A stretch of 64,000 nt of DNA from Cetorhinus maximus. Lineage: Eukaryota. A program made the position numbers and the translations under genes. The stretch covers positions 6,014,001 to 6,078,000 of the forward strand of contig NC_135914.1 of NCBI RefSeq assembly GCF_964194155.1. The letters are read 5' to 3'. The notes beneath the pieces were generated by a model. That model was not told the DNA's origin and ran no database searches. It saw only the letters and a program-made list of their open reading frames with translations. Positions 1 through 64,000 of the stretch are shown here, piece by piece; within the stretch, counting starts at the first letter, position 1; each line of letters opens with the position of its first letter.

Positions 1-410
1 GCTGACTCTCACTGGGGTACAGGTCCCTCTCCTCTCCTGAAGGTGCTGACTCTCACTGGGGTACAGGTCCCCCTCCTCTCCTGAAGGTGCTGACTCTCAC
101 TGGGGTACAGGGTCCCCCTCCTCTCCTGAAGGTGCTGACTCTCACTGGGGTACAGATCCCCCTCCTCTCCTGAAGGTGCTGACTCTCACTGGGGTACAGG
201 TCCCCCTCCTCTCCTGAAGGTGCTGACTCTCACTGGGGTACAGATCCCCCTCCTCTCCTGAAGGTGCTGACTCTCACTGGGGTACAGGGTCCCCCTCCTC
301 TCCTGAAGGTGCTGACTCTCACTGGGGTACAGGGTCCCCCTCCTCTCCTGAAGGTGCTGACTCTCACTGGGGTACAGGGTCCCCCTCCTCTCCTGAAGGT
401 GCTGGCTCTA
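1..410. repeat. 44-45 bp minisatellite (ctgactctcactggggtacagggtccccctcctctcctgaaggtg), in CREB3L4 intron
   Basis: About 9 tandem units visible; same unit occurs inverted at 26505-27110. Confidence 0.95.
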
Positions 411-605
411 ACTGAATCATTGTTCCTCACACTGTGTCTGCATATAGACCAGTGAGAGCAGACTGTAGACAGTCATGGGCACGCAGTTATCTCAGCCTCA
501 TGACAGAGGTGGTGTGGGTTGTGGCTGCTGAGTTGGTAGCAGGTTGGCTGAGTGTTGGCTGTGTGTTTTAATGTTTGCCTCCTATTCGTTGCTTGCCTTC
601 TTTAC

Positions 606-733
606 CATCAGGCTGTTGACGATATCTGTGTCAGTGTCTGTGATGCTACGTGACCTCTTCACACTGCCTGGGAGGGTTGGTGCAGTGTCTACAACACAAG
701 TCTCTGGGATCAGCATCGGTGTATTCCAACTGC
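606..733 (-). CDS. CREB3L4: CREB3L4 internal exon (G)SWNTPMLIPETCVVDTAPTLPGSVKRSRSITDTDTDIVNSLM
   Basis: Minus-strand acceptor ttgcag| and donor |gtaaag; 128 nt, phase 1 to 0, compatible with the upstream exon; resembles human CREB3L4 DQWSPAFMVPDSCMV. Confidence 0.8.
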
Positions 734-824
734 CTGCAACACAGAACGGCACAGTTGAGTTACTTAATCCTCAGAGGAACTGACTCTCGCTGCGGTCCTG
801 GTCCACTCTATACCCGTGGGTTAC

Positions 825-2010
825 ATACAAACATACCAATCTGGAGTAGGCCATTCGGCCCCTCGAACCTGCACTGCTATTCAATAAGATTATAGCTGAT
901 CTGACTTTAACCTCATATTCCTGTCTACCCTCTCTAACCCTCCACCCCCTTACTTATCGAGAGTCTATCTAGCTCTGCCTCAAAAACATTCAAGGACTCC
1001 ACCTCAACCACCGTTTGAGGAAGAGAGTTCCATAGTCTCACAATCCTCTGAGTGAAAACTGTTTTCCTCCTCTGCATCCTAAATGGGTGACCCTCCATTT
1101 GTAAACAGTGACCCCCTAGTTCTAGATTCTCCCACAAGAGGAAACATCCTCTCCACGTCCCCCCTGTCAATACCCCTCAGGGTCTTATTTGTTTCAATCA
1201 AGCTGCCTCTTACTCTTCTAAACTCCAACGGATACAAGCCTAACCTGTTCTTTCCTCAAAAGACAACCCACTCATTCCAGGTATTAGTCTGGTGAACCTT
1301 CTCTGTACTACTTCTAACACATTCTTCCTTAAATAAGGTGACCAATGCCCTGTATAACAACCTCCCTACTTTTATACTCAGTTCCCCTCACAGTAAATGA
1401 TAACATTCCGTAAGCTTTCCTAATGACCTGCTGTACCTGCATACTAACCTTCTGTGAATCATGCACTAAGATACCCAGATCCCTCTGAATCTCAGAGCTC
1501 TGCAATCTCTCACCATTTAGATAATATGCTTCTCTTTTATTCTTCCTGCCAAAATGGACAATTTCACATTTTCCCACATTATTCTCCATTTGCCAGGTCT
1601 TTGCCCACTCGTTTAACCTGTCTATATTTTTTGTAGCCTCCTTATATCCTCTTCACAACTTAATTTCCTTCCTATCTTTGTGTCATCAGCAAATTTAACA
1701 ACCATCCCATCCATCCCTTCATCCAAGTCATTTATATAAATTGTAAACAGTTGAGGCACCAGCACTGATCCCTGTGGCACACCACTCATCACATCCTGCA
1801 ACCAGAAAAAAACCCATTTATGCCTACCCTTTGTTTTCTGTTAGCTAGCCAAACTTCTACCCATGACAAAATGTTACCCCCTACACCATGAGCTTTTACT
1901 TTCCACAATACCTTTGATGTGGCACCTGATCAAATGCCTTCTGGAAATCTAAGTACAGTACATCCACCAGTTCCCCTTTATCCACACTCATGTCACTTCT
2001 TCAAAGAACA
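825..2010 (-). mobile_element. CR1-type LINE, 5'-truncated 3' part, degenerate RT
   Basis: Minus-strand peptides KCEIVHFGRKNK..YYLNGERLQ..QRDLGILV and FTQRIVRLWNSLP typical of the CR1 ORF2 C-terminus. Confidence 0.85.
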
Positions 2011-2169
2011 AAAGGTTAGCATGATATTCAACCAAGGAGGGGAGCAATCCAGCCCAACTCACTTCTCTCAATATTCACACAACCTCAGACTTACACTCAG
2101 ACACACACACATCAACTCCTCCCCACCACGTGCATACACGCACACACACACCCTCCATGTTCCAGAATC

Positions 2170-3927
2170 ACTGATCTTCCCTGTCCCGGGCTCACTGACC
2201 CTCCCTGTCCCTGTCCCGGGGTCACTGACCCTCCCTGTCCCTGTCCCAGGGTCACTGACCCTCCCTGTCCCTGTCCCGGGGTCACTGACCCTCCCTGTCC
2301 CTGTCCCGGGGTCACTGACCCTCCCTGTCCCGGGGTCACTGACCCTCCCTGTCCCGGGGTCACTGACCCTCACCGTCCCTGTCCTGGGCTCACTGACCCT
2401 CCCCGTCCCTGTCCCGGGGTCACTGACCCTCCCCGTCCCTGTCCCGGGGTCACTGACCCTCCCCGTCCCTGTCCCGGGGTCACTGACCCTCCCCGTCCCG
2501 GGGTCACTGACCCTCACCATCCCTGTCCCGGGCTCACTGACCCTCCCCGTCCCTGTCCCGGGCTCACTGACCCTCCCCGTCCCTGTCCCGGGGTCACTGA
2601 CCCTCCCTGTCCCTGTCCCGGAGTCACTGACCCTCCCTGTCCCGGGGTCACTGACCCTCACCGTCCCTGTCCCGGGCTCACTGACCCTCCCTGTCCCTGT
2701 CCCGGGGTCACTGACCCTCCCTGTCCCTGTCCCGGGGTCACTGACCCTCCCTGTCCCTGTCCCGGGGTCACTGACCCTCCCTGTCCCGGGGTCACTGACC
2801 CTCACCGTCCCTGTCCCGGGCTCACTGACCCTCCCCGTCCCTGTCCCGGGGTCACTGACTCTCCCCGTCCCTGTCCCGGGGTCACTGACCCTCCCCGTCC
2901 CTGTCCCGGGGTCACTGACCCTCCCCGTCCATGTCCCGGGGTCACTGACCCTCCCCGTCCATGTCCCGGGGTCACTGACCCTCCCTGTCCCGGGCTCACT
3001 GACCCTCCCTGTCCAGGGCTCACTGACCCTCCCTGTCCCGGGGTCACTGACCCTCCCCGTCCCTGTCCCGGGGTCACTGACCCTCCCCGTCCATGTCCCG
3101 GGGTCACTGACCCTCCCCGTCCATGTCCCGGGGTCACTGACCCTCCCTGTCCCGGGCTCACTGACCCTCCCTGTCCCAGGGTCACTGACCCTCCCTGTCC
3201 CGGGCTCACTGACCCTCCCTGTCCCGGGCTCACTGACCCTCCCTGTCCCTGTCCCGGGATCACTGACCCTCCCTGTCCCTGTCCCGGGGTCACTGACCCT
3301 CCCTGTCCCGGGGTCACTGACCCTCCCTGTCCCTGTCCCGGGGTCACTGACCCTCCCTGTCCCGGGGTCACTGACCCTCCCTGTCCCTGTCCCGGGGTCA
3401 CTGACCCTCCCCGTCCCTGTCCCGGGGTCACTGACCCTCCCTGTCCCTGTCCCGGGGTCACTGACCCTCCCCGTCCCTGTCCCGGGGTCACTGACCCTCC
3501 CTGTCCCTGTCCCGGGCTCACTGACCCTCCCTGTCCCGGGCTCACTGACCCTCCCTGTCCCTGTCCCGGGGTCACTGACCCTCCCCGTCCCTGTCCCGGG
3601 GTCACTGACCCTCCCTGTCCCGGGCTCACTGACCCTCCCTGTCCTGGGGTCACTGACCCTCCCTGTCCCTGTCCCGGGCTCACTGACCCTCCCTGTCCCG
3701 GGGTCACTGACCCTCCCTGTCCCGGGGTCACTGACCCTCACCGTCCCGGGGTCACTGACCCTCCCTGTCCCTGTCCCGGGGTCACTGACCCTCCCTGTCC
3801 CTGTCCCGGGGTCACTGACCCTCCCTGTCCCGGGGTCACTGACCCTCCCTGTCCCTGTCCCGGGGTCACTGACCCTCCCTGTCCCGGGGTCACTGACCCT
3901 CCCTGTCCCGGGGTCGGGGTCACTGAC
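2170..3927. repeat. 24/30-bp minisatellite (gtcccggggtcactgaccctccct[gtccct]) abutting the CREB3L4 donor
   Basis: About 1.75 kb of tandem units; produces the spurious 673/672-aa ORFs. Confidence 0.95.
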
Positions 3928-4204
3928 CGAACTCGATTGACACGAGGCTGGTGTTGCTGGCTGCTCGCTCTGTCTGCATGTCTTCCAGCACGCTGACTCC
4001 ATACACAACCTGGTAGAGTGTGCTGGGACCAGCCTCACTCTCAGGTCCAGGGTCACTGTGCTGTGGACTGTCCGGGCGCTGGTCATCGGAGATACCGCTG
4101 TCCGTCTCTGAGGCTACTTCGACTACACTCCGACTGCTGCTGTAAACCTCATTGGGGTTAATCATTGTCTGTAACGTGTCCTCAGGTTCACTCTCATTGA
4201 AACT
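3928..4204 (-). CDS. CREB3L4: CREB3L4 internal exon SFNESEPEDTLQTMINPNEVYSSSRS...SETDSGISDDQRPDSP...LYQVVY...LVSIEF
   Basis: 277 nt, gagcag| acceptor and G|gtcagt donor; matches human CREB3L4 motifs IDPNEVY, SDSGISED, LYEVVY, LISIQL; CREB3L4 is near DENND4B in human. Confidence 0.85.
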
Positions 4205-4344
4205 CTGCTCAAACAGATAAGGAGAGATAACAGTCAGAGAGAGAGCACAGTCCGCAGTAACAACTGACTTTAGCAGATAAAGCATCCAGAGATACTTCAC
4301 AGGAACATAAAGCAAACAGAGTTCAACACTGGATAACAGAAGAG

Positions 4345-5977
4345 TGAGGCAGAGAGAGAGATAGAGTGAGGGGGGAGATGGAGAGAGAGGGGAGACAGAG
4401 AGAGAGAAGGGAGACAGAGAGAGAGAGGGGAGAGACTGAGAGAGAGAGAGGGAGAGACTGAGAGAGAGAGAGGGAAGAGACTGAGAGAGAGAGGGGAGAG
4501 ACTGAGAGAGAGAGAGGGGAGAGACTGAGAGAGAGAGAGGGGAGAGACTGAGAGAGAGGGGAGAGACTGAGAGAGAGGGGAGAGACTGAGAGAGAGAGGG
4601 GAGAGACTGAGAGAGAGAGAGGGGAGAGACTGAGAGAGAGAGAGGGGAGAGACTGAGAGAGAGAGGGAGAGACTGAGAGAGAGAGGGGAGAGACTGAGAG
4701 AGAGAGGGGAGAGACTGAGAGAGAGGGGAGAGACTGAGCGAGAGGGGAGAGACTGAGAGAGAGAGGGAGAGACTGAGAGAGAGAGGGGAGAGACTGAGAG
4801 AGAGAGGGGAGAGACTGAGAGAGAGGGGATGGACTGAGAGAGAGGGGATGGACTGAGAGAGAGGGGATGGACTGAGAGAGAGGGGAGAGACTGAGAGAGA
4901 GAGGGGAGAGACTGAGAGAGAGAGGGGAGAGACTGAGAGAGAGAGAGGGGAGAGACTGAGAGAGAGAGGGGAGAGACTGAGAGAGAGAGAGGGGAGAGAC
5001 TGAGAGAGAGAGGGGAGAGACTGAGAGAGAGAGGGGAGAGACTGAGAGAGAGAGAGGGGAGAGACTGAGAGAGAGAGGGGAGAGACTGAGAGAGAGAGGG
5101 GAGAGACTGAGAGAGAGAGGGGAGAGACTGAGAGAGACAGGGGAGAGACTGAGAGAGAGAGGGGAGAGACTGAGAGAGAGAGGGGAGAGACTGAGAGAGA
5201 GAGGGGAGAGACTGAGAGAGAGAGAGGGGAGAGACTGAGAAAGAGAGGGGAGAGACTGAGAGAGAGAGGGGAGAGACTGAGAGAGAGAGGGGAGAGACTG
5301 AGAGAGAGGGGAGAGACTGAGCAAGAGGGGAGAGACTGAGAGAGAGGGAGAGACTGAGAGAGAGGGGATGGACTGAGAGAGAGAGGGGAGAGACTGAGAG
5401 AGAGAGGGGAGAGACTGAGAGAGAGAGGGAGAGACTGAGAGAGAGAGGGGAGAGACTGAGAGAGAGAGGGGAGAGACTGAGAGAGAGAGGGGAGAGACTG
5501 AGAGAGAGAGGGGAGAGACTGAGAGAGAGAGGGGAGAGACTGAGAGAGAGGGGAGAGACTGAGAGAGAGGAGAGACAGAGGAGGAGATAGAGAGAGAAAG
5601 GGGTGACAGAGAGAGACGGGAGACAGAGAGAGAGAGACGGGAGACAGAGATAGATAGAGGGGGGACAGAGATAGATAGAGGGGGGACAGAGATAGATAGA
5701 GGGGGGACAGAGATAGATAGAGGGGGGACAGAGATAGATAGAGGGGGGACAGAGATAGATAGAGGGGGGACAGAGATAGATAGAGGGGGGACAGAGATAG
5801 ATAGAGGGGGGACAGAGATAGATAGAGGGGGGACAGAGATAGATAGAGGGGGGACAGAGATAGATAGAGGGGGGACAGAGATAGATAGAGGGGGGACAGA
5901 GATAGATAGAGGGGGACAGAGATAGATAGAGGGGGACAGAGATAGATAGAGGGGGGACAGAGATAGATAGAGGGGGG
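4345..5977. repeat. GA-rich compound micro/minisatellite (gagagaggggagagact; gatagatagaggggggacaga)
   Basis: About 1.6 kb near-homopurine tract running into the gap. Confidence 0.95.
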
Positions 5978-6177
5978 NNNNNNNNNNNNNNNNNNNNNNN
6001 NNNNNNNNNNNNNNNNNNNNNNNNNNNNNNNNNNNNNNNNNNNNNNNNNNNNNNNNNNNNNNNNNNNNNNNNNNNNNNNNNNNNNNNNNNNNNNNNNNNN
6101 NNNNNNNNNNNNNNNNNNNNNNNNNNNNNNNNNNNNNNNNNNNNNNNNNNNNNNNNNNNNNNNNNNNNNNNNNNNNN
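5978..6177. other. Assembly gap (200 N)
   Basis: Run of exactly 200 N, a typical scaffolding placeholder. Confidence 0.98.
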
Positions 6178-6563
6178 CCCTCCCTCTCTCCCCTCCCCCC
6201 CTCCCCCTCCCTCCCTCCTCCCCTCTTCCCCCACTCCCCTCCCTCCTCCCTCTCCCCCCTCTCTTTCCCCCTCCCCTCCTCCCCACTCCCTCCCTCTCTC
6301 CTCCCCGCTCCCTCTTCTCCCTCCCCCCTCCCTCTTCCCCTCTCCCTCCCCTCTTCCTCCCTCTCACTCTCCCCCCTCTCTCCCTCTCTCCCTCCCTCTC
6401 CCTCCCCTCTTCCCCTCTCCCTCCCCTCTTGCCCTCTCCCTCCCCTCTTACCCCCCCCCTCACTCTCCCCCCTCTCTCCCTCTCCCTCTCTCTCCCCTCC
6501 CTCCCTCCCCCTATCCCTGGAGTTTGGTTACTGAGTGAATCTCTTTGCCTTCTCTGCCTACAG

Positions 6564-6708
6564 GCTGTCTTGGAGAGTAAATGGCCGTCCAGTAACCAGG
6601 GTGGTCGCTTACGCTGGGCCAAGCTCCGGAACGTCATCCTGGCGACAGCTCAGTTCCGCCGGCCACTCCGAGAGCGGCGACTGCAGTCTGTGGCCCGGAG
6701 CCTCCTGG
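6564..6708 (+). CDS. DENND4B: DENND4B exon [39 protein letters not shown] (first exon visible; gene 5' part absent)
   Basis: ctacag| and |gtacgt, 145 nt; close to human DENND4[39 protein letters not shown]. Confidence 0.93.
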
Positions 6709-6734
6709 GTACGTGCAGCGTGGAGTGTCTGTCC

Positions 6735-7890
6735 CTCACCCCCTCCACTCCTCCCCTCACTCTCCGCTCCCCCACCCTCACTCTCCGCTCCCCCACCCTC
6801 ACTCTCCGCTCCCCCACCCTCACTCTCCGCTCCCCCACCCTCACTCTCCGCTCCCCCACCCTCACTCTCCGCTCCCCCACCCTCACTCTCCGCTCCCCCA
6901 CCCTCACTCTCCGCTCCCCCACCCTCACTCTCCGCTCCCCCCCTCACTCTCCGCCCCCACCCTCACTCTCCGCTCCCCCACCCTCACTCTCCGCTCCCCC
7001 CCTCACTCTCCGCTCCCCCCCCTCACTCTCCGCTCCCCCCCCCTCACTCTCCGCTCCCCCCCTCACTCTCCGCTCCCCCCCCTCACTCTCCGCTCCCCCC
7101 CCTCACTCTCCGCTCCCCCCCCTCACTCTCCGCTCCCCCCCCTCACTCTCCGCTCCCCCACCCTCACTCTCCGCTCCCCCACCCTCACTCTCCGCTCCCC
7201 CACCCTCACTCTCCGCTCCCCCACCCTCACTCTCCGCTCCCCCACCCTCACTCTCCGCTCCCCCACCCTCACTCTCCGCTCCCCCCCTCACTCTCCGCTC
7301 CCTCACCCCCTCCACTCCCACCCTCACTCTCCGCTCCTACCCTCACTCTCCACTCCCAGCCTCACTCTCCGCTCCCTCACCCCCTCCACTCCCCCCCTCA
7401 CTCTCCACTCCCCCCCTCACTCTCCACTCCCCCCCTCACACTCCGCTCCCCCCCTCACTCTCCGCTCCCACCCTCACTCTCCGCTCCCTCACCCCCACCA
7501 CTCCCAACCTCACTCTCCACTCCCACCCTCACTCTCCGCTCCCTCACCCCCTCCACTCCCACCCTCACGCTCCGCTCCCACCCTCACTCTCCGCTCCCTC
7601 ACCCCCTCCACTCCCACCCTCACGCTCCGCTCCCCCACCCTCACTCTCCGCTTCCCCACCCTCACTCTCCGCTCCCCCACCCTCACTCTCCGCTCCCCCA
7701 CCCTCACTCTCCGCTCCCCCACCCTCACTCTCCGCTCCCCCACCCTCACTCTCCGCTCCCCCACCCTCACTCTCCGCTCCCCCACCCTCACTCTCCGCTC
7801 CCCCACCCTCACTCTCCGCTCCCCCACCCTCACTCTCCGCTCCCCCACCCTCACTCTCCGCTCCCCCACCCTCACTCTCCGCTCCCCCAC
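6735..7890. repeat. 21-bp C-rich minisatellite (cccaccctcactctccgctcc)
   Basis: Tandem units begin about 25 bp after the exon donor. Confidence 0.95.
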
Positions 7891-7909
7891 CCCAGTCCTC
7901 TCTCCATCC

Positions 7910-8340
7910 CGGCTCTGTGGGGAGTTTCCTGTACCCCTGCCCCGCTCTGTGGGGAGTTTCCTGTACCCCTGCCCAGCTCTCCATCGTGGCTCTGTGGGGA
8001 GTTTCCTGTACCCCCGCCCCGCTCTGTGGGGAGTTTCCTGTACCCCTGCCCCACTCTCCATCCCGGCTCTGTGGGGAGTTTCCTGTACCCCTGCCCCACT
8101 CTGTGGGGAGTTTCCTGTACCCCTGTCCCGCTCTGTGGGGAGTTTCCTGTACCCCTGCCCTGTGGGGAGTTTCCTGTACCCCTGCCCTGCTCTGTGGGGA
8201 GTTTCCTGTACCCCTGCCCTGCTCTGTGGGGAGTTTCCTGTACCCCTGCCCTGCTCTGTGGGGAGTTTCCTGTACCCCTGCCCTGCTCTGTGGGGAGTTT
8301 CCTGTACCCCTGCCCTGCTCTGTGTGGAGTTTCCCCTGTT
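7910..8340. repeat. 32-bp minisatellite (ctctgtggggagtttcctgtacccctgccctg)
   Basis: About 12 tandem units. Confidence 0.9.
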
Positions 8341-8697
8341 CCATTAGTCCCGGGAGCTCCAACCCGGCTGTGTGCCAAATGCCCTCCTCAGCTAGGACTG
8401 TGGACCCCCCCAGGACCCCCTGCACACAGGTTGGCCCTGTGCATTCTCAGGAACGGGGGGGAGGTAACTAACAATGTGTGCGCTCAGAAGATTCTAGTCC
8501 CCAGCACCTCCAAGGACTGTAGGGGGTGGATAAAGGTGGCTTAAACCCCTGATTCTCCCAGTAGGAAAGAGTGGGGTTTGATTTCTGGGGCAGATAAAGC
8601 TGAGGAGTATAGAACGACGTTGGTTGCCATGTAGGGAGGTGAAGCAGTGATGCAGACAGGGCCCTGAATAACCTTGGCTTCTCTTTCCCACACTCAG

Positions 8698-9401
8698 AAA
8701 GGTCTCAGCAGGAGCCTTCACGTGCTGGGCCTCGGTTCCTGCTCCAGCGACACACCACCTGGGCTGGGAGGAGTGCGAGCATTGAGAGCTGGGATGGCCT
8801 GGGCTCTCCACTGGTCAAGAGCAGGAGCGCCAGCTGCACCAGGACCGAACGCAGCGCCGTGCTGGACGAGCATCCCTCGGACACCGACTCCCTCTCCCGG
8901 TGCCGGGTCGGAGTGGGGGAGCCGGGCAGCCGGTCCTCGTCTGCCGAGCGCCCTCGCTGGGAGCGGCGAGTCAAGGGCCTGGCCAAGGCCGGGGAGCGAG
9001 CCCTCACCCCCGAGCCCGCAGGCCACAAACACGCCAACCAGACCTGCCACTGCCTCCAACCCGAGGCCCCGCCGCTCAGCAACACCGAGCCCGGCAAATC
9101 GTCAGAGACGCCGGAGGTGCGGCACACCCCCAGGACAGGCCGCAAATGGGGCAGAGAGTCCGGGCGCGATCACCACCACCGCCGGCGAGAGGGGACCAAG
9201 AAGGTCGACGAGAACTGCAACAACGTTATGCTGGTACCCCGGGGTCTCTCGGAGAAGTTCCACAGTCTGCTGACCTCCACAGCAAACCGGCGGCCGCTCC
9301 TCACAACGCTGGATTCAGGCCGCAGGGGGTCCTCCCACTCTGACTTAACAGCATCGTCTGAGAAACTGGGGCTCCAGTCAGCGAGAGAGAGTGAGGAGGA
9401 G
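8698..9401 (+). CDS. DENND4B: DENND4B long exon (..LLQRHTTWAGRS..LVKSRSAS..PRGLSEKFHSLLTS..ESEEE)
   Basis: actcag| and |gtgaga, 704 nt, phase 1 to 0; matches human LQRQTTWAGRS, LVKSGS, RRGLGARLQQLLTP. Confidence 0.85.
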
Positions 9402-9529
9402 GTGAGAAACATTGGCTTTAGCTTGTGCGCTGTTCAGCCAACAAACAGTTTGCATTTAGAAAACACGTTTAACACAAACAGCACTTCACAGGAACAATAT
9501 CAGACACAGTTTGACACGGAGCTATATAA

Positions 9530-10690
9530 GGAATCACAGAGCTGCAGCAAGACGGAAGCAGGCCATTCAGTCCATCGTGTGCACACTAGCTCTCCGAATG
9601 GGCAACTCACCTGCTGCCCTGCACGTTCCACCTTTTCAAATAACCGTCTCATTCCCTTTTGAACACTTCAATTGACCCTGTCTCCCCCTCACTCTCAGAC
9701 AGTGCATTCCAGATCCTAACCACTCGATTGACCCTGTCTCCACCACACTCTCAGACAGTGCATTCCAGATCCTAACCACTCGATTGACCCTGTCTCCACC
9801 ACACTCTCAGACAGTGTATTCCAGATCCTAACCACTCGATTGACCCTGTCTCCACCACACTCTCAGACAGTGCATTCCAGACCCTAACCACTCGATTGAC
9901 CCTGTCTCCCCCTCACTCTCAGACAGTGCATTCCAGATCCTAACCACTCGATTGACCCTGTCTCCCCCTCACTCTCAGACAGTGCATTCCAGACCCTAAC
10001 CACTCGATTGACCCTGTCTCCACCACACTCTCAGACAGTGCATTCCAGACCCTAACCACTCGATTGACCCTGTCTCCACCACACTCTCAGACAGCGCATT
10101 CCAGACGCCAATCACTTACTGTCTGAAAAAGGTTTTCCTCTTGTCACTTATGCTTCTTTTGCCAATTACTTGAAACCTGTGCACGATTCTTCTTCATGAT
10201 CCTTCCACCAATGGGGACAATTTCTCCCTATCTACTCTGTCCAGACCCCTCATGATTTTGAACACGTCTATCAAATCTTCTCTCAGCCTCCTCTTCTCCA
10301 AGGAAAACAGTCCTAACTTCTCCAATCTATCTTCATAACTGAAATCCCTCCTCCCTGGAACCATTCTCGTGAATCTTTTCTGCACCTTCTCCAATGCCTT
10401 GACATCTTTCCTAAAGTGCGGTGCCCAGAATTGTAAACAATACTCCAGCCGAGCCTGAACCAATGTTTTGTACAAGTTCAACATAATCTCCTTACTCTTG
10501 TCTTCTGTGCCCCTAGCGGTAAAGCCTAGTATACCGAATGCTTTATTAACCGCGCTCTCTCAACCTGTCCTGTCACCTTCCATGATTTATGCACTTGTGC
10601 ACCCTGATCCCTCTGCTCCTGCACCCCCCTTATAGTTATATCCTTTATTTTATATAGTCTCCCCATGTTCTTCCTACCAAAGTGAATCGC
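9530..10690 (-). mobile_element. CR1-type LINE 3' fragment with an internal 56-bp x ~8 tandem expansion (9671-10115)
   Basis: Minus ORF LYKTLV..LEYCLQFWAPHFRKDVKALEKVQKRFTRMVPG; 56-bp unit taken from the CR1 3' coding region. Confidence 0.88.
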
Positions 10691-10699
10691 TCCATTTTA

Positions 10700-12126
10700 T
10701 GAGGGGATATCAGGGATGGTAACCAAAAAGCTTGGCCAAAGAGGTGAGATTAAGGACAGCCTTAAAGGAGGAAGAGAGAGAGGCAGAGAGGTTTAGGGAG
10801 GGAATTCCAGATCCTAGGGCTCAGGCAGCTGGTGGCATGGCCGCCAATGGCAGTGATGTTAGAATCTGGGCAAGCTGGAGAGGTCAGAATTGGAGGAGCG
10901 CAGAGATGTCAGAGGGGTGTAGTGGCTGGAGGAGGTTACAGAGATAGGGAGGAGTGTAGGGGCTGGAGAAGGTTACAGAGATAGGGAGGGGTGTAGGGGC
11001 TGGAGGAGGTTACAGAGATAGGGAGGAGTGTAGGGGCTGGAGAAGGTTACAGAGATAGGGAGGGGTGTAGGGGCTGGAGGAGGTTACAGAGATAGGGAGG
11101 GGTGTAGGGGCTGGAGAAGGTTACAGAGATAGGGAGGGGTGTAGGGGCTGGAGAAGGTTACAGAGATAGGGAGGGGTGTAGGGGCTGGAGGAGGTTACAG
11201 AATTAGGGAGGGGTGTTGGGGCTGGGGGAGGTTACAGAGATAGGGAGGGATGTAGGGGCTGGAGGAGGTTACAGAGATAAGGAGGGATGTAGGGGCTGGA
11301 GGAGATTACAGAGATAGGGAGGAGTGTAGGGGCTGGAGACGGTTACAGAGATAGGGAGGGGTGTAGGGGCTGGAGGAGGTTACAGAATTAGGGAGGGGTG
11401 TCGGGGCTGGGGGAGGTTACAGAGATAGGGAGGGGTGTAGGGGCTGGAGGAGGTTACAGAGATAGGGAGGGATGTAGGGGCTGGAGGAGGTTGCAGAGAT
11501 AGGGAGGGATGTAGGGGCTGGAGGAGGTTACAGAGATAGGGAGGGGTGTAGGGGCTGGAGGAGGTTTGAGATAGGGAGGGGTGTAGGGGCTGGAGGAGGT
11601 TACAGAGATAGGGAGGGGTGTAGGGGCTGGAGGAGGTTACAGAGATAGGTAGGGGTGTAGGGACTGGAGGAGGTTAGAGAGATAGGGGTGTAGGGGCTGG
11701 AGAAGGTTACAGAGATAGGGATGTGGGGGCTGGAGAAGGTTACAGAGATAGGGGTGTAGGGGCTGGAGAAGGTTACAGAGATAGGGAGGGGTGTAGGGGC
11801 TGGAGGAGGTTATAGAGATAGGGGTGTAGGGGCTGGAGAAGGTTACAGAGATAGGGAGGGGTGTAGGGGCTGGAGGAGGTTACAGAGATAGGGGTGTAGG
11901 GGCTGGAGAAGGTTACAGAGATAGGGAGGGGTGTAGGGGCTGGAGGAGGTTACAGAGATAGGGGTGTAGGGGCTGGAGGAGGTTACAGAGATAGGGGTGT
12001 AGGGGCTGGAGAAGGTTACAGAGATAGGGAGGGGTGTAGGGGCTGGAGAAGGTTACAGAGATAGGGGTGTAGGGGCTGGAGAAGGTTACAGAGATAGGGG
12101 TGTAGGGGCTGGAGAAGGTTACAGAG
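10700..12126 (-). mobile_element. L2-like LINE 3' fragment extended by a ~34-38 bp minisatellite (gtaggggctggaggaggttacagagatagggagggg)
   Basis: Array contiguous with a dispersed LINE tail also seen at 33280-34170 and 45190-45975; unit reverse complement encodes PPYLCNLLQPY. Confidence 0.75.
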
Positions 12127-13018
12127 TGTTGTGGCAGGTGGATGGTAAATGCCAAGCTGCCCAAACCCCAGGGGAAATTTGAAGGAGTTGCCAGAACGAT
12201 TTGCAATTTGTGCTTATTTTGAGATGGGGCTTTGAATTCAGTAAAAAGACGGCCACCAATTCTTATAGGTTTCTTACAAAACTAAATTAAACCTTCATTC
12301 ATGGAAGAAATGATATTAAGCACATACATAGGGCCACAAATTACTGCTATGATAACTTCTACATCTTCTAATTAATCTAAACCCCAGTTACACCTCCATT
12401 AAGGTAACAGTGCAACACATAGATTTTAAAAGACCCAGGCAAAGGAACATGATACCCTGAACAATCCAACTCAAAGTGAGTTTTTTTTCAGCTTCAGTTC
12501 CTTGCAGACAGCAGCTTGAGGCTTAGATGCAGGAAGCTTTTCACACTTGTTTTGGATCTTAGAATGCCTGCCCTTACACACAGCCTTCTCTCCTTTATAA
12601 ATATTTTCCCTTTTGAATGCAAATTCCCCATTGTTTCACATTGTCTTTGGACTTTTACTTCTCTAATAATAAAAATCTATCATAGTACCAATTTTAGCAG
12701 TAATCTTTGGGAAAAATAAACACACTGTATCTTAACATCTCCTGGCTAGGTGTAATATTTCACTCCCTCTTTTGAATTCAAGCTAGTCTGGTTTATTTAA
12801 AAATGCAACTGTTCCCTTTACACCTTCCATTCTAAATCTTCCCCCACGTTAACTACTTAATATTTCAAACCTAGTTTATCTTCTGATACATCAAAGCCTT
12901 CAGACCAGTTACTTTTAATTAAATTAAGTCTCTCTCTCACACACATACACACCCCCCCCCACTATTATTCTACAATAAATTCCAAGAACATTATGAAATT
13001 TATTATACCTTCCTGACA
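12127..13018. mobile_element. Putative solo LTR (TGT...ACA, ~890 bp, AT-rich) inserted in the 38-bp array
   Basis: Starts TGTTGTGGCAGGT, ends ACCTTCCTGACA (imperfect inverted termini); flanks cagag/caggg; array-like sequence resumes after it. Confidence 0.5.
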
Positions 13019-13148
13019 CACAGGGAGGGTTATTAGGACTGGAGGAGGTAACAGTGAGCACTGCTCTGGGCCATGAGTCCATATTCTTGTTGTTGCATTA
13101 ACGCTGCTGGTTGCTTTACTCTGTGAGTTAACGTTGTGCTGTTTTCAG

Positions 13149-13271
13149 GACTGGATTTCTCTGATGGATCATGAGTCAATGGACTATGACACATCCAACT
13201 CTGACCTCCGAGAAACATCAGACTCACGGTCGAGGACATCCTCAGCAAGTCTTCAAACGGCCATCATTGAG
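13149..13271 (+). CDS. DENND4B: DENND4B exon DWISLMDHESMDYDTSNSDLRETSDSRSRTSSASLQTAIIE
   Basis: tttcag| and |gtcagc, 123 nt, phase 0 to 0; corresponds to the human segment ending SFQSPSLE. Confidence 0.8.
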
Positions 13272-13359
13272 GTCAGCTGCTTCATTTCTAATTTGCTTTT
13301 TATTGGTGATACAGGGGTCATTCCCTCGGGTGGGGGGCATTCCCTCGACACAGGGTGGG

Positions 13360-14075
13360 AGTGATAGACACAGGGACTGCCATCAGCACGGGGGCCCTCG
13401 ATCTCTCACTGCGGTGTGCTGTAGGTGCGAGTGATAGACACAGGGACTGTCCCCAGCACGGGTATCTCCTCGATCTCTCACTGCGGTGTGCTGTAGGTGC
13501 GAGTGATAGACACAGGGACTGTCCTCAGCACGGGTATCTCCTCGATCTCCCACTGCGGTGTGCTGTAGGTGGGGGTGATAGACACAGGGACTGTCCTCAG
13601 CACGGGTATCTCCTCGATCTCTCACTGTGGTGTGCTGTAGCTGGGGGTGATAGACACAGGGACTGTCCCCAGCACGGGTATCTCCTCGATCTCTCACTGT
13701 GGTGTGCTGTTGGTGGAGGTGATAGACACAGGGACTGTCCCCAGCACGGGTATCTCCTCGATCTCTCACTGCGGTGTGCTGTAGGTGCGGGTGATAGACA
13801 CAGGGACTGTCCCCAGCACAGGTATCTCCTCGATCTCTCACTGCGGTGTGCTGTAGGTGGGGGTGATAGACACAGGGACTGTCCTCAGCACGGGTATCTC
13901 CTCGATCTCTCACTGTGGTGTGCTGTAGCTGGGGGTGATAGACACAGGGACTGTCCTCAGCACGGGTATCTCCTCGATCTCTCACTGTGGTGTGCTGTAG
14001 CTGGGGGTGATAGACACAGGGACTGTCCCCAGCACGGGTATCTCCTCGATCTCTCACTGCGGTGTGCTGTCGGTG
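13360..14075. repeat. 72-bp minisatellite, ~10 units
   Basis: Period 72 (gatagaca at 13433 and 13505). Confidence 0.95.
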
Positions 14076-14138
14076 GGGGTGTCTGGGTATCTAATCCAGT
14101 CTTTAGCTTCACAGTGTTGCTCTGTGTTTTGCTGCTAG

Positions 14139-14317
14139 GTTCTGCTGTCGAGTTGTTCTCTCTGTACGAGCTGTGCCTCGCTGGTCTATGATGAGGAGAT
14201 TATGGCCGGATGGACTGCGGACGATTCCAATCTGAACACCACTTGTCCATTCTGTACTCGCTCCTTTCTCCCATTGCTTAATATCGAGATATATGAACCA
14301 CACCTGCAACAGACCAG
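14139..14317 (+). CDS. DENND4B: DENND4B exon [39 protein letters not shown]
   Basis: tgctag| and |gtacag, 179 nt; conserved DENND4 motif [22 protein letters not shown]. Confidence 0.95.
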
Positions 14318-15066
14318 GTACAGCATCTCCCTCTCTCTCTCACACACACACAATGTGCTCCTCTCTGTCCGACACTCCCTTCTTGCTCTGCACTGTTACT
14401 CTTCCCTGTGCACATTCAGTCCCACACCCCCACTCGGTCCCACCCCCCACTCGGCCCCACCCCCCCAGGCCCCACCCTCCCCTCCCCCCCCCCCCCCCCT
14501 CGGCCCCACCCTCCCCTTGGCCCCCCCCCTCGGCCCCACCCTCCCCTCGGCCCCACCCACCACCCTGCCCTCGGCCACGCCCCCACCCCCCTCGGTTCCG
14601 CCCCCCCACCCTCCCCTCAGCCTCGGCCCCCCCACCCTCCCCTCAGCCTCGGCCCCGCCCCTCACCCTCCCATCTGTCTCACACCCCCACCCCCTCCCCA
14701 CCCTCCCCTCGGAGCTACACACCCGCCCCCCTCCACCCAGTCCCACCCGCCGCCCCACCCTGCACCCTCCCCTCGGTCCCGCCCGCCCCCCCATTGTCCC
14801 ACCCCACACCCTCCCTCAGTCCCGCGCGCCCCCCCCATCGTCCCACCCTGCACCCTCCCCTCGGTCCCGCGCGCCCCCCCCCAGGTCTGGCACCTCATGC
14901 CCCACCCTGCGCCCCTGCCTCGCCTCGTGCCCTCGCCTTGCACCCCCGCCTCGCCTCGCGCCCTCGCTGCTCCAGCTGTGTCTCTGTGCCTAGGTGCTTG
15001 TGCTTTGAGTGTCGGGAAGCCCTGTCTGCCTGGGAATGAGCTAATAGGTGTTGTGGTTGGCTGCAG

Positions 15067-15238
15067 TTCTCAAGAAGGCTCAGTGAGCACCACAAGTGTT
15101 CAGCTGATGTTGAATGATCACCATGGGAGCACCATGTCCTCTAGCAGCACCCAGTCACCTGTCCTCAGTGACCGCAGCCAGATTCTGAGTGAAGATGAAA
15201 CTGAGGCCGATTACCTGGGCAAGTGGAGCAGCACTCTG
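15067..15238 (+). CDS. DENND4B: DENND4B exon SQEGSVSTT...SPVLSDRSQILSEDET...STL
   Basis: ctgcag| and |gtgagt, 172 nt, phase 2 to 0; PVLSDR motif shared with human. Confidence 0.8.
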
Positions 15239-15464
15239 GTGAGTCCCAGACTGATTTCTCATTGACACTCCAGAAATATTCTTTCATATCCCATAACCCA
15301 GCTGTTTAATAATCCTGTAATCCAAATGTTGGGCTGGTATCCACTAACTTGGCTCTTTGGCCATTCTGTAATCCAGTTGTTGGGTACCACCCAATACTTC
15401 AGATGTTGGTGAGCATGCACTAGCCCAGCTGTAATCCTGCTCCGTTTCTGCTTTGCTGATGTAG

Positions 15465-15719
15465 AGTTGGCTGGGATCCAGACGCGGGGAGCTGGGTCCA
15501 GAGCGAGTGACAGTGGCGTACGTCAGTCCCCTGGTGCTGAGGAAGGAGCTGGAGAGCCTGATGGAGAATGAAGGAGACACGGTGCTGTCACAGGCTGAAT
15601 TCGTCGACAAGCATCCCATCATATTCTGGAACCTGGTTTGGTATTTCCACCGGCTCGAGCTCCCCCATAATCTGCTTCAGCTGGTGTTAACATCGCAACA
15701 CATTAAACCACCGACACAG
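15465..15719 (+). CDS. DENND4B: DENND4B exon ..[36 protein letters not shown]..
   Basis: atgtag| and |gtaggc, 255 nt; conserved DENND4 C-terminal motifs. Confidence 0.95.
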
Positions 15720-15809
15720 GTAGGCATGTACAGGGGAGGCACACACACTCATCCTACAGCTCATTGTAGCTGTGCGAGGCCTCATGCTTAATCTAACAAA
15801 CATATTATC

Positions 15810-16085
15810 CTCACTGGGACTGAGGTGTACTGGGCAGGGACCCACTGCCCACACTGGGACTGAGGTGCACTGGGCAGGGACCCACTGCCCACACTGGGAC
15901 TGAGGTGCACTGGGCAGGGACCCACTGCCCACACTGGGACTGAGGTGCACTGGGCAGGGACCCACTGCCCACACTGGGACTGAGGTGCACTGGGCAGGGA
16001 CCCACTGCCCACACTGGGACTGAGGTGCACTGGGCAGGGATCCACTGTCCACACTGGGACTGAGGTGCACTGGGCAGGGATCCAG
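15810..16085. repeat. 40-bp minisatellite (cactgggactgaggtgcactgggcagggacccactgccca)
   Basis: About 7 near-perfect units. Confidence 0.95.
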
Positions 16086-16173
16086 TGGCCGTTCAGAGTG
16101 CACTGGTTATTTTGGGATCTGGGAGATGAGACGCCACCATTATAACCAGGTAAATGAAGTTTTGTTGTTGCAG

Positions 16174-16291
16174 GATTCGCCTCTGTGGATGTTTCACAGC
16201 AACATGCTGCTCCGAGTCAGGATCTTATGGGATGTGCTGACGCTTGACCCTAACCAGTGCCCACCCCTTTACGTTTTATGGCGGATGTACA
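16174..16291 (+). CDS. DENND4B: DENND4B exon DSPLWMFHSNMLLRVRILWDVLTLDPNQCPPLYVLWRMY
   Basis: ttgcag| and |gtaagt, 118 nt; matches human VRLLWDVLTPDPNSCPPLYVLWR. Confidence 0.95.
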
Positions 16292-16874
16292 GTAAGTCAC
16301 TGTCCCCCACCCTGGGACTTATTACTGAATTATCAGAAGAACAGGTTTTTATTCTAATCGTGTGAATCTATAGTGACACGCAGCATGTAATGGTGCCATT
16401 CGGCCCCTTGGTGTTTGTGCTGGCCCCTGTGGGGAAGAGCTATTCAGTTAAATCCCACTCCCCTCCCCTTCGCTCATTCCCAGAGTGTTGGAAATGTGTC
16501 CTTTCCTTTTTGAAAGTTCCTATTGAATCTGCTTCCACCGCCCTTTCAGGCAGCGAGTTCCAGGTCACAACAACTCGCTGTGTAAAAATAAAAAAAAAGG
16601 TTTCCTCATGTTACCCCTGGTTTTTTTTACTGATTATTTTAAATGTGTGTCCCTCTGGTCACTGAGCCTCCTACCACTGGAAAGAGTTTCTCCTTGATCA
16701 CTCTATCGTGATACTCTACCCTTCATGATTTTATGTATGATTGATGTACATGGTTTATCAGATCTTGTGTAGATTTGCACAGAATTTCCAGCAAAGAAAC
16801 AGGCCATCTGGCCATTCCTGCCAGTGTTTCTGTTCCACACAAGCCTCCTCCCACTGCCTCTTCATCTCCCCCCA

Positions 16875-17520
16875 TCACAGAATCTCTCAGTGCAGAAGAG
16901 GCCCTTCGGCCCATCGAGTCTGCACCGACACGTGAGAAACACCTGACCTACCTACCTAATCCCATTGACCAGCACTTGGCCCCATAGCCTTGAATGTTAT
17001 GACGTGCCAAGTGCTCATCCAGGTACTTTTTAAAGGATGTGAGGCAACCCGCCTCCACCACCCTCCCAGGCAGCGCATTCCAGACCGTCACCACCCTCTG
17101 GGTAAAAAAGTTTTTCCTCACATCCCCCCTAAACCTCCTGCCCCTCACCTTGAACTCATGTCCCCTTGTGACTGACCCTTCAACTAAGGGGAACAGCTGC
17201 TCCCTATCCACCCTGTCCATGCCCTCATCAACATATCCATCTATTCCTTTCTCCCTCATGTGTTTATCCAGCTTCCCCCTTCAATACATCTGAGTTATTC
17301 ACCTCGACCACTCCCTGTGGGAGCGAGTCCCACATTCTCCCCACTCTCTGGGTAAAGACGTTTCTCCTGAATTCCCCGTCGGATTTATTAGTGACTGTCT
17401 TATATTGATGGCCCCTCCCCCACCTAGTCCTGGTCTCCCAAATTGGAAACATCTCTACCCTATCAAAACGTTTCATAATCTCAAAGACCTCAATTAGGTC
17501 ACCCCTTAGCTTTCTCTTTC
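16875..17520 (-). mobile_element. CR1-type LINE 3' end fragments (two adjacent copies)
   Basis: Minus peptides TRGHEFKVRGRRFRGDVRKNFFTQRVVTVWNALP and RRNVFTQRVGRMWDSLP. Confidence 0.8.
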
Positions 17521-17521
17521 A

Positions 17522-18095
17522 TTGTACAGAACCTTGGTGAGACTGCACCTGGAGTATTGTGTGCAGTTTAGGTCTCCTTACCTAAGGAAGGAAATACTGG
17601 CCATAGAGGGAGTGCAACAAAGGTTCACCAGACTAATCCCTGGGATGACAGGATTGTCCTATGAGGAGGGATTGAGGAGACTGGGCCTGTATTCTCTAGA
17701 GTTTAGCAGATTGAGAGGTGACCTCGTTGAGGTGTACAAAATTCTCACAGGGCTCGACAGGGTAGATGCAGGAAGGATGTTTCTCCTGGTTGGGGGTCTA
17801 GAACCAGGGGACACAGTCTCAGAATAAGAGGTCAGCCATTTAGGGTTGAGATGAGTAGGAATTTTTTCAGTCAGTGGGTGGTGAATCTTTGGAATTCTCT
17901 GCCCCAGAGAACTGTGGAGGCTCAGTCACCGAGTATGTTCAAAGCAGAGGCTGATAGATTTCTAGATACCAATGTCATCATGGGATAGGGGGATAGTGCG
18001 GGAGGATGGCCTTGAGGTGGAAGATTAGCCATGGTCTAGCTGGATGGCAGTGCAGGCTCGAGGGGCTGAATGGCCTGGGCCTGCTCCTGTGTTCC
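17522..18095 (+). mobile_element. CR1-type LINE 3' fragment
   Basis: YRTLVRLHLEYCVQFRSPYLRKEILAIEGVQQRFTRLIPG. Confidence 0.85.
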
Positions 18096-18254
18096 CAAAG
18101 AACTCCAGCCTGTTCAACCTCTACCAATAGTTATAACCTCTTGGATCTGGTATCAGATTTTTTTTGTACCTTCTCCAGTGCTTTTATTTCCTTGATAAAA
18201 TATGGAGGCAGGAATTATGCACAGTACTCAGTGCAATCAGACAGAGGGTTACAT

Positions 18255-18950
18255 AGACACACTGTCAGATGTGTACAGAGGTGTTCACCCTGTGTACAGA
18301 CACACTGTCAGAAGTGTATAGAGGTGTTCACTCCTGTGTACAGTCATATGTGTACAGAGGTGTTCAGTGTACAGACACAGTCAGATGTGTACAGAGGTGT
18401 TCACCCTGTGTACAGACACACTGTCAGAAGTGTATAGAGGTGTTCACTCCTGTGTACAGTCATATGTGTACAGAGGTGTTCAGTGTACAGACACAGTCAG
18501 ATGTGTGCAGAGGTGTTCAACCCTGTGTACAGACACACTGTCAGAAGTGTATAGAGGTGTTCACTCCTGTGTACAGTCATATGTGTACAGAGGTGTTCAG
18601 TGTACAGACACAGTCAGATGTGTGCAGAGGTGTTCAACCCTGTGTACAGACAGACAGTCAGATGTGTACAGAAGTGTTTGTTCACTCTTATGTACAGTCA
18701 GATGTGTACAGAAGTGTTCACTCCTGTGTACAGACAGAGTCAGATGTGCACAGAGGTGTTCAACCCTGTGTACAGACACACTTAGATGTGTACACAGTTA
18801 GATGTGTACAGAGGTGTTCACTCTGTGTACAGTCAGACGTGTACAGAGGTGTTCACTGTGTACAGACACAGTCAGATGTGTACAGAGGTGTTCACTGTGT
18901 ACAGACACACAATCAGATGTGTACAGAGGTGTTCACCCCTGTGTACAGAC
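18255..18950. repeat. TGTACA-rich compound minisatellite
   Basis: Repeated cagatgtgtacagaggtgttca units with higher-order repeats. Confidence 0.9.
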
Positions 18951-18994
18951 ACTCTTTTGGGTGTAACCCTCTGCTAACCATACATTTAAAATGC

Positions 18995-19530
18995 CAACAA
19001 CTTCAGACCATGAACACTCTCCTCTATCTTCACCCCTTTTTTAATCCCTTTATGAAAAAAATATTTTAAATTTTTATTTACTTATTTTTATTTTCATTTA
19101 TTTATTAATTGTTTTAACCCTTTTTCCCCAACCACCGCTCCCTCCCCCCATCCCCAAAAGGGCCACCTGTTACTTGCTTCATGTTGTTCTTTCACAGAGT
19201 GCTTACGTTTGTTCTGCTATTAACACATTCTGCTTTCTTACCTTTCTGCCACTATCAGCACCCCCTTTAGCCCTTACCACTACCATTAACATTCCCTTTG
19301 TCTTTTTGTCCATGACATCTTTTCTCAATCTCTCCTTGGTCCCCACCTATCGCTGACCTTCTATCCAGCTTCACCTGCTCCCCCCGCTATAAACAGTATA
19401 AATTTCATCACATTTCTACTTCTCTTTAGCTCTGAAGAAGAGGCACACAGATTCGAAACGTTAACTCTGTTCCTCTCTCCACAGACGCTGTCAGACTTGC
19501 TGAGTTTTTCCAGCACTTTCTGCTTTCATT
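18995..19530 (+). mobile_element. Penelope-like element terminal repeat (solo pLTR) with hammerhead-like motif
   Basis: Starts caacttcagaccatgaac (cf. ORF end at 36980-37000) and ends with ctgaaga..gaaacgttaact..ctgagtttttccagc like 37379-37460. Confidence 0.7.
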
Positions 19531-20003
19531 TAAAATGCCTGTTCGTGCCCTGGTGAGGGCTGCAGTATGTGTGCATTGATATTCAATTGAGTGAAGTCCC
19601 TGCCGTTTTGTTAGGATACCTGGGCTGGAACTGTTCAGAGCCCAGCGTCTGTAATGGTTTCTTGCTGTGTAGTGGGACTTGGGTCATTGCACTGCCAGTC
19701 CTATGGCTGCAGCAGTCAGTAGCTGCATGTTAGGAAGAGGATTCTGCTCCTGATGGCTCTCCACCGACCTCTGCTGGCAAGTGTGGATAGCGCACTCTGC
19801 TGTGATTTCCTCCCCACAGGGGAATGAATGCTGCAGGGTTGTACCTGAAGAGAGATGACATGGGGGGGTCATCATGAGTTTCTGGATTCCTGACAGGGGA
19901 ATGTTGAGGGGGTTTACTGGATTTCAGTCGGTGAAGATTCCCATTCACGGTGTTTGTCTGTAAAGGTACAAGCTCGGTCTGAGTGCTAGTGTGTCGTTTG
20001 CAG

Positions 20004-20163
20004 GTCAGCTGCCCGTGCACCAGTGGAGGACAGTGAACCAGCCCTTTACTCTAAGCTACCTGGAGGAGGTGGTCCGCTACGTCGGGTTAAACGAGGTGCA
20101 TAAAGCCATCAACATGATCATAGAGACACTGGGTCATCAGCCAGCACAACCTCCGCTACAGAG
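20004..20163 (+). CDS. DENND4B: DENND4B exon QLPVHQWRTVNQPFTLSYLEEVVRYVGLNEVHKAINMIIETLG
   Basis: ttgcag| and |gtagga, 160 nt; matches human LLESVLRHVGLNEVHKAVGLLLETLG. Confidence 0.93.
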
Positions 20164-20229
20164 GTAGGAGGGCAGGACTCAGTGCAATGGGTGAGAGGCA
20201 GGCTCTTTGTGTCTGCCAGCTCACCAGTC

Positions 20230-21252
20230 TCTGTGTGAGTGAGTGTGTGTGTGTGTGAGGGTCTCACCCCTCTGCCCTGTGTGTGTGTGTGTGAGGGTCT
20301 CATCCCTCTACCCTGTGTGTGAGTGTGTGTGTGAGGGTCTCATCCCTCTGCCCTGTGTATGTGTGTGTGTGTGAGGGTCTCATCCCTCTGCCCTGTGTGT
20401 GTGTGTGTGTGTGTGTGTGAGAGGGTCTCATCCCTCTGCCCTGTCTGTGTGTGTGTGTGNNNNNNNNNNNNNNNNNNNNNNNNNNNNNNNNNNNNNNNNN
20501 NNNNNNNNNNNNNNNNNNNNNNNNNNNNNNNNNNNNNNNNNNNNNNNNNNNNNNNNNNNNNNNNNNNNNNNNNNNNNNNNNNNNNNNNNNNNNNNNNNNN
20601 NNNNNNNNNNNNGTGTGTGTGTGAGGGTCTCATCCCTCTGCCCTGTGTGTGTGTGAGGGTCTCATCCCTCTGCCCTGTCTGTGTGTGTGTGTGTGTGTGA
20701 GGGTCTCATCCCTCTGCCCTGTGTGTGTGTGTGTGTGTGTGAGTGTCTCATCCCTCTGCCCTGTGTGTGTGAGGGTCTCATCCCTCTGCCCTGTCTGTGT
20801 GTGTGTGTCTGTGTGAGGGTCTCATCCCTCTGCCCTGTGTATGTGTGTGTGTGTGAGGGTCTNNNNNNNNNNNNNNNNNNNNNNNNNNNNNNNNNNNNNN
20901 NNNNNNNNNNNNNNNNNNNNNNNNNNNNNNNNNNNNNNNNNNNNNNNNNNNNNNNNNNNNNNNNNNNNNNNNNNNNNNNNNNNNNNNNNNNNNNNNNNNN
21001 NNNNNNNNNNNNNNNNNNNNNNNNNNNNNNNNNNNNNNNNNNNNNNNNNNNNNNNNNNNNNNNNNNNNNNNNNNNNNNNNNNNNNNNNNNNNNNNNNNNN
21101 NNNNNNNNNNNNNNNNNNNNNNNNNNNNNNNNNNNNNNNNGTGTGTGTGAGGGTCTCATCCCTCTACCGTGTGTGTGTGTGTGTGAGGGTCTCACCCCTC
21201 TGCCCTGTGTGTGTGTGTATGTGTGTGTGAGGGTCTCATCCCTCTGCCCTGC
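20230..21252. repeat. (GT)n + gagggtctcatccctctgccct compound repeat containing gaps 20460-20612 and 20863-21140
   Basis: Visible tandem units on both sides of the N runs. Confidence 0.9.
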
Positions 21253-21602
21253 CTGTGGCTCCCTCCCTGTGTCCCTCGCCGCCCCTCACCGCCCCCCCTC
21301 GCTGCCCTCTCCCCCATCTCCCCCCCTCCCCCTCACCCTCCATCGCTCCCCCCCTCCCCCTCACCCTCCATCGCTCCCCCTCACCCTCCCTCGCTCAGCC
21401 TCACCCTCCCTCACTCCCCCTCACCCTCCCCTCGCTCCCTGTTTTTGTTTGATTTGTTCTCTGAAAGGAGAGCTCTCCACTGTGAGGCTGAAGAGGTGCT
21501 GGGAGTTTCAGGAGCTCCAGGGAAAGTGCACCCAAAGAGTGGGTCAGTGCTCTCAAACTAGGTGAAGAAGTTTAACCTGTTCCTTTATCTTACCTCCGGT
21601 AG

Positions 21603-21667
21603 GAGTCTGTACAGAGAGATTCTCTTCCTGACCATGGCTGCACTGGGGAAGGACAACATGGATATCG
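21603..21667 (+). CDS. DENND4B: DENND4B exon SLYREILFLTMAALGKDNMDI
   Basis: cggtag| and |gtgagg, 65 nt; human GIYREILFLTMAALGKDHVDI. Confidence 0.95.
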
Positions 21668-21880
21668 GTGAGGGTCCATACAGTGTATATTGTGACATTA
21701 TCAGAGAGGCTGTGTGTCTGTCACGTATCTTCTGTCTGCCGGCCGGTGTTTCCAATCGGAATTTCCAGCGGAGTATTGTCATCCTCTTGCAAACATGCAG
21801 ATACTGTAAATCTGAAGTGAAATAGGCATTCCTACCAACATCAAACAGGTTCTCTCCCTATCCTTGATGTTATCAGGCAA

Positions 21881-22752
21881 TTAGATACAGAGTAAAGCTC
21901 CCTCTACACTGTCCCCATCAAACACTCCCAGGACAGGTACAGCACGGGGTTAGATACAGAGTAAAGCTCCCTCTACACTGTCCCCATCAAACACTCCCAG
22001 GACAGGTACAGCACGGGGTTAGATACAGAGTAAAGCTCCCTCTACACTGTCCCCATCAAACACTCCCAGGACAGGTACAGCACGGGGTTAGATACAGAGT
22101 AAAGCTCCCTCTACATTGTCCCCATCAAACACTCCCAGGACAGGTACAGCACGGAGTTAGATACAGAGTAAAGCTCCCTCTACACTGTCCCCATCAAACA
22201 CTCCCAGGACAGGTACAGCACGGGGTTAGATACAGAGTAAAGCTCCCTCTACACCGTCCCCATCAAACACTCCCAGGACAGGTACAGCACGGGGTTAGAA
22301 ACAGAGTAAAGCTCCCTCTACACTGTCCCCATCAAACACTCCCAGGACAGGTACAGCATGGGGTTACAAACAGAGTAAAGCTCCTTCTACACTGTCCCCA
22401 TCAAACACTCCCAGGACAGGTACAGCACGGGGTTAGATACAGAGTAAAGCTCCCTCTACACCGTCCCCATCAAACACTCCCAGGACAGGTGCAGCACGGG
22501 GTTAGATACAGAGTAAAGCTCCCTCTACACTGTCCCCATCAAACACTCCCAGGACATGTACAGCACGGGGTTAGATACAGAGTAAAGCTCCCTCTACACC
22601 GTCCCCATCAAACACTCCCAGGACAGGTACAGCACGGGGTTAGATACAGAGTAAAGCTCCCTCTACACTGTCCCCATCAAACACTCCCAGGACAGGTACA
22701 GCACGGGGTTAGATACAGAGTAAAGCTCCCTCTACACTGTCCCCATCAAACA
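21881..22752 (+). repeat. 69-bp dispersed minisatellite (tagatacagagtaaagctccctctacactgtccccatcaaacactcccaggacaggtacagcacggggt)
   Basis: About 12.5 units; same unit inverted at 43310 and 53655. Confidence 0.95.
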
Positions 22753-23318
22753 CGTTTCGTCACTGCCTCTAGTGTGTTTTGTATCCTGCATTTGCTTCCT
22801 CTTTTTTTTACTCGATATGGAGTTTGCTGTTTGTCTGGATGGGCAGCACTCATTGATGTGTTTTATTTGTTTGGGATTTTGAGGATCTACCTGTACAATG
22901 TTCAGAAATAACCATTTATTCTCTCCTTTTTCACTGTCCCTTTCTCTGTCCCTCTCCTCTATTCCTCTTCTGTGTCTCTCTCTTCCATTCTCTCCTGCCT
23001 CCCCCTCACTCGCTCTCTCACTCCCCCACCCCCGCACATTTCGCCCTCACTCACTTTCTCTCGCCCACCCTCTCCCCTCCTTGCCCTCCCTCTCTTGCTC
23101 CCCATTCCTCCTCCTCCCTCCTCTCCCATCCTCCCTCACCGAACCCCTCCCCCTCTTTCTCGTTTCCCCATCCCCCCCCAATCTCTCTCATTCCCCCGTC
23201 CCCCTCTCTCTCTCCCATCGCTTTCTCTCTCTCGCTACCCCATCCCCACTCTCTTCCTCCGCCCCCTCCCCCCCATCCCCCTCTCTCTTGCTTGCCCTCC
23301 TGTGTGTGATTCTAACAG

Positions 23319-23464
23319 GTATATTTGACAAGAGATACCGGGCCGCGTGTACCCGCCTGGCCAGCTCCCGGGGCCCAGAGCAGCTGAAGCAGGACCGTGT
23401 CCTGCCTCCGAGTGCCAAGGCCGTTGACTGTCGGAAAACCTTTGGAGCTTTGTTGGAATGCTGA
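23319..23464 (+). CDS. DENND4B: DENND4B terminal coding exon IFDKRYRAACTRLASS...PPSAKAVDCRKTFGALLEC*
   Basis: taacag| acceptor, TGA stop; human ends AFDKKYKSAFNKLASS..PTPKAIDCRKCFGAPPEC. Confidence 0.95.
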
Positions 23465-25489
23465 TCCCAGGCCATGCTCAGCAAGAAGGTTGATAGCAGC
23501 AGGGGACAGCAGCCCTCGCTGCAGTACGAGGAGAGACAGTCTGTCCGAATGTCCTGTGTGTATATAGATTCTCCTTTGAAAATTGCACTGTGGGTGTTGC
23601 ATCCCACGCACCCCCTGTAAATATCATAGTATTTAACGCTGTACAATGTGGCAAAGAGTGGGAGTGTGTAACTGTGTAAGATACAAAGCAGATAAATGGC
23701 CTGGAAGAGGAAATATTTTTTACAGTTGGAATATATGATCCAGTCTGAGAGTTTGGGATGGGGGTGTGTTTGTGTTTGTGTGTGTGTGTGTGTGTGTGAG
23801 GTCAGATAGCTGGATCGCCACATACTCTGACAAACTGGCTGCAGTCTGTGTGTTATTAACTCTTTGACAGCCACAAAAGGTGATTTTTAGATTGTGGTCT
23901 GTCCTAGTTTGTTTTTAAATTATTCTGTTCTTAGGTTGGACATTGTCGAATCACCGGTGTCAGATCCAGGCTTTGGGAGAGAGGGGAGGGGAGGGGAGCT
24001 GGTGTGGTTCCTGTCCTGGGGCGGGGTGCACTCTGTGGGAGAGGGGAAATGAACTACACCTCAGTTCCATCTCACCTATCTTTACTCCACGACTTTTGAT
24101 ACCCTTAGCCAATTAAAAACCTATCCACCTCAGTCTGGCTGATCCCCAGGGAGACAATTCCGGACTTCCACTCTCCATTGTGTGAAAAACTGCTTCCTGA
24201 CATTGCCCCTGAATAACCTGGCTCTCATTTTAACCTTCTGCCCTGTGACTCTGGACACTCAGCCCCCAATTTCCAACCCCCCCACCCAACCAAATGCATT
24301 CCCCGATATCCTCACCAACCCTACCCCTTTATTCTCCAGTCCCCAGGGTGGCTTTCAGTCCAGGCAGCATTCGGGGTGTGAGAGTGGAAGCCTCCCACGG
24401 TGATGTGGAACTGACCCATTCCCCCCCCAGGCCATGTCAGCCAGGGGGAAGGATTTTGCAGGGCACCTGTCTCAATGTTAAGGCGCACTGTGCTTTGCTG
24501 TCCTCATTGGCACTTTATAGACTTAGTTATTTTAATTTTTTATTTTGTTTCAGAAGGTGCTAGTCTATATTTGGAATTTAGGTTCTGCTGCTGGTTCTGG
24601 GCCTCCAGAATGTCTTGGAAAGAGGTGTCTGTCGGTCGGTCGGTCGGTCTGTCTCCTTGTGTGTGTGTCCCGGGGCTGAGTGTCGAGCTGGTGGGGGAAT
24701 GACACAGGCAGGAATCCAATCCTCACTGCATGGTTATCCCAGGCCTTGGGGAGGAAGAAATAAGGCTAATCCCTGGAGACCAGCATCAAGCTGTGGTAGG
24801 GCTGACGGAGAGCGGGGAGAAGGGCCTTTAGAGACTCCGGCTGTGAAGGGTGGGTGGACCCAGTGAGACCAGGCTGCATGAAGGGGCATCTCTGTCCATT
24901 TGGCATCCATATGGGGCTTGTGCCCGTGCATGACAGAGACATGAAGTTCAGCAGATACTCTGACATTTCAATGTTTAACATGCTTCCTGTGAGAGGCATC
25001 TGACTACTGCAAACAGTATTTATTTCTGCAAAAAGCCATGTTAGTGCTGCTGTTATTAATGGTGTAAATATTTCCTGAGCTGACACACTGCTGTCAGAGT
25101 GAGTACGAGCGAGTGTGTGTGGGGGTGTATGTGGGGGTGGTTGGTGAGTAAACAGCCACAGATACCAGGCCCGGCCACTGCCCCTGGGGAGATCACCTGC
25201 CCAGACTGCTGTTTGCACTTAACATTCGGACTCTCCGTGTCCCATCCCATCCCATCCCATTCCATCCCTTGGGATCTGTCCCATGAGTGATCAAAGCAGA
25301 CACACCAGCACAGTTCACAGCACAAGGTGGTTACAGATGAGGGAGGCCATTCAGCCCATCTTCCTTCAATCATCCATCAACATGCTGAAGCCACTGTTTA
25401 AATGATCTCGGGTCGTACTGTGGGCGTTTAGGGTCGTCCCTATTTACAGGCTGTGCCCTTTGGGTTTTGGACTAGATGAGCAGTGGTCC

Positions 25490-26165
25490 TCACCCCCTTC
25501 CCTCCCCTCACCCCACTCACCCCCCCCTTCCCCTCCACACTCACCCCCCCCTTCCCCTCCACACTCACCCCCCCCTTCCCCTCCACACTCACCCCCCCTT
25601 CCCCTCCACACTCACCCCCCCTTCCCCTCCACACTCACCCCCCCTTCCCCTCCACACTCACCCCCCCTTCCCCTCCACACTTACCCCCCCCTTCCCCTCC
25701 ACACTCACCCCCCCCTTCCCCTCCACACTCACCCCCCCTTCCCCTCCACACTCACCCCCCCTTCCCCTCCACACTCACCCCCCCTTCCCCTCCACACTCA
25801 CCCCCCCTTCCCCTCCACACTTACCCCCCCCTTCCCCTCCACACTCACCCCCCCCTTCCCCTCCACACTCACCCCCCCTTCCCCTCCACACTCACCCCCC
25901 CCTTCCCCTCCACACTCACCCCCCCCTTCCCCTCCACACTCACCCCCCCTTCCCCTCCACACTCACCCCCCCTTCCCCTCCACACTCACCCCCCCCTTCC
26001 CCTCCACACTCACCCCCCCTTCCCCTCCACACTCACCCCCCCCCTTCCCCTCCACACACTCCCCCCCCTTCCCCTCCACACTCACCCCCCCCTTCCCCTC
26101 CACACTCACCCCCCCCTTCCCCTCCACACTCACCCCCCCCTTCCCCTCCACACTCACCCCCCCTT
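25490..26165. repeat. ~25-bp C-rich minisatellite (ccccttcccctccacactcacccc)
   Basis: Tandem units; G4-prone on the minus strand. Confidence 0.95.
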
Positions 26166-26504
26166 CCGCGTGCACCCCTGCATCCCTCTGAAAAAGGGAT
26201 CTATCCATTTACATAGAAATGTGAGGCTGTGAGGGGCTTCTGTCTTCCACAAGGCCCAGGACAGCTCCAGGTTCCTGTCCCAGTGATTGGATTGCAGTCA
26301 GGCTGGGAGGATTGCCTGCGGTGGGGCCCCTGCGTCAAGCAGAGGGAACAATCCGTCGGGTTTCCTGCTCCTGCTGTATGAGCAGTGACTCCTCCTGGAC
26401 ACCGTGAGTAAAGATCGGATTATCCCAGTCATAAAGCATTAACACAATCAGATCCTAGCAGTGCTTTCTGTCCAGACACATGACAGAGAGAGACTGCAGA
26501 ATGA

Positions 26505-27110
26505 CTGGTACCCGAGAGTCAGCACCTTCAGGAGAGGAGGGGGACCCGTACCCCAGTGAGAGTCAGCACCTTCAGGAGAGGAGGGGACCCTGTACCCCAG
26601 TGAGAGTCAGCACCTTCAGGAGAGGAGGGGACCCGTACCCCAGTGAGAGTCAGCACCTTCAGGAGAGGAGGGGACCCGTACCCCAGTGAGAGTCAGCACC
26701 TTCAGGAGAGAAGGGGGACCCCGTACCCCAGTGAGAGTCAGCACCTTCAGGAGAGGAGGGGGACCTGTACCCCAGTGAGAGTCAGCACCTTCAGGAGAGG
26801 AGGGGGACCTGTACCCCAGTGAGAGTCAGCACCTTCAGGAGAGGAGGGGGACCTGTACCCCAGTGAGAGTCAGCACCTTCAGGAGAGGAGGGGACCCGTA
26901 CCCCAGTGAGAGTCAGCACCTTCAGGAGAGGAGGGGACCCGTACCCCAGTGAGAGTCAGCACCTTCAGGAGAGGAGGGGACCCGTACCCCAGTGAGAGTC
27001 AGCACCTTCGGGAGAGGAGGGGACCCGTACCCCAGTGAGAGTCAGCACCTTCAGGAGAGGAGGGGACCCGTACCCCAGTGAGAGTCAGCACCTTCGGGAG
27101 AGGAGGGGGA
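26505..27110. repeat. 43-45 bp minisatellite, reverse complement of the array at 1-410
   Basis: gtaccccagtgagagtcagcaccttcaggagaggaggggacc units. Confidence 0.95.
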
Positions 27111-27269
27111 ATTAATTTTAATGTAGAATTCTTTCAAATGAGGGAGTGGGAAATTGTGTTTAATGGTCCTTTTGAAGGACAGTAAGCAGGTTATAGATTG
27201 ACAAAACTGCCCCGAATAGGAAAAGTTAGACAATCACAGCTGTGGGAATTTTAACTGAGCCCAGGAAAC

Positions 27270-28480
27270 AGTGTCCTGGACACACTGGCTGGAGGGGTCT
27301 GGTCTACAGTGTCCTGGACACACTGGCTGGAGGGGTCTGGTCTACAGTATCCTGGACACACTGGCTGGGAGGGTCAGATATACAGTGTCCTAAACACTTG
27401 CTCAGGGGAGGGTATAGTGTGTCTCTGGCACTCACTCAGGTGAGAGAGGGGTGGTGACTAGTATAGCCTGTCCCAGGCACCATTACTGGGGCTGTGTCTG
27501 GTATATGGTGTCCTGGGCACTGCCTGGGTGGGGTGGTGGTGTCTGGTATACAGTGTCCTGGGCATTCACTGGGAGGGAGGTGTCTGGTATACAGTGTGCT
27601 GGGCACTCTCTGGGAGGGAGGAGGTGTCTGGTATACAGTGTGCTGGGCACTCACTGGGACGGTGGTGGTGTCTGGTATACAGTGTGCTGGGCACTCACTG
27701 GGAGGGAGGTGTCTGGTATACAGTGTGCTGGGCACTCTCTGGGAGGGAGGAGGTGTCTGGTATACAGTGTGCTGGGCACTCACTGGGAGGGAGGAGGTGT
27801 CTGTTAAACAGTGCCCTGGGCACTCACTGGGACGGTGGTGGTGTCTGGTATACAGTGTGCTGGGCACTCACTGGGACGGTGGTGGTGTCTGGTATACAGT
27901 GTGCTGGGCACTCACTGGGAGGGAGGAGGTGTCTGGTATACAGTGTGCTGGGCACTCACTGGGAGGGAGGAGGTGTCTGGTATACAGTGTGCTGGGCACT
28001 CACTGGGAGGGAGGAGGTGTCTGGTATACAGTGTGCTGGGCACTCACTGGGACGGTGGTGGTGTCTGGTATACAGTGTGCTGGGCACTCACTGGGAGGGA
28101 GGAGGTGTCTAGTATACAGTGTGCTGGGCACTCACTGGGACGGTGGTGGTGTCTGGTATAGAGTGTGCTGGGCACTCACTGGGAGGGAGGAGGTGTCTGT
28201 TAAACAGTGCCCTGGGCACTCACTGGGACGGTGGTGGTGTCTGGTATACAGTGTGCTGGGCACTCACTGGGACAGTGGTGGTGTCTGGTATACAGTGTGC
28301 TGGGCACTCACTGGGAGGGAGGAGGTCTGGTATACAGTGCCCTGGGCACTCACTGGGAGGGAGGAGGTCTGGTATACAGTGCCCTGGGCACTCACTTGCA
28401 GGGAGAAGGTCTGTTGTACAGTGCCCTGGGCACTCACTGGGAGGAAGGAGGTGTCTGTTATACAGTGCCCTGGGCACTCT
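27270..28480. repeat. 45-48 bp minisatellite (gtctggtatacagtgtgctgggcactcactgggagggaggaggt)
   Basis: More than 20 tandem units. Confidence 0.93.
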
Positions 28481-28648
28481 GAATTGCACTGTGCAATGTT
28501 CCCTTTGTTCTGTTTTACCTGTGAAATTGCTGAATGATCAGCTTTACTGTACAAATCTATTTGCTGATCAGTAAAACCTGGACATTGTGAGCAACTCCTG
28601 TCTCTGTCTCTACCTTATCAATTTTCTTCCTCCAAAAGACATCACCTC

Positions 28649-29422
28649 GACAGTGCAACATTCATTCAGTACTGACCCTCCGACAGTGCGGCACTCCCTC
28701 AGTACTGACCCTCCCACAGTGCAACATTCATTCAGTACTGACCCTCCGACAGTGCGGCACTCCCTCAGTACTGACCCTCCCACAGTGCGGCACTCCCTCA
28801 GTACTGACCCTCCGACAGTGCGGTGCTCCCTCAGTACTGACCCTCCGACAGTGCGGCGCTCCCTCAGTACTGACCCTCAGACAGTGCGGCGCTCCCTCAG
28901 TACTGACCCTCCGACAGTGCGGCGCTCCCTCAGTACTGACCCTCCCACAGTGCGGCGCTCCCTCAGTACTGACCCTCCGACAGTGCGGCACTCCCTCAGT
29001 ACTGACCCTCCGACAGTGCGGCGCTCCCTCAGTACTGACCCTCCGACAGTGCGGCGCTCCCTCAGCACTGACCCTCCGACAGTGCGGCGCTCCCTCAGCA
29101 CTGACCCTCCGACAGTGCGGCGCTCCCTCAGCACTGACCCTCCGACAGTGCGGCGCTCCCTCAGCACTGACCCTCCGACAGTGCGGCGCTCCCTCAGCAC
29201 TGACCCTCCGACAGTGCGGCGCTCCCTCAGCACTGACCCTCCGACAGTGCGGCGCTCCCTCAGCACTGACCCTCCGACAGTGCGGCGCTCCCTCAGCACT
29301 GACCCTCCGACAGTGCGGCGCTCCCTCAGTACTGACCTTCCGACAGTGCGGCGCTCCCTCAGCACTGACCCACCGACAGTGCGGCGCTCCCTCAGCACTG
29401 ACCCACCGACAGTGCGGCGCTC
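28649..29422 (-). repeat. 33-bp SINE-derived minisatellite (cagtactgaccctccgacagtgcggcgctccct) upstream of the PMF1 promoter
   Basis: About 23 units; the unit is a sub-sequence of the SINE at 62901-63850. Confidence 0.93.
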
Positions 29423-29479
29423 CGCCGGTAGTGCTCGGGATGACGCTGCTGCTTTGCCGGTTCCCATGACAGCGGCTCT

Positions 29480-29910
29480 GACCAATCAGCTGCTATCTTT
29501 AAAAGCAAAATCCTGCGGACGCTGGAAAAACTCAGCGGGTCCGACACGGGCTCTCATTGCGGATCCCACATCTTTACCCTCGTTTTTCCAGCATTTCCCG
29601 CCGGGTTTTATTTTAACTCCTTCGCACTTTTTGAATTAACGGTGCCCGAGCCAGGGGGAGCCAATCAGCGAATCCGAAACAAACAACCAGTGAATCGGTT
29701 TGAGTCTCAGTTTCGCCTCCCTTGATTGGCGTAGGCCCGGTCCTTTAGTTGATTGACTCCTGTTTTTGCCAATCAGCGCATAGGGCTCACCGCCAATCAA
29801 AACACCAGAAGAGGCAGTTCCTAGAATGATGGACAGGAATGTGAGCCAATCAGCTGTGAAGGGGTTGGTCCGAGAGCTTGAAGTGCGCCAGGAATATTTT
29901 GGCGGGAAGA
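29480..29910 (+). promoter_or_regulatory. PMF1 promoter: clustered CCAAT boxes, E2F-like sites, CHR-like hexamer
   Basis: CCAAT at 29482, 29661, 29769, 29793, 29846 and ATTGG at 29725; TTTCCCGCC 29594; CTTGAA 29877; TTTTGGCGGGAA 29897; CpG-rich, directly 5' of the ATG. Confidence 0.75.
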
Positions 29911-30509
29911 ATGGAGGCTGAGGCTCGAGAGCCCGTGGAGAGCGGGGGCGGGGAACCCGGGGCTCAGGCCGACACCGGGGGGACCGAGCCCGGTCCCGGG
30001 GCTCAGGGAGATACCGGGGGGACCGAGCCCGGTCCCGGGGCTCAGGGAGACACCGGGGGGGCCGTGCCCGGTCCCGGGGCTCAGGGAGACACCGGGGGGG
30101 CCGTGCCCGGTCCCGGGGCTCAGGGAGACCCCGGGGGGGCCGAGCCCGGTCCCGGGGCTCAGGGAGACCCCGGGGGGGCCGAGCCCGGTCCCGGGGCTCA
30201 GGGAGACCCCGGGGGGGCCGATCCCGGGGCTCAGGGAGACCCCGGGGGGGCCGATCCCGGGGCTCAGGGAGACCCCGGGGGGGCCGAGCCCGGTCCCGGG
30301 GCTCAGGCCGATGCCGGGCAGACCGAGCCCGATCCCGGGGCTCAGGCCGACACCGAGGGGAGCGGAGCAGGGCAGCCGCTGCCCGCAGACCTGGACATAT
30401 CGGCCGGCTCCGGGGGAGAAGCCGCGCTTCAGGCTGAGGGGTCGAAGCGGCTGAAACTGTTCTCGGCGGCGATGGAAACAACCGTGGAGAAGCTTCTGGA
30501 AACGGCCAG
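29911..30509 (+). CDS. PMF1: PMF1 exon 1 (MEAEAREP...[GPGAQGDPGGAEP]n...SKRLKLFSAAMETTVEKLLETA)
   Basis: ATG in good context (agaATGg), donor AG|gtaacg, 599 nt; C-terminal part aligns with human SRVKLLDTMVDTFLQKLVAAG. Confidence 0.85.
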
Positions 30510-30554
30510 GTAACGGCAAACGGGACTGGCTCTGTCTGATCCCATTATAAACTC

Positions 30555-31350
30555 GGCACTGACCCTCCGACAGTGCGGCACTCCCTCAGTACTGACCCTC
30601 CGACAGTGCGGCGCTCCCTCAGTACTGACCCTCCGACAGTGCGGCGCTCCCTCAGTACTGACCCTCCGACAGTGCGGCGCTCCCTCAGTACTGACCCTCC
30701 GACAGTGCGGCGCTCCCTCAGTACTGACCCTCCGACAGTCCGGCGCTCCCTCAGTACTGACCCTCCGACAGTGCGGCGCTCCCTCAGCACTGACCCTCCG
30801 ACAGTGCGGCGCTCCCTCAGCACTGACCCTCCGACAGTGCGGCGCTCCCTCAGCACTGACCCTCCGACAGTGCGGCGCTCCCTCAGCACTGACCCTCCGA
30901 CAGTGCGGCACTCCCTCAGTACTGACCCTCCGACAGTGCGGCGCTCCCTCAGTACTGACCCTCCGACAGTGCGGCGCTCCCTCAGTACTGACCCTCCGAC
31001 AGTCCGGCGCTCCCTCAGCACTGACCCTCCGACAGTGCGGCACTCCCTCAGCACTGACCCTCCGACAGTGCGGCACTCCCTCAGTACTGACCCTCCGACA
31101 GTGCAGCACTCCCTCAGCACTGACCCTCCGACAGTGCGGCACTCCCTCAGTGCTGACCCTCCGACAGTGCGGCGCTCCCTCAGTACTGACCCTCCGACAG
31201 TGCGGCGCTCCCTCAGTACTGACCCTCCGACAGTGCGGCGCTACCTCAGTACTGACCCTCCGACAGTGCGGCGCTCCCTCAGCACTGACCCTCCGACAGT
31301 GCGGCGCTCCCTCAGTACTGACGCTCCGACAGCGCTGCATTCCCTCGGCA
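30555..31350 (-). repeat. 33-bp SINE-derived minisatellite in PMF1 intron 1
   Basis: About 23 units of the same family as 28649-29422. Confidence 0.93.
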
Positions 31351-31863
31351 CTGCCACTCTGTCCTGCCACTGGGACAGGATATATCCAGGGATGGTGGTG
31401 GTGGTGGTGTCATGGTCTTGGTCACACTGATGGTACCATACCTTACAGACTGTGTCAGGCTGCAGCTTGACTTGTCTGTGGGACAGTTCTTCCATTTCTG
31501 GCACAAGCCGTCATATGTTAGTAAAGAGGATGGTCCATCCGGTTTCATTCCTTATTGACTTTCCAGTGATTTTGATGCAGCTGAGTGGATCGCTAGCCCG
31601 TTTCAGATGGTAGTTAAATGTCATCCACACTGCTGTGTTTCTGGAGTCACATGTAGGCCAGACCAGGTAAGGACAGGATTCCCTCCCTAAAGGACATGAG
31701 TGAACCGGATGGGTTTTTATGACAGTTGACAATGGTTTCACGGTCATCATCAGACTTTTCATTCCAGATGTTTTTATTGAATTTAAATTCCGTCTGCCAT
31801 GACGGGTCTCAAACCTAGGACCCCCCTACTAGTCCAGTGGCAATACCATTACGCCGCCACCTC
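31350..31863 (-). mobile_element. Degenerate 5' end of the tRNA-headed LINE (head + start of APE domain)
   Basis: Reverse complement collinear with 58384-58990, including TTTIPGYILSQWQDR. Confidence 0.75.
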
Positions 31864-32538
31864 ACCTTGCCCTTTTCCTCCCTCTCACTTTCAGTCACTC
31901 AGACTCCGCTCAAATGTTCATGATCCATGTGGTTCTGAGGACGCCCCAGCGGTCAGTCAGACCTCACTGGACATGGGGTGATATAAATTAAACAATACTT
32001 AGCCTCTGGCGTCTACTGTCCGCGGGGACTTCCCTTTAAGCAGAGCCATCAAGTGAATCCTGCTTGTGACAGCAAGTTGCTGTGGATAAAAAACACTGAG
32101 ACTTTGGTTCACCGAAGCACTCATCTCCAGACTAGTAAAGTTTCCTACTTTCAGCTTATCCAGACTCAGTGATTTTTCTCCACAAGATTCAAACCCATGG
32201 CTTTTGGTCAGTGCTGAGTGAGTACCTCAGAGATGTTGCTGAATAACACTGGGCTGTTCAAACATTAATTCCTGGGTTATGGGCATCACTTACTAAGACA
32301 GGGAGCAGCTGTGTATCCTTCCTGAGCTCTTTAGTTGTCTCAGTATCCCAAATTGGATTGTTAATTGACCTTAGACACCCTGAGGTCAATTAAATGGTGA
32401 CTCCTGTTAATTCAGCTTCTACATTTTGAAATGACAGATTACTTTAATGTGCATATTTGAGTTTCTCACAGAAGATTGCCTAATGGGTGTGTTTTATTAA
32501 TTGTGGACATATTCTTGTGGTGTTCTTCCCTCCTACAG

Positions 32539-32644
32539 CTTTGACAGATTCGCTGAGTGCTTTAAACCTGTTTATAAGGTTCAGCCACAGTTCATGCATA
32601 GTGTCTACAAGCAGCTCATCTCCCAGCTCCAGACCTCAATTCAG
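32539..32644 (+). CDS. PMF1: PMF1 exon 2 FDRFAECFKPVYKVQPQFMHSVYKQLISQLQTSIQ
   Basis: ctacag| and |gtgagc, 106 nt; human YQRFTDCYKCFYQLQPAMTQQIYDKFIAQLQTSIR. Confidence 0.93.
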
Positions 32645-33554
32645 GTGAGCAGTGAGGAGCCCTGTCTGTTAAAATCCCTGGCTCCTGTCAGGCTGGTTAA
32701 TTGATTAATAATTGGCTAGAATTGGTCCCTGTGGAAGGACAGGAAACTCTTTCGAGTTATCAACAGTCACAGATTGCAACTCTTTCGAGTACAATCACAG
32801 TTCTTGGTTTTCCGGGAGTGGGACATGAACCCACAACTCTCTGATTCAAAGGCGAGGGTGCTATGGACTGAGCCACAGCTGACACCTCGGAAGGACAGGA
32901 AGAGTGGCCCTAATTAGAATGCCCTTTCAAAAAGCCAGCCTAAGCTTGATGGGCCAAATTGCTGCCTTCAGTGCTATTTGGTTCTAAGTAATAGATCTCA
33001 GTTCTGTTTGGCTGTCTTTAGGCTCTGAATCCTCCTCTTCACTGACACTTTTTCAACCTTTGGTTACCTCAGTCCAAATCTCTGTGACTTCCGACCTAAA
33101 CCTGGTCACCACTAATCCCAAAATCTGTCCATTAGACCATGAATTCCATCATCCTCCCAGCTCAGTGTCTGCTCTTCCTTCTCTGTGAATGGTTCTGGGA
33201 GGTTTCTCCACATTGAAAAACATTAGAAACTCCCATTTCTCTGTGTGTTGTGCAAACGGATTTAATCAACGGCTTTCAACTACAACAACTTGCATTTATA
33301 TAGAGTTTTTGATGTAGCAAAACATCTCCAGGTGCATCATAGGTGTCTTATCAAACAAGGTTTGACATCTAGACACATAAGGAATCATTAGGGACAGGTG
33401 ACCAAAAGTTTGGCCAGTCTGTCTCAAGGAGTATATTAAAGGTGGAGAGAGACACAAAGAGGTTTCGGGAGTGAATTCCAGAACTTAGGGGCAGCTCAGC
33501 AGAAGGCATGGCCACCATTGGTGGAGCACTGGAAATTGGGAATGCATGTGTGTC

Positions 33555-33921
33555 TTTTTTATTCCTTCATGGGTTGTGGGAATCACTGGCTAGGCCAGCA
33601 TTTATTGCCCATCCCTTTTTGACCTTGTTCAGAGGGCATTTAAGAGTCAACCGCATTGCTGTGGATCTGGATTCACATGTAGGCCAGACCAGGTAAGGAC
33701 AGCAGATTTCCTTCCCTAAAGGACATTAGTGAGTCAGACGGGTTTTTATGACAATCGGCAATAGTTTCGTGGTCATCATCAGACTTTTAATTCCAGATTT
33801 TTTTATTGAATTCAAATTTCACAATCTGCTATGGTGGGATTCAAACCCAGGGCCCTAGAGCATTTACCCTGGGTCTCTGGAATACCAGTCCAGTGACAAT
33901 ACTGCTATGCCACTGCCTCCC
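33555..33921 (-). mobile_element. tRNA-headed SINE sharing head and tail with the LINE at 58384-61622; inserted in an L2-like fragment (33280-34170)
   Basis: Box A-like TGGCATAGCAG (33902-33912 rc) and box B-like GGTTTGAATCC (33837-33847 rc); tail gggatgggcaataaatgctggcc as in the LINE 3' end. Confidence 0.8.
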
Positions 33922-34175
33922 AAGTTGGAGAAGCGCAGGGATCTCAGAGGGTTGAAGAGCTGGAGAAGATAGGGAGGGTTCTAGCTGATGGAGGAAGTTA
34001 CAGAGGTAGGGTTGCAGGGGCTGGAGGAGGTTCCAGAGGTACGGTTGCAGGGGCTGGAGGAGGTTACAGAGGTAGGGAGGGGTGTAGGTGTTGGAGGAGG
34101 TTACAGAGATAGGGAGGGTCATAGGGGCTGGAGGAGGTTACAGAGATAGGGAGGGTCATGGGGGCTGAAGGTGCT

Positions 34176-37100
34176 TTTTTATTCTTTCAAGGGACGTGGG
34201 CTTCACTGGCTGGGCCAGCATTTATTTCCCTTGAGGTAGTGGTGGTGATCTACCTTCTTGAACCCCTGCAGTCCATGTAGTGTAGGTACATCTACAGTGC
34301 TGTTAGGGAGTGAGTTCCAGGATTTTGACCCAGCGACAATGATGCAACGGCAATATACTTCCAAGTCAGGATGATGAGTGGCTTGGAGGGGAACTTCCAG
34401 ATGGTGGTGTTCCCATGCATCTGCTACCCTTATCCTTCTAGATGGTAGTGCTTGTGGAAGGTGCTGTCGAAGGAGCTTTGGTGAGTTTCTGCAGTGCATC
34501 TTGTAGATGGCACACATTGAAGCCCCTGTGCATTGGTGGTAGAGGGAATGAATGTTTGTGGAGGGGGTGTCATTCAAGCGGGCTGCTTTATCCTGCACGG
34601 TGTCAGGCTTCTTGAGCATTTTTCGGGGCAAGTGAAGAGTGTTCCATCACACTACTGACTTGTGCCTTGTAGATGGCAGATAGGCTTTGGAGAGTCAGGA
34701 AGCGAGCTACTCGCCACAGGATTCCCAGCCTCTGATCTGCTCTTGTAGCTACAGTATTTATATAGCTGGTACAGTTCAGTTTGTGGTTAATGATAACCCC
34801 TAATGTTGTTAGTGGGGAATTCAGTGATGGTATTGCCATTGAATATCAATGGGCGATGGTTAGATTCTTTTGTGTTGGAGATGGTCATTGCCTGACACTT
34901 GTGTGGTGCGAATGTTACTTGCCATTTGTCAGCCCAAGCCTGGATATTGTCCAGGTCTTGCTGCATTTGGACATGGACTGCTTCAGTATCTGAGGAGTCG
35001 TGGATGGTGCTGAACATTGTGCAATCATCAGCGAACATCCCCACTTCTGACGTTATGACGGAAGGAAGGTCATTGATGAAGCAGCTGAAGATGGTTGGGC
35101 CTAGGGCACTACCCTGAGGAACTCCTGCAGTGATGTCCTGGAGCTGAGATGCATGACATCCAACAACCACAGCCATCGTCCTTTGTGCTAGGTATGACTC
35201 CAACCAATGGAGAGTTTCCCCCCTGATTCCCGTTGACTCCAGTTTTGCTAGGGCTCCTTGATGCCACACTCAGTCAAATGCAGCATTGATGTCAAGGGCA
35301 TTCACTCTCACCTCACCTCAGGACCCTTAGTCCATGTTTGAACCAAGACTGTAATGAGGTCAGAAGCTGAGTGACCCTGGCAGAACCCAAGCAGGTTATT
35401 GCTAAGCAAGTGCTGCTTGATAGCACTGTTGATGACCCTTTCCATTATTTTACTGATGATCGAGAGTAGACTGATGGGGGTGTAATTAGCCGGGTTGGCT
35501 TTGTCCTGCTTTTTGTGGGCAGGACTTACCTGGGTAATTTTCCACATTGCTGGGTAGATGCCAGTGTTGTAGCTGTACTGGAACAGCTTGGCTAGGGATG
35601 CGGCTAGTTCTGGAGCACAAGTCTTCGTGTTATTGCCGGAATATTGTCAGGGCCCATAGCCTTTGTAGTATCCAGTGCTTCAATTGTTTCTTGATATCAC
35701 ATGGAGTGAATCAAATTGGCTGAATACTGGATAAAAGCAAAAAACTGCGGATGCTGGAAATCCAAAACAAAAACAAAAATACCTGGAAAAACTCAGCAGG
35801 TCTGGCAGCATCTGCGGAGAGGAACACAGTTAACGTTTCGAGTCCGAATGACCCTTCAACAGAACTAAGTAAAAATAGAAGAGAGGTGAAATATAAGCTG
35901 GTTTAAGGGGGGGTGGGACAAGTGGAGCTGGATAGAGGGCCATTGATAGGTGGAAATAACCAAAAAATCATAGACAAAAGGACAAAGAGGTGTTGAAGGT
36001 GGTGATATTATCTAAGGAATGTGCTAATTAAGGGTAGAAAGCAGGACAAGCAAGGTACAGATACCCCTAGTGGGGGTAGGGTGGGGGGAAGGGATCGAAA
36101 TAGGCTAAAAGGTAGAGATAAAACAATGGATGGAAATACACTTAAAAATAATGGAAATAGGTGGGAAAAGAAAAATCTATATAAATTATTGGAAAAGGTG
36201 GGGTGGGAATCGGAAAGGGTATGGGGATGGAGGAGAGAGTTCATGATTTAAAATTGTTGAACTCAATATTCAGTCCGGATTGGGAGCAACGAATGCAGTA
36301 GCCCTCAACCGTGTCCGGCCCATCTCCCATGCATCCAACCTCACACCTTTTTCTCCCTCCCAGAAACATGATAGGGTCCCCCTTGTCTTCACTTATCACC
36401 CCACCAGCCTCCGCATTCAAAGGATCATCCTCCGCCATTTCTGCCAACTCCAGCATGATGCCACCACCAAACACATCTTCCCTTCACCCACCCCCGGCGG
36501 CATTCCGCAGGGATCGTTCCCTCCGGGACAGCCTGGTCCACTCCTCCATCACCCCCTTCACCTCAACCCCCTCCCACGGCACCTTCCCATGCAACCGCAG
36601 AAGGTGCAACACCTGCCCCTTTACTTCCCCTCTCCTCACCGTCCAAGGGCCCAAACACTCCTTTCAAGTGAAGCAGCATTTCACTTGCACTTCCCTCAAT
36701 TTAGTCTACTGCATTCGTTGCTCCCAATGCGGTTTCCTTTACATTGGAGAGACCAAACGCAGACTGGGTGATCGCTTTACAGAACACCTTCGGTCGGTCC
36801 GCAAACATTACCCAGACCTCTCTGTCGCTTGCCATTTCAACATTCCACCCTGCTCTCATGCCCACATGTCCGTCCTCGGCTTGCTGCATTGTTCCAGTGA
36901 AGCTCAACGCAAACTGGAGGAACAGCACCTCATCTTCCGACTAGGCACTTTACAGCCTTCTGGACTGAATATTGAGTTCAACAATTTTAGATCATGAACT
37001 CTCTCCTCCATCCCCACCCCCTTTCCGATTTCCCCCCCCTTTTTTTCCAATTATTTATATAGATTTTTCTTTTCCCACCTACTTCCATTATTTTTAAATG

Positions 37101-37915
37101 TATTTCCATCCATTGTTTTATCTCTACCTTTTAGCCTATTTCGATCCCTTCCCCCCACCCTACCCCCACTAGGGGTATCTGTACCTTGCTTGTCCTGCTT
37201 TCTACCCTTAATTAGCACATTCCTTAGATAATATCACCACCTTCAACACCTCTTTGTCCTTTTGTCTGTGACATCTTTTGGTTATCTCCACCTATCACTG
37301 GCCCTCTATCCAGCTCTACTTGTCCCACCCCCCCTTAAACCAGCTTATATTTCACCTCTCTTCTATTTTTACTTAGTTCTGTTGAAGGGTCATTCGGACT
37401 CGAAACGTTAACTGTGCTCCTCTCCGCAGATGCTGCCAGACCTGCTGAGTTTTTCCAGGTATTTTTGTTTTTGTTTTGGCTGAATACTGGCATTTGTGAT
37501 GCTGGGGACCTCTGGAGGAGGCCGAGATGGATCGTCCACTCAGCACTTCTAGCTGAACAATGTTGTGAACGCTTCAGCCTTGCCTTTTGTGCTGATGTGC
37601 TGGGCTCTTCCATCATTGAGGATGGGGATATTTGTGGAGCCTCCTCCTCCAGTGAGTTGCTTAATTGTCCACCACTATTCATGACTGGATGTGGCAGGAC
37701 TGCAAAGCTTGGATCTGATTTGTTGAATGTGGAATCGCTTAGCTTTGTCTATCACTTGTTGCTTATGCTGTTTGGCATGCAACTGGCCCTGTATTGTAGC
37801 TTCACCAGGTTGACACCTCATTTTTAGGTATGCTGGGTGCTGCTTTTGGCATGCCCTCCTGCACTCTTCATTGAACAAGGGCTGATCCCCTGGCCTGATG
37901 GCAATGGTAGAGTCT
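34176..37915 (-). mobile_element. Non-LTR retrotransposon (CR1/L2 group) RT region, 5'-truncated, interrupted by a Penelope element
   Basis: WHQGALAKLES..GVPQGSALGPTIFSCFINDLP..MFADD; collinear with 59600-61620. Confidence 0.9.
35731..37478 (+). mobile_element. Penelope-like element (Neptune type), GIY-YIG endonuclease region flanked by inverted pLTRs
   Basis: ORF 36311-36997 CNRRRCNTC..VYCIRCSQCGFLYIGETKRRLGDRFTEH; ~520-bp inverted arms; duplication TTGGCTGAATACTGG at 35716-35730 and 37476-37490. Confidence 0.92.
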
Positions 37916-37959
37916 CCTGTCTTCCCTCACTAATCCCAGAGTGTTAATACTAACTACGG

Positions 37960-38750
37960 AGAAATTTGAAGTTATCCACTTCAGAAGGAAAACAGTAAAA
38001 CAGTGTATATTTTAAATGGTGAGAAACTGGGGAATGTTGGTGTTCAGACTGTTTCTGGGTGTCCCTGTACAGGAATCACAGAAAGTTAACATTCAGGTCC
38101 AACAAGCAATCAGGAAAACAAATGGTGTGTTAGCCTTTATTATAAAAGGATTGGAGTATGAGTTAAAAAGTCTTACTGCAATTATACGGAGCCTCAGTGA
38201 GACCACCTGGAATACTGTATACAGTTTTGGTCTCCTCACCTAAGGAAGAATAAACCTGTCTTGGAGAGAGTGTTACAGAAGTTCACCAGCCTGATTCCTG
38301 GATGAGAGAATCTCCTATACGGAGAGATTGAGAAATCCAGCCCATATTCCCAGAATTTAGAAGAGCAAAGGTGACCCCTTGTGACATATAAACATTTTAA
38401 GGTGTTCGACAGGGTAGATGCTAAGAGTTTGTATCCTCCCCCAGCTGGAGAATCTAAAACACATGGGGTCATGGTCTCAGGATAAAGGGTCGGCCATTTC
38501 GGACTGAAATGAGGAGCGATTTCTTCACTGGGAGGGCTGTGAATCTTTGGAGTTCTGTACCGCAGAGAGCAGTGGATGCTCAGTCAGCGAGTATATTCAA
38601 GACTGAGATTGATAAATGTTTTTGGATATTAAGGGATATGGAGATAGTGTGAGAAGGTGGAGCTGAGATAGATCAGTCATGATTGTACTGAATGCCAGAG
38701 CATGCTCGAGGGACTGAGTAGCCTACTCCTACTCCTATTTCTTATGTTCT
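37960..38750 (+). mobile_element. CR1-type LINE 3' fragment, degenerate
   Basis: LGVPVQESQKVNIQVQQAIRKTNGVLAFI plus a CR1-like 3' tail. Confidence 0.8.
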
Positions 38751-39214
38751 TGTGCTAATTTATCCCTTGGAGCAGGAAGGATATAATTAGAATTGTGCAG
38801 CACAGGAGGAGACCATTTGGTCTGTTGTTCCTGTGCTATCTCTTTTGAGAGTGAGCTACCCACTCTCCATCCTTTTTCCTCATATCTCTGCAGGTTAATC
38901 CTCTTCAACTTGATCTGCGGTTTCCTTTTGAAAGTTCCTAAGGAATATAATTCCACCATCCTTTCAGGCCCTGCAGTCCAGATCGTAATCCCCTGTGATG
39001 TAATTTCTACTCATTCTACCCACTCGCCACCTCCCCACCCACCCCCAAACACACTGGTTTCTTCAACCTGTGTCCCTCAGGTTAGCGACCCTCCTGTCAC
39101 TGCAAACTATTTCTCCTTATTTACCCTATCAAAACCCCTCCTCTTTATTAAATCTCCCCTTAACATTCTCTGCTCTAAGGGGAAAATTCCCACCGTCTTA
39201 ATATCACGATACAC

Positions 39215-40190
39215 TGTGCAAGATGTAACGGGTGGTGTACCACAGGGATCAGTGCTGGGACCTCAACTGTTTACAATTTATATAAATGACTTAGATGAAG
39301 GGATGGATTGGATAGTTGCCACATTTGCTGATGACACAAAGATAGGAAGGAAAGTAAGTTGTGAAGAGGACATAAAGAGGCTACGAAAAATATAGATAGG
39401 TTAAGGGAGTGAGCAAAGATCTGGCAAATGGAGAATAATGTGTGAAAGTGTGAAATTGTCCGTTTTGGTAGGAAGAATACAAGAGAAGCTTATTATCTAA
39501 ATGGTGAGAGATTGCAGAGCTCTGAGATTTAGAGGGATCTGGGTATCTTAGTGCATGAATTGCAAAAGGTTAATATGCAGGTGCAGCAAGTAACTAGGAA
39601 AGCTAATAGAGTGTTATTGTTCATTGTGGGGGGGAATTGAATGCAAAAGTAGGGAGGTTATGCTTCACTTATACAGCGCATTGGTGAGACACATCTGGAA
39701 TACTGTGTACAGTATTGGTCACCTTATTTAAGGGAGGATGTGAATGCGTTGGAAGCAGTTCAGAGAAGGTTTACCAGACTAATACCTGGAATGGGTGGGT
39801 TGTCCTGTGAGGAAGGGTTGGACAGACTAGGCTTGTATCCACTGGAGTTTAGCAGAGTAAGAAGCGACTTGATTGAAACATGATTTTTCCTCTTGTGGGA
39901 GAATCTAGAACTAGGGGTCACTGTTTAAAAATAAGGGGTCGCCCATTTAAAACTGAGATGAGGAGAAATTTTTTTTGGAACTTCCTTCCTGAAAAAGCAT
40001 TTGAAGCCAGAACCTTTGAATATTTTTAAGGCAGAGGTGGTAGATTCTTGGTAAGAAAGGGGGTGATAGGTTATCGGGGGCAGGCGGGATGCAGATTTGA
40101 GGTTACTATCAAACCAACCATGATCTTATTGAATGGTGGAGCAGGCTCGAAAGGCTGAATGGCCTATTCCTGCTCCTTGTTCGTAATGAA
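39215..40190 (+). mobile_element. CR1-type LINE RT 3' part
   Basis: GVPQGSVLGPQLFTIYINDLDEG..FADDTKIG; same family as 825-2010. Confidence 0.88.
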
Positions 40191-40345
40191 ACATTGTCCT
40201 CATTCCCCCTCTGGCTCTATTTGCCTTTTTAACAATCTGTTGGGCAGCATTTTCATTCTGAGGTTGAGGTTCCTGGGCATTGGGTAAATACTGAACCTAT
40301 GGGTTGGAATCTCATGCTGAAACTTCTCCTCACTGCCCACCACAG

Positions 40346-40446
40346 GAAGAGGTCAATCAGATTTCTGAAGACGGACTGTTTGAACGAGCACTCCCTAAGC
40401 TGGATCAGCTGGAGCGAGAATCTGAAGCACGTACAGAACCTGCATG
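40346..40446 (+). CDS. PMF1: PMF1 exon 3 EEVNQISEDGLFERALPKLDQLERESEARTEPAW
   Basis: ccacag| and |gtatgg, 101 nt; human EEISDIKEEGNLEAVLNALDKIVEEGKVRKEPAW. Confidence 0.92.
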
Positions 40447-40529
40447 GTATGGGATAGTCTGCAATCACTCTTGAGTAAAGTAACAACTTGCTAGGGGCTT
40501 GTTCTTGGAGCTTGGCTGCTAAACCTGGT

Positions 40530-41350
40530 TTTACTGACCCCTGAGTTAGAGGGGAGGGGTGGGGATATCAGCCAGGGTTCCTTCTCCTGATCACTGTCCA
40601 GCGATCCCTGGGTTAGGGCTCCTGCTCCTGATCACTGTCTAGTGACCCCTGGGTTAGAGAGAGGGGGGGGAAATCAGCCAGGGTTCCTGCTCCTGAACAC
40701 TGTCCAGTGAGCCCTGGGTTAGAGAGAGGGGAAATCAGCCAGGGTTCCTGCTCCTGATCACTGTCCAGTGACCCCTGGGTTAGAGAGAGGGGGGAAATCA
40801 GCCAGGGTTCCTGCTCCTGATCACTGTCCAGTGACCCCTGGGTTAGAGAGAGGGGGGAAATCAGCCAGGGTTCCTGCTCCTGATCACTGTCCATTGACCC
40901 CTGGGTTAGAGAGAGAGAGGGGAAATCAGCCAGGGTTCCTGCTCCTGGTCACTGTCCAGTGACCCCTGGGTTAGAGAGAGAGAGGGGAAATCAGCCAGGG
41001 TTCCTGCTCCTGATCACTGTCCAGTGACCCCTGGGTTAGAGAGAGGGGGGAAATCAGCCAGGGTTCCTGCTCCTGGTCACTGTCCAGTGATCCCTGGGTT
41101 AGAGAGAGAGGAGAAATCAGACAGGGTTCCTGCTGCTGATCACTGTCCAGTGATCCCTGGGTTAGAGAGAGAGAGGAAATCAGCCAGGGTTCCTGCTCCT
41201 GATCACTGTCCAGTGATCCCTGGGTTAGAGAGAGAGAGGAAATCAGCCAGGGTTCCTGCTCCTGATCACTGTCCAGTGATCCCTGGGTTAGAGAGAGAGG
41301 GGAAATCAGCCAGGGTTCCTGCTCCTGATTACTGTCCACTGACCCCTAGG
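40530..41350. repeat. ~60-bp minisatellite (ccagggttcctgctcctgatcactgtccagtgacccctgggttagagagaggggaaatcag)
   Basis: About 13 units. Confidence 0.93.
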
Positions 41351-41510
41351 TCAGATGAAGGGGACTATGTGGAGAGTAGGGTGGACAATGTAAAAAAGAT
41401 CATTTTATGTCCTTGTGTTTTAGAAGCACTGGGGCTTTTGGTTTAGGTGTAGGTGGTGTCTGCTGGGTGTATTGCCTGCAAACTGAACCCACCTATGCTG
41501 AATTTCCCAG

Positions 41511-41706
41511 GCGTCCCACAGGCTGCCCAGCTGTGGACTTACAGAAACACCTGGTGCCATACCTGCTCCAGCAACGTGATTACTTGCGCCTGAAGCTAAA
41601 GAGGGCAAAGGAGGAGAATGCGGCTCTGGCACAGTCTGTCGTCCAGGGCAGGAACAGGGTTGAAGCTTTAGGACGACTGCGAGATCAGCGATGTCAGCGA
41701 TGGCAG
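41511..41706 (+). CDS. PMF1: PMF1 exon 4 RPTGCPAVDLQKHLVPYLLQQRDYLRLKLKRAKEENAALAQSVVQGRNRVEAL..RWQ
   Basis: tcccag| and |gtaggt, 196 nt; human RPSGIPEKDL..PYFLQQRDTLRR..ENQQLADAVLAGRRQVEEL. Confidence 0.94.
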
Positions 41707-41729
41707 GTAGGTAAAGTTCAGGGACACGA

Positions 41730-42772
41730 AACAGTCACCCTCACTCACAAACGGACACCCTCACTCACAAACGGACACCCTCACTCATAAACGGTCACCC
41801 TCACTCATAAACGGCCACCCTCACTCATATAAACGGCCACCCTTGCTCGTATAAACGGTCACCCTCACTCACAAATGGTCACCCTCACTCACAAACGGTC
41901 ACCCTCACTCACAAACGGTCACCCTCACTCACAAATGGTCACCCTCACTCACATAAACGGACACCCTCACTCATATAAACGGTCACCCTCGCTCATATAA
42001 ACGGTCACCCTCACTCACATAAACGGTCACCCTCGCTCATATAAACGGACACCCTCACTCACATAAACGGTCACCCTCACATAAACGGACACCCTCGCTC
42101 ACATAAACGGTCACCCTCACACATAAACGGTCACCCTCACACATAAACGGTCACCCTCACACATAAACGGTCACCCTCACTCACATAAACGGTCACCCTC
42201 ACATAAACGGTCACCCTCGCTCACATAAACGGTCACCCTCGCTCACATAAACGGACACCCTCGCTCACATAAACGGTCACCCTCACTCATAAACGGTCAC
42301 CCTCACACATAAACGGACACCCTCACTCACATAAACGGCCACCCTCGCTCATATAAACGGCCACCCTCGCTCATATAAACGGCCACCCTCGCTCATATAA
42401 ACGGTCACCCTCACTCACATAAACGGTCACCCTCGCTCACATAAACGGTCACCCTCGCTCACATAAACGGCCACCTTCACTCACATAAACGGCCACCCTC
42501 GCTCGTATAAACGGTCACCCTCGCTCGTATAAACGGTCACCCTCGCTCGTATAAACGGACACCCTCGCTCGTATAAACGGACACCCTCGCTCGTATAAAC
42601 GGACACCCTCGCTCGTATAAACGGTCACCCTCGCTCGTATAAACGGTCACCCTCGCTCGTATAAACGGTCACCCTCGCTCACATAAACGGACACCCTCAC
42701 TCATATAAACGGTCACCCTCGCTCACATAAACGGCCACCCTCGCTCGTATAAACGGACACCCTCACTCATAA
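41730..42772. repeat. ~19-23 bp minisatellite (cataaacggtcaccctcactca)
   Basis: About 45 units starting ~25 bp after the exon 4 donor. Confidence 0.95.
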
Positions 42773-43045
42773 GCAACAGCTTGGGTCACTGCTCTTTGGG
42801 GTCATGCTGAGGGGGTGCTGGTATTGGAGTCAGGATGAGAGTGGGATGGGGTATGAGGGTTGAGAGATCCGGAACACATGGTCTTGCCAGGTCCGCATTA
42901 GGAAACTGATTGTGTGTGTGTGTTTGTTAATACTGCTCAGTTGAGCTTCCCCCGACCCCCAGCTCCCTGGGAGTGGGTGTTCCTTGTCGAGGAGGAAGCT
43001 GCATCTCGATCTCCTGTTACTAACAGTGGTGTGTTTGTTTATCAG

Positions 43046-43090
43046 GAATGCACTGAACTCTGTCGTCAGTTCCAGTTGGATGAGCAGTGA
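43046..43090 (+). CDS. PMF1: PMF1 probable terminal coding exon ECTELCRQFQLDEQ*
   Basis: tatcag| acceptor in phase 0; 14 codons plus stop, similar in length to the human C-terminus after WQ; AATAAA at 44077. Confidence 0.65.
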   Translation, partial: ECTELCRQFQLDEQ

Positions 43091-43309
43091 GTGAATGAAG
43101 ATGGCCGGAGTTGGAATGCCAGTGTTGAAACAGAAGTGTTATTCTAAATCCTGTCTTCCTGTGCCTTCACTCATATCCCTGCCCTGCGACTGTAACAGGT
43201 GAACCAACCTGGCTCCAAATCCCATTACAGCTTCACTAAATAACTAGTGAGGGGAGTGAAGTGTACCAGGGTGGGAAGGGTGAGTGAATAGTGTATGTAA
43301 CAGCAATGG

Positions 43310-43592
43310 CTCTGTATCTAACCCCGTGCTGTACCTGTCCTGGGAGTGTTTGATGGGGACAGTGTAGAAGCAGCTTTACTCTGTATCTAACCCCGTGCTG
43401 TACCTGTCCTGGGAGAGTTTGATGGGGACAGTGTAGAGGGAGATTTACTCTGTATCTAACCCCGTGCTGTACCTGTCCTGGGAGTGTTTGATGGGGACAG
43501 TGTAGAGGGAGCTTTACTCTATCTAACCCCATGCTGTACCTGTCCTGGGAGCGTTTGATGGGGACAGTGTAGAGGGAGCTTTACTCTGTACC
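43310..43592 (-). repeat. 69-bp dispersed minisatellite, ~4 units, in the probable PMF1 3' UTR
   Basis: Reverse complement of the 21881-22752 unit. Confidence 0.93.
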
Positions 43593-45189
43593 TATTTCCT
43601 CAACTTGATGGACACGAAGACTCTGTAAAACATTGATGCTTGACCTGTGCCTCGAAAGTTGGATTTTGGAAGCCTTTGTCCCAGTTGTTGTGTTGATAAA
43701 TCTTCCTTTTGTGGTTCGTGTGTGTCTGGTGCAATGCGTTGCTCCTCTCTCTATCATCTTACTTAAATTGTTGGAAGATAACTGGAAGGGATGGCCTGGC
43801 CTGGGTCTGTATTGATGCGGTGGGTGTTGTTAACTCCTTTGTCACAGCAATGTGTCAGTGAGGATACCTGGGAAGGATAGTGATCCGTTCCCCAAAGTTA
43901 ATGAAGAAATGTCAGACTCAGAGCTAATGGCGGGGAGATGAAAATCACACAGTGGATTATTGAAACGGCACCAATCTCCTCGAGACCAGAGATACACTAG
44001 AGCTGCCTCACTAACATCATGTCTGTCTGGGTGGATTGTTTTAACTGCTCCTCGCTCTCTGTAATGCTGTTCGTTAAATAAACCAGTTAGCCCAGCCCCT
44101 CCCCAGTCAAGGGAATGTGTGGACACCCACAAGCCCAGCAGAAACCAGCAGCCTGGTTTCCGCTTGCTCAGTGTTGTCACAGTCTCCAGCAGCTGCTGGT
44201 TCCTGTTTGATGCCCGCCCGTGGGATCGGCAGCTTCTAAACACACACACAGCGACATCTGTACTTACGCTGCGCAATACACAGAGCAACCTCTGCACTAC
44301 ACGCGTGTATTATCTTCAGGGGGAGTGGGGTGGCTGTTTATTTTGTCACAGGAGGGAATGGAGGGGGGAAAGAGACCCACTGTGTAAATTTGTGTGTATG
44401 TTGGAATTAAAATTAAACTGAAAATGGGTGTGAAGTACAAAACCACCCTGTGTTCCGTCTCTTCATTCCCCCTTCCTTGTTTCTTGTGCTGCATACAGGT
44501 ACTGACGCTGCTTTTGGACCTCCCAGCCCAAAGGGTCTCTCAGTGCGTTGGGTCCTTCTGTCACCAGCACAGGGCACTACAAGTGGGCACTCCTGCCTGC
44601 GGGTTCTTCCCTCCTTACGCTTGGGAGTGGCAATTGTCAGCAGCTCTCTGTCAACCCCTGTCAAGGGTAAATAAACACTGACCAGGGGCTGATCCTGGCA
44701 GTTTCCAGCTGGCAAGTCAAGAGCGAGTGGTACCTCTACCAATGATAATGCACAGCTTCAGCCTGTGGATACTAACGGACTGAGCTGTTTGATCGAGGAC
44801 ATAATCTCCAGGAGCAAGGAGAGATCTTGTCACCAAATTCAGACTGCGAGAACCAGCATAGCATCACAGAGCACAGGAGGAGGCCATTATGCCTGTGCCA
44901 GCTTTCTGATAGAGCTATTCCATCAGTCCCACCTTCCCTCCTCTTTCCTCAAATTCCTATAAACTTTCACTTTTCAACTATTTATCCAATTCCCTTCACA
45001 AAGTTTTCTATTGAATCTACTTCCACTGCCCTTTCAGGCAGTGCGTTCCAGATCACAATTCACTGTGTGGAGCCAGCTGCTCAGTTCCTGTGCTCCATTG
45101 TGTCATGGAGCAAGCAACAGATGAACCTTGGGAGTATATTTTGGTTGGTGGAGTAAGGGGTGGGGTATACTACTATAAACTCCACCAGC

Positions 45190-45975
45190 CCTTAAAACCC
45201 ACCCTATTGTTGTAACCTCCCCCAGCTACTACAACCCCCTATCTCTGTAACCTCCTACAACCCTCCCTATCTTTGTAACATCCCCCAGCTACTACAACCC
45301 CCTATCTCTGTAACCTCCCCCAGCCCCAACACCCCTCCCTATCTCTATAACCCCCTACGACCTATTTGTAACCTCCTCCAGCCCATACACCCCTCCCTAT
45401 CCCTGTAACCTGCCCCAGCCCCTACACCCCTCCCTATCTCTGTTATCTCCCCCAGCCCCTACACCCCTCCCTATCCCTAACCTCCCATGACCCTCCCTAT
45501 CTCTGTAACTTCCCCCAGCCCCTACACCCCTCCCTATCTCTGTAACCTCCTCCAGCCCCTACACCCCTCCCTACCTCTGCCTCCCCCAGCCTCTACACCC
45601 CTCCCTATCTCTGGAACCTCCCCCAGCCCCGACACGCCTCCCTATCCCTAACCTCCTCCAGCCCCACACCATTCTGAGATACCTGCGCTACTCCAATTCT
45701 GGTCTCTTCAGCATCTCGGATTTTAATCATGCCACCATTCAGTTGCCTGGGTCTGAGCTCTGGAATTCCCTCCCTAAATCTTCTCTGCCCCCTCGCCTCT
45801 TTAAAAAGCACTCCTTATAACCTATCTCCTTAACCAGATGTTTGGGCAACATATAAATATAAGTTGTTGTTGCACCTGTCATAATACAGCATCTCCTTAT
45901 GTGGCTCCATGTCAATATATGGTGAAGCACCTTGGGTGTTTTACCAAGTTACAGGTGCTATATAAATGCAGGTTG
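45190..45975 (+). mobile_element. L2-like LINE 3' fragment with degenerate 38-bp array at its 5' side
   Basis: ccctccctatctctgtaacctcctccagccc units followed by the tail ..ctctggaattccctccctaa..gtgctatataaatgcaggttgttg. Confidence 0.7.
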
Positions 45976-46574
45976 TTGGGCATATCACTGCGATATGGAA
46001 GCAGTTTATTACAATGGTGTCGCATTACAATTGGCAGTTGTAATTTAAAGTAGGTACCACTCTTTTCCCCCCTACCCCAGCCCCCATCTCCATCAATATC
46101 AAGCTCCCTGCCCCTGAGTTCCAGCAATGCCAGATGTGACCAGGATAAATGGACCTCACTGCAGAGTGTCATCTCCTTGTGTCTCCAAACACAAAGGGAC
46201 ACAGTAACTCGCCTCGAGAGTGTTCGGCTTCTGAATAGCAGATTACAGGAGCTGTGATCTTTGCCCTGTGTAACCGCTGGGGCCATTACCCAGCTAATGG
46301 GATGAGGCAATGCTACTGCTGACTGAACGGAGACACAGCACTTCGCTGCCCGACCCCCACCACATTGCAACCTCCGTTACCAAGGTTTTACTCTCTGACT
46401 TCAGCTTCTTTCACACCAATAGACACAAACAATCCTGATGGGAGACCACGCTGATTTCTTACTGAAAAGGAAAGTTTTGCAGCTAAAAGGAGAATACTCT
46501 GGTTCCTTACACTCGATTGTTCCCTTTATCATTCTGTCTCAACCTAATCTAATTTTCTAATTAGGAAAAAGAAA

Positions 46575-46980
46575 GGAATTACATTCCTATAGCGCCTTTC
46601 ACAACCTCAGCATGTCCCAAAGCGCTTTACAGCCAACAAAGTACTTTTTTAAGCATAGTCACTGTTTTAATATAGAAAACTCAGCAGCCAATTTGTGCAC
46701 AGCAAGCTCCCACAAGCAGCAATGTGATGATGACCCAGGTAATCTGTTTCTTCATGATGTTAGTTGAAGAATGAAAACTGGTCCCAGGGCACCAGGGACA
46801 ACTCTTCTCTAAAATAATGCTGGGTATCTTTTATGTCCACCTGAGAGGGCAAATAGGTTTAACATCTCGTGCAAAAGATGGCACCTTTAACAGGGCAGTG
46901 TGCCCTCAGCGCGGCACTGGAATGTCAGTCTAGATTTTTGCCCAAGAGTGGGACTTGAACCTGCAACCTTCTGACTCAGT
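46575..46980 (-). mobile_element. Deu-type (SacSINE1-like) tRNA-derived SINE, unexpanded copy
   Basis: Reverse complement collinear with 62901-63850 without the array; box B-like ggttcaagtcc. Confidence 0.7.
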
Positions 46981-48630
46981 TACAGAAAAACAGGAACAGG
47001 TCCCCGCCTGTAGCCCTATCCAAATGACTACATGAGCAAGTCTGGTCAGTGGGGACTGTTTAAACATCGAATGGGTCTGTGTCCTGACCCAAAAATTAGT
47101 GCGCTTTCCAGCAACGGGCTCAGGACAGCAAGCGATGGAGAGATGTTCTCCCCCACCCTCACCTCCCTACAGTGCCACCCTAGCTGAGAGTAGCACAGAC
47201 TCGGAGATCCAGCTGCCTGGCTGAATCCCACACTATGAGCTGAGCTCCTCTCGCGTGCACTTCAGAGAACCAGAGCCCATCTTAGTAATAACCATGGAAT
47301 ATGAAAGCCCAACCCGGCTCAGTAAACATCTCACTGCTCCGATAGCATGCACTCAGTATCCCACTGTTTTAATGTCTCTTGTGATTTCAGATATAATCCA
47401 ACCAGTAATGTATAGCTCCCCATTAGCTTCGTAACCACAGACCATCAGACTACTGCTGGAATCTGCTGCAATATGTGAGTGTGTGACGGTGTGTATCCCA
47501 ATGTCAGTGAGACATGTGAGAGTGTCATTGAGTATGATTCCCATCGCTCCACCATTGGCGGCCATACCTTCAGTTGCCTGGGCCCTAAGCTCTGGAATTC
47601 CCTCCTTAACCGTCTCCGCCTCTCTCCTCCTTAAAGCCTGCCTGTTTTGACCAAGCTTTTGTCACCTGTGTGAATATCTCCTCGTGTGGCTCGGTGTCAA
47701 ATTTTGTTTGCTAACTCTCCTGTGAAGTGCCTTGGGATGTTTTTACAAGTTTGGAGGATTATATACAGGTTGTTGTTGAACTTGAGCAAGGTTCAGTGTT
47801 AGCTGAGGCCCTATTGTGATGGTGGTTCTTGGAATGGAGTAGGAAGAACAATAAGGAGCGTCCAATAAAATGAGCGTCCTTTGGTACATTAAGACCCCAG
47901 GGCTAGGTCCCAAGAGCAGATAAAGAGTGTCCGACATTGTGTGTGTGTGTCCTCATTCCAGAACTGACTCCCAGTCGTGCCTGTAAACTAATCAGAGTCA
48001 CTGGCAGACACACCGAAGGCATCATATCCTCGATAGTTTCTGTAACCTGTTCCACGTGCTTTCACTAATTAAAGACCCTTTACATTTAGGATGAATGAGC
48101 TGGTCAGCTCCTGTTCCTCTCCACTTACTGATCTCTAACCACATTGTCCTATCAGTATCCTCTGAATAAAAGACTCTGTGGGGTGTTAAATTGTGCCCTT
48201 GTTTTATTTTCCACATCACATCAGGGAGCTTTTGAGTGTTTAACCTTCAGTTAATTACCCCCTGGTCCCGATCAATTTCTATCTGGTAATTGGCCAGTTA
48301 ATTGACCAGCCCTGTGAGATTATTCCCCCCCCACACCCCTACCTTCCCCCTCACATATATCAGTGTCTGTCTTTTGACAGACTGTGAATGAAGGGTAAAC
48401 AATAAGAAACGGTGGGGGGGTGGGGAGTTGTCCTCAACTGTGGGCAGTCAGACTTGGACAACGAGCGAGCGAGCGAGAGGGGGCAAAGGAATCTCTCAGC
48501 TTTACAAACCTACTTGGAAACCGAAAGGGACCAAAACAGCAGAGGTTCCCCGCACAAACTGCCTGTCCGAGCAAGACGATAATGTTGGAGACTCCACGCT
48601 GCCGTCCCTGAGTTTGTTCAAATTCACAGA

Positions 48631-48700
48631 ATGACGGAGTTTGCACCCGAGCCACAGGCTGGAGTTTGGCTCACGTTTCTGCTGCTGTCGCTGACGTTGG
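48631..48700 (+). CDS. IGDCC3-like exon 1, signal peptide MTEFAPEPQAGVWLTFLLLSLTL
   Basis: ATG, hydrophobic stretch, strong donor G|gtgagt, phase 1 compatible with exon 2. Confidence 0.75.
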
Positions 48701-49364
48701 GTGAGTCGGGGACTGCTCCTTTTTGTGAAACAATGGTGGGGGGGGGAACCTGTGAGGAGGGTGGTGGTCAAAAAAACTTCACTCCGTTTGCATTTCAAAA
48801 CAAAACCCTTCCTGCATAAAAATTGTCTTCACTTAAATTGGAGAGTTTAACACCAAGAAATTTCCAGTTCTTTCCCCGCTGCAGTAGTGAAAAGTTTGAT
48901 GCCTTGTTGCCAGATGCTGTGTAATCTCTTCATACAAATCTCTTCCCTGGATATCGAGGCTAACTGATTGTCCTTTTATTCATGTGAAATGTGTTGCTCA
49001 CTGATCGCAAGTTCCTGATAAGCAGTGGCTTCTCTCTGAGGTTTCTCTGTGTGGGGTTTCAACACATACCCAGCACATTTTGGAAGCAATCCGAATATTA
49101 CTCCCAAGTAGCCATGTCTGAAATGTGTAACTGGTCACAAAGGTTTGGAGAGTGAGTCACGGGCACTGCAGTGATTTAGGAAGGGCAGTGCTGTGGGCCC
49201 TAGTCCCTGCTCTGTGTGTGTAGATTCAGATTTTCCCATGTAGGCCGAGAGAGGATGGAGAGGTAAAGAGTCGGGGGGTTGAGTGGCATCAGATATAAAT
49301 CCGCGCAGGCCTCACTCAGTTTCTCAATGTCAAATTTAATACTTTATAAATACTCAACACTTCA

Positions 49365-49625
49365 GTGCAGTACTGAGGGAGTGCCGCCCTGTCGGAGGGT
49401 CAGTACCGAGGGAGCGCCACACTCGTAGGGTGAGTACTGAGGGAGAGCCACCCTGTCGGAGGGTCAGTACCGAGGGTGTGCCGCACTGTCGGAGGGTCAG
49501 TACCGAGGGAGCGCCGCACTGTCAGAGGGTCAGTACCGAGGGAGCGCTGCACTGTCGGAGGGTCAGTACCGAGGGAGCGCTGCACTGTCAGAGGGTCAGT
49601 ACCGAGGGAGCACCACACTGTCAGA
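49365..49625 (+). repeat. 33-bp SINE-derived minisatellite, short array
   Basis: cagtaccgagggagcgccgcactgtcggagggt units preceded by SINE-like cacttcagtgcagtactgaggg. Confidence 0.85.
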
Positions 49626-50489
49626 GTCTGTGTGGGACCCGTACCCCAGTGAGAGTCAGTGTGTGTGGAACCCGTACCCCAGTGAAAGCCAGTGTGTGTG
49701 AGACCTGTACCCCAGTGAGAGTCAGTGTGTGTGGACTCACAGAGACTTCCTGTGTGGGGAACTGTAACCCATTAAGAATCAGTCTCTGTGGGGGCTGTAC
49801 CCCAATATCAGCCCATCCCAGAAAGCAGGGAGTGAAGGGTCTATATCGAGGTGAAATTAAATTAAGTGTTTGGTGTATTTTTTTTACATGCAGATGACTC
49901 TCTCTTGTGTGGACGATCCCTGTCTAAAGTAGTAAAGCTGAAACCCTCTCCCCCAAAGATAAATGTGAATTCACTTTGTGTCTCTGCCCTATTGTAGCCT
50001 GCAGCAGACCCAGACAACTGGGGTTGGATGAACTCTGCACCAGCTCCTCTCCGTCTTTCTCCAAAGTGAATCCAGTGTCCTTTTAAGGCTTTAATGAAAT
50101 TATTTGGAGTGTCTGAGCCACAGAAGCAGCAGGAGTTCAGCGCTGCATTCACAGCCTGTCAGCCCGTACAATGGAACAGGCAGAGGGTTCAAGAGCACCC
50201 AGGTCCTATTCAACACAAGTCATTTGTCAACTTTAGCTCCTGTTTCACAGAGTCAAAGTCAGCAGTCAGCCATCACTGTGACACCCAAACAGATTGTATC
50301 TTGTGATTTTCTCCTCTTCACTCCTCAGGCCGCTGAGTTTTACTGGGATAGCATGTCACACTCGACATCTTCCCCTTGGATACCCCCAAGTATCAGCCTA
50401 CACAGTGAGTGGAGGCAATTGAACTGGAAAGCAGCACATCTGAGTTCAACACTGTTCTCATTAACAGCCAAGCAAATAGGCAGTGATAT

Positions 50490-52120
50490 ATAATACTGTG
50501 TGTTATACTCCATCTGTGTGTGGTATAACACTGTTAGTCTATGTCACAGTGCGGTATATAATACTGTGTTCGACTGTCACAGTGCGGTATATAATACTGT
50601 GTTCGACTGTGTCACAGTGCGGTATATAATACTGTGTTAGACTATGTCACGGTGCGGTATATAATACTGTGTTCGACTGTCACAGTGCGGTATATAATAC
50701 TGTGTTAGACTGTGTCACGGTGCGGTATATAATACTGTGTTCGACTGTCACAGTGCGGTATATAATACTGTGTTCGACTGTGTCACAGTGCGGTATATAA
50801 ATACTGTGTTAGACTATGTCACGGTGCGGTATATAATACTGTGTTCGACTGTCACAGTGCGGTATATAATACTGTGTTCGACTGTGTCACAGTGCGGTAT
50901 ATAATACTATGTTCGACTATGTCACAGTGTGGTATATAATACTGTGTTAGACTATGTCACGGTGCGGTATATAATACTGTGTTAGACTGTGTCACAGTGC
51001 GGTATATAATACTGTGTGTTAGATTGTGTCACAGTGTGGTATATAATAGTGTTTGACTGTCACAGTGCGGTATATAATACTGTGTTCGACTGTGTCACAG
51101 TGCGGTATATAATACTGTGTTCGACTATGTCACAGTGTGGTATATAATACTGTGTTAGACTATGTCACGGTGCGGTATATAATACTGTGTTAGACTGTGT
51201 CACAGTGCGGTATATAATACTGTGTTAGACTATGTCACGGTGCGGTATATAATACTGTGTGTTAGATTGTGTCAGTGCGGTATATAATACCGTGTGTTAG
51301 ACTGTGTCACAGTGCGGTTATATAATAGTGTTCAACTGTGTCACAGTGCGGTATATAGTACTGTGTTCGACTGTGTCACAGTGCGGTATATAATACCGTG
51401 TGTTAGACTGTGTCACAGTGCGGTATATAATACTGTGTTCAACTGTGTCACAGTGCGGTATATAATACTGTGTGTTAGACTGTGTCACAGTGCGGTATAT
51501 AATAGTGTTCAACTGTGTCACAGTGCGGTATATAATACTGTGTTAGACTGTCACTGCGGTATATAATACTGTGTGTTAGACTGTGTCACAGTGCAGTATG
51601 TAATACCGTGCGTTAGACTGTGTCACAGCGCGGTATGTAATACCGTGCGTTAGACTGTGTCACAGCGCGGTATGTAATACCGTGCGTTAGACTGTGTCAC
51701 AGCGCGGTATGTAATACCATGCGTTAGACTGTGTCACAGCGCGGTATGTAATACCGTGCGTTAGACTGTGTCACAGCGCGGTATGTAATACCGTGCGTTA
51801 GACTGTCACAGCGCGGTATGTAATACCGTGCGTTAGACTGTGTCACAGCGCGGTATGTAATACCGTGCGTTAGACTGTCACAGCGCGGTATGTAATACCG
51901 TGCGTTAGACTGTGTCACAGCGCCGTATGTAATACCGTGCGTTAGACTGTGTCACAGCGCGGTATGTAATACCGTGCGTTAGACTGTGTCACAGCGCCGT
52001 ATGTAATACCGTGCGTTAGACTGTGTCACAGCGCCGTATGTAATACCGTGCGTTAGACTGTGTCACAGCGCGATATGTAATACCGTGCGTTAGACTGTGT
52101 CACAGCGTGGTATATAATAC
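50490..52120. repeat. ~33-37 bp minisatellite (tgtcacagtgcggtatataatactgtgttcgactg) with polarised variants
   Basis: About 45 units; the 3' third switches to a CpG-richer variant. Confidence 0.95.
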
Positions 52121-52384
52121 TGGTGTGGGGAAGGGGTCTTGGTGTAGTGATTGGCTTGTCAGGGTAGAGAGGGTGCCAATGTGGTGAGGTGGGTGTCAGG
52201 GCAGTGAGGGGGGGCAACGAGGTGGGGGCAGCGACGGGGGTGGGGGCAGCAACGAGGGTGGGGGCAGTAAGCGGGTTGGTGGGGCCTTCGGGGAAGTGAG
52301 GGGGAGGTCCGTGTGGCCAGGAAGGGGTGTGGCAGCAAAGGGAATTGGAGCAGTGATCAGGGTATCAGGGCTTTGAGGGATGTT

Positions 52385-52750
52385 GGGGTAGAGAGGAGAT
52401 GGCAGGGTATTGCAGTCAGGGTAGAGAGGAGATGGCTGGGTATTGCAGTCAGGGTAGAGAGGAGATGGCTGGGTATTGCAGTCAGGGTAGAGAGGAGATG
52501 GCTGGGTATTGCAGTCAGGGTAGAGAGGAGATGGCTGGGTATTGCAGTCAGGGTAGAGAGGAGATGGCTGGGTATTGCAGTCAGGGTAGAGAGGAAATGG
52601 CTGGGTATTGCAGTCAGGGTAGAGAGGAGATGGCTGGGTATTGCAGTCAAGGTAGAGAGGAGATGGCTGGGTATTGCAGTCAGGGTAGAGAGGAAATGGC
52701 TGGGTATTGCAGTCAGGGTAGAGAGGAGATGGCTGGGTATTGCAGTCAGT
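52385..52750. repeat. 33-bp minisatellite (gtagagaggagatggctgggtattgcagtcagg)
   Basis: About 11 near-perfect units. Confidence 0.95.
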
Positions 52751-53654
52751 TGTCTACAGGGATGGATATTGTCTCCTGATGGTTTTACTGTTCTCCTCCT
52801 CCTGACTGACAGGCTTCCCATGACGATTGGGTTATCGGGGCAGCTGTTTTCTGGGCCCTGTCTCCTGCAGCTCCAGGCCAAGGGCGAGATGCACTTAGGG
52901 GCAAGAGTCAGGTCTCAGAGGTGGACTGAATGGCATCATTCAACATCTCATCCCCAGGATAATCTAATCATTCTTCAGAAAGCAGAGGAAAGGGTTTTGA
53001 GTGACATTGAGTCATGAGAACATCCCCTTCCACTGACATATGCAGCTGAGGCTGGGGGCAGATGGATTCCTGGGCGTTTGAGCATCCCTCTTGCTGAGGG
53101 AGGGGATGGAGTTTGGTGGTTGGTGGGGGGGAGCTCCTGTTGTCCTGAGTGGCTTTCCTGACCTCCAGCATTTACACATCCTGAACTCCAGCCTGCCCAC
53201 AGACAGGCAGGGTCCACTGATGGCCTGGGTTTCTATGGAGTTGGGAGCCAGCCATCAATCTCTCCCCGAGGGTGTCAACCAGTATTCGCCACCGCCCGCA
53301 GGCACATTGTTCACCACGCCATTCACAGAGAGGCCGACAGTTCAAACAGTAAAACCTGTCAGCATCAAAACTCTTATTCAGGCTGTGACAACAATGAAGG
53401 AACTGTTGTATTGCTCAGTGACCACAGTGCAAAACGAGCAATAGTGTCATCTTTCAGCTCAGTCCCCTAAACCCCAACGCTTGCTGGGGTACTGGCTCCT
53501 CTGGGGTTATCCTCTGCTACCTCATCTGTACCCATCTGTAAATCTGAATCTAGGTACTCCACGGTGTGGCCCTGACACCAACTCCTGTGCTGTTCTCACC
53601 TGAGCTGTCCAGAGGCAAACATTATACCAGGAGCCCCAGACACTGAGCAGGTGA

Positions 53655-55376
53655 GTTTAATGGGGACAGTGTAGAGGGAGCTTTACTCTGTATCTAACCC
53701 CGTGCTGTACCTGTCCTGGGAGTGTTTGATGGGGACAGTGTAGAGGGAGCTTTACTCTGTATCTAACCCCGTGCTGTACCTGCCCTGGGAGTGTTTGATG
53801 GGGACAGTGTAGAGGGAGCTTTACTCTGTATCGAACCCCGTGCTGTACCTGCCCTGGGAGTGTTTGATGGGGACAGTGTAGAGGGAGCTTTACTCTGTAT
53901 CTAACCCCGTGCTGTCCCTGCCCTGGGTGTGTTTGATGGGGACAGCGTAGAGGGAACTTTACTCTGTATCTAACCCCGTTCTGTACCTGTCCTGGGAGTA
54001 TTTGATGGGCACGGTGTAGAGGGAGCTTTACCCTGTATCTAACCCCGTGCTGTACCTGTCCTGGGAGTGTTTGATGGGGACAGTGTAGAGGGAGCTTTAC
54101 TCTGTATCGAACCCCGTGCTGTACCTGCCCTGGGAGTGTTTGATGGGGACAGTGTAGAGGGAGCTTTACTCTGTATCTAACCCCGTGCTGTACCTGTCCT
54201 GGGAGTGTTTGATGGGGACAGTGTAGAGGGAGCTTTACTCTGTATCTTACCCCGTGCTGTACCTGTCCTGGGAGTGTTTGATGGGGACAGTGTAGAGGGA
54301 GCTTTACTCTGTATCTAACCCCATGCTGTACCTGTCCTGGGAGTGTTTGATGGGGACAGTGTAGAGGGAGCTTTACTCTGTATCTAACCCGTGCTGTACC
54401 TGTCCTGGGAGTGTTTGATGGGGACAGTGTGGAGGAAGCTTTACTCTGTATCTAACCCCGTGCTGTACCTGTCCTGGGAGTGTTTGATGGGGACAGTGTA
54501 GAGGGAGCTTTACTCTGTATCTAACCCCGAGCTGTACCTGTCCTGGGAGTGTTTGATGGGGACAGTGTAGAGGGAGCTTTACTCTGTATCTAACCCGTGC
54601 TGTACCTGTCCTGGGAGTGTTTGATGGGGACAGTGTAGAGGGAGCTTTACTCTGTATCTTACCCCGTGCTGTACCTGTCCTTGGAGTGTTTGATGGGGAC
54701 AGTATAGAGGGAGCTTTACTCTGTATCGAACCCCGTGCTGTACCTGCCCTGGGAGTGTTTGATGGGGACAGTGTAGAGGGAGCTTTACTCTGTATCTAAC
54801 CCCGTGCTGTACCTGTCCTGGGAGTGTTTGATGGGGACAGTGTAGAGGGAGCTTTACTCTGTATCTTACCCCGTGCTGTACCTGTCCTGGGAGTGTTTGA
54901 TGGGGACAGTGTAGAGGGAGCTTTACTCTGTATCGAACCCCGTGCTGTACCTGCCCTGGGAGTGTTTGATGGGGACAGTGTAGAGGGAGCTTTACTCTGT
55001 ATCTAACCCCATGCTGTACCTGTCCTGGGAGTGTTTGATGGGGACAGTGTAGAGGGAGCTTTACTCTGTATCTAACCCGTGCTGTACCTGTCCTGGGAGT
55101 GTTTGATGGGGACAGTGTGGAGGAAGCTTTACTCTGTATCTAACCCCGTGCTGTACCTGTCCTGGGAGTGTTTGATGGGGACAGTGTAGAGGGAGCTTTA
55201 CTCTGTATCTAACCCCGAGCTGTACCTGTCCTGGGAGTGTTTGATGGGGACAGTGTAGAGGGAGCTTTACTCTGTATCTAACCCTGTGCTGTACCTGTCC
55301 TGGGAATGTTTGATGGGGACAGTGTAGAGGGAGCTTTACTCTGTATCTAACCCCATGCTGTACCTGCCCTGGGAGG
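53655..55376 (-). repeat. 69-bp dispersed minisatellite, ~25 units
   Basis: Reverse complement of the 21881-22752 unit. Confidence 0.95.
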
Positions 55377-55689
55377 GTTTCTCTTTGAGGAATGTACATG
55401 GGCTGTCAAGTAGTGATTGGCAAGAGGAAATCTTTATTAACCACATCAGATCATATGAACATCTTAAACACCTCAATCAGATCATCCAGCAGTGTCCTAA
55501 ACACAAGCCTAGTCCGTGCAACCAGTCGTCAATATTGAACTGTTTTAACCCCGGGTTTGTTTTGGTGAATCTGCCCCGCGCTGCCTCTAAACATCAACCA
55601 TTTTAACCATCAACCAATGCAGATGGTGAGGTGCGGGGGGGTGATTCCTTCCTGAGGTGCAGTGCCCAGAACTGAATGTAGATGGGTAA

Positions 55690-55910
55690 TAAAGACAAAA
55701 TACTGCCGATGCTGGTAACCTGAAACAAAAAACGCTGGGGAAACCCAGCAGGTCTGTCAGCCTCTGTGGAGACAGAGATAACGTTTCGAGTCCATATGAC
55801 CCTTCTTGGATCATGAAGAAGGGTCAGATGGACTCGAAAGGCTAACTCTCTCCCTCCACAGATGCTGTCAGACCTGTTGAGTTTCCCCAGCAGTTTTTGT
55901 TTTCATTTTG
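55690..55910. mobile_element. Fold-back mini-element made of two inverted Penelope pLTR ends
   Basis: tttcgagtccatatgacccttctt / aagaagggtcagatggactcgaaa palindrome centred near 55811; arms resemble 35733-35860. Confidence 0.75.
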
Positions 55911-55978
55911 TGAATGTAGATGGGGTCTGACTCATGCTGTCCTGCTGTGGTCTGACTTGTTCCTGTGTTTGGTTGTAG

Positions 55979-56284
55979 ATGTTGGGTTGTTGTCTGAACT
56001 CAGCTTTGTGGAGGAGCCCAGTGACGTGATTGCAGTGAAGGATCGGCCCCTGGTGTTAAACTGTCAGGTGGAAGGAGTTGAACCTATTGCCATAACGTGG
56101 AGGAAAGATGGTTTTGCGCTGAGGGAGAGTCCCCGGGTCTCGTTGCTCAACAACGGCTCGCTCTGTATCCGAAACTTCCTGAAGAAGAAAGAAAACAATG
56201 AGTCTGACGCTGGGGAGTACGACTGTACAGCGCACAACCGATTCGGTCTCTTACTCAGCCGCAAGGCCAGGGTGCAGGTGGCAA
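55979..56284 (+). CDS. IGDCC3-like exon 2, Ig domain 1 (SELSFVEEPSDVIAV..LNCQVEG..ITWRKDG..NGSL..DAGEYDCTAHNRFGLLLSRKARVQVA)
   Basis: ttgtag| and |gtatgt, 306 nt; closest recalled match IGDCC3 (AELAFAVEPSD..NRFGLVVSRKARIQAA), also similar to PRTG. Confidence 0.92.
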
Positions 56285-56299
56285 GTATGTGGTAACTCA

Positions 56300-57830
56300 C
56301 TCACCCCCTCAGCCAGACCCCTCACCTGGACCCCCTCCCCCTCACCCAGACCCTCCTCCCCCTCACTCACCCCCTCACCCAGATCCCCTCCCCCTCACCC
56401 AGACCCTCCTTCCCCTCACTCACCCCCTCACCCGGACCCCCTCACCCAGACCCTCCTCCCCCTCACTCACCCCCTCACCCGGACCCCCTCCCCCTCACCC
56501 AGACCCTCCTCTCCCTCACTCACCCGGACCCCCTCCCCCTCAACCAGACCCTCCTCCCCCTCACCCAGACCCCCTCACCCTCACCCAGACCCTCCGCCCC
56601 CTCACCCAGATCCCTCACCCGGACCTCCTCCCCCTCACCCAGACCCTCCTCCCCCTCACCCAGACCCCCTCACCCTCACCCAGACCCTCCGGCCCCTCAC
56701 CCAGACCCTCCACCCCTCACCCAGACCCTCCACCCCTCACCCAGACCCTCCTCCCCCTTACTCACCCCCTCACCCAGACCCCCTCACCCTCACCCAGACC
56801 CCCTCACCCAGACACTCCTCCCCCTCACCCAGACCCTCCGCCCCCTCACCCAGACCCCTCACCCAGACCCTCCGCCCCCTCACCCAGACCCTCCACCCCT
56901 CACCCAGACACTCCTCCCCCTCACCGAGACCCTCTCCCCCTCACCCAGACCCCTCACCCGGACCCCCTCCCCCTCACACAGACCCTCCTCCCCCTCAACC
57001 AGGCCCTCCACCCCCTCAACCAGACCCTCCTCCCCCTCACTCACCCCCTCACCCAGACTCCTCACTCGGACCCCCTCCTCCTCACCCAGACCCTCCTTCC
57101 CCTCAACCAGACCCTCTCCCCCTCACCCAGACCCTCCACCCCTCACCCAGACCCTCCACCCATCACCCAGACCCTCCTCCCCCTTACTCACCCTCTCACC
57201 CAGACCCCCTCACCCTCATCCAGACCCTCCGCCCCCTCACCCAGACCCTCCACCCCTCACCCAGACACTCCTCCCCCTCACCCAGACCTTCCACCCCTCA
57301 CCCAGACCCCCTCACCCTCATCCAGACCCTCCTCCCCCTCACCGAGACCCTCTCCCCCTCACCCAGACACTCCGTCCCCTCACCCAGACCCTCCTCCCCC
57401 TCACCCAGACCCTCCTCCCCCTTACTCACCCCCTCACCCAGACCCTCCGCCCCCTCACCCAGACCCTCCACCCCTCACCCAGACCCTCCTCCCCCTCACT
57501 CACCCCCTCACCCAGACCCCCTCACCCAGACACTCCTCCCCCTCACCGAGACCCTCTCCCCATCACCCAGACCCTCCGCCCCTCACCCAGACCCTCCTCC
57601 CCCTCACCCAGACCCTCCTCCCCCTCACCCAGACCCCCTCCCACTCACCCAGACCCTCCTCCCCCTCACCCCCTCCCCCTCACCCAGACCCCCTCCCCCT
57701 CACCCAGACCCTCCTCCCCCTCACCCAGTCCCTCCTCCCCCTCACCCAGACACTCCTCCCCCTCACCCAGACCCTCCTCCCCCTCACCCAAACCCTCCTC
57801 CCCCTCACCCAGACTCCATTACCCGGACCC
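56300..57830. repeat. C-rich minisatellite (ccctcacccagaccctcctcc) grading into degenerate C-rich DNA to ~58380
   Basis: Begins about 15 bp after the exon donor. Confidence 0.93.
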
Positions 57831-58383
57831 CCTCCTCCTTACACAGGCCTCTCTCCCCCCGCACACCCCCACCCCCCCCCCCAGATCCGCTCACCTGGAC
57901 GCCGTCTCCCGATTCCCACCTACCCTCCTGCCCTACTTCCAGACCCCTTCTGTTCCTCCGGACCCTGTCCCCTCAACCAGAACCCTTCCCCCTCACCTGG
58001 ATCCCCTCTTCCTTACCCAGGCCTCCTCCCCTCTACACCCTCTCCCAATTTTCCCCGCCCCCACCCCACTCTTCCCCTACTTCCAGACCCCTTCCGCTCC
58101 CCTGGTTCCTGTCCACCTCTCATGGATCCCCTCACCCTGACCCTCTGACCCCCTCCCTTCAGACCCCACTCTTCACCTGGATCCCCTCACCCAGACCCTT
58201 CCTCCCCCACCCAGACCCCCTCCTCTGGAGCCTCATCCTTGGGCCTCCTCCCCACACCTGGACCCCCCCACTCCCAGACCTTACCTCCTCACCCTCTCCC
58301 AGATGCTCTTCCCTGGACCCCTTCCCCCTGGCACCCTCAACTCCTCCCCTCACCAGGACTCCTTCACCCAGACCCCCTCTCCC

Positions 58384-61300
58384 TGGTGTCATGGTATTGT
58401 CACTGGACTGGTAATGCAGGGACCCAGGGTAATGCTCTGGGGACCCGGGTATGAATCCCACCAAGGCAGATGGTGGAATTTGAATTCAATAAAAATCTGT
58501 AATTAACAGTCTGATGATGACCATGAAACCATTGTCAATTGTTGTAAAAACCCATCTGGTTCACTAATGTCCCTTTAGGGAGGGAAACCTGTTGTCCTTA
58601 CCCGGTCTGGCCTACATGTGACTCCAGACCCACAGCAATGTGGTTGACTCTTAAATGCCCTCTGAAATGGCCTAGCAAAACACTCAGTTATAACAAACCG
58701 CTACAAAGTCATCAAAAAAGGAATGAAACCGGACGGACCACCCGTTATTGACCTAGGCACCGGAACCAACAACAGCAAATTCAGCCCTGTTGACCCTGCA
58801 GAGTCCTCCTTACTAACATCTGGGGGCAAGTGCCAAAATTGGGAGAGCTGTCTCACAGACTAGACAAGCAACAGCCTGACATAACCATACTCACAGAATC
58901 ATATCTTACAGATAATGTCCCAGACACCACCATCACCATCCCTGGGTATGTCCTATCCCACCGGCAGGACAGACCCAGCAGAGGTGGCAGCACAGTGGTA
59001 TACAGTCGGGAGAGAGTTGCCCTGGGAGTCCTCAACATTGACTCCGGACCCCATGAAGTCTCATGGTATCAGGTCAAACGGGCAAGGAAGCCTGCTGATT
59101 ACCACGTACCGCCCTCCCTCAGCTGATGAATCAGTGCTCCTCTATGTTGAACACCATTTGGAGGAAGCACTGAGCGTGGCAAGGGTGCACAATGTACTCT
59201 GGGTGGGGACTTCAATGTCTGTCACCAAGAGTGGCTCAGTAGCACCACCACACACCGAGCTGACCGACTCCTAAAGGACATAGCTGCTAGACTGGGTCTG
59301 CGGCAGGTGGTGAGGGAATCAAGAAAAGGGAAAAACATACTTGTCCTCATCCTCACCAACCTGCCTGCCGCAGATGCATCTGTCCATCACAGTGTCGGTA
59401 GGAGTGACCACTGCACAGTCGTTGTGGAGACGAAGTCCCGCCTTCACATTAAGGATACCCTCCACCGTGTTGTGTGGCATTACCACCGTGCTAAATGGGA
59501 TAGATTTCAAACAGATCTCGCAACTCAAGACTGGGCATCCATGAGGCGCTGTGGGCCATCAGCAGCAGCAGAATTTTAATCAACCACAATCTGTAACCTC
59601 ATATCCCCCACTCTTCATTGAACAGGGTTGATCCTCTGGCTTGGTGGCAATGGTAGAGTGCAGGAGGGGATGTCAGGAGCAGCACCAGGCATACCTGAGA
59701 ATGAGGTGTCAACCTGGTGAAGCTATAACACAGGACTACTTGCATCCAAACAGCATAAGCAGCAAGTGATAGACAGCTAAGCGATTCCGCAACCAACGGA
59801 TCAGATCTAAGCTCTGCAGTCCTCCCACACCAGTCGTGAATGGTGGTGGACAATTAAACAACTCACTGGAGGAGGAGGCACCACAAATATCCCCATCCTC
59901 AATGATGGAGGAGCCCCGCACATCAGTGCAAAGGATAAGGCTGAAGCATTTGCAGCCATCTTTAACCAGAAGTGCCGAGTGGATGATCCATCTCGGCCTC
60001 CTCCAGAGGTCTCCAGCATCACAGATGCCAGTCTTCAGCCAATTCGATTCACTCCATGTGATATCAAGAAATGGCTGAAGACATTGGATACTGCAAAGGC
60101 TATGGGCCCTGACAATATTCCGGCAATAGTACTGAAGACTTGTGCTCCAGAACTTGCCACACCCCTAGCCACACTTTCCTAGTACAGCTACAACACTGGC
60201 ATCTACCCGGCTATGTAGAAAATTGCCCAGATATGTCCTGTACACCTAAAACAGGGCAAATCCAACCCAGCCAATTACTGCCCCATCAGTCTACTCTCGA
60301 TTGTCAGCAAAGCGATGGAAGATGTCATCAACAGTGCTATCAAATGACACTTACCTGCTCACTGACGCTCAGTTTGGGTTCAGCTAGGGTCATTCAGCTT
60401 CTGACCTCATTACAGCCTTGGTTCAAACATGGACTAAAGAGCTGAACTCCTGAGGTGAGGTGAGAGTGACTGCCCTTGACATCAAGGCAGCATTTGACCG
60501 AGTGTGGCATCAAGGAGCCCTAGCAAAACTGGAGTCAATGGGAATCAGGAGGAAAACTCTCCGCTGGTTGGAGTCATACCTAGCACAAAGGAAGATGGTT
60601 GTGGTTGTTGGAGGTCAATCATCTCAGTTCCAGGACATCACTGCAGGAGTTCCTCAGGGTAGTATCCTCGACCCAACTATCTTCAGTTGCTTCATCAATG
60701 ACCTTCCTTCCATCATAAGGTCAGAAGTGGGGATGTTCGCTGATGACAATGTTCAGCACCATTCGTGACTCCTCTGATACTGAAGCAGTCCATGTCCAAA
60801 TGCAGCAAGACCTGGACAATATCCAGGCTTGGGCTGACAAGTGGCAAGTGACATTCACGCCACACAAGTGCCAAGCAATGATCATCTCCAACAAGAGAGA
60901 ATCTAACCATCGCCCCTTGACATTCAATGGCATTACCACCGCTGAATCCCCTGCAATCAACATCTTGGGTGTTACCATTGACCAGAGACTGAACTGGTCT
61001 AGCCGTATAAATACTGTGGCTACAAGAGGCTAGGAATCCTGCAACAAGTAGCTCATCTCCTGACTCCCCAAAGCCTGTCCACCATCTACAAGGCACAAGT
61101 CAAGGGTGTGATGGAATACTCTCTACTTGTCTGGCTAGTGCAGCTCCCACAACACTCAAGAAGTTCAACACCATCCAGGACAAAGCAGCCCGCTTGATTG
61201 GCACCACATCCACACATTCACTCCCTCCACCACCAACGCACAGTAGCGGCAGTGTGTACCATCTACAAGATGCACTGCAGGAATTCATCAAGGCTCCTTA

Positions 61301-61622
61301 GACAGCACCTTCCAAACCCACAACCACTACCATCTAGAAGGACAAGGGCAGCAGATACATGGGAACACCACCACCTGGAAGTTCACCTCCAAGTTACTCA
61401 TCATCCTGACTTGGAAGTATATTGGCCGTTCCTTCACTATCGCTGAGTCAAAATCCTGGAACTCCCTCCCTAACAGCACCATGGGTGTACCTACACCACA
61501 GGGACTGCAGCGGTTCAAGAAGGCGGCTCACCACCATCTTCTCAAGGGCAATAGGGATGGGCAATAAATGCTGGCCCAGCCAGCGAAGCCCACATCCTGT
61601 AAATTAACCCTTTAAAAAAAAA
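58384..61622 (+). mobile_element. Near full-length non-LTR retrotransposon (CR1/L2 group): tRNA-like head, APE endonuclease, RT, A-rich tail; frameshifted
   Basis: APE motifs PDITILTESYL, IPGYVLSHRQDRPSRGG, YRPP, GRSDH; RT motifs LDIKAAFDRVWH, GVPQGS, MFADD. Confidence 0.92.
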
Positions 61623-62220
61623 GACACCCCTCATGCTGGCCCTCCCCTCCATTCCTCATCCTGATGCCCCTCCCCCTTCACCACGCCTCCTCCCAGTCCC
61701 CTCGCCCCCTATGATCCCTCACTCTCTCTCTTTCCTGCATGTTGCCTAGCATTATGTATCATTTCTATCCATTTGTATATGTCTCTCTCCTTCTATTACC
61801 TCTCTCCTTTATCTCATCTTCCCTCACACTGTCTACTTCCCTTTCTCTGTATCTCTTTGATCTGTCTTAATTCCCATTCTGTCTTTCTATATCCCTTTCT
61901 ACCTCCCTCTTCATTTCCCCCTCTCTATCTGTTGCTAACCCTATTTCTTACTCTGTCCGTCTCTCTTTCTCTGTTCCATCTCTCCATTCCTCTATTCCAT
62001 CGGTTTATCTCCCTTTCTTTGTGTTACTATCTCTTCGTCTCTGTGTGTCTCCCTCTCTCCTTCCCATTCCCTCCATCTCTATCACTCACTCTATCTCCTT
62101 GACATTCTTCATCTCTTTCTGTGACTCTTCAAAACTCTCTGCCTGGTCTGAGACCTCTGCCAATTTGCTGAGTATGATCTAATAATGAACCTTCTTTTTC
62201 CCGTTGTTTTTCCGACCCAG

Positions 62221-62365
62221 CTCTGCCTCGATTTCAGACCCACCCGCAGTCTATGAAGGTGCAGCTGGGAGGTGTGGCCCGTTTTGAATGTCACATCTAT
62301 GGTGTTCCTGAAGCAACAATAACTTGGGAACTCAATCGTGTTCCTTTGAACATGGATGACGCAAG
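62221..62365 (+). CDS. IGDCC3-like exon 3, Ig domain 2 N-half LPRFQTHPQSMKVQLGGVARFECHIYGVPEATITWELNRVPLNMDDA
   Basis: acccag| and |gtgagt, 145 nt, phase 1 to 2; cf. IGDCC3 [26 protein letters not shown]. Confidence 0.92.
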
Positions 62366-62900
62366 GTGAGTCAAACATTTCCAACCAACCCGTAGGATTT
62401 TTATCTACTGAGTCAATGGCGTGTGGCAATGCGCAAAGCCAGGAGCTGTCCTCAGAAGAAATAGGAGTTACAGAGAGGGAAGCAGAGGTAACAGAACATC
62501 AGAGGTAACTCACTCCCCAAATCGTTCATCTTTGTATTTCCATTATAATTTTCTATGTCAACATTCATAATGGTCAGAGCCTATGTAAACTCGTAACGCT
62601 CTAATGACACCCTCCGACCAGAGATGATGCTGTAGCTCCTGAGAGTGGAGTAGCAGTGTGACAGTTTATATAGGCAGATTCCATTGCAATTGGAAATGCT
62701 AGTATTTCTAATGGAAATAGTTGAAAGGATGTACAAATGGCGGGGAGATTTTTAGTATACTGTACAGTGATAGGTGTATACATTATTCCTGTGAGACTCG
62801 GTGCCTCCTGTCACACCAGGGCATCAGCAGATCTGTAGAGTTATGGCTCCCACCTTCCCATCTTTAAATTTATATACATTTTTATTTATTTTCAAAAACT

Positions 62901-63850
62901 GTGTCAGCCGTGAGATAATGTGTAGCATTCTCGCCTGAATGAGATGGACCTGGGTTCAAGTTCCATTCCAGAGACTTGAGCACATAATCTACACCTAAAC
63001 TCCCAATGCAGTACTGAGGGAGTTCTGCACTATCAGGGGGTCAGAACTGAGGGAGGGCTGCACTGTCGGAGGGTCAGTGCTGAGGGAGTGCTGCACTGTC
63101 GGAGGGTCAGTACTGAGGGAGTGCTGCACTATCAGGGGGTCAGTACTGAGGGAGGGCTGCACTGTCGGAGGGTCAGTGCTGAAGGAGTGCTGCACTGTCG
63201 GAGGGTCAGTACTGAGGGAGTACTGCACTATCGGAGGGTCAGTACTGAGGGAGTGCTGCATTGTCGGAGGGTCAGTACTGAGGGAGAGCCGCACTGTCAG
63301 AGGGTCAGTGCTGAGGGAGTGCCGCACTGTCAGAGGGTCAGTACTGAGGGAGTGCCGCACTGTCGGAGGGTCAGTACTGAGGGAGCGCCGCACTGTCGGA
63401 GGGTCAGTACTGAGGGAGCGCCGCACTGTCGGAGGGTCAGTACTGAGGGAGCGCCGCACTGTCGGAGGGTCAGTGCTGAGGGAGCGCTGCACTGTCAGAG
63501 GGTCAGTACTGGGGAGTGCCGCACTATCGGAGGGTCAGTACTGAGGGAGCGCCGCACTGTCGGAGGGTCAGTACTGAGGGAGCGCTGCATGGTTGGTGGG
63601 CCGTCTTTCAGATGAGGCATTAAACTGAGGACCCGTCTTGCTGTAAAAGATCTAGCAGTCGCTATGTTGAAGAGTATTCTCTGGTGTCCTGGGTGAATTT
63701 TTACACCTCACCCAATATCTCAAACAAGTGATTATTTGATCATATTTGGCTGTAAGGTTTGTGAGAGTTTGCTGTGTGTAACTTGGTTCCTGCCGTGTTT
63801 TCTGCCCTTTAAAAGTATTTCATTGAATTGTAAAGCCCTTTACGATGTAA
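62901..63850 (+). mobile_element. Deu-type (SacSINE1-like) SINE with internal 33-bp tandem expansion (~63008-63590)
   Basis: tRNA-like head with gggttcaagttcc (62952), the array, then gccgtctttcagatgaggcattaaactgagg and the tail. Confidence 0.75.
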
Positions 63851-63926
63851 AGTGTCGATGTGGAGGTGCACTCCCTGCAGGTTCACATAGTCTTGTTGGA
63901 CTGACTGCCTCTACCTTGGTTTCCAG

Positions 63927-64000
63927 GTATACTCTGCTACCAACTGGTGTTCTCCAGATCACCAGGGTACAGCAACGGGACCTTGGCACTTACCGCTGTG
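63927..64000 (+). CDS. IGDCC3-like exon 4 (partial) YTLLPTGVLQITRVQQRDLGTYRC
   Basis: ttccag| acceptor, phase 2; cf. IGDCC3 RYTLLPKGVLQITGL; runs off the window. Confidence 0.9.

Follow-up and report, generated by a model that had tools for sequence, protein, structure and literature searches.

The element at 58384-61622 of the window (the whole stretch of 64,000 nucleotides analysed here) is, by its sequence, a decayed copy of an abundant Zenon LINE of elasmobranchs, with a single ORF and a length of about 3.28 kb. We think it fairly probable that it is the dead remnant of a single-ORF Zenon whose box A/box B head would drive transcription by Pol III from end to end, whose translation would start at a non-AUG codon, and which would give rise to a SINE by internal deletion.

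Textbooks assign coding LINEs to Pol II and short non-coding SINEs to Pol III. If our reading is true, a coding LINE of 3.3 kb that carries a tRNA promoter and has spread among sharks and rays breaks this split. Pol III would then be able to produce a long retrotransposon RNA that is translated, and a LINE could turn into a SINE in one step. Two questions become testable with reporters: the translation of a natural Pol III transcript and the initiation of a LINE ORF without AUG. A search of the open literature returned no report of a Pol III-transcribed or tRNA-headed LINE. The family itself is known. Its tRNA head, avoidance of T-runs, missing AUG, and derivation of a SINE were not found described in the open literature and appear to be unpublished.

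Structure and state of the window copy

The window copy is 91.9% identical to the family majority sequence (121 alignments, 92 loci). It is dead, as it carries 8 in-frame stops, many indels, and a micro-inversion of about 52 bp (Table 1). The sequence-only reading of this DNA had described box A-like and box B-like motifs in a head followed by an APE endonuclease and an RT, with no ORF1 between them. Both motifs were found, and the domains lie directly 3' of the head. Pfam matched RVT_1 at 60454-60765 of the window and Exo_endo_phos on a sister copy; the window copy's own short endonuclease piece scored with no Pfam family. At the level of the family, the APE endonuclease and RT of a Zenon LINE (CR1 group) are recognised by Pfam on natural copies and by catalytic motifs in the 969-aa frame. 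Downstream of the element, a frame at 62178-62369 (+) looks like an exon: an immunoglobulin I-set domain is encoded there (Pfam E 6e-9), with a GT donor behind it. The LINE is likely to be intronic, or close to an intron, in an Ig-domain gene that runs on the same strand.

Table 1. Features of the Zenon copies in the window
Feature	Position	Strand	Basis
Elasmobranch Zenon LINE, inactivated and almost full-length, lacking the first 10 nt	58384..61622	+	By-eye match of family 5' 400 nt to CarCar_Zenon-1
tRNA-derived head: Thr-like anticodon arm, extra variable-region hairpin; not a functional tRNA	58384..58468	+	ARAGORN, host-tRNA alignment, fold
Box A (family position 11), degenerate in the window copy and canonical in the family majority	58384..58394	+	
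Box B, one mismatch in the window copy, canonical in the family majority	58448..58458	+	
5' body; last ~150 nt near-invariant in five published shark/ray consensuses	58469..58699	+	Read by eye
Candidate region for a non-AUG start: conserved hairpin with 7-nt anticodon-like loop, followed after 12 nt by in-frame GCT(A)	58662..58703	+	
Single ORF: basic leader, APE endonuclease (from ~58800), RT; 8 stops and many indels	58700..61552	+	Pileup frame, motifs, Pfam
Micro-inversion (~52 bp) found in the window copy specifically	59609..59660	-	
3' tail common to LINE and SINE: predicted stem-loop, AATAAA, short A-run	61543..61622	+	
More diverged 5' fragment, head to early endonuclease, stopping at a 33-bp tandem array	31358..31866	-	
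SINE copy in which 2-292 of the family is fused to 3217-3289	33555..33921	-	
Fourth family copy, 5'-truncated (family position 1251 onward) and interrupted by a 1.7-kb insertion	34175..37913	-	

The family is catalogued as Zenon-1

The sequence-only reading could not tell whether the family was already catalogued. By its sequence it is elasmobranch Zenon-1: its first 400 nt match CarCar_Zenon-1 (3288 nt) almost letter for letter in a by-eye comparison of these 400 nt alone (PMC13343379). An identification as Daphne or Kiri, from motifs, was dropped in favour of Zenon. The elasmobranch consensuses comprise CarCar_, ScyCan_, RhiTyp_, and HypSab_Zenon-1 and SquAca_Zenon-1 to -3 (Stuart et al. 2026, PMC13343379). 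The five Zenon-1 consensuses span 3.24-3.31 kb with a single APE+RT ORF, and the Zenon of elasmobranchs, coelacanth, and hagfish all lack ORF1 and have poly(A) tails (PMC13343379). A-rich 3' ends are also found among the 116 ends listed for the shark family, in keeping with Zenon. Since the absence of ORF1 is a trait of all Zenon elements described there, it was not caused by the head. The term 'tRNA' is absent from the main text and supplement of PMC13343379, as is 'polymerase III' from its main text. In the accessible parts of that source we saw no sequence difference between Zenon-1 and the shark family, and the head, the T-run avoidance, the missing AUG, and the SINE derivative are unremarked.

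Read by eye over their first 400 nt, the consensuses of all five elasmobranch species have the head with recognisable boxes and no TTTT, whereas two hagfish and one coelacanth Zenon have no such head and contain TTTT (PMC13343379). The boxes persist across the sharks and the ray while the spacer diverges. As the head is present in the five elasmobranchs and absent from these hagfish and coelacanth Zenon and from Persaeus, a lepidopteran element that bears the 5' end of Zenon (see below), it was most likely gained in the shark-ray lineage, the lack of ORF1 being ancestral.

In a quick RT tree of 70 rows, in which no named Zenon reference was included, the element was apart from the shark CR1 control (clade 99) and among mostly unnamed relatives (86-91). 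Among named protein homologues, the nearest belongs to the shark Heptranchias and has 84% identity to the majority protein. A Heptranchias aldo-keto reductase gene model (P0003) contains about 215 aa of the LINE ORF, which is probably a mis-annotation and possibly an exonisation. The viral sequence collection yielded no relative, and Rfam gave no tRNA, ribozyme, or IRES match in 10 metagenome relatives. One metagenome relative (L161, 37.5% identity) has about 1 kb of upstream sequence (1-1100) with neither ORF1 nor tRNA head. Its first 200 nt are reminiscent of the 5' ribozyme-like leaders of RTE elements, with no Rfam match there.

The head is the fixed 5' end of the LINE

A search of the 3.99-Gb genome with the head-endonuclease junction returned 6063 first-look candidates, 40 of which were scored and showed 88-91% identity apart from the window itself. 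At 30 junction loci, similarity does not extend 5' of the head; scattered unrelated repeats occupy the flanks, with no common upstream sequence. As a junction query picks head-bearing copies, the search was repeated with endonuclease DNA alone. The 29 copies selected this way besides the window comprise 15 that extend to the head, 6 that stop in the 5' UTR, and 8 that stop in the ORF. Some small-contig matches are possibly duplicates, as L052 and L055 have a common deletion. Comparison of 13 of the 14 truncated copies revealed no adjacent flank sequence in common and no alternative 5' end. Nearly half of the distinct head+ORF copies (25/53) start at positions 1-4, 10 nt 5' of box A. Full-length copies run from head to A-tail over about 3.25 kb, with head and endonuclease collinear and contiguous and one tail per element.

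These results bear on several expectations of the sequence-only reading. Full-length copies were proposed to start at the tRNA-like head, as the 25 copies do. Two observations had been named as fatal to it, a conventional ORF1 upstream of the head and head-APE junctions differing among copies; full-length copies do not extend upstream into ORF1, and the junction is the same across copies. Its expectation of target-site duplications (TSDs) enclosing head, ORF, and tail was not borne out, since TSDs of at least 6 nt were found in 4/19 LINE copies against 10.5% in shuffled pairs, which is no enrichment. The SINE copies (2/17 at this length) show no enrichment over shuffled pairs either. As TSDs are not enriched, the boundaries of the element rest on common ends and unrelated flanks.

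The head-ORF continuity could also arise by nesting, if LINEs had landed, by chance or by targeting, in or behind SINE copies. Head-bearing SINEs are indeed abundant (2097 first-look candidates), and nested copies occur. We nevertheless reject this reading as hardly credible: each full-length copy has the one collinear continuity and a single tail, the endonuclease-selected copies have no alternative 5' end, and the consensuses of five species begin with the head. As a separate observation, internal deletions are very common among the copies, with 57 junctions not of the SINE type, nearly all with different breakpoints and 15 of them with an overlap of at least 3 nt.

The tRNA-derived head

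ARAGORN called a tRNA-Thr at the head in 2 of 14 family loci. When the head was compared with 22 host tRNA sequences of five types, Thr came best (z 5.8), followed by Cys (z 4.6). The Thr donor is tentative, since Ser and Leu are absent from the compared set. Rfam gave no tRNA match on family copies, the acceptor stem is unpaired in the predicted fold, and the head does not have the properties of a functional tRNA gene. Box A and box B are canonical in the family majority. Among metagenome relatives, many of which lack 5' ends, ARAGORN found no tRNA in 41 loci, and a box regular expression with nhmmer found nothing convincing in 80. By eye, the family bears no likeness to two bivalve MetaSINE alignments, MetaSINEs being defined by a Meta-domain directly behind a tRNA-Thr-like head.

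Depletion of T-runs and the transcribing polymerase

An element transcribed by Pol III has to keep its sense strand free of T-runs. The 3.29-kb majority has on this strand no TTTT and 6 TTT, against 15 AAAA and 46 AAA, and family copies carry 0.21 TTTT per kb. The ORF has 4 TTT runs where synonymous codon shuffling predicts 12.3 (0/5000 shuffles as low), while its A, C, and G runs match the shuffled expectation. The depletion is specific to T and to the sense strand, and is present in all three thirds of the ORF. Interrupted T-run terminators number 0 here.

As a control, we took a younger CR1 family of the same genome (L266-L290), with copies about 96% identical to their majority, an open frame of 983 aa, and a short tandem-repeat tail. 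TTTT occurs 5 times in this CR1 family, and its density in the copies is 2.5 per kb compared with 0.21 in the Zenon family. Among the metagenome relatives with long matches (39/80), the observed/expected ratio of TTT is 0.62-1.68 compared with 0.23 in the shark family, these controls being distant (24-41% identity) and mostly T-richer.

The tRNA-type head and the lack of terminating T-runs suggest that this protein-coding element is likely made by Pol III. On these sequence features we favour, with moderate confidence, a Zenon LINE that is transcribed by Pol III and translated without AUG. Several results count against Pol III. The control CR1 is mildly TTT-poor too (28 versus 34, P 0.04). The conservation of boxes A and B is 0.90 and 0.95 compared with 0.94 elsewhere, among neutrally decaying copies. 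The absence of TTTT is not significant alone (P 0.09-0.23 in three nulls). The T-run signal rests on TTT and TT, and TTT itself is no terminator. AATAAA is absent from the ORF and occurs 4 times in the control, as Pol II would favour. The length of SINEs has been tied to the weak processivity of Pol III (Kojima 2024).

Some of these observations lend weight to a rival in which the head is fixed in the LINE and the coding RNA comes from Pol II, starting in the conserved body or reading through from host promoters. The boxes would then serve the SINE only or be hitch-hikers, and the T-poverty would have another cause. Besides the ORF devoid of AATAAA and the lack of significance of the TTTT count taken alone, this rival has on its side that LINEs are described as Pol II transcripts (Kojima 2018, PMC5786205; Kojima 2024) and that in the published consensuses the body seems, by eye, better conserved across species than the tRNA part. 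It fits less well with the start of 25/53 copies at positions 1-4, 10 nt 5' of box A, with a depletion that is T-specific, sense-strand, and spread over the three thirds of the ORF, and with the persistence of the boxes across sharks and ray despite spacer divergence. We regard it as possible but doubtful.

Under the preferred reading of Pol III transcription, a Zenon ancestor already without ORF1 would have acquired the head among sharks and rays, template switching of the RT being the probable route. TFIIIC and Pol III would start 10 nt 5' of box A and read through the 3.3 kb of an element without terminators. Translation of the uncapped RNA would begin at the conserved GCT or close to it, preceded by a structured leader that is itself conserved. 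The encoded protein would bind the 3' stem-loop and insert the element by target-primed reverse transcription, and any deletion keeping both ends would at once be a complete SINE.

Translation start and leader

The open frame of the pileup has 969 aa, and its first in-frame Met is residue 285, past the endonuclease motifs. A stop lies three codons upstream of the conserved GCT. The ORF opens with a basic leader, and homologues have a similar one. No intact copy was found among those examined, the longest natural ORF being 594 aa. In the five published species, the ~150 nt 5' of the GCT are near-invariant by eye, and in the whale shark the spacer before GCTA differs by one base (PMC13343379). 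The spacing from GCT to the basic leader is in frame in 4/5 species. The exception is Squalus, where the Squalus-1 consensus has a conserved ATG, and not the basic leader, in frame with GCT, which counts against a start at GCT. The commonest recurrent indel is a 3-nt deletion just 3' of the GCT (14/94 copies); its value as an argument is weakened by recurrent UTR deletions of 12 and 15 nt, also multiples of three. Taken from the sequences, translation probably starts at or near the GCT, without AUG. Alternatively, translation may begin at a conserved ATG of the +1 frame and involve a frameshift.

A hairpin lies 12 nt upstream of GCTA, with a 7-nt loop complementary to GCTA. The candidate pairing would involve 3-4 bp, and its two partners are invariant in the five published species, with no covariation. 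One upstream leader helix, read by eye, shows one compensatory, two compatible, and one disruptive change. On family copies, Rfam gave no match to IRES models at E cut-offs of 2 and 10, nor to ribozymes. The leader contains a motif that recalls a hammerhead but, on inspection by eye, has no stem II and was therefore dismissed.

The candidate arrangement resembles the type 6 IRES of dicistrovirus intergenic regions (IGR), a structured leader of 130-200 nt that ends beside a non-AUG codon, mostly GCU, and has an anticodon-like pseudoknot (PMC10275262, PMC10516663, PMC12221177, PMC3894237). It differs from the type 6 IRES described in the accessible parts of these sources in that Rfam gives no match, the candidate pairing is limited to 3-4 bp, and neither a triple-pseudoknot model nor clear covariation was obtained. 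The likeness is a lead and not membership. The presence of IGR-type elements in LINEs has been raised as a hypothesis (PMC3894237). By analogy, one may picture a retrotransposon independent of both Pol II and cap, with an uncapped 3.3-kb Pol III RNA and a leader acting as a dicistrovirus-type factorless IRES, whose loop would pair with GCU to set the frame, two-ended deletions being ready SINEs. We consider this full version quite improbable; if true, it would provide an element like a type 6 IRES in a cellular genome.

The SINE derivative and the order of origin

The SINE consists of the first 292 nt and the last ~70 nt of the LINE, its tail beginning inside the last ORF codons, with 2097 first-look candidates in the genome. 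The head of its majority differs from the LINE head by 10 mismatches in 292, or about 97% identity. It has several defining features of a tRNA-derived SINE: a tRNA-derived head with boxes A and B, the tail of a partner LINE, multiple copies, and unrelated flanks. Judging from these sequences, the SINE in the window is likely the same LINE with its coding middle deleted. We found 89 deletion junctions. The main SINE junction makes up 30/89, mostly because the query selects for it. Short head-tail junctions are of at least six types (the main one and five others), besides a range of longer deletions. The simplest reading of so many different junctions is repeated deletion from the headed LINE.

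The sequence-only reading had seen here a self-contained LINE/SINE pair. The part that makes the SINE an internal-deletion product is supported by the 97% identity of the heads; the head may first have joined either the full LINE or a deleted derivative. In a SINE-first order, compatible with either polymerase, the tRNA head would have joined a two-ended, non-autonomous Zenon derivative, and the LINE would have taken it later by template switching in the common 5' UTR. Such head addition onto bipartite LINE derivatives has been proposed (Kojima 2018, PMC5786205), Zenon of Lepidoptera yields bipartite derivatives (PMC6740152), and greater divergence (70-82%) is seen in some SINE-like copies whose junctions differ from the main one. 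We think this order unlikely, as the main SINE and today's LINE head agree at 97% and the variety of short junctions and longer deletions looks like repeated deletion from a headed LINE.

Concerning the tail, its alignment fold shows a double change in 1/10 pairs. At the 3' ends, one to six T precede the A-run (e.g., L032, L037, L042, L112), and four or more T followed by A are found in 16/65 LINE and 9/41 SINE ends. These ends may be terminator relics, but they do not correlate with divergence (rho 0.25, P 0.14, n 35), and A-to-T slippage explains them equally well.

Comparison with known elements

The closest parallel in mode of formation is Persaeus, a SIDE of Zenon in Lepidoptera, where the two ends of a LINE are likewise joined by internal deletion, recurrently (PMC6740152). 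As described there, Persaeus lacks both homology to tRNA and a Pol III promoter, whereas the shark parent LINE itself carries the tRNA head. The shark SINE resembles a SIDE of the Persaeus type in consisting of two LINE ends and departs from it in having a small-RNA head. Bov-tA, CoeSINE4, and SINE2-1_ACar also combine a tRNA head with a 5' and a 3' part of a LINE (Kojima 2018, PMC5786205). In Bov-tA-type SINEs, as presented there, the head is on the non-autonomous element alone and the partner RTE or Vingi LINE is without it.

Among retrotransposons other than SINEs, TRIMp3 elements (Cassandra, Helenus, Ajax) have a Pol III promoter derived from a small RNA, as here, but they are non-coding LTR elements of 0.3-1.3 kb, while the shark element is non-LTR, 3.3 kb long, and protein-coding (PMC10886601). 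Sharks are known to harbour tRNA-headed SINEs with a tail shared with a LINE, as in HE1/HER1, SacSINE1, and CmiSINE/L2-2_CM (PMC3747384; PMC5499810). As described in these sources, the HE1, SacSINE1, and CmiSINE pairs are set apart by their CR1 or L2 partners, by sharing the tail alone, and by their V, Deu, or CORE bodies.

Other copies and repeats in the window

The sequence-only reading had reported a second copy with the same head-to-APE junction and a third with only the head and the LINE tail. Both stand (Table 1): the former keeps the continuity from head to endonuclease seen in the main copy, with two internal deletions, and the latter has the composition announced. The possibility that the former represents an older sister family was abandoned, as a search with it returned the same family at 80-94%. 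The insertion in the fourth Zenon copy (35731-37475) has inverted repeats of 518 bp at 35762-36279 and 36959-37479, 96% identical, and is possibly a DNA transposon. The 33-bp tandem repeat that adjoins the broken end of the 31358-31866 copy occurs at three sites of the window (30552-31361, 49363-49626, and 63004-63600). A dispersed repeat is present in three diverged copies (66-75%) at 843-1800, 39217-40170, and 17571-18076.
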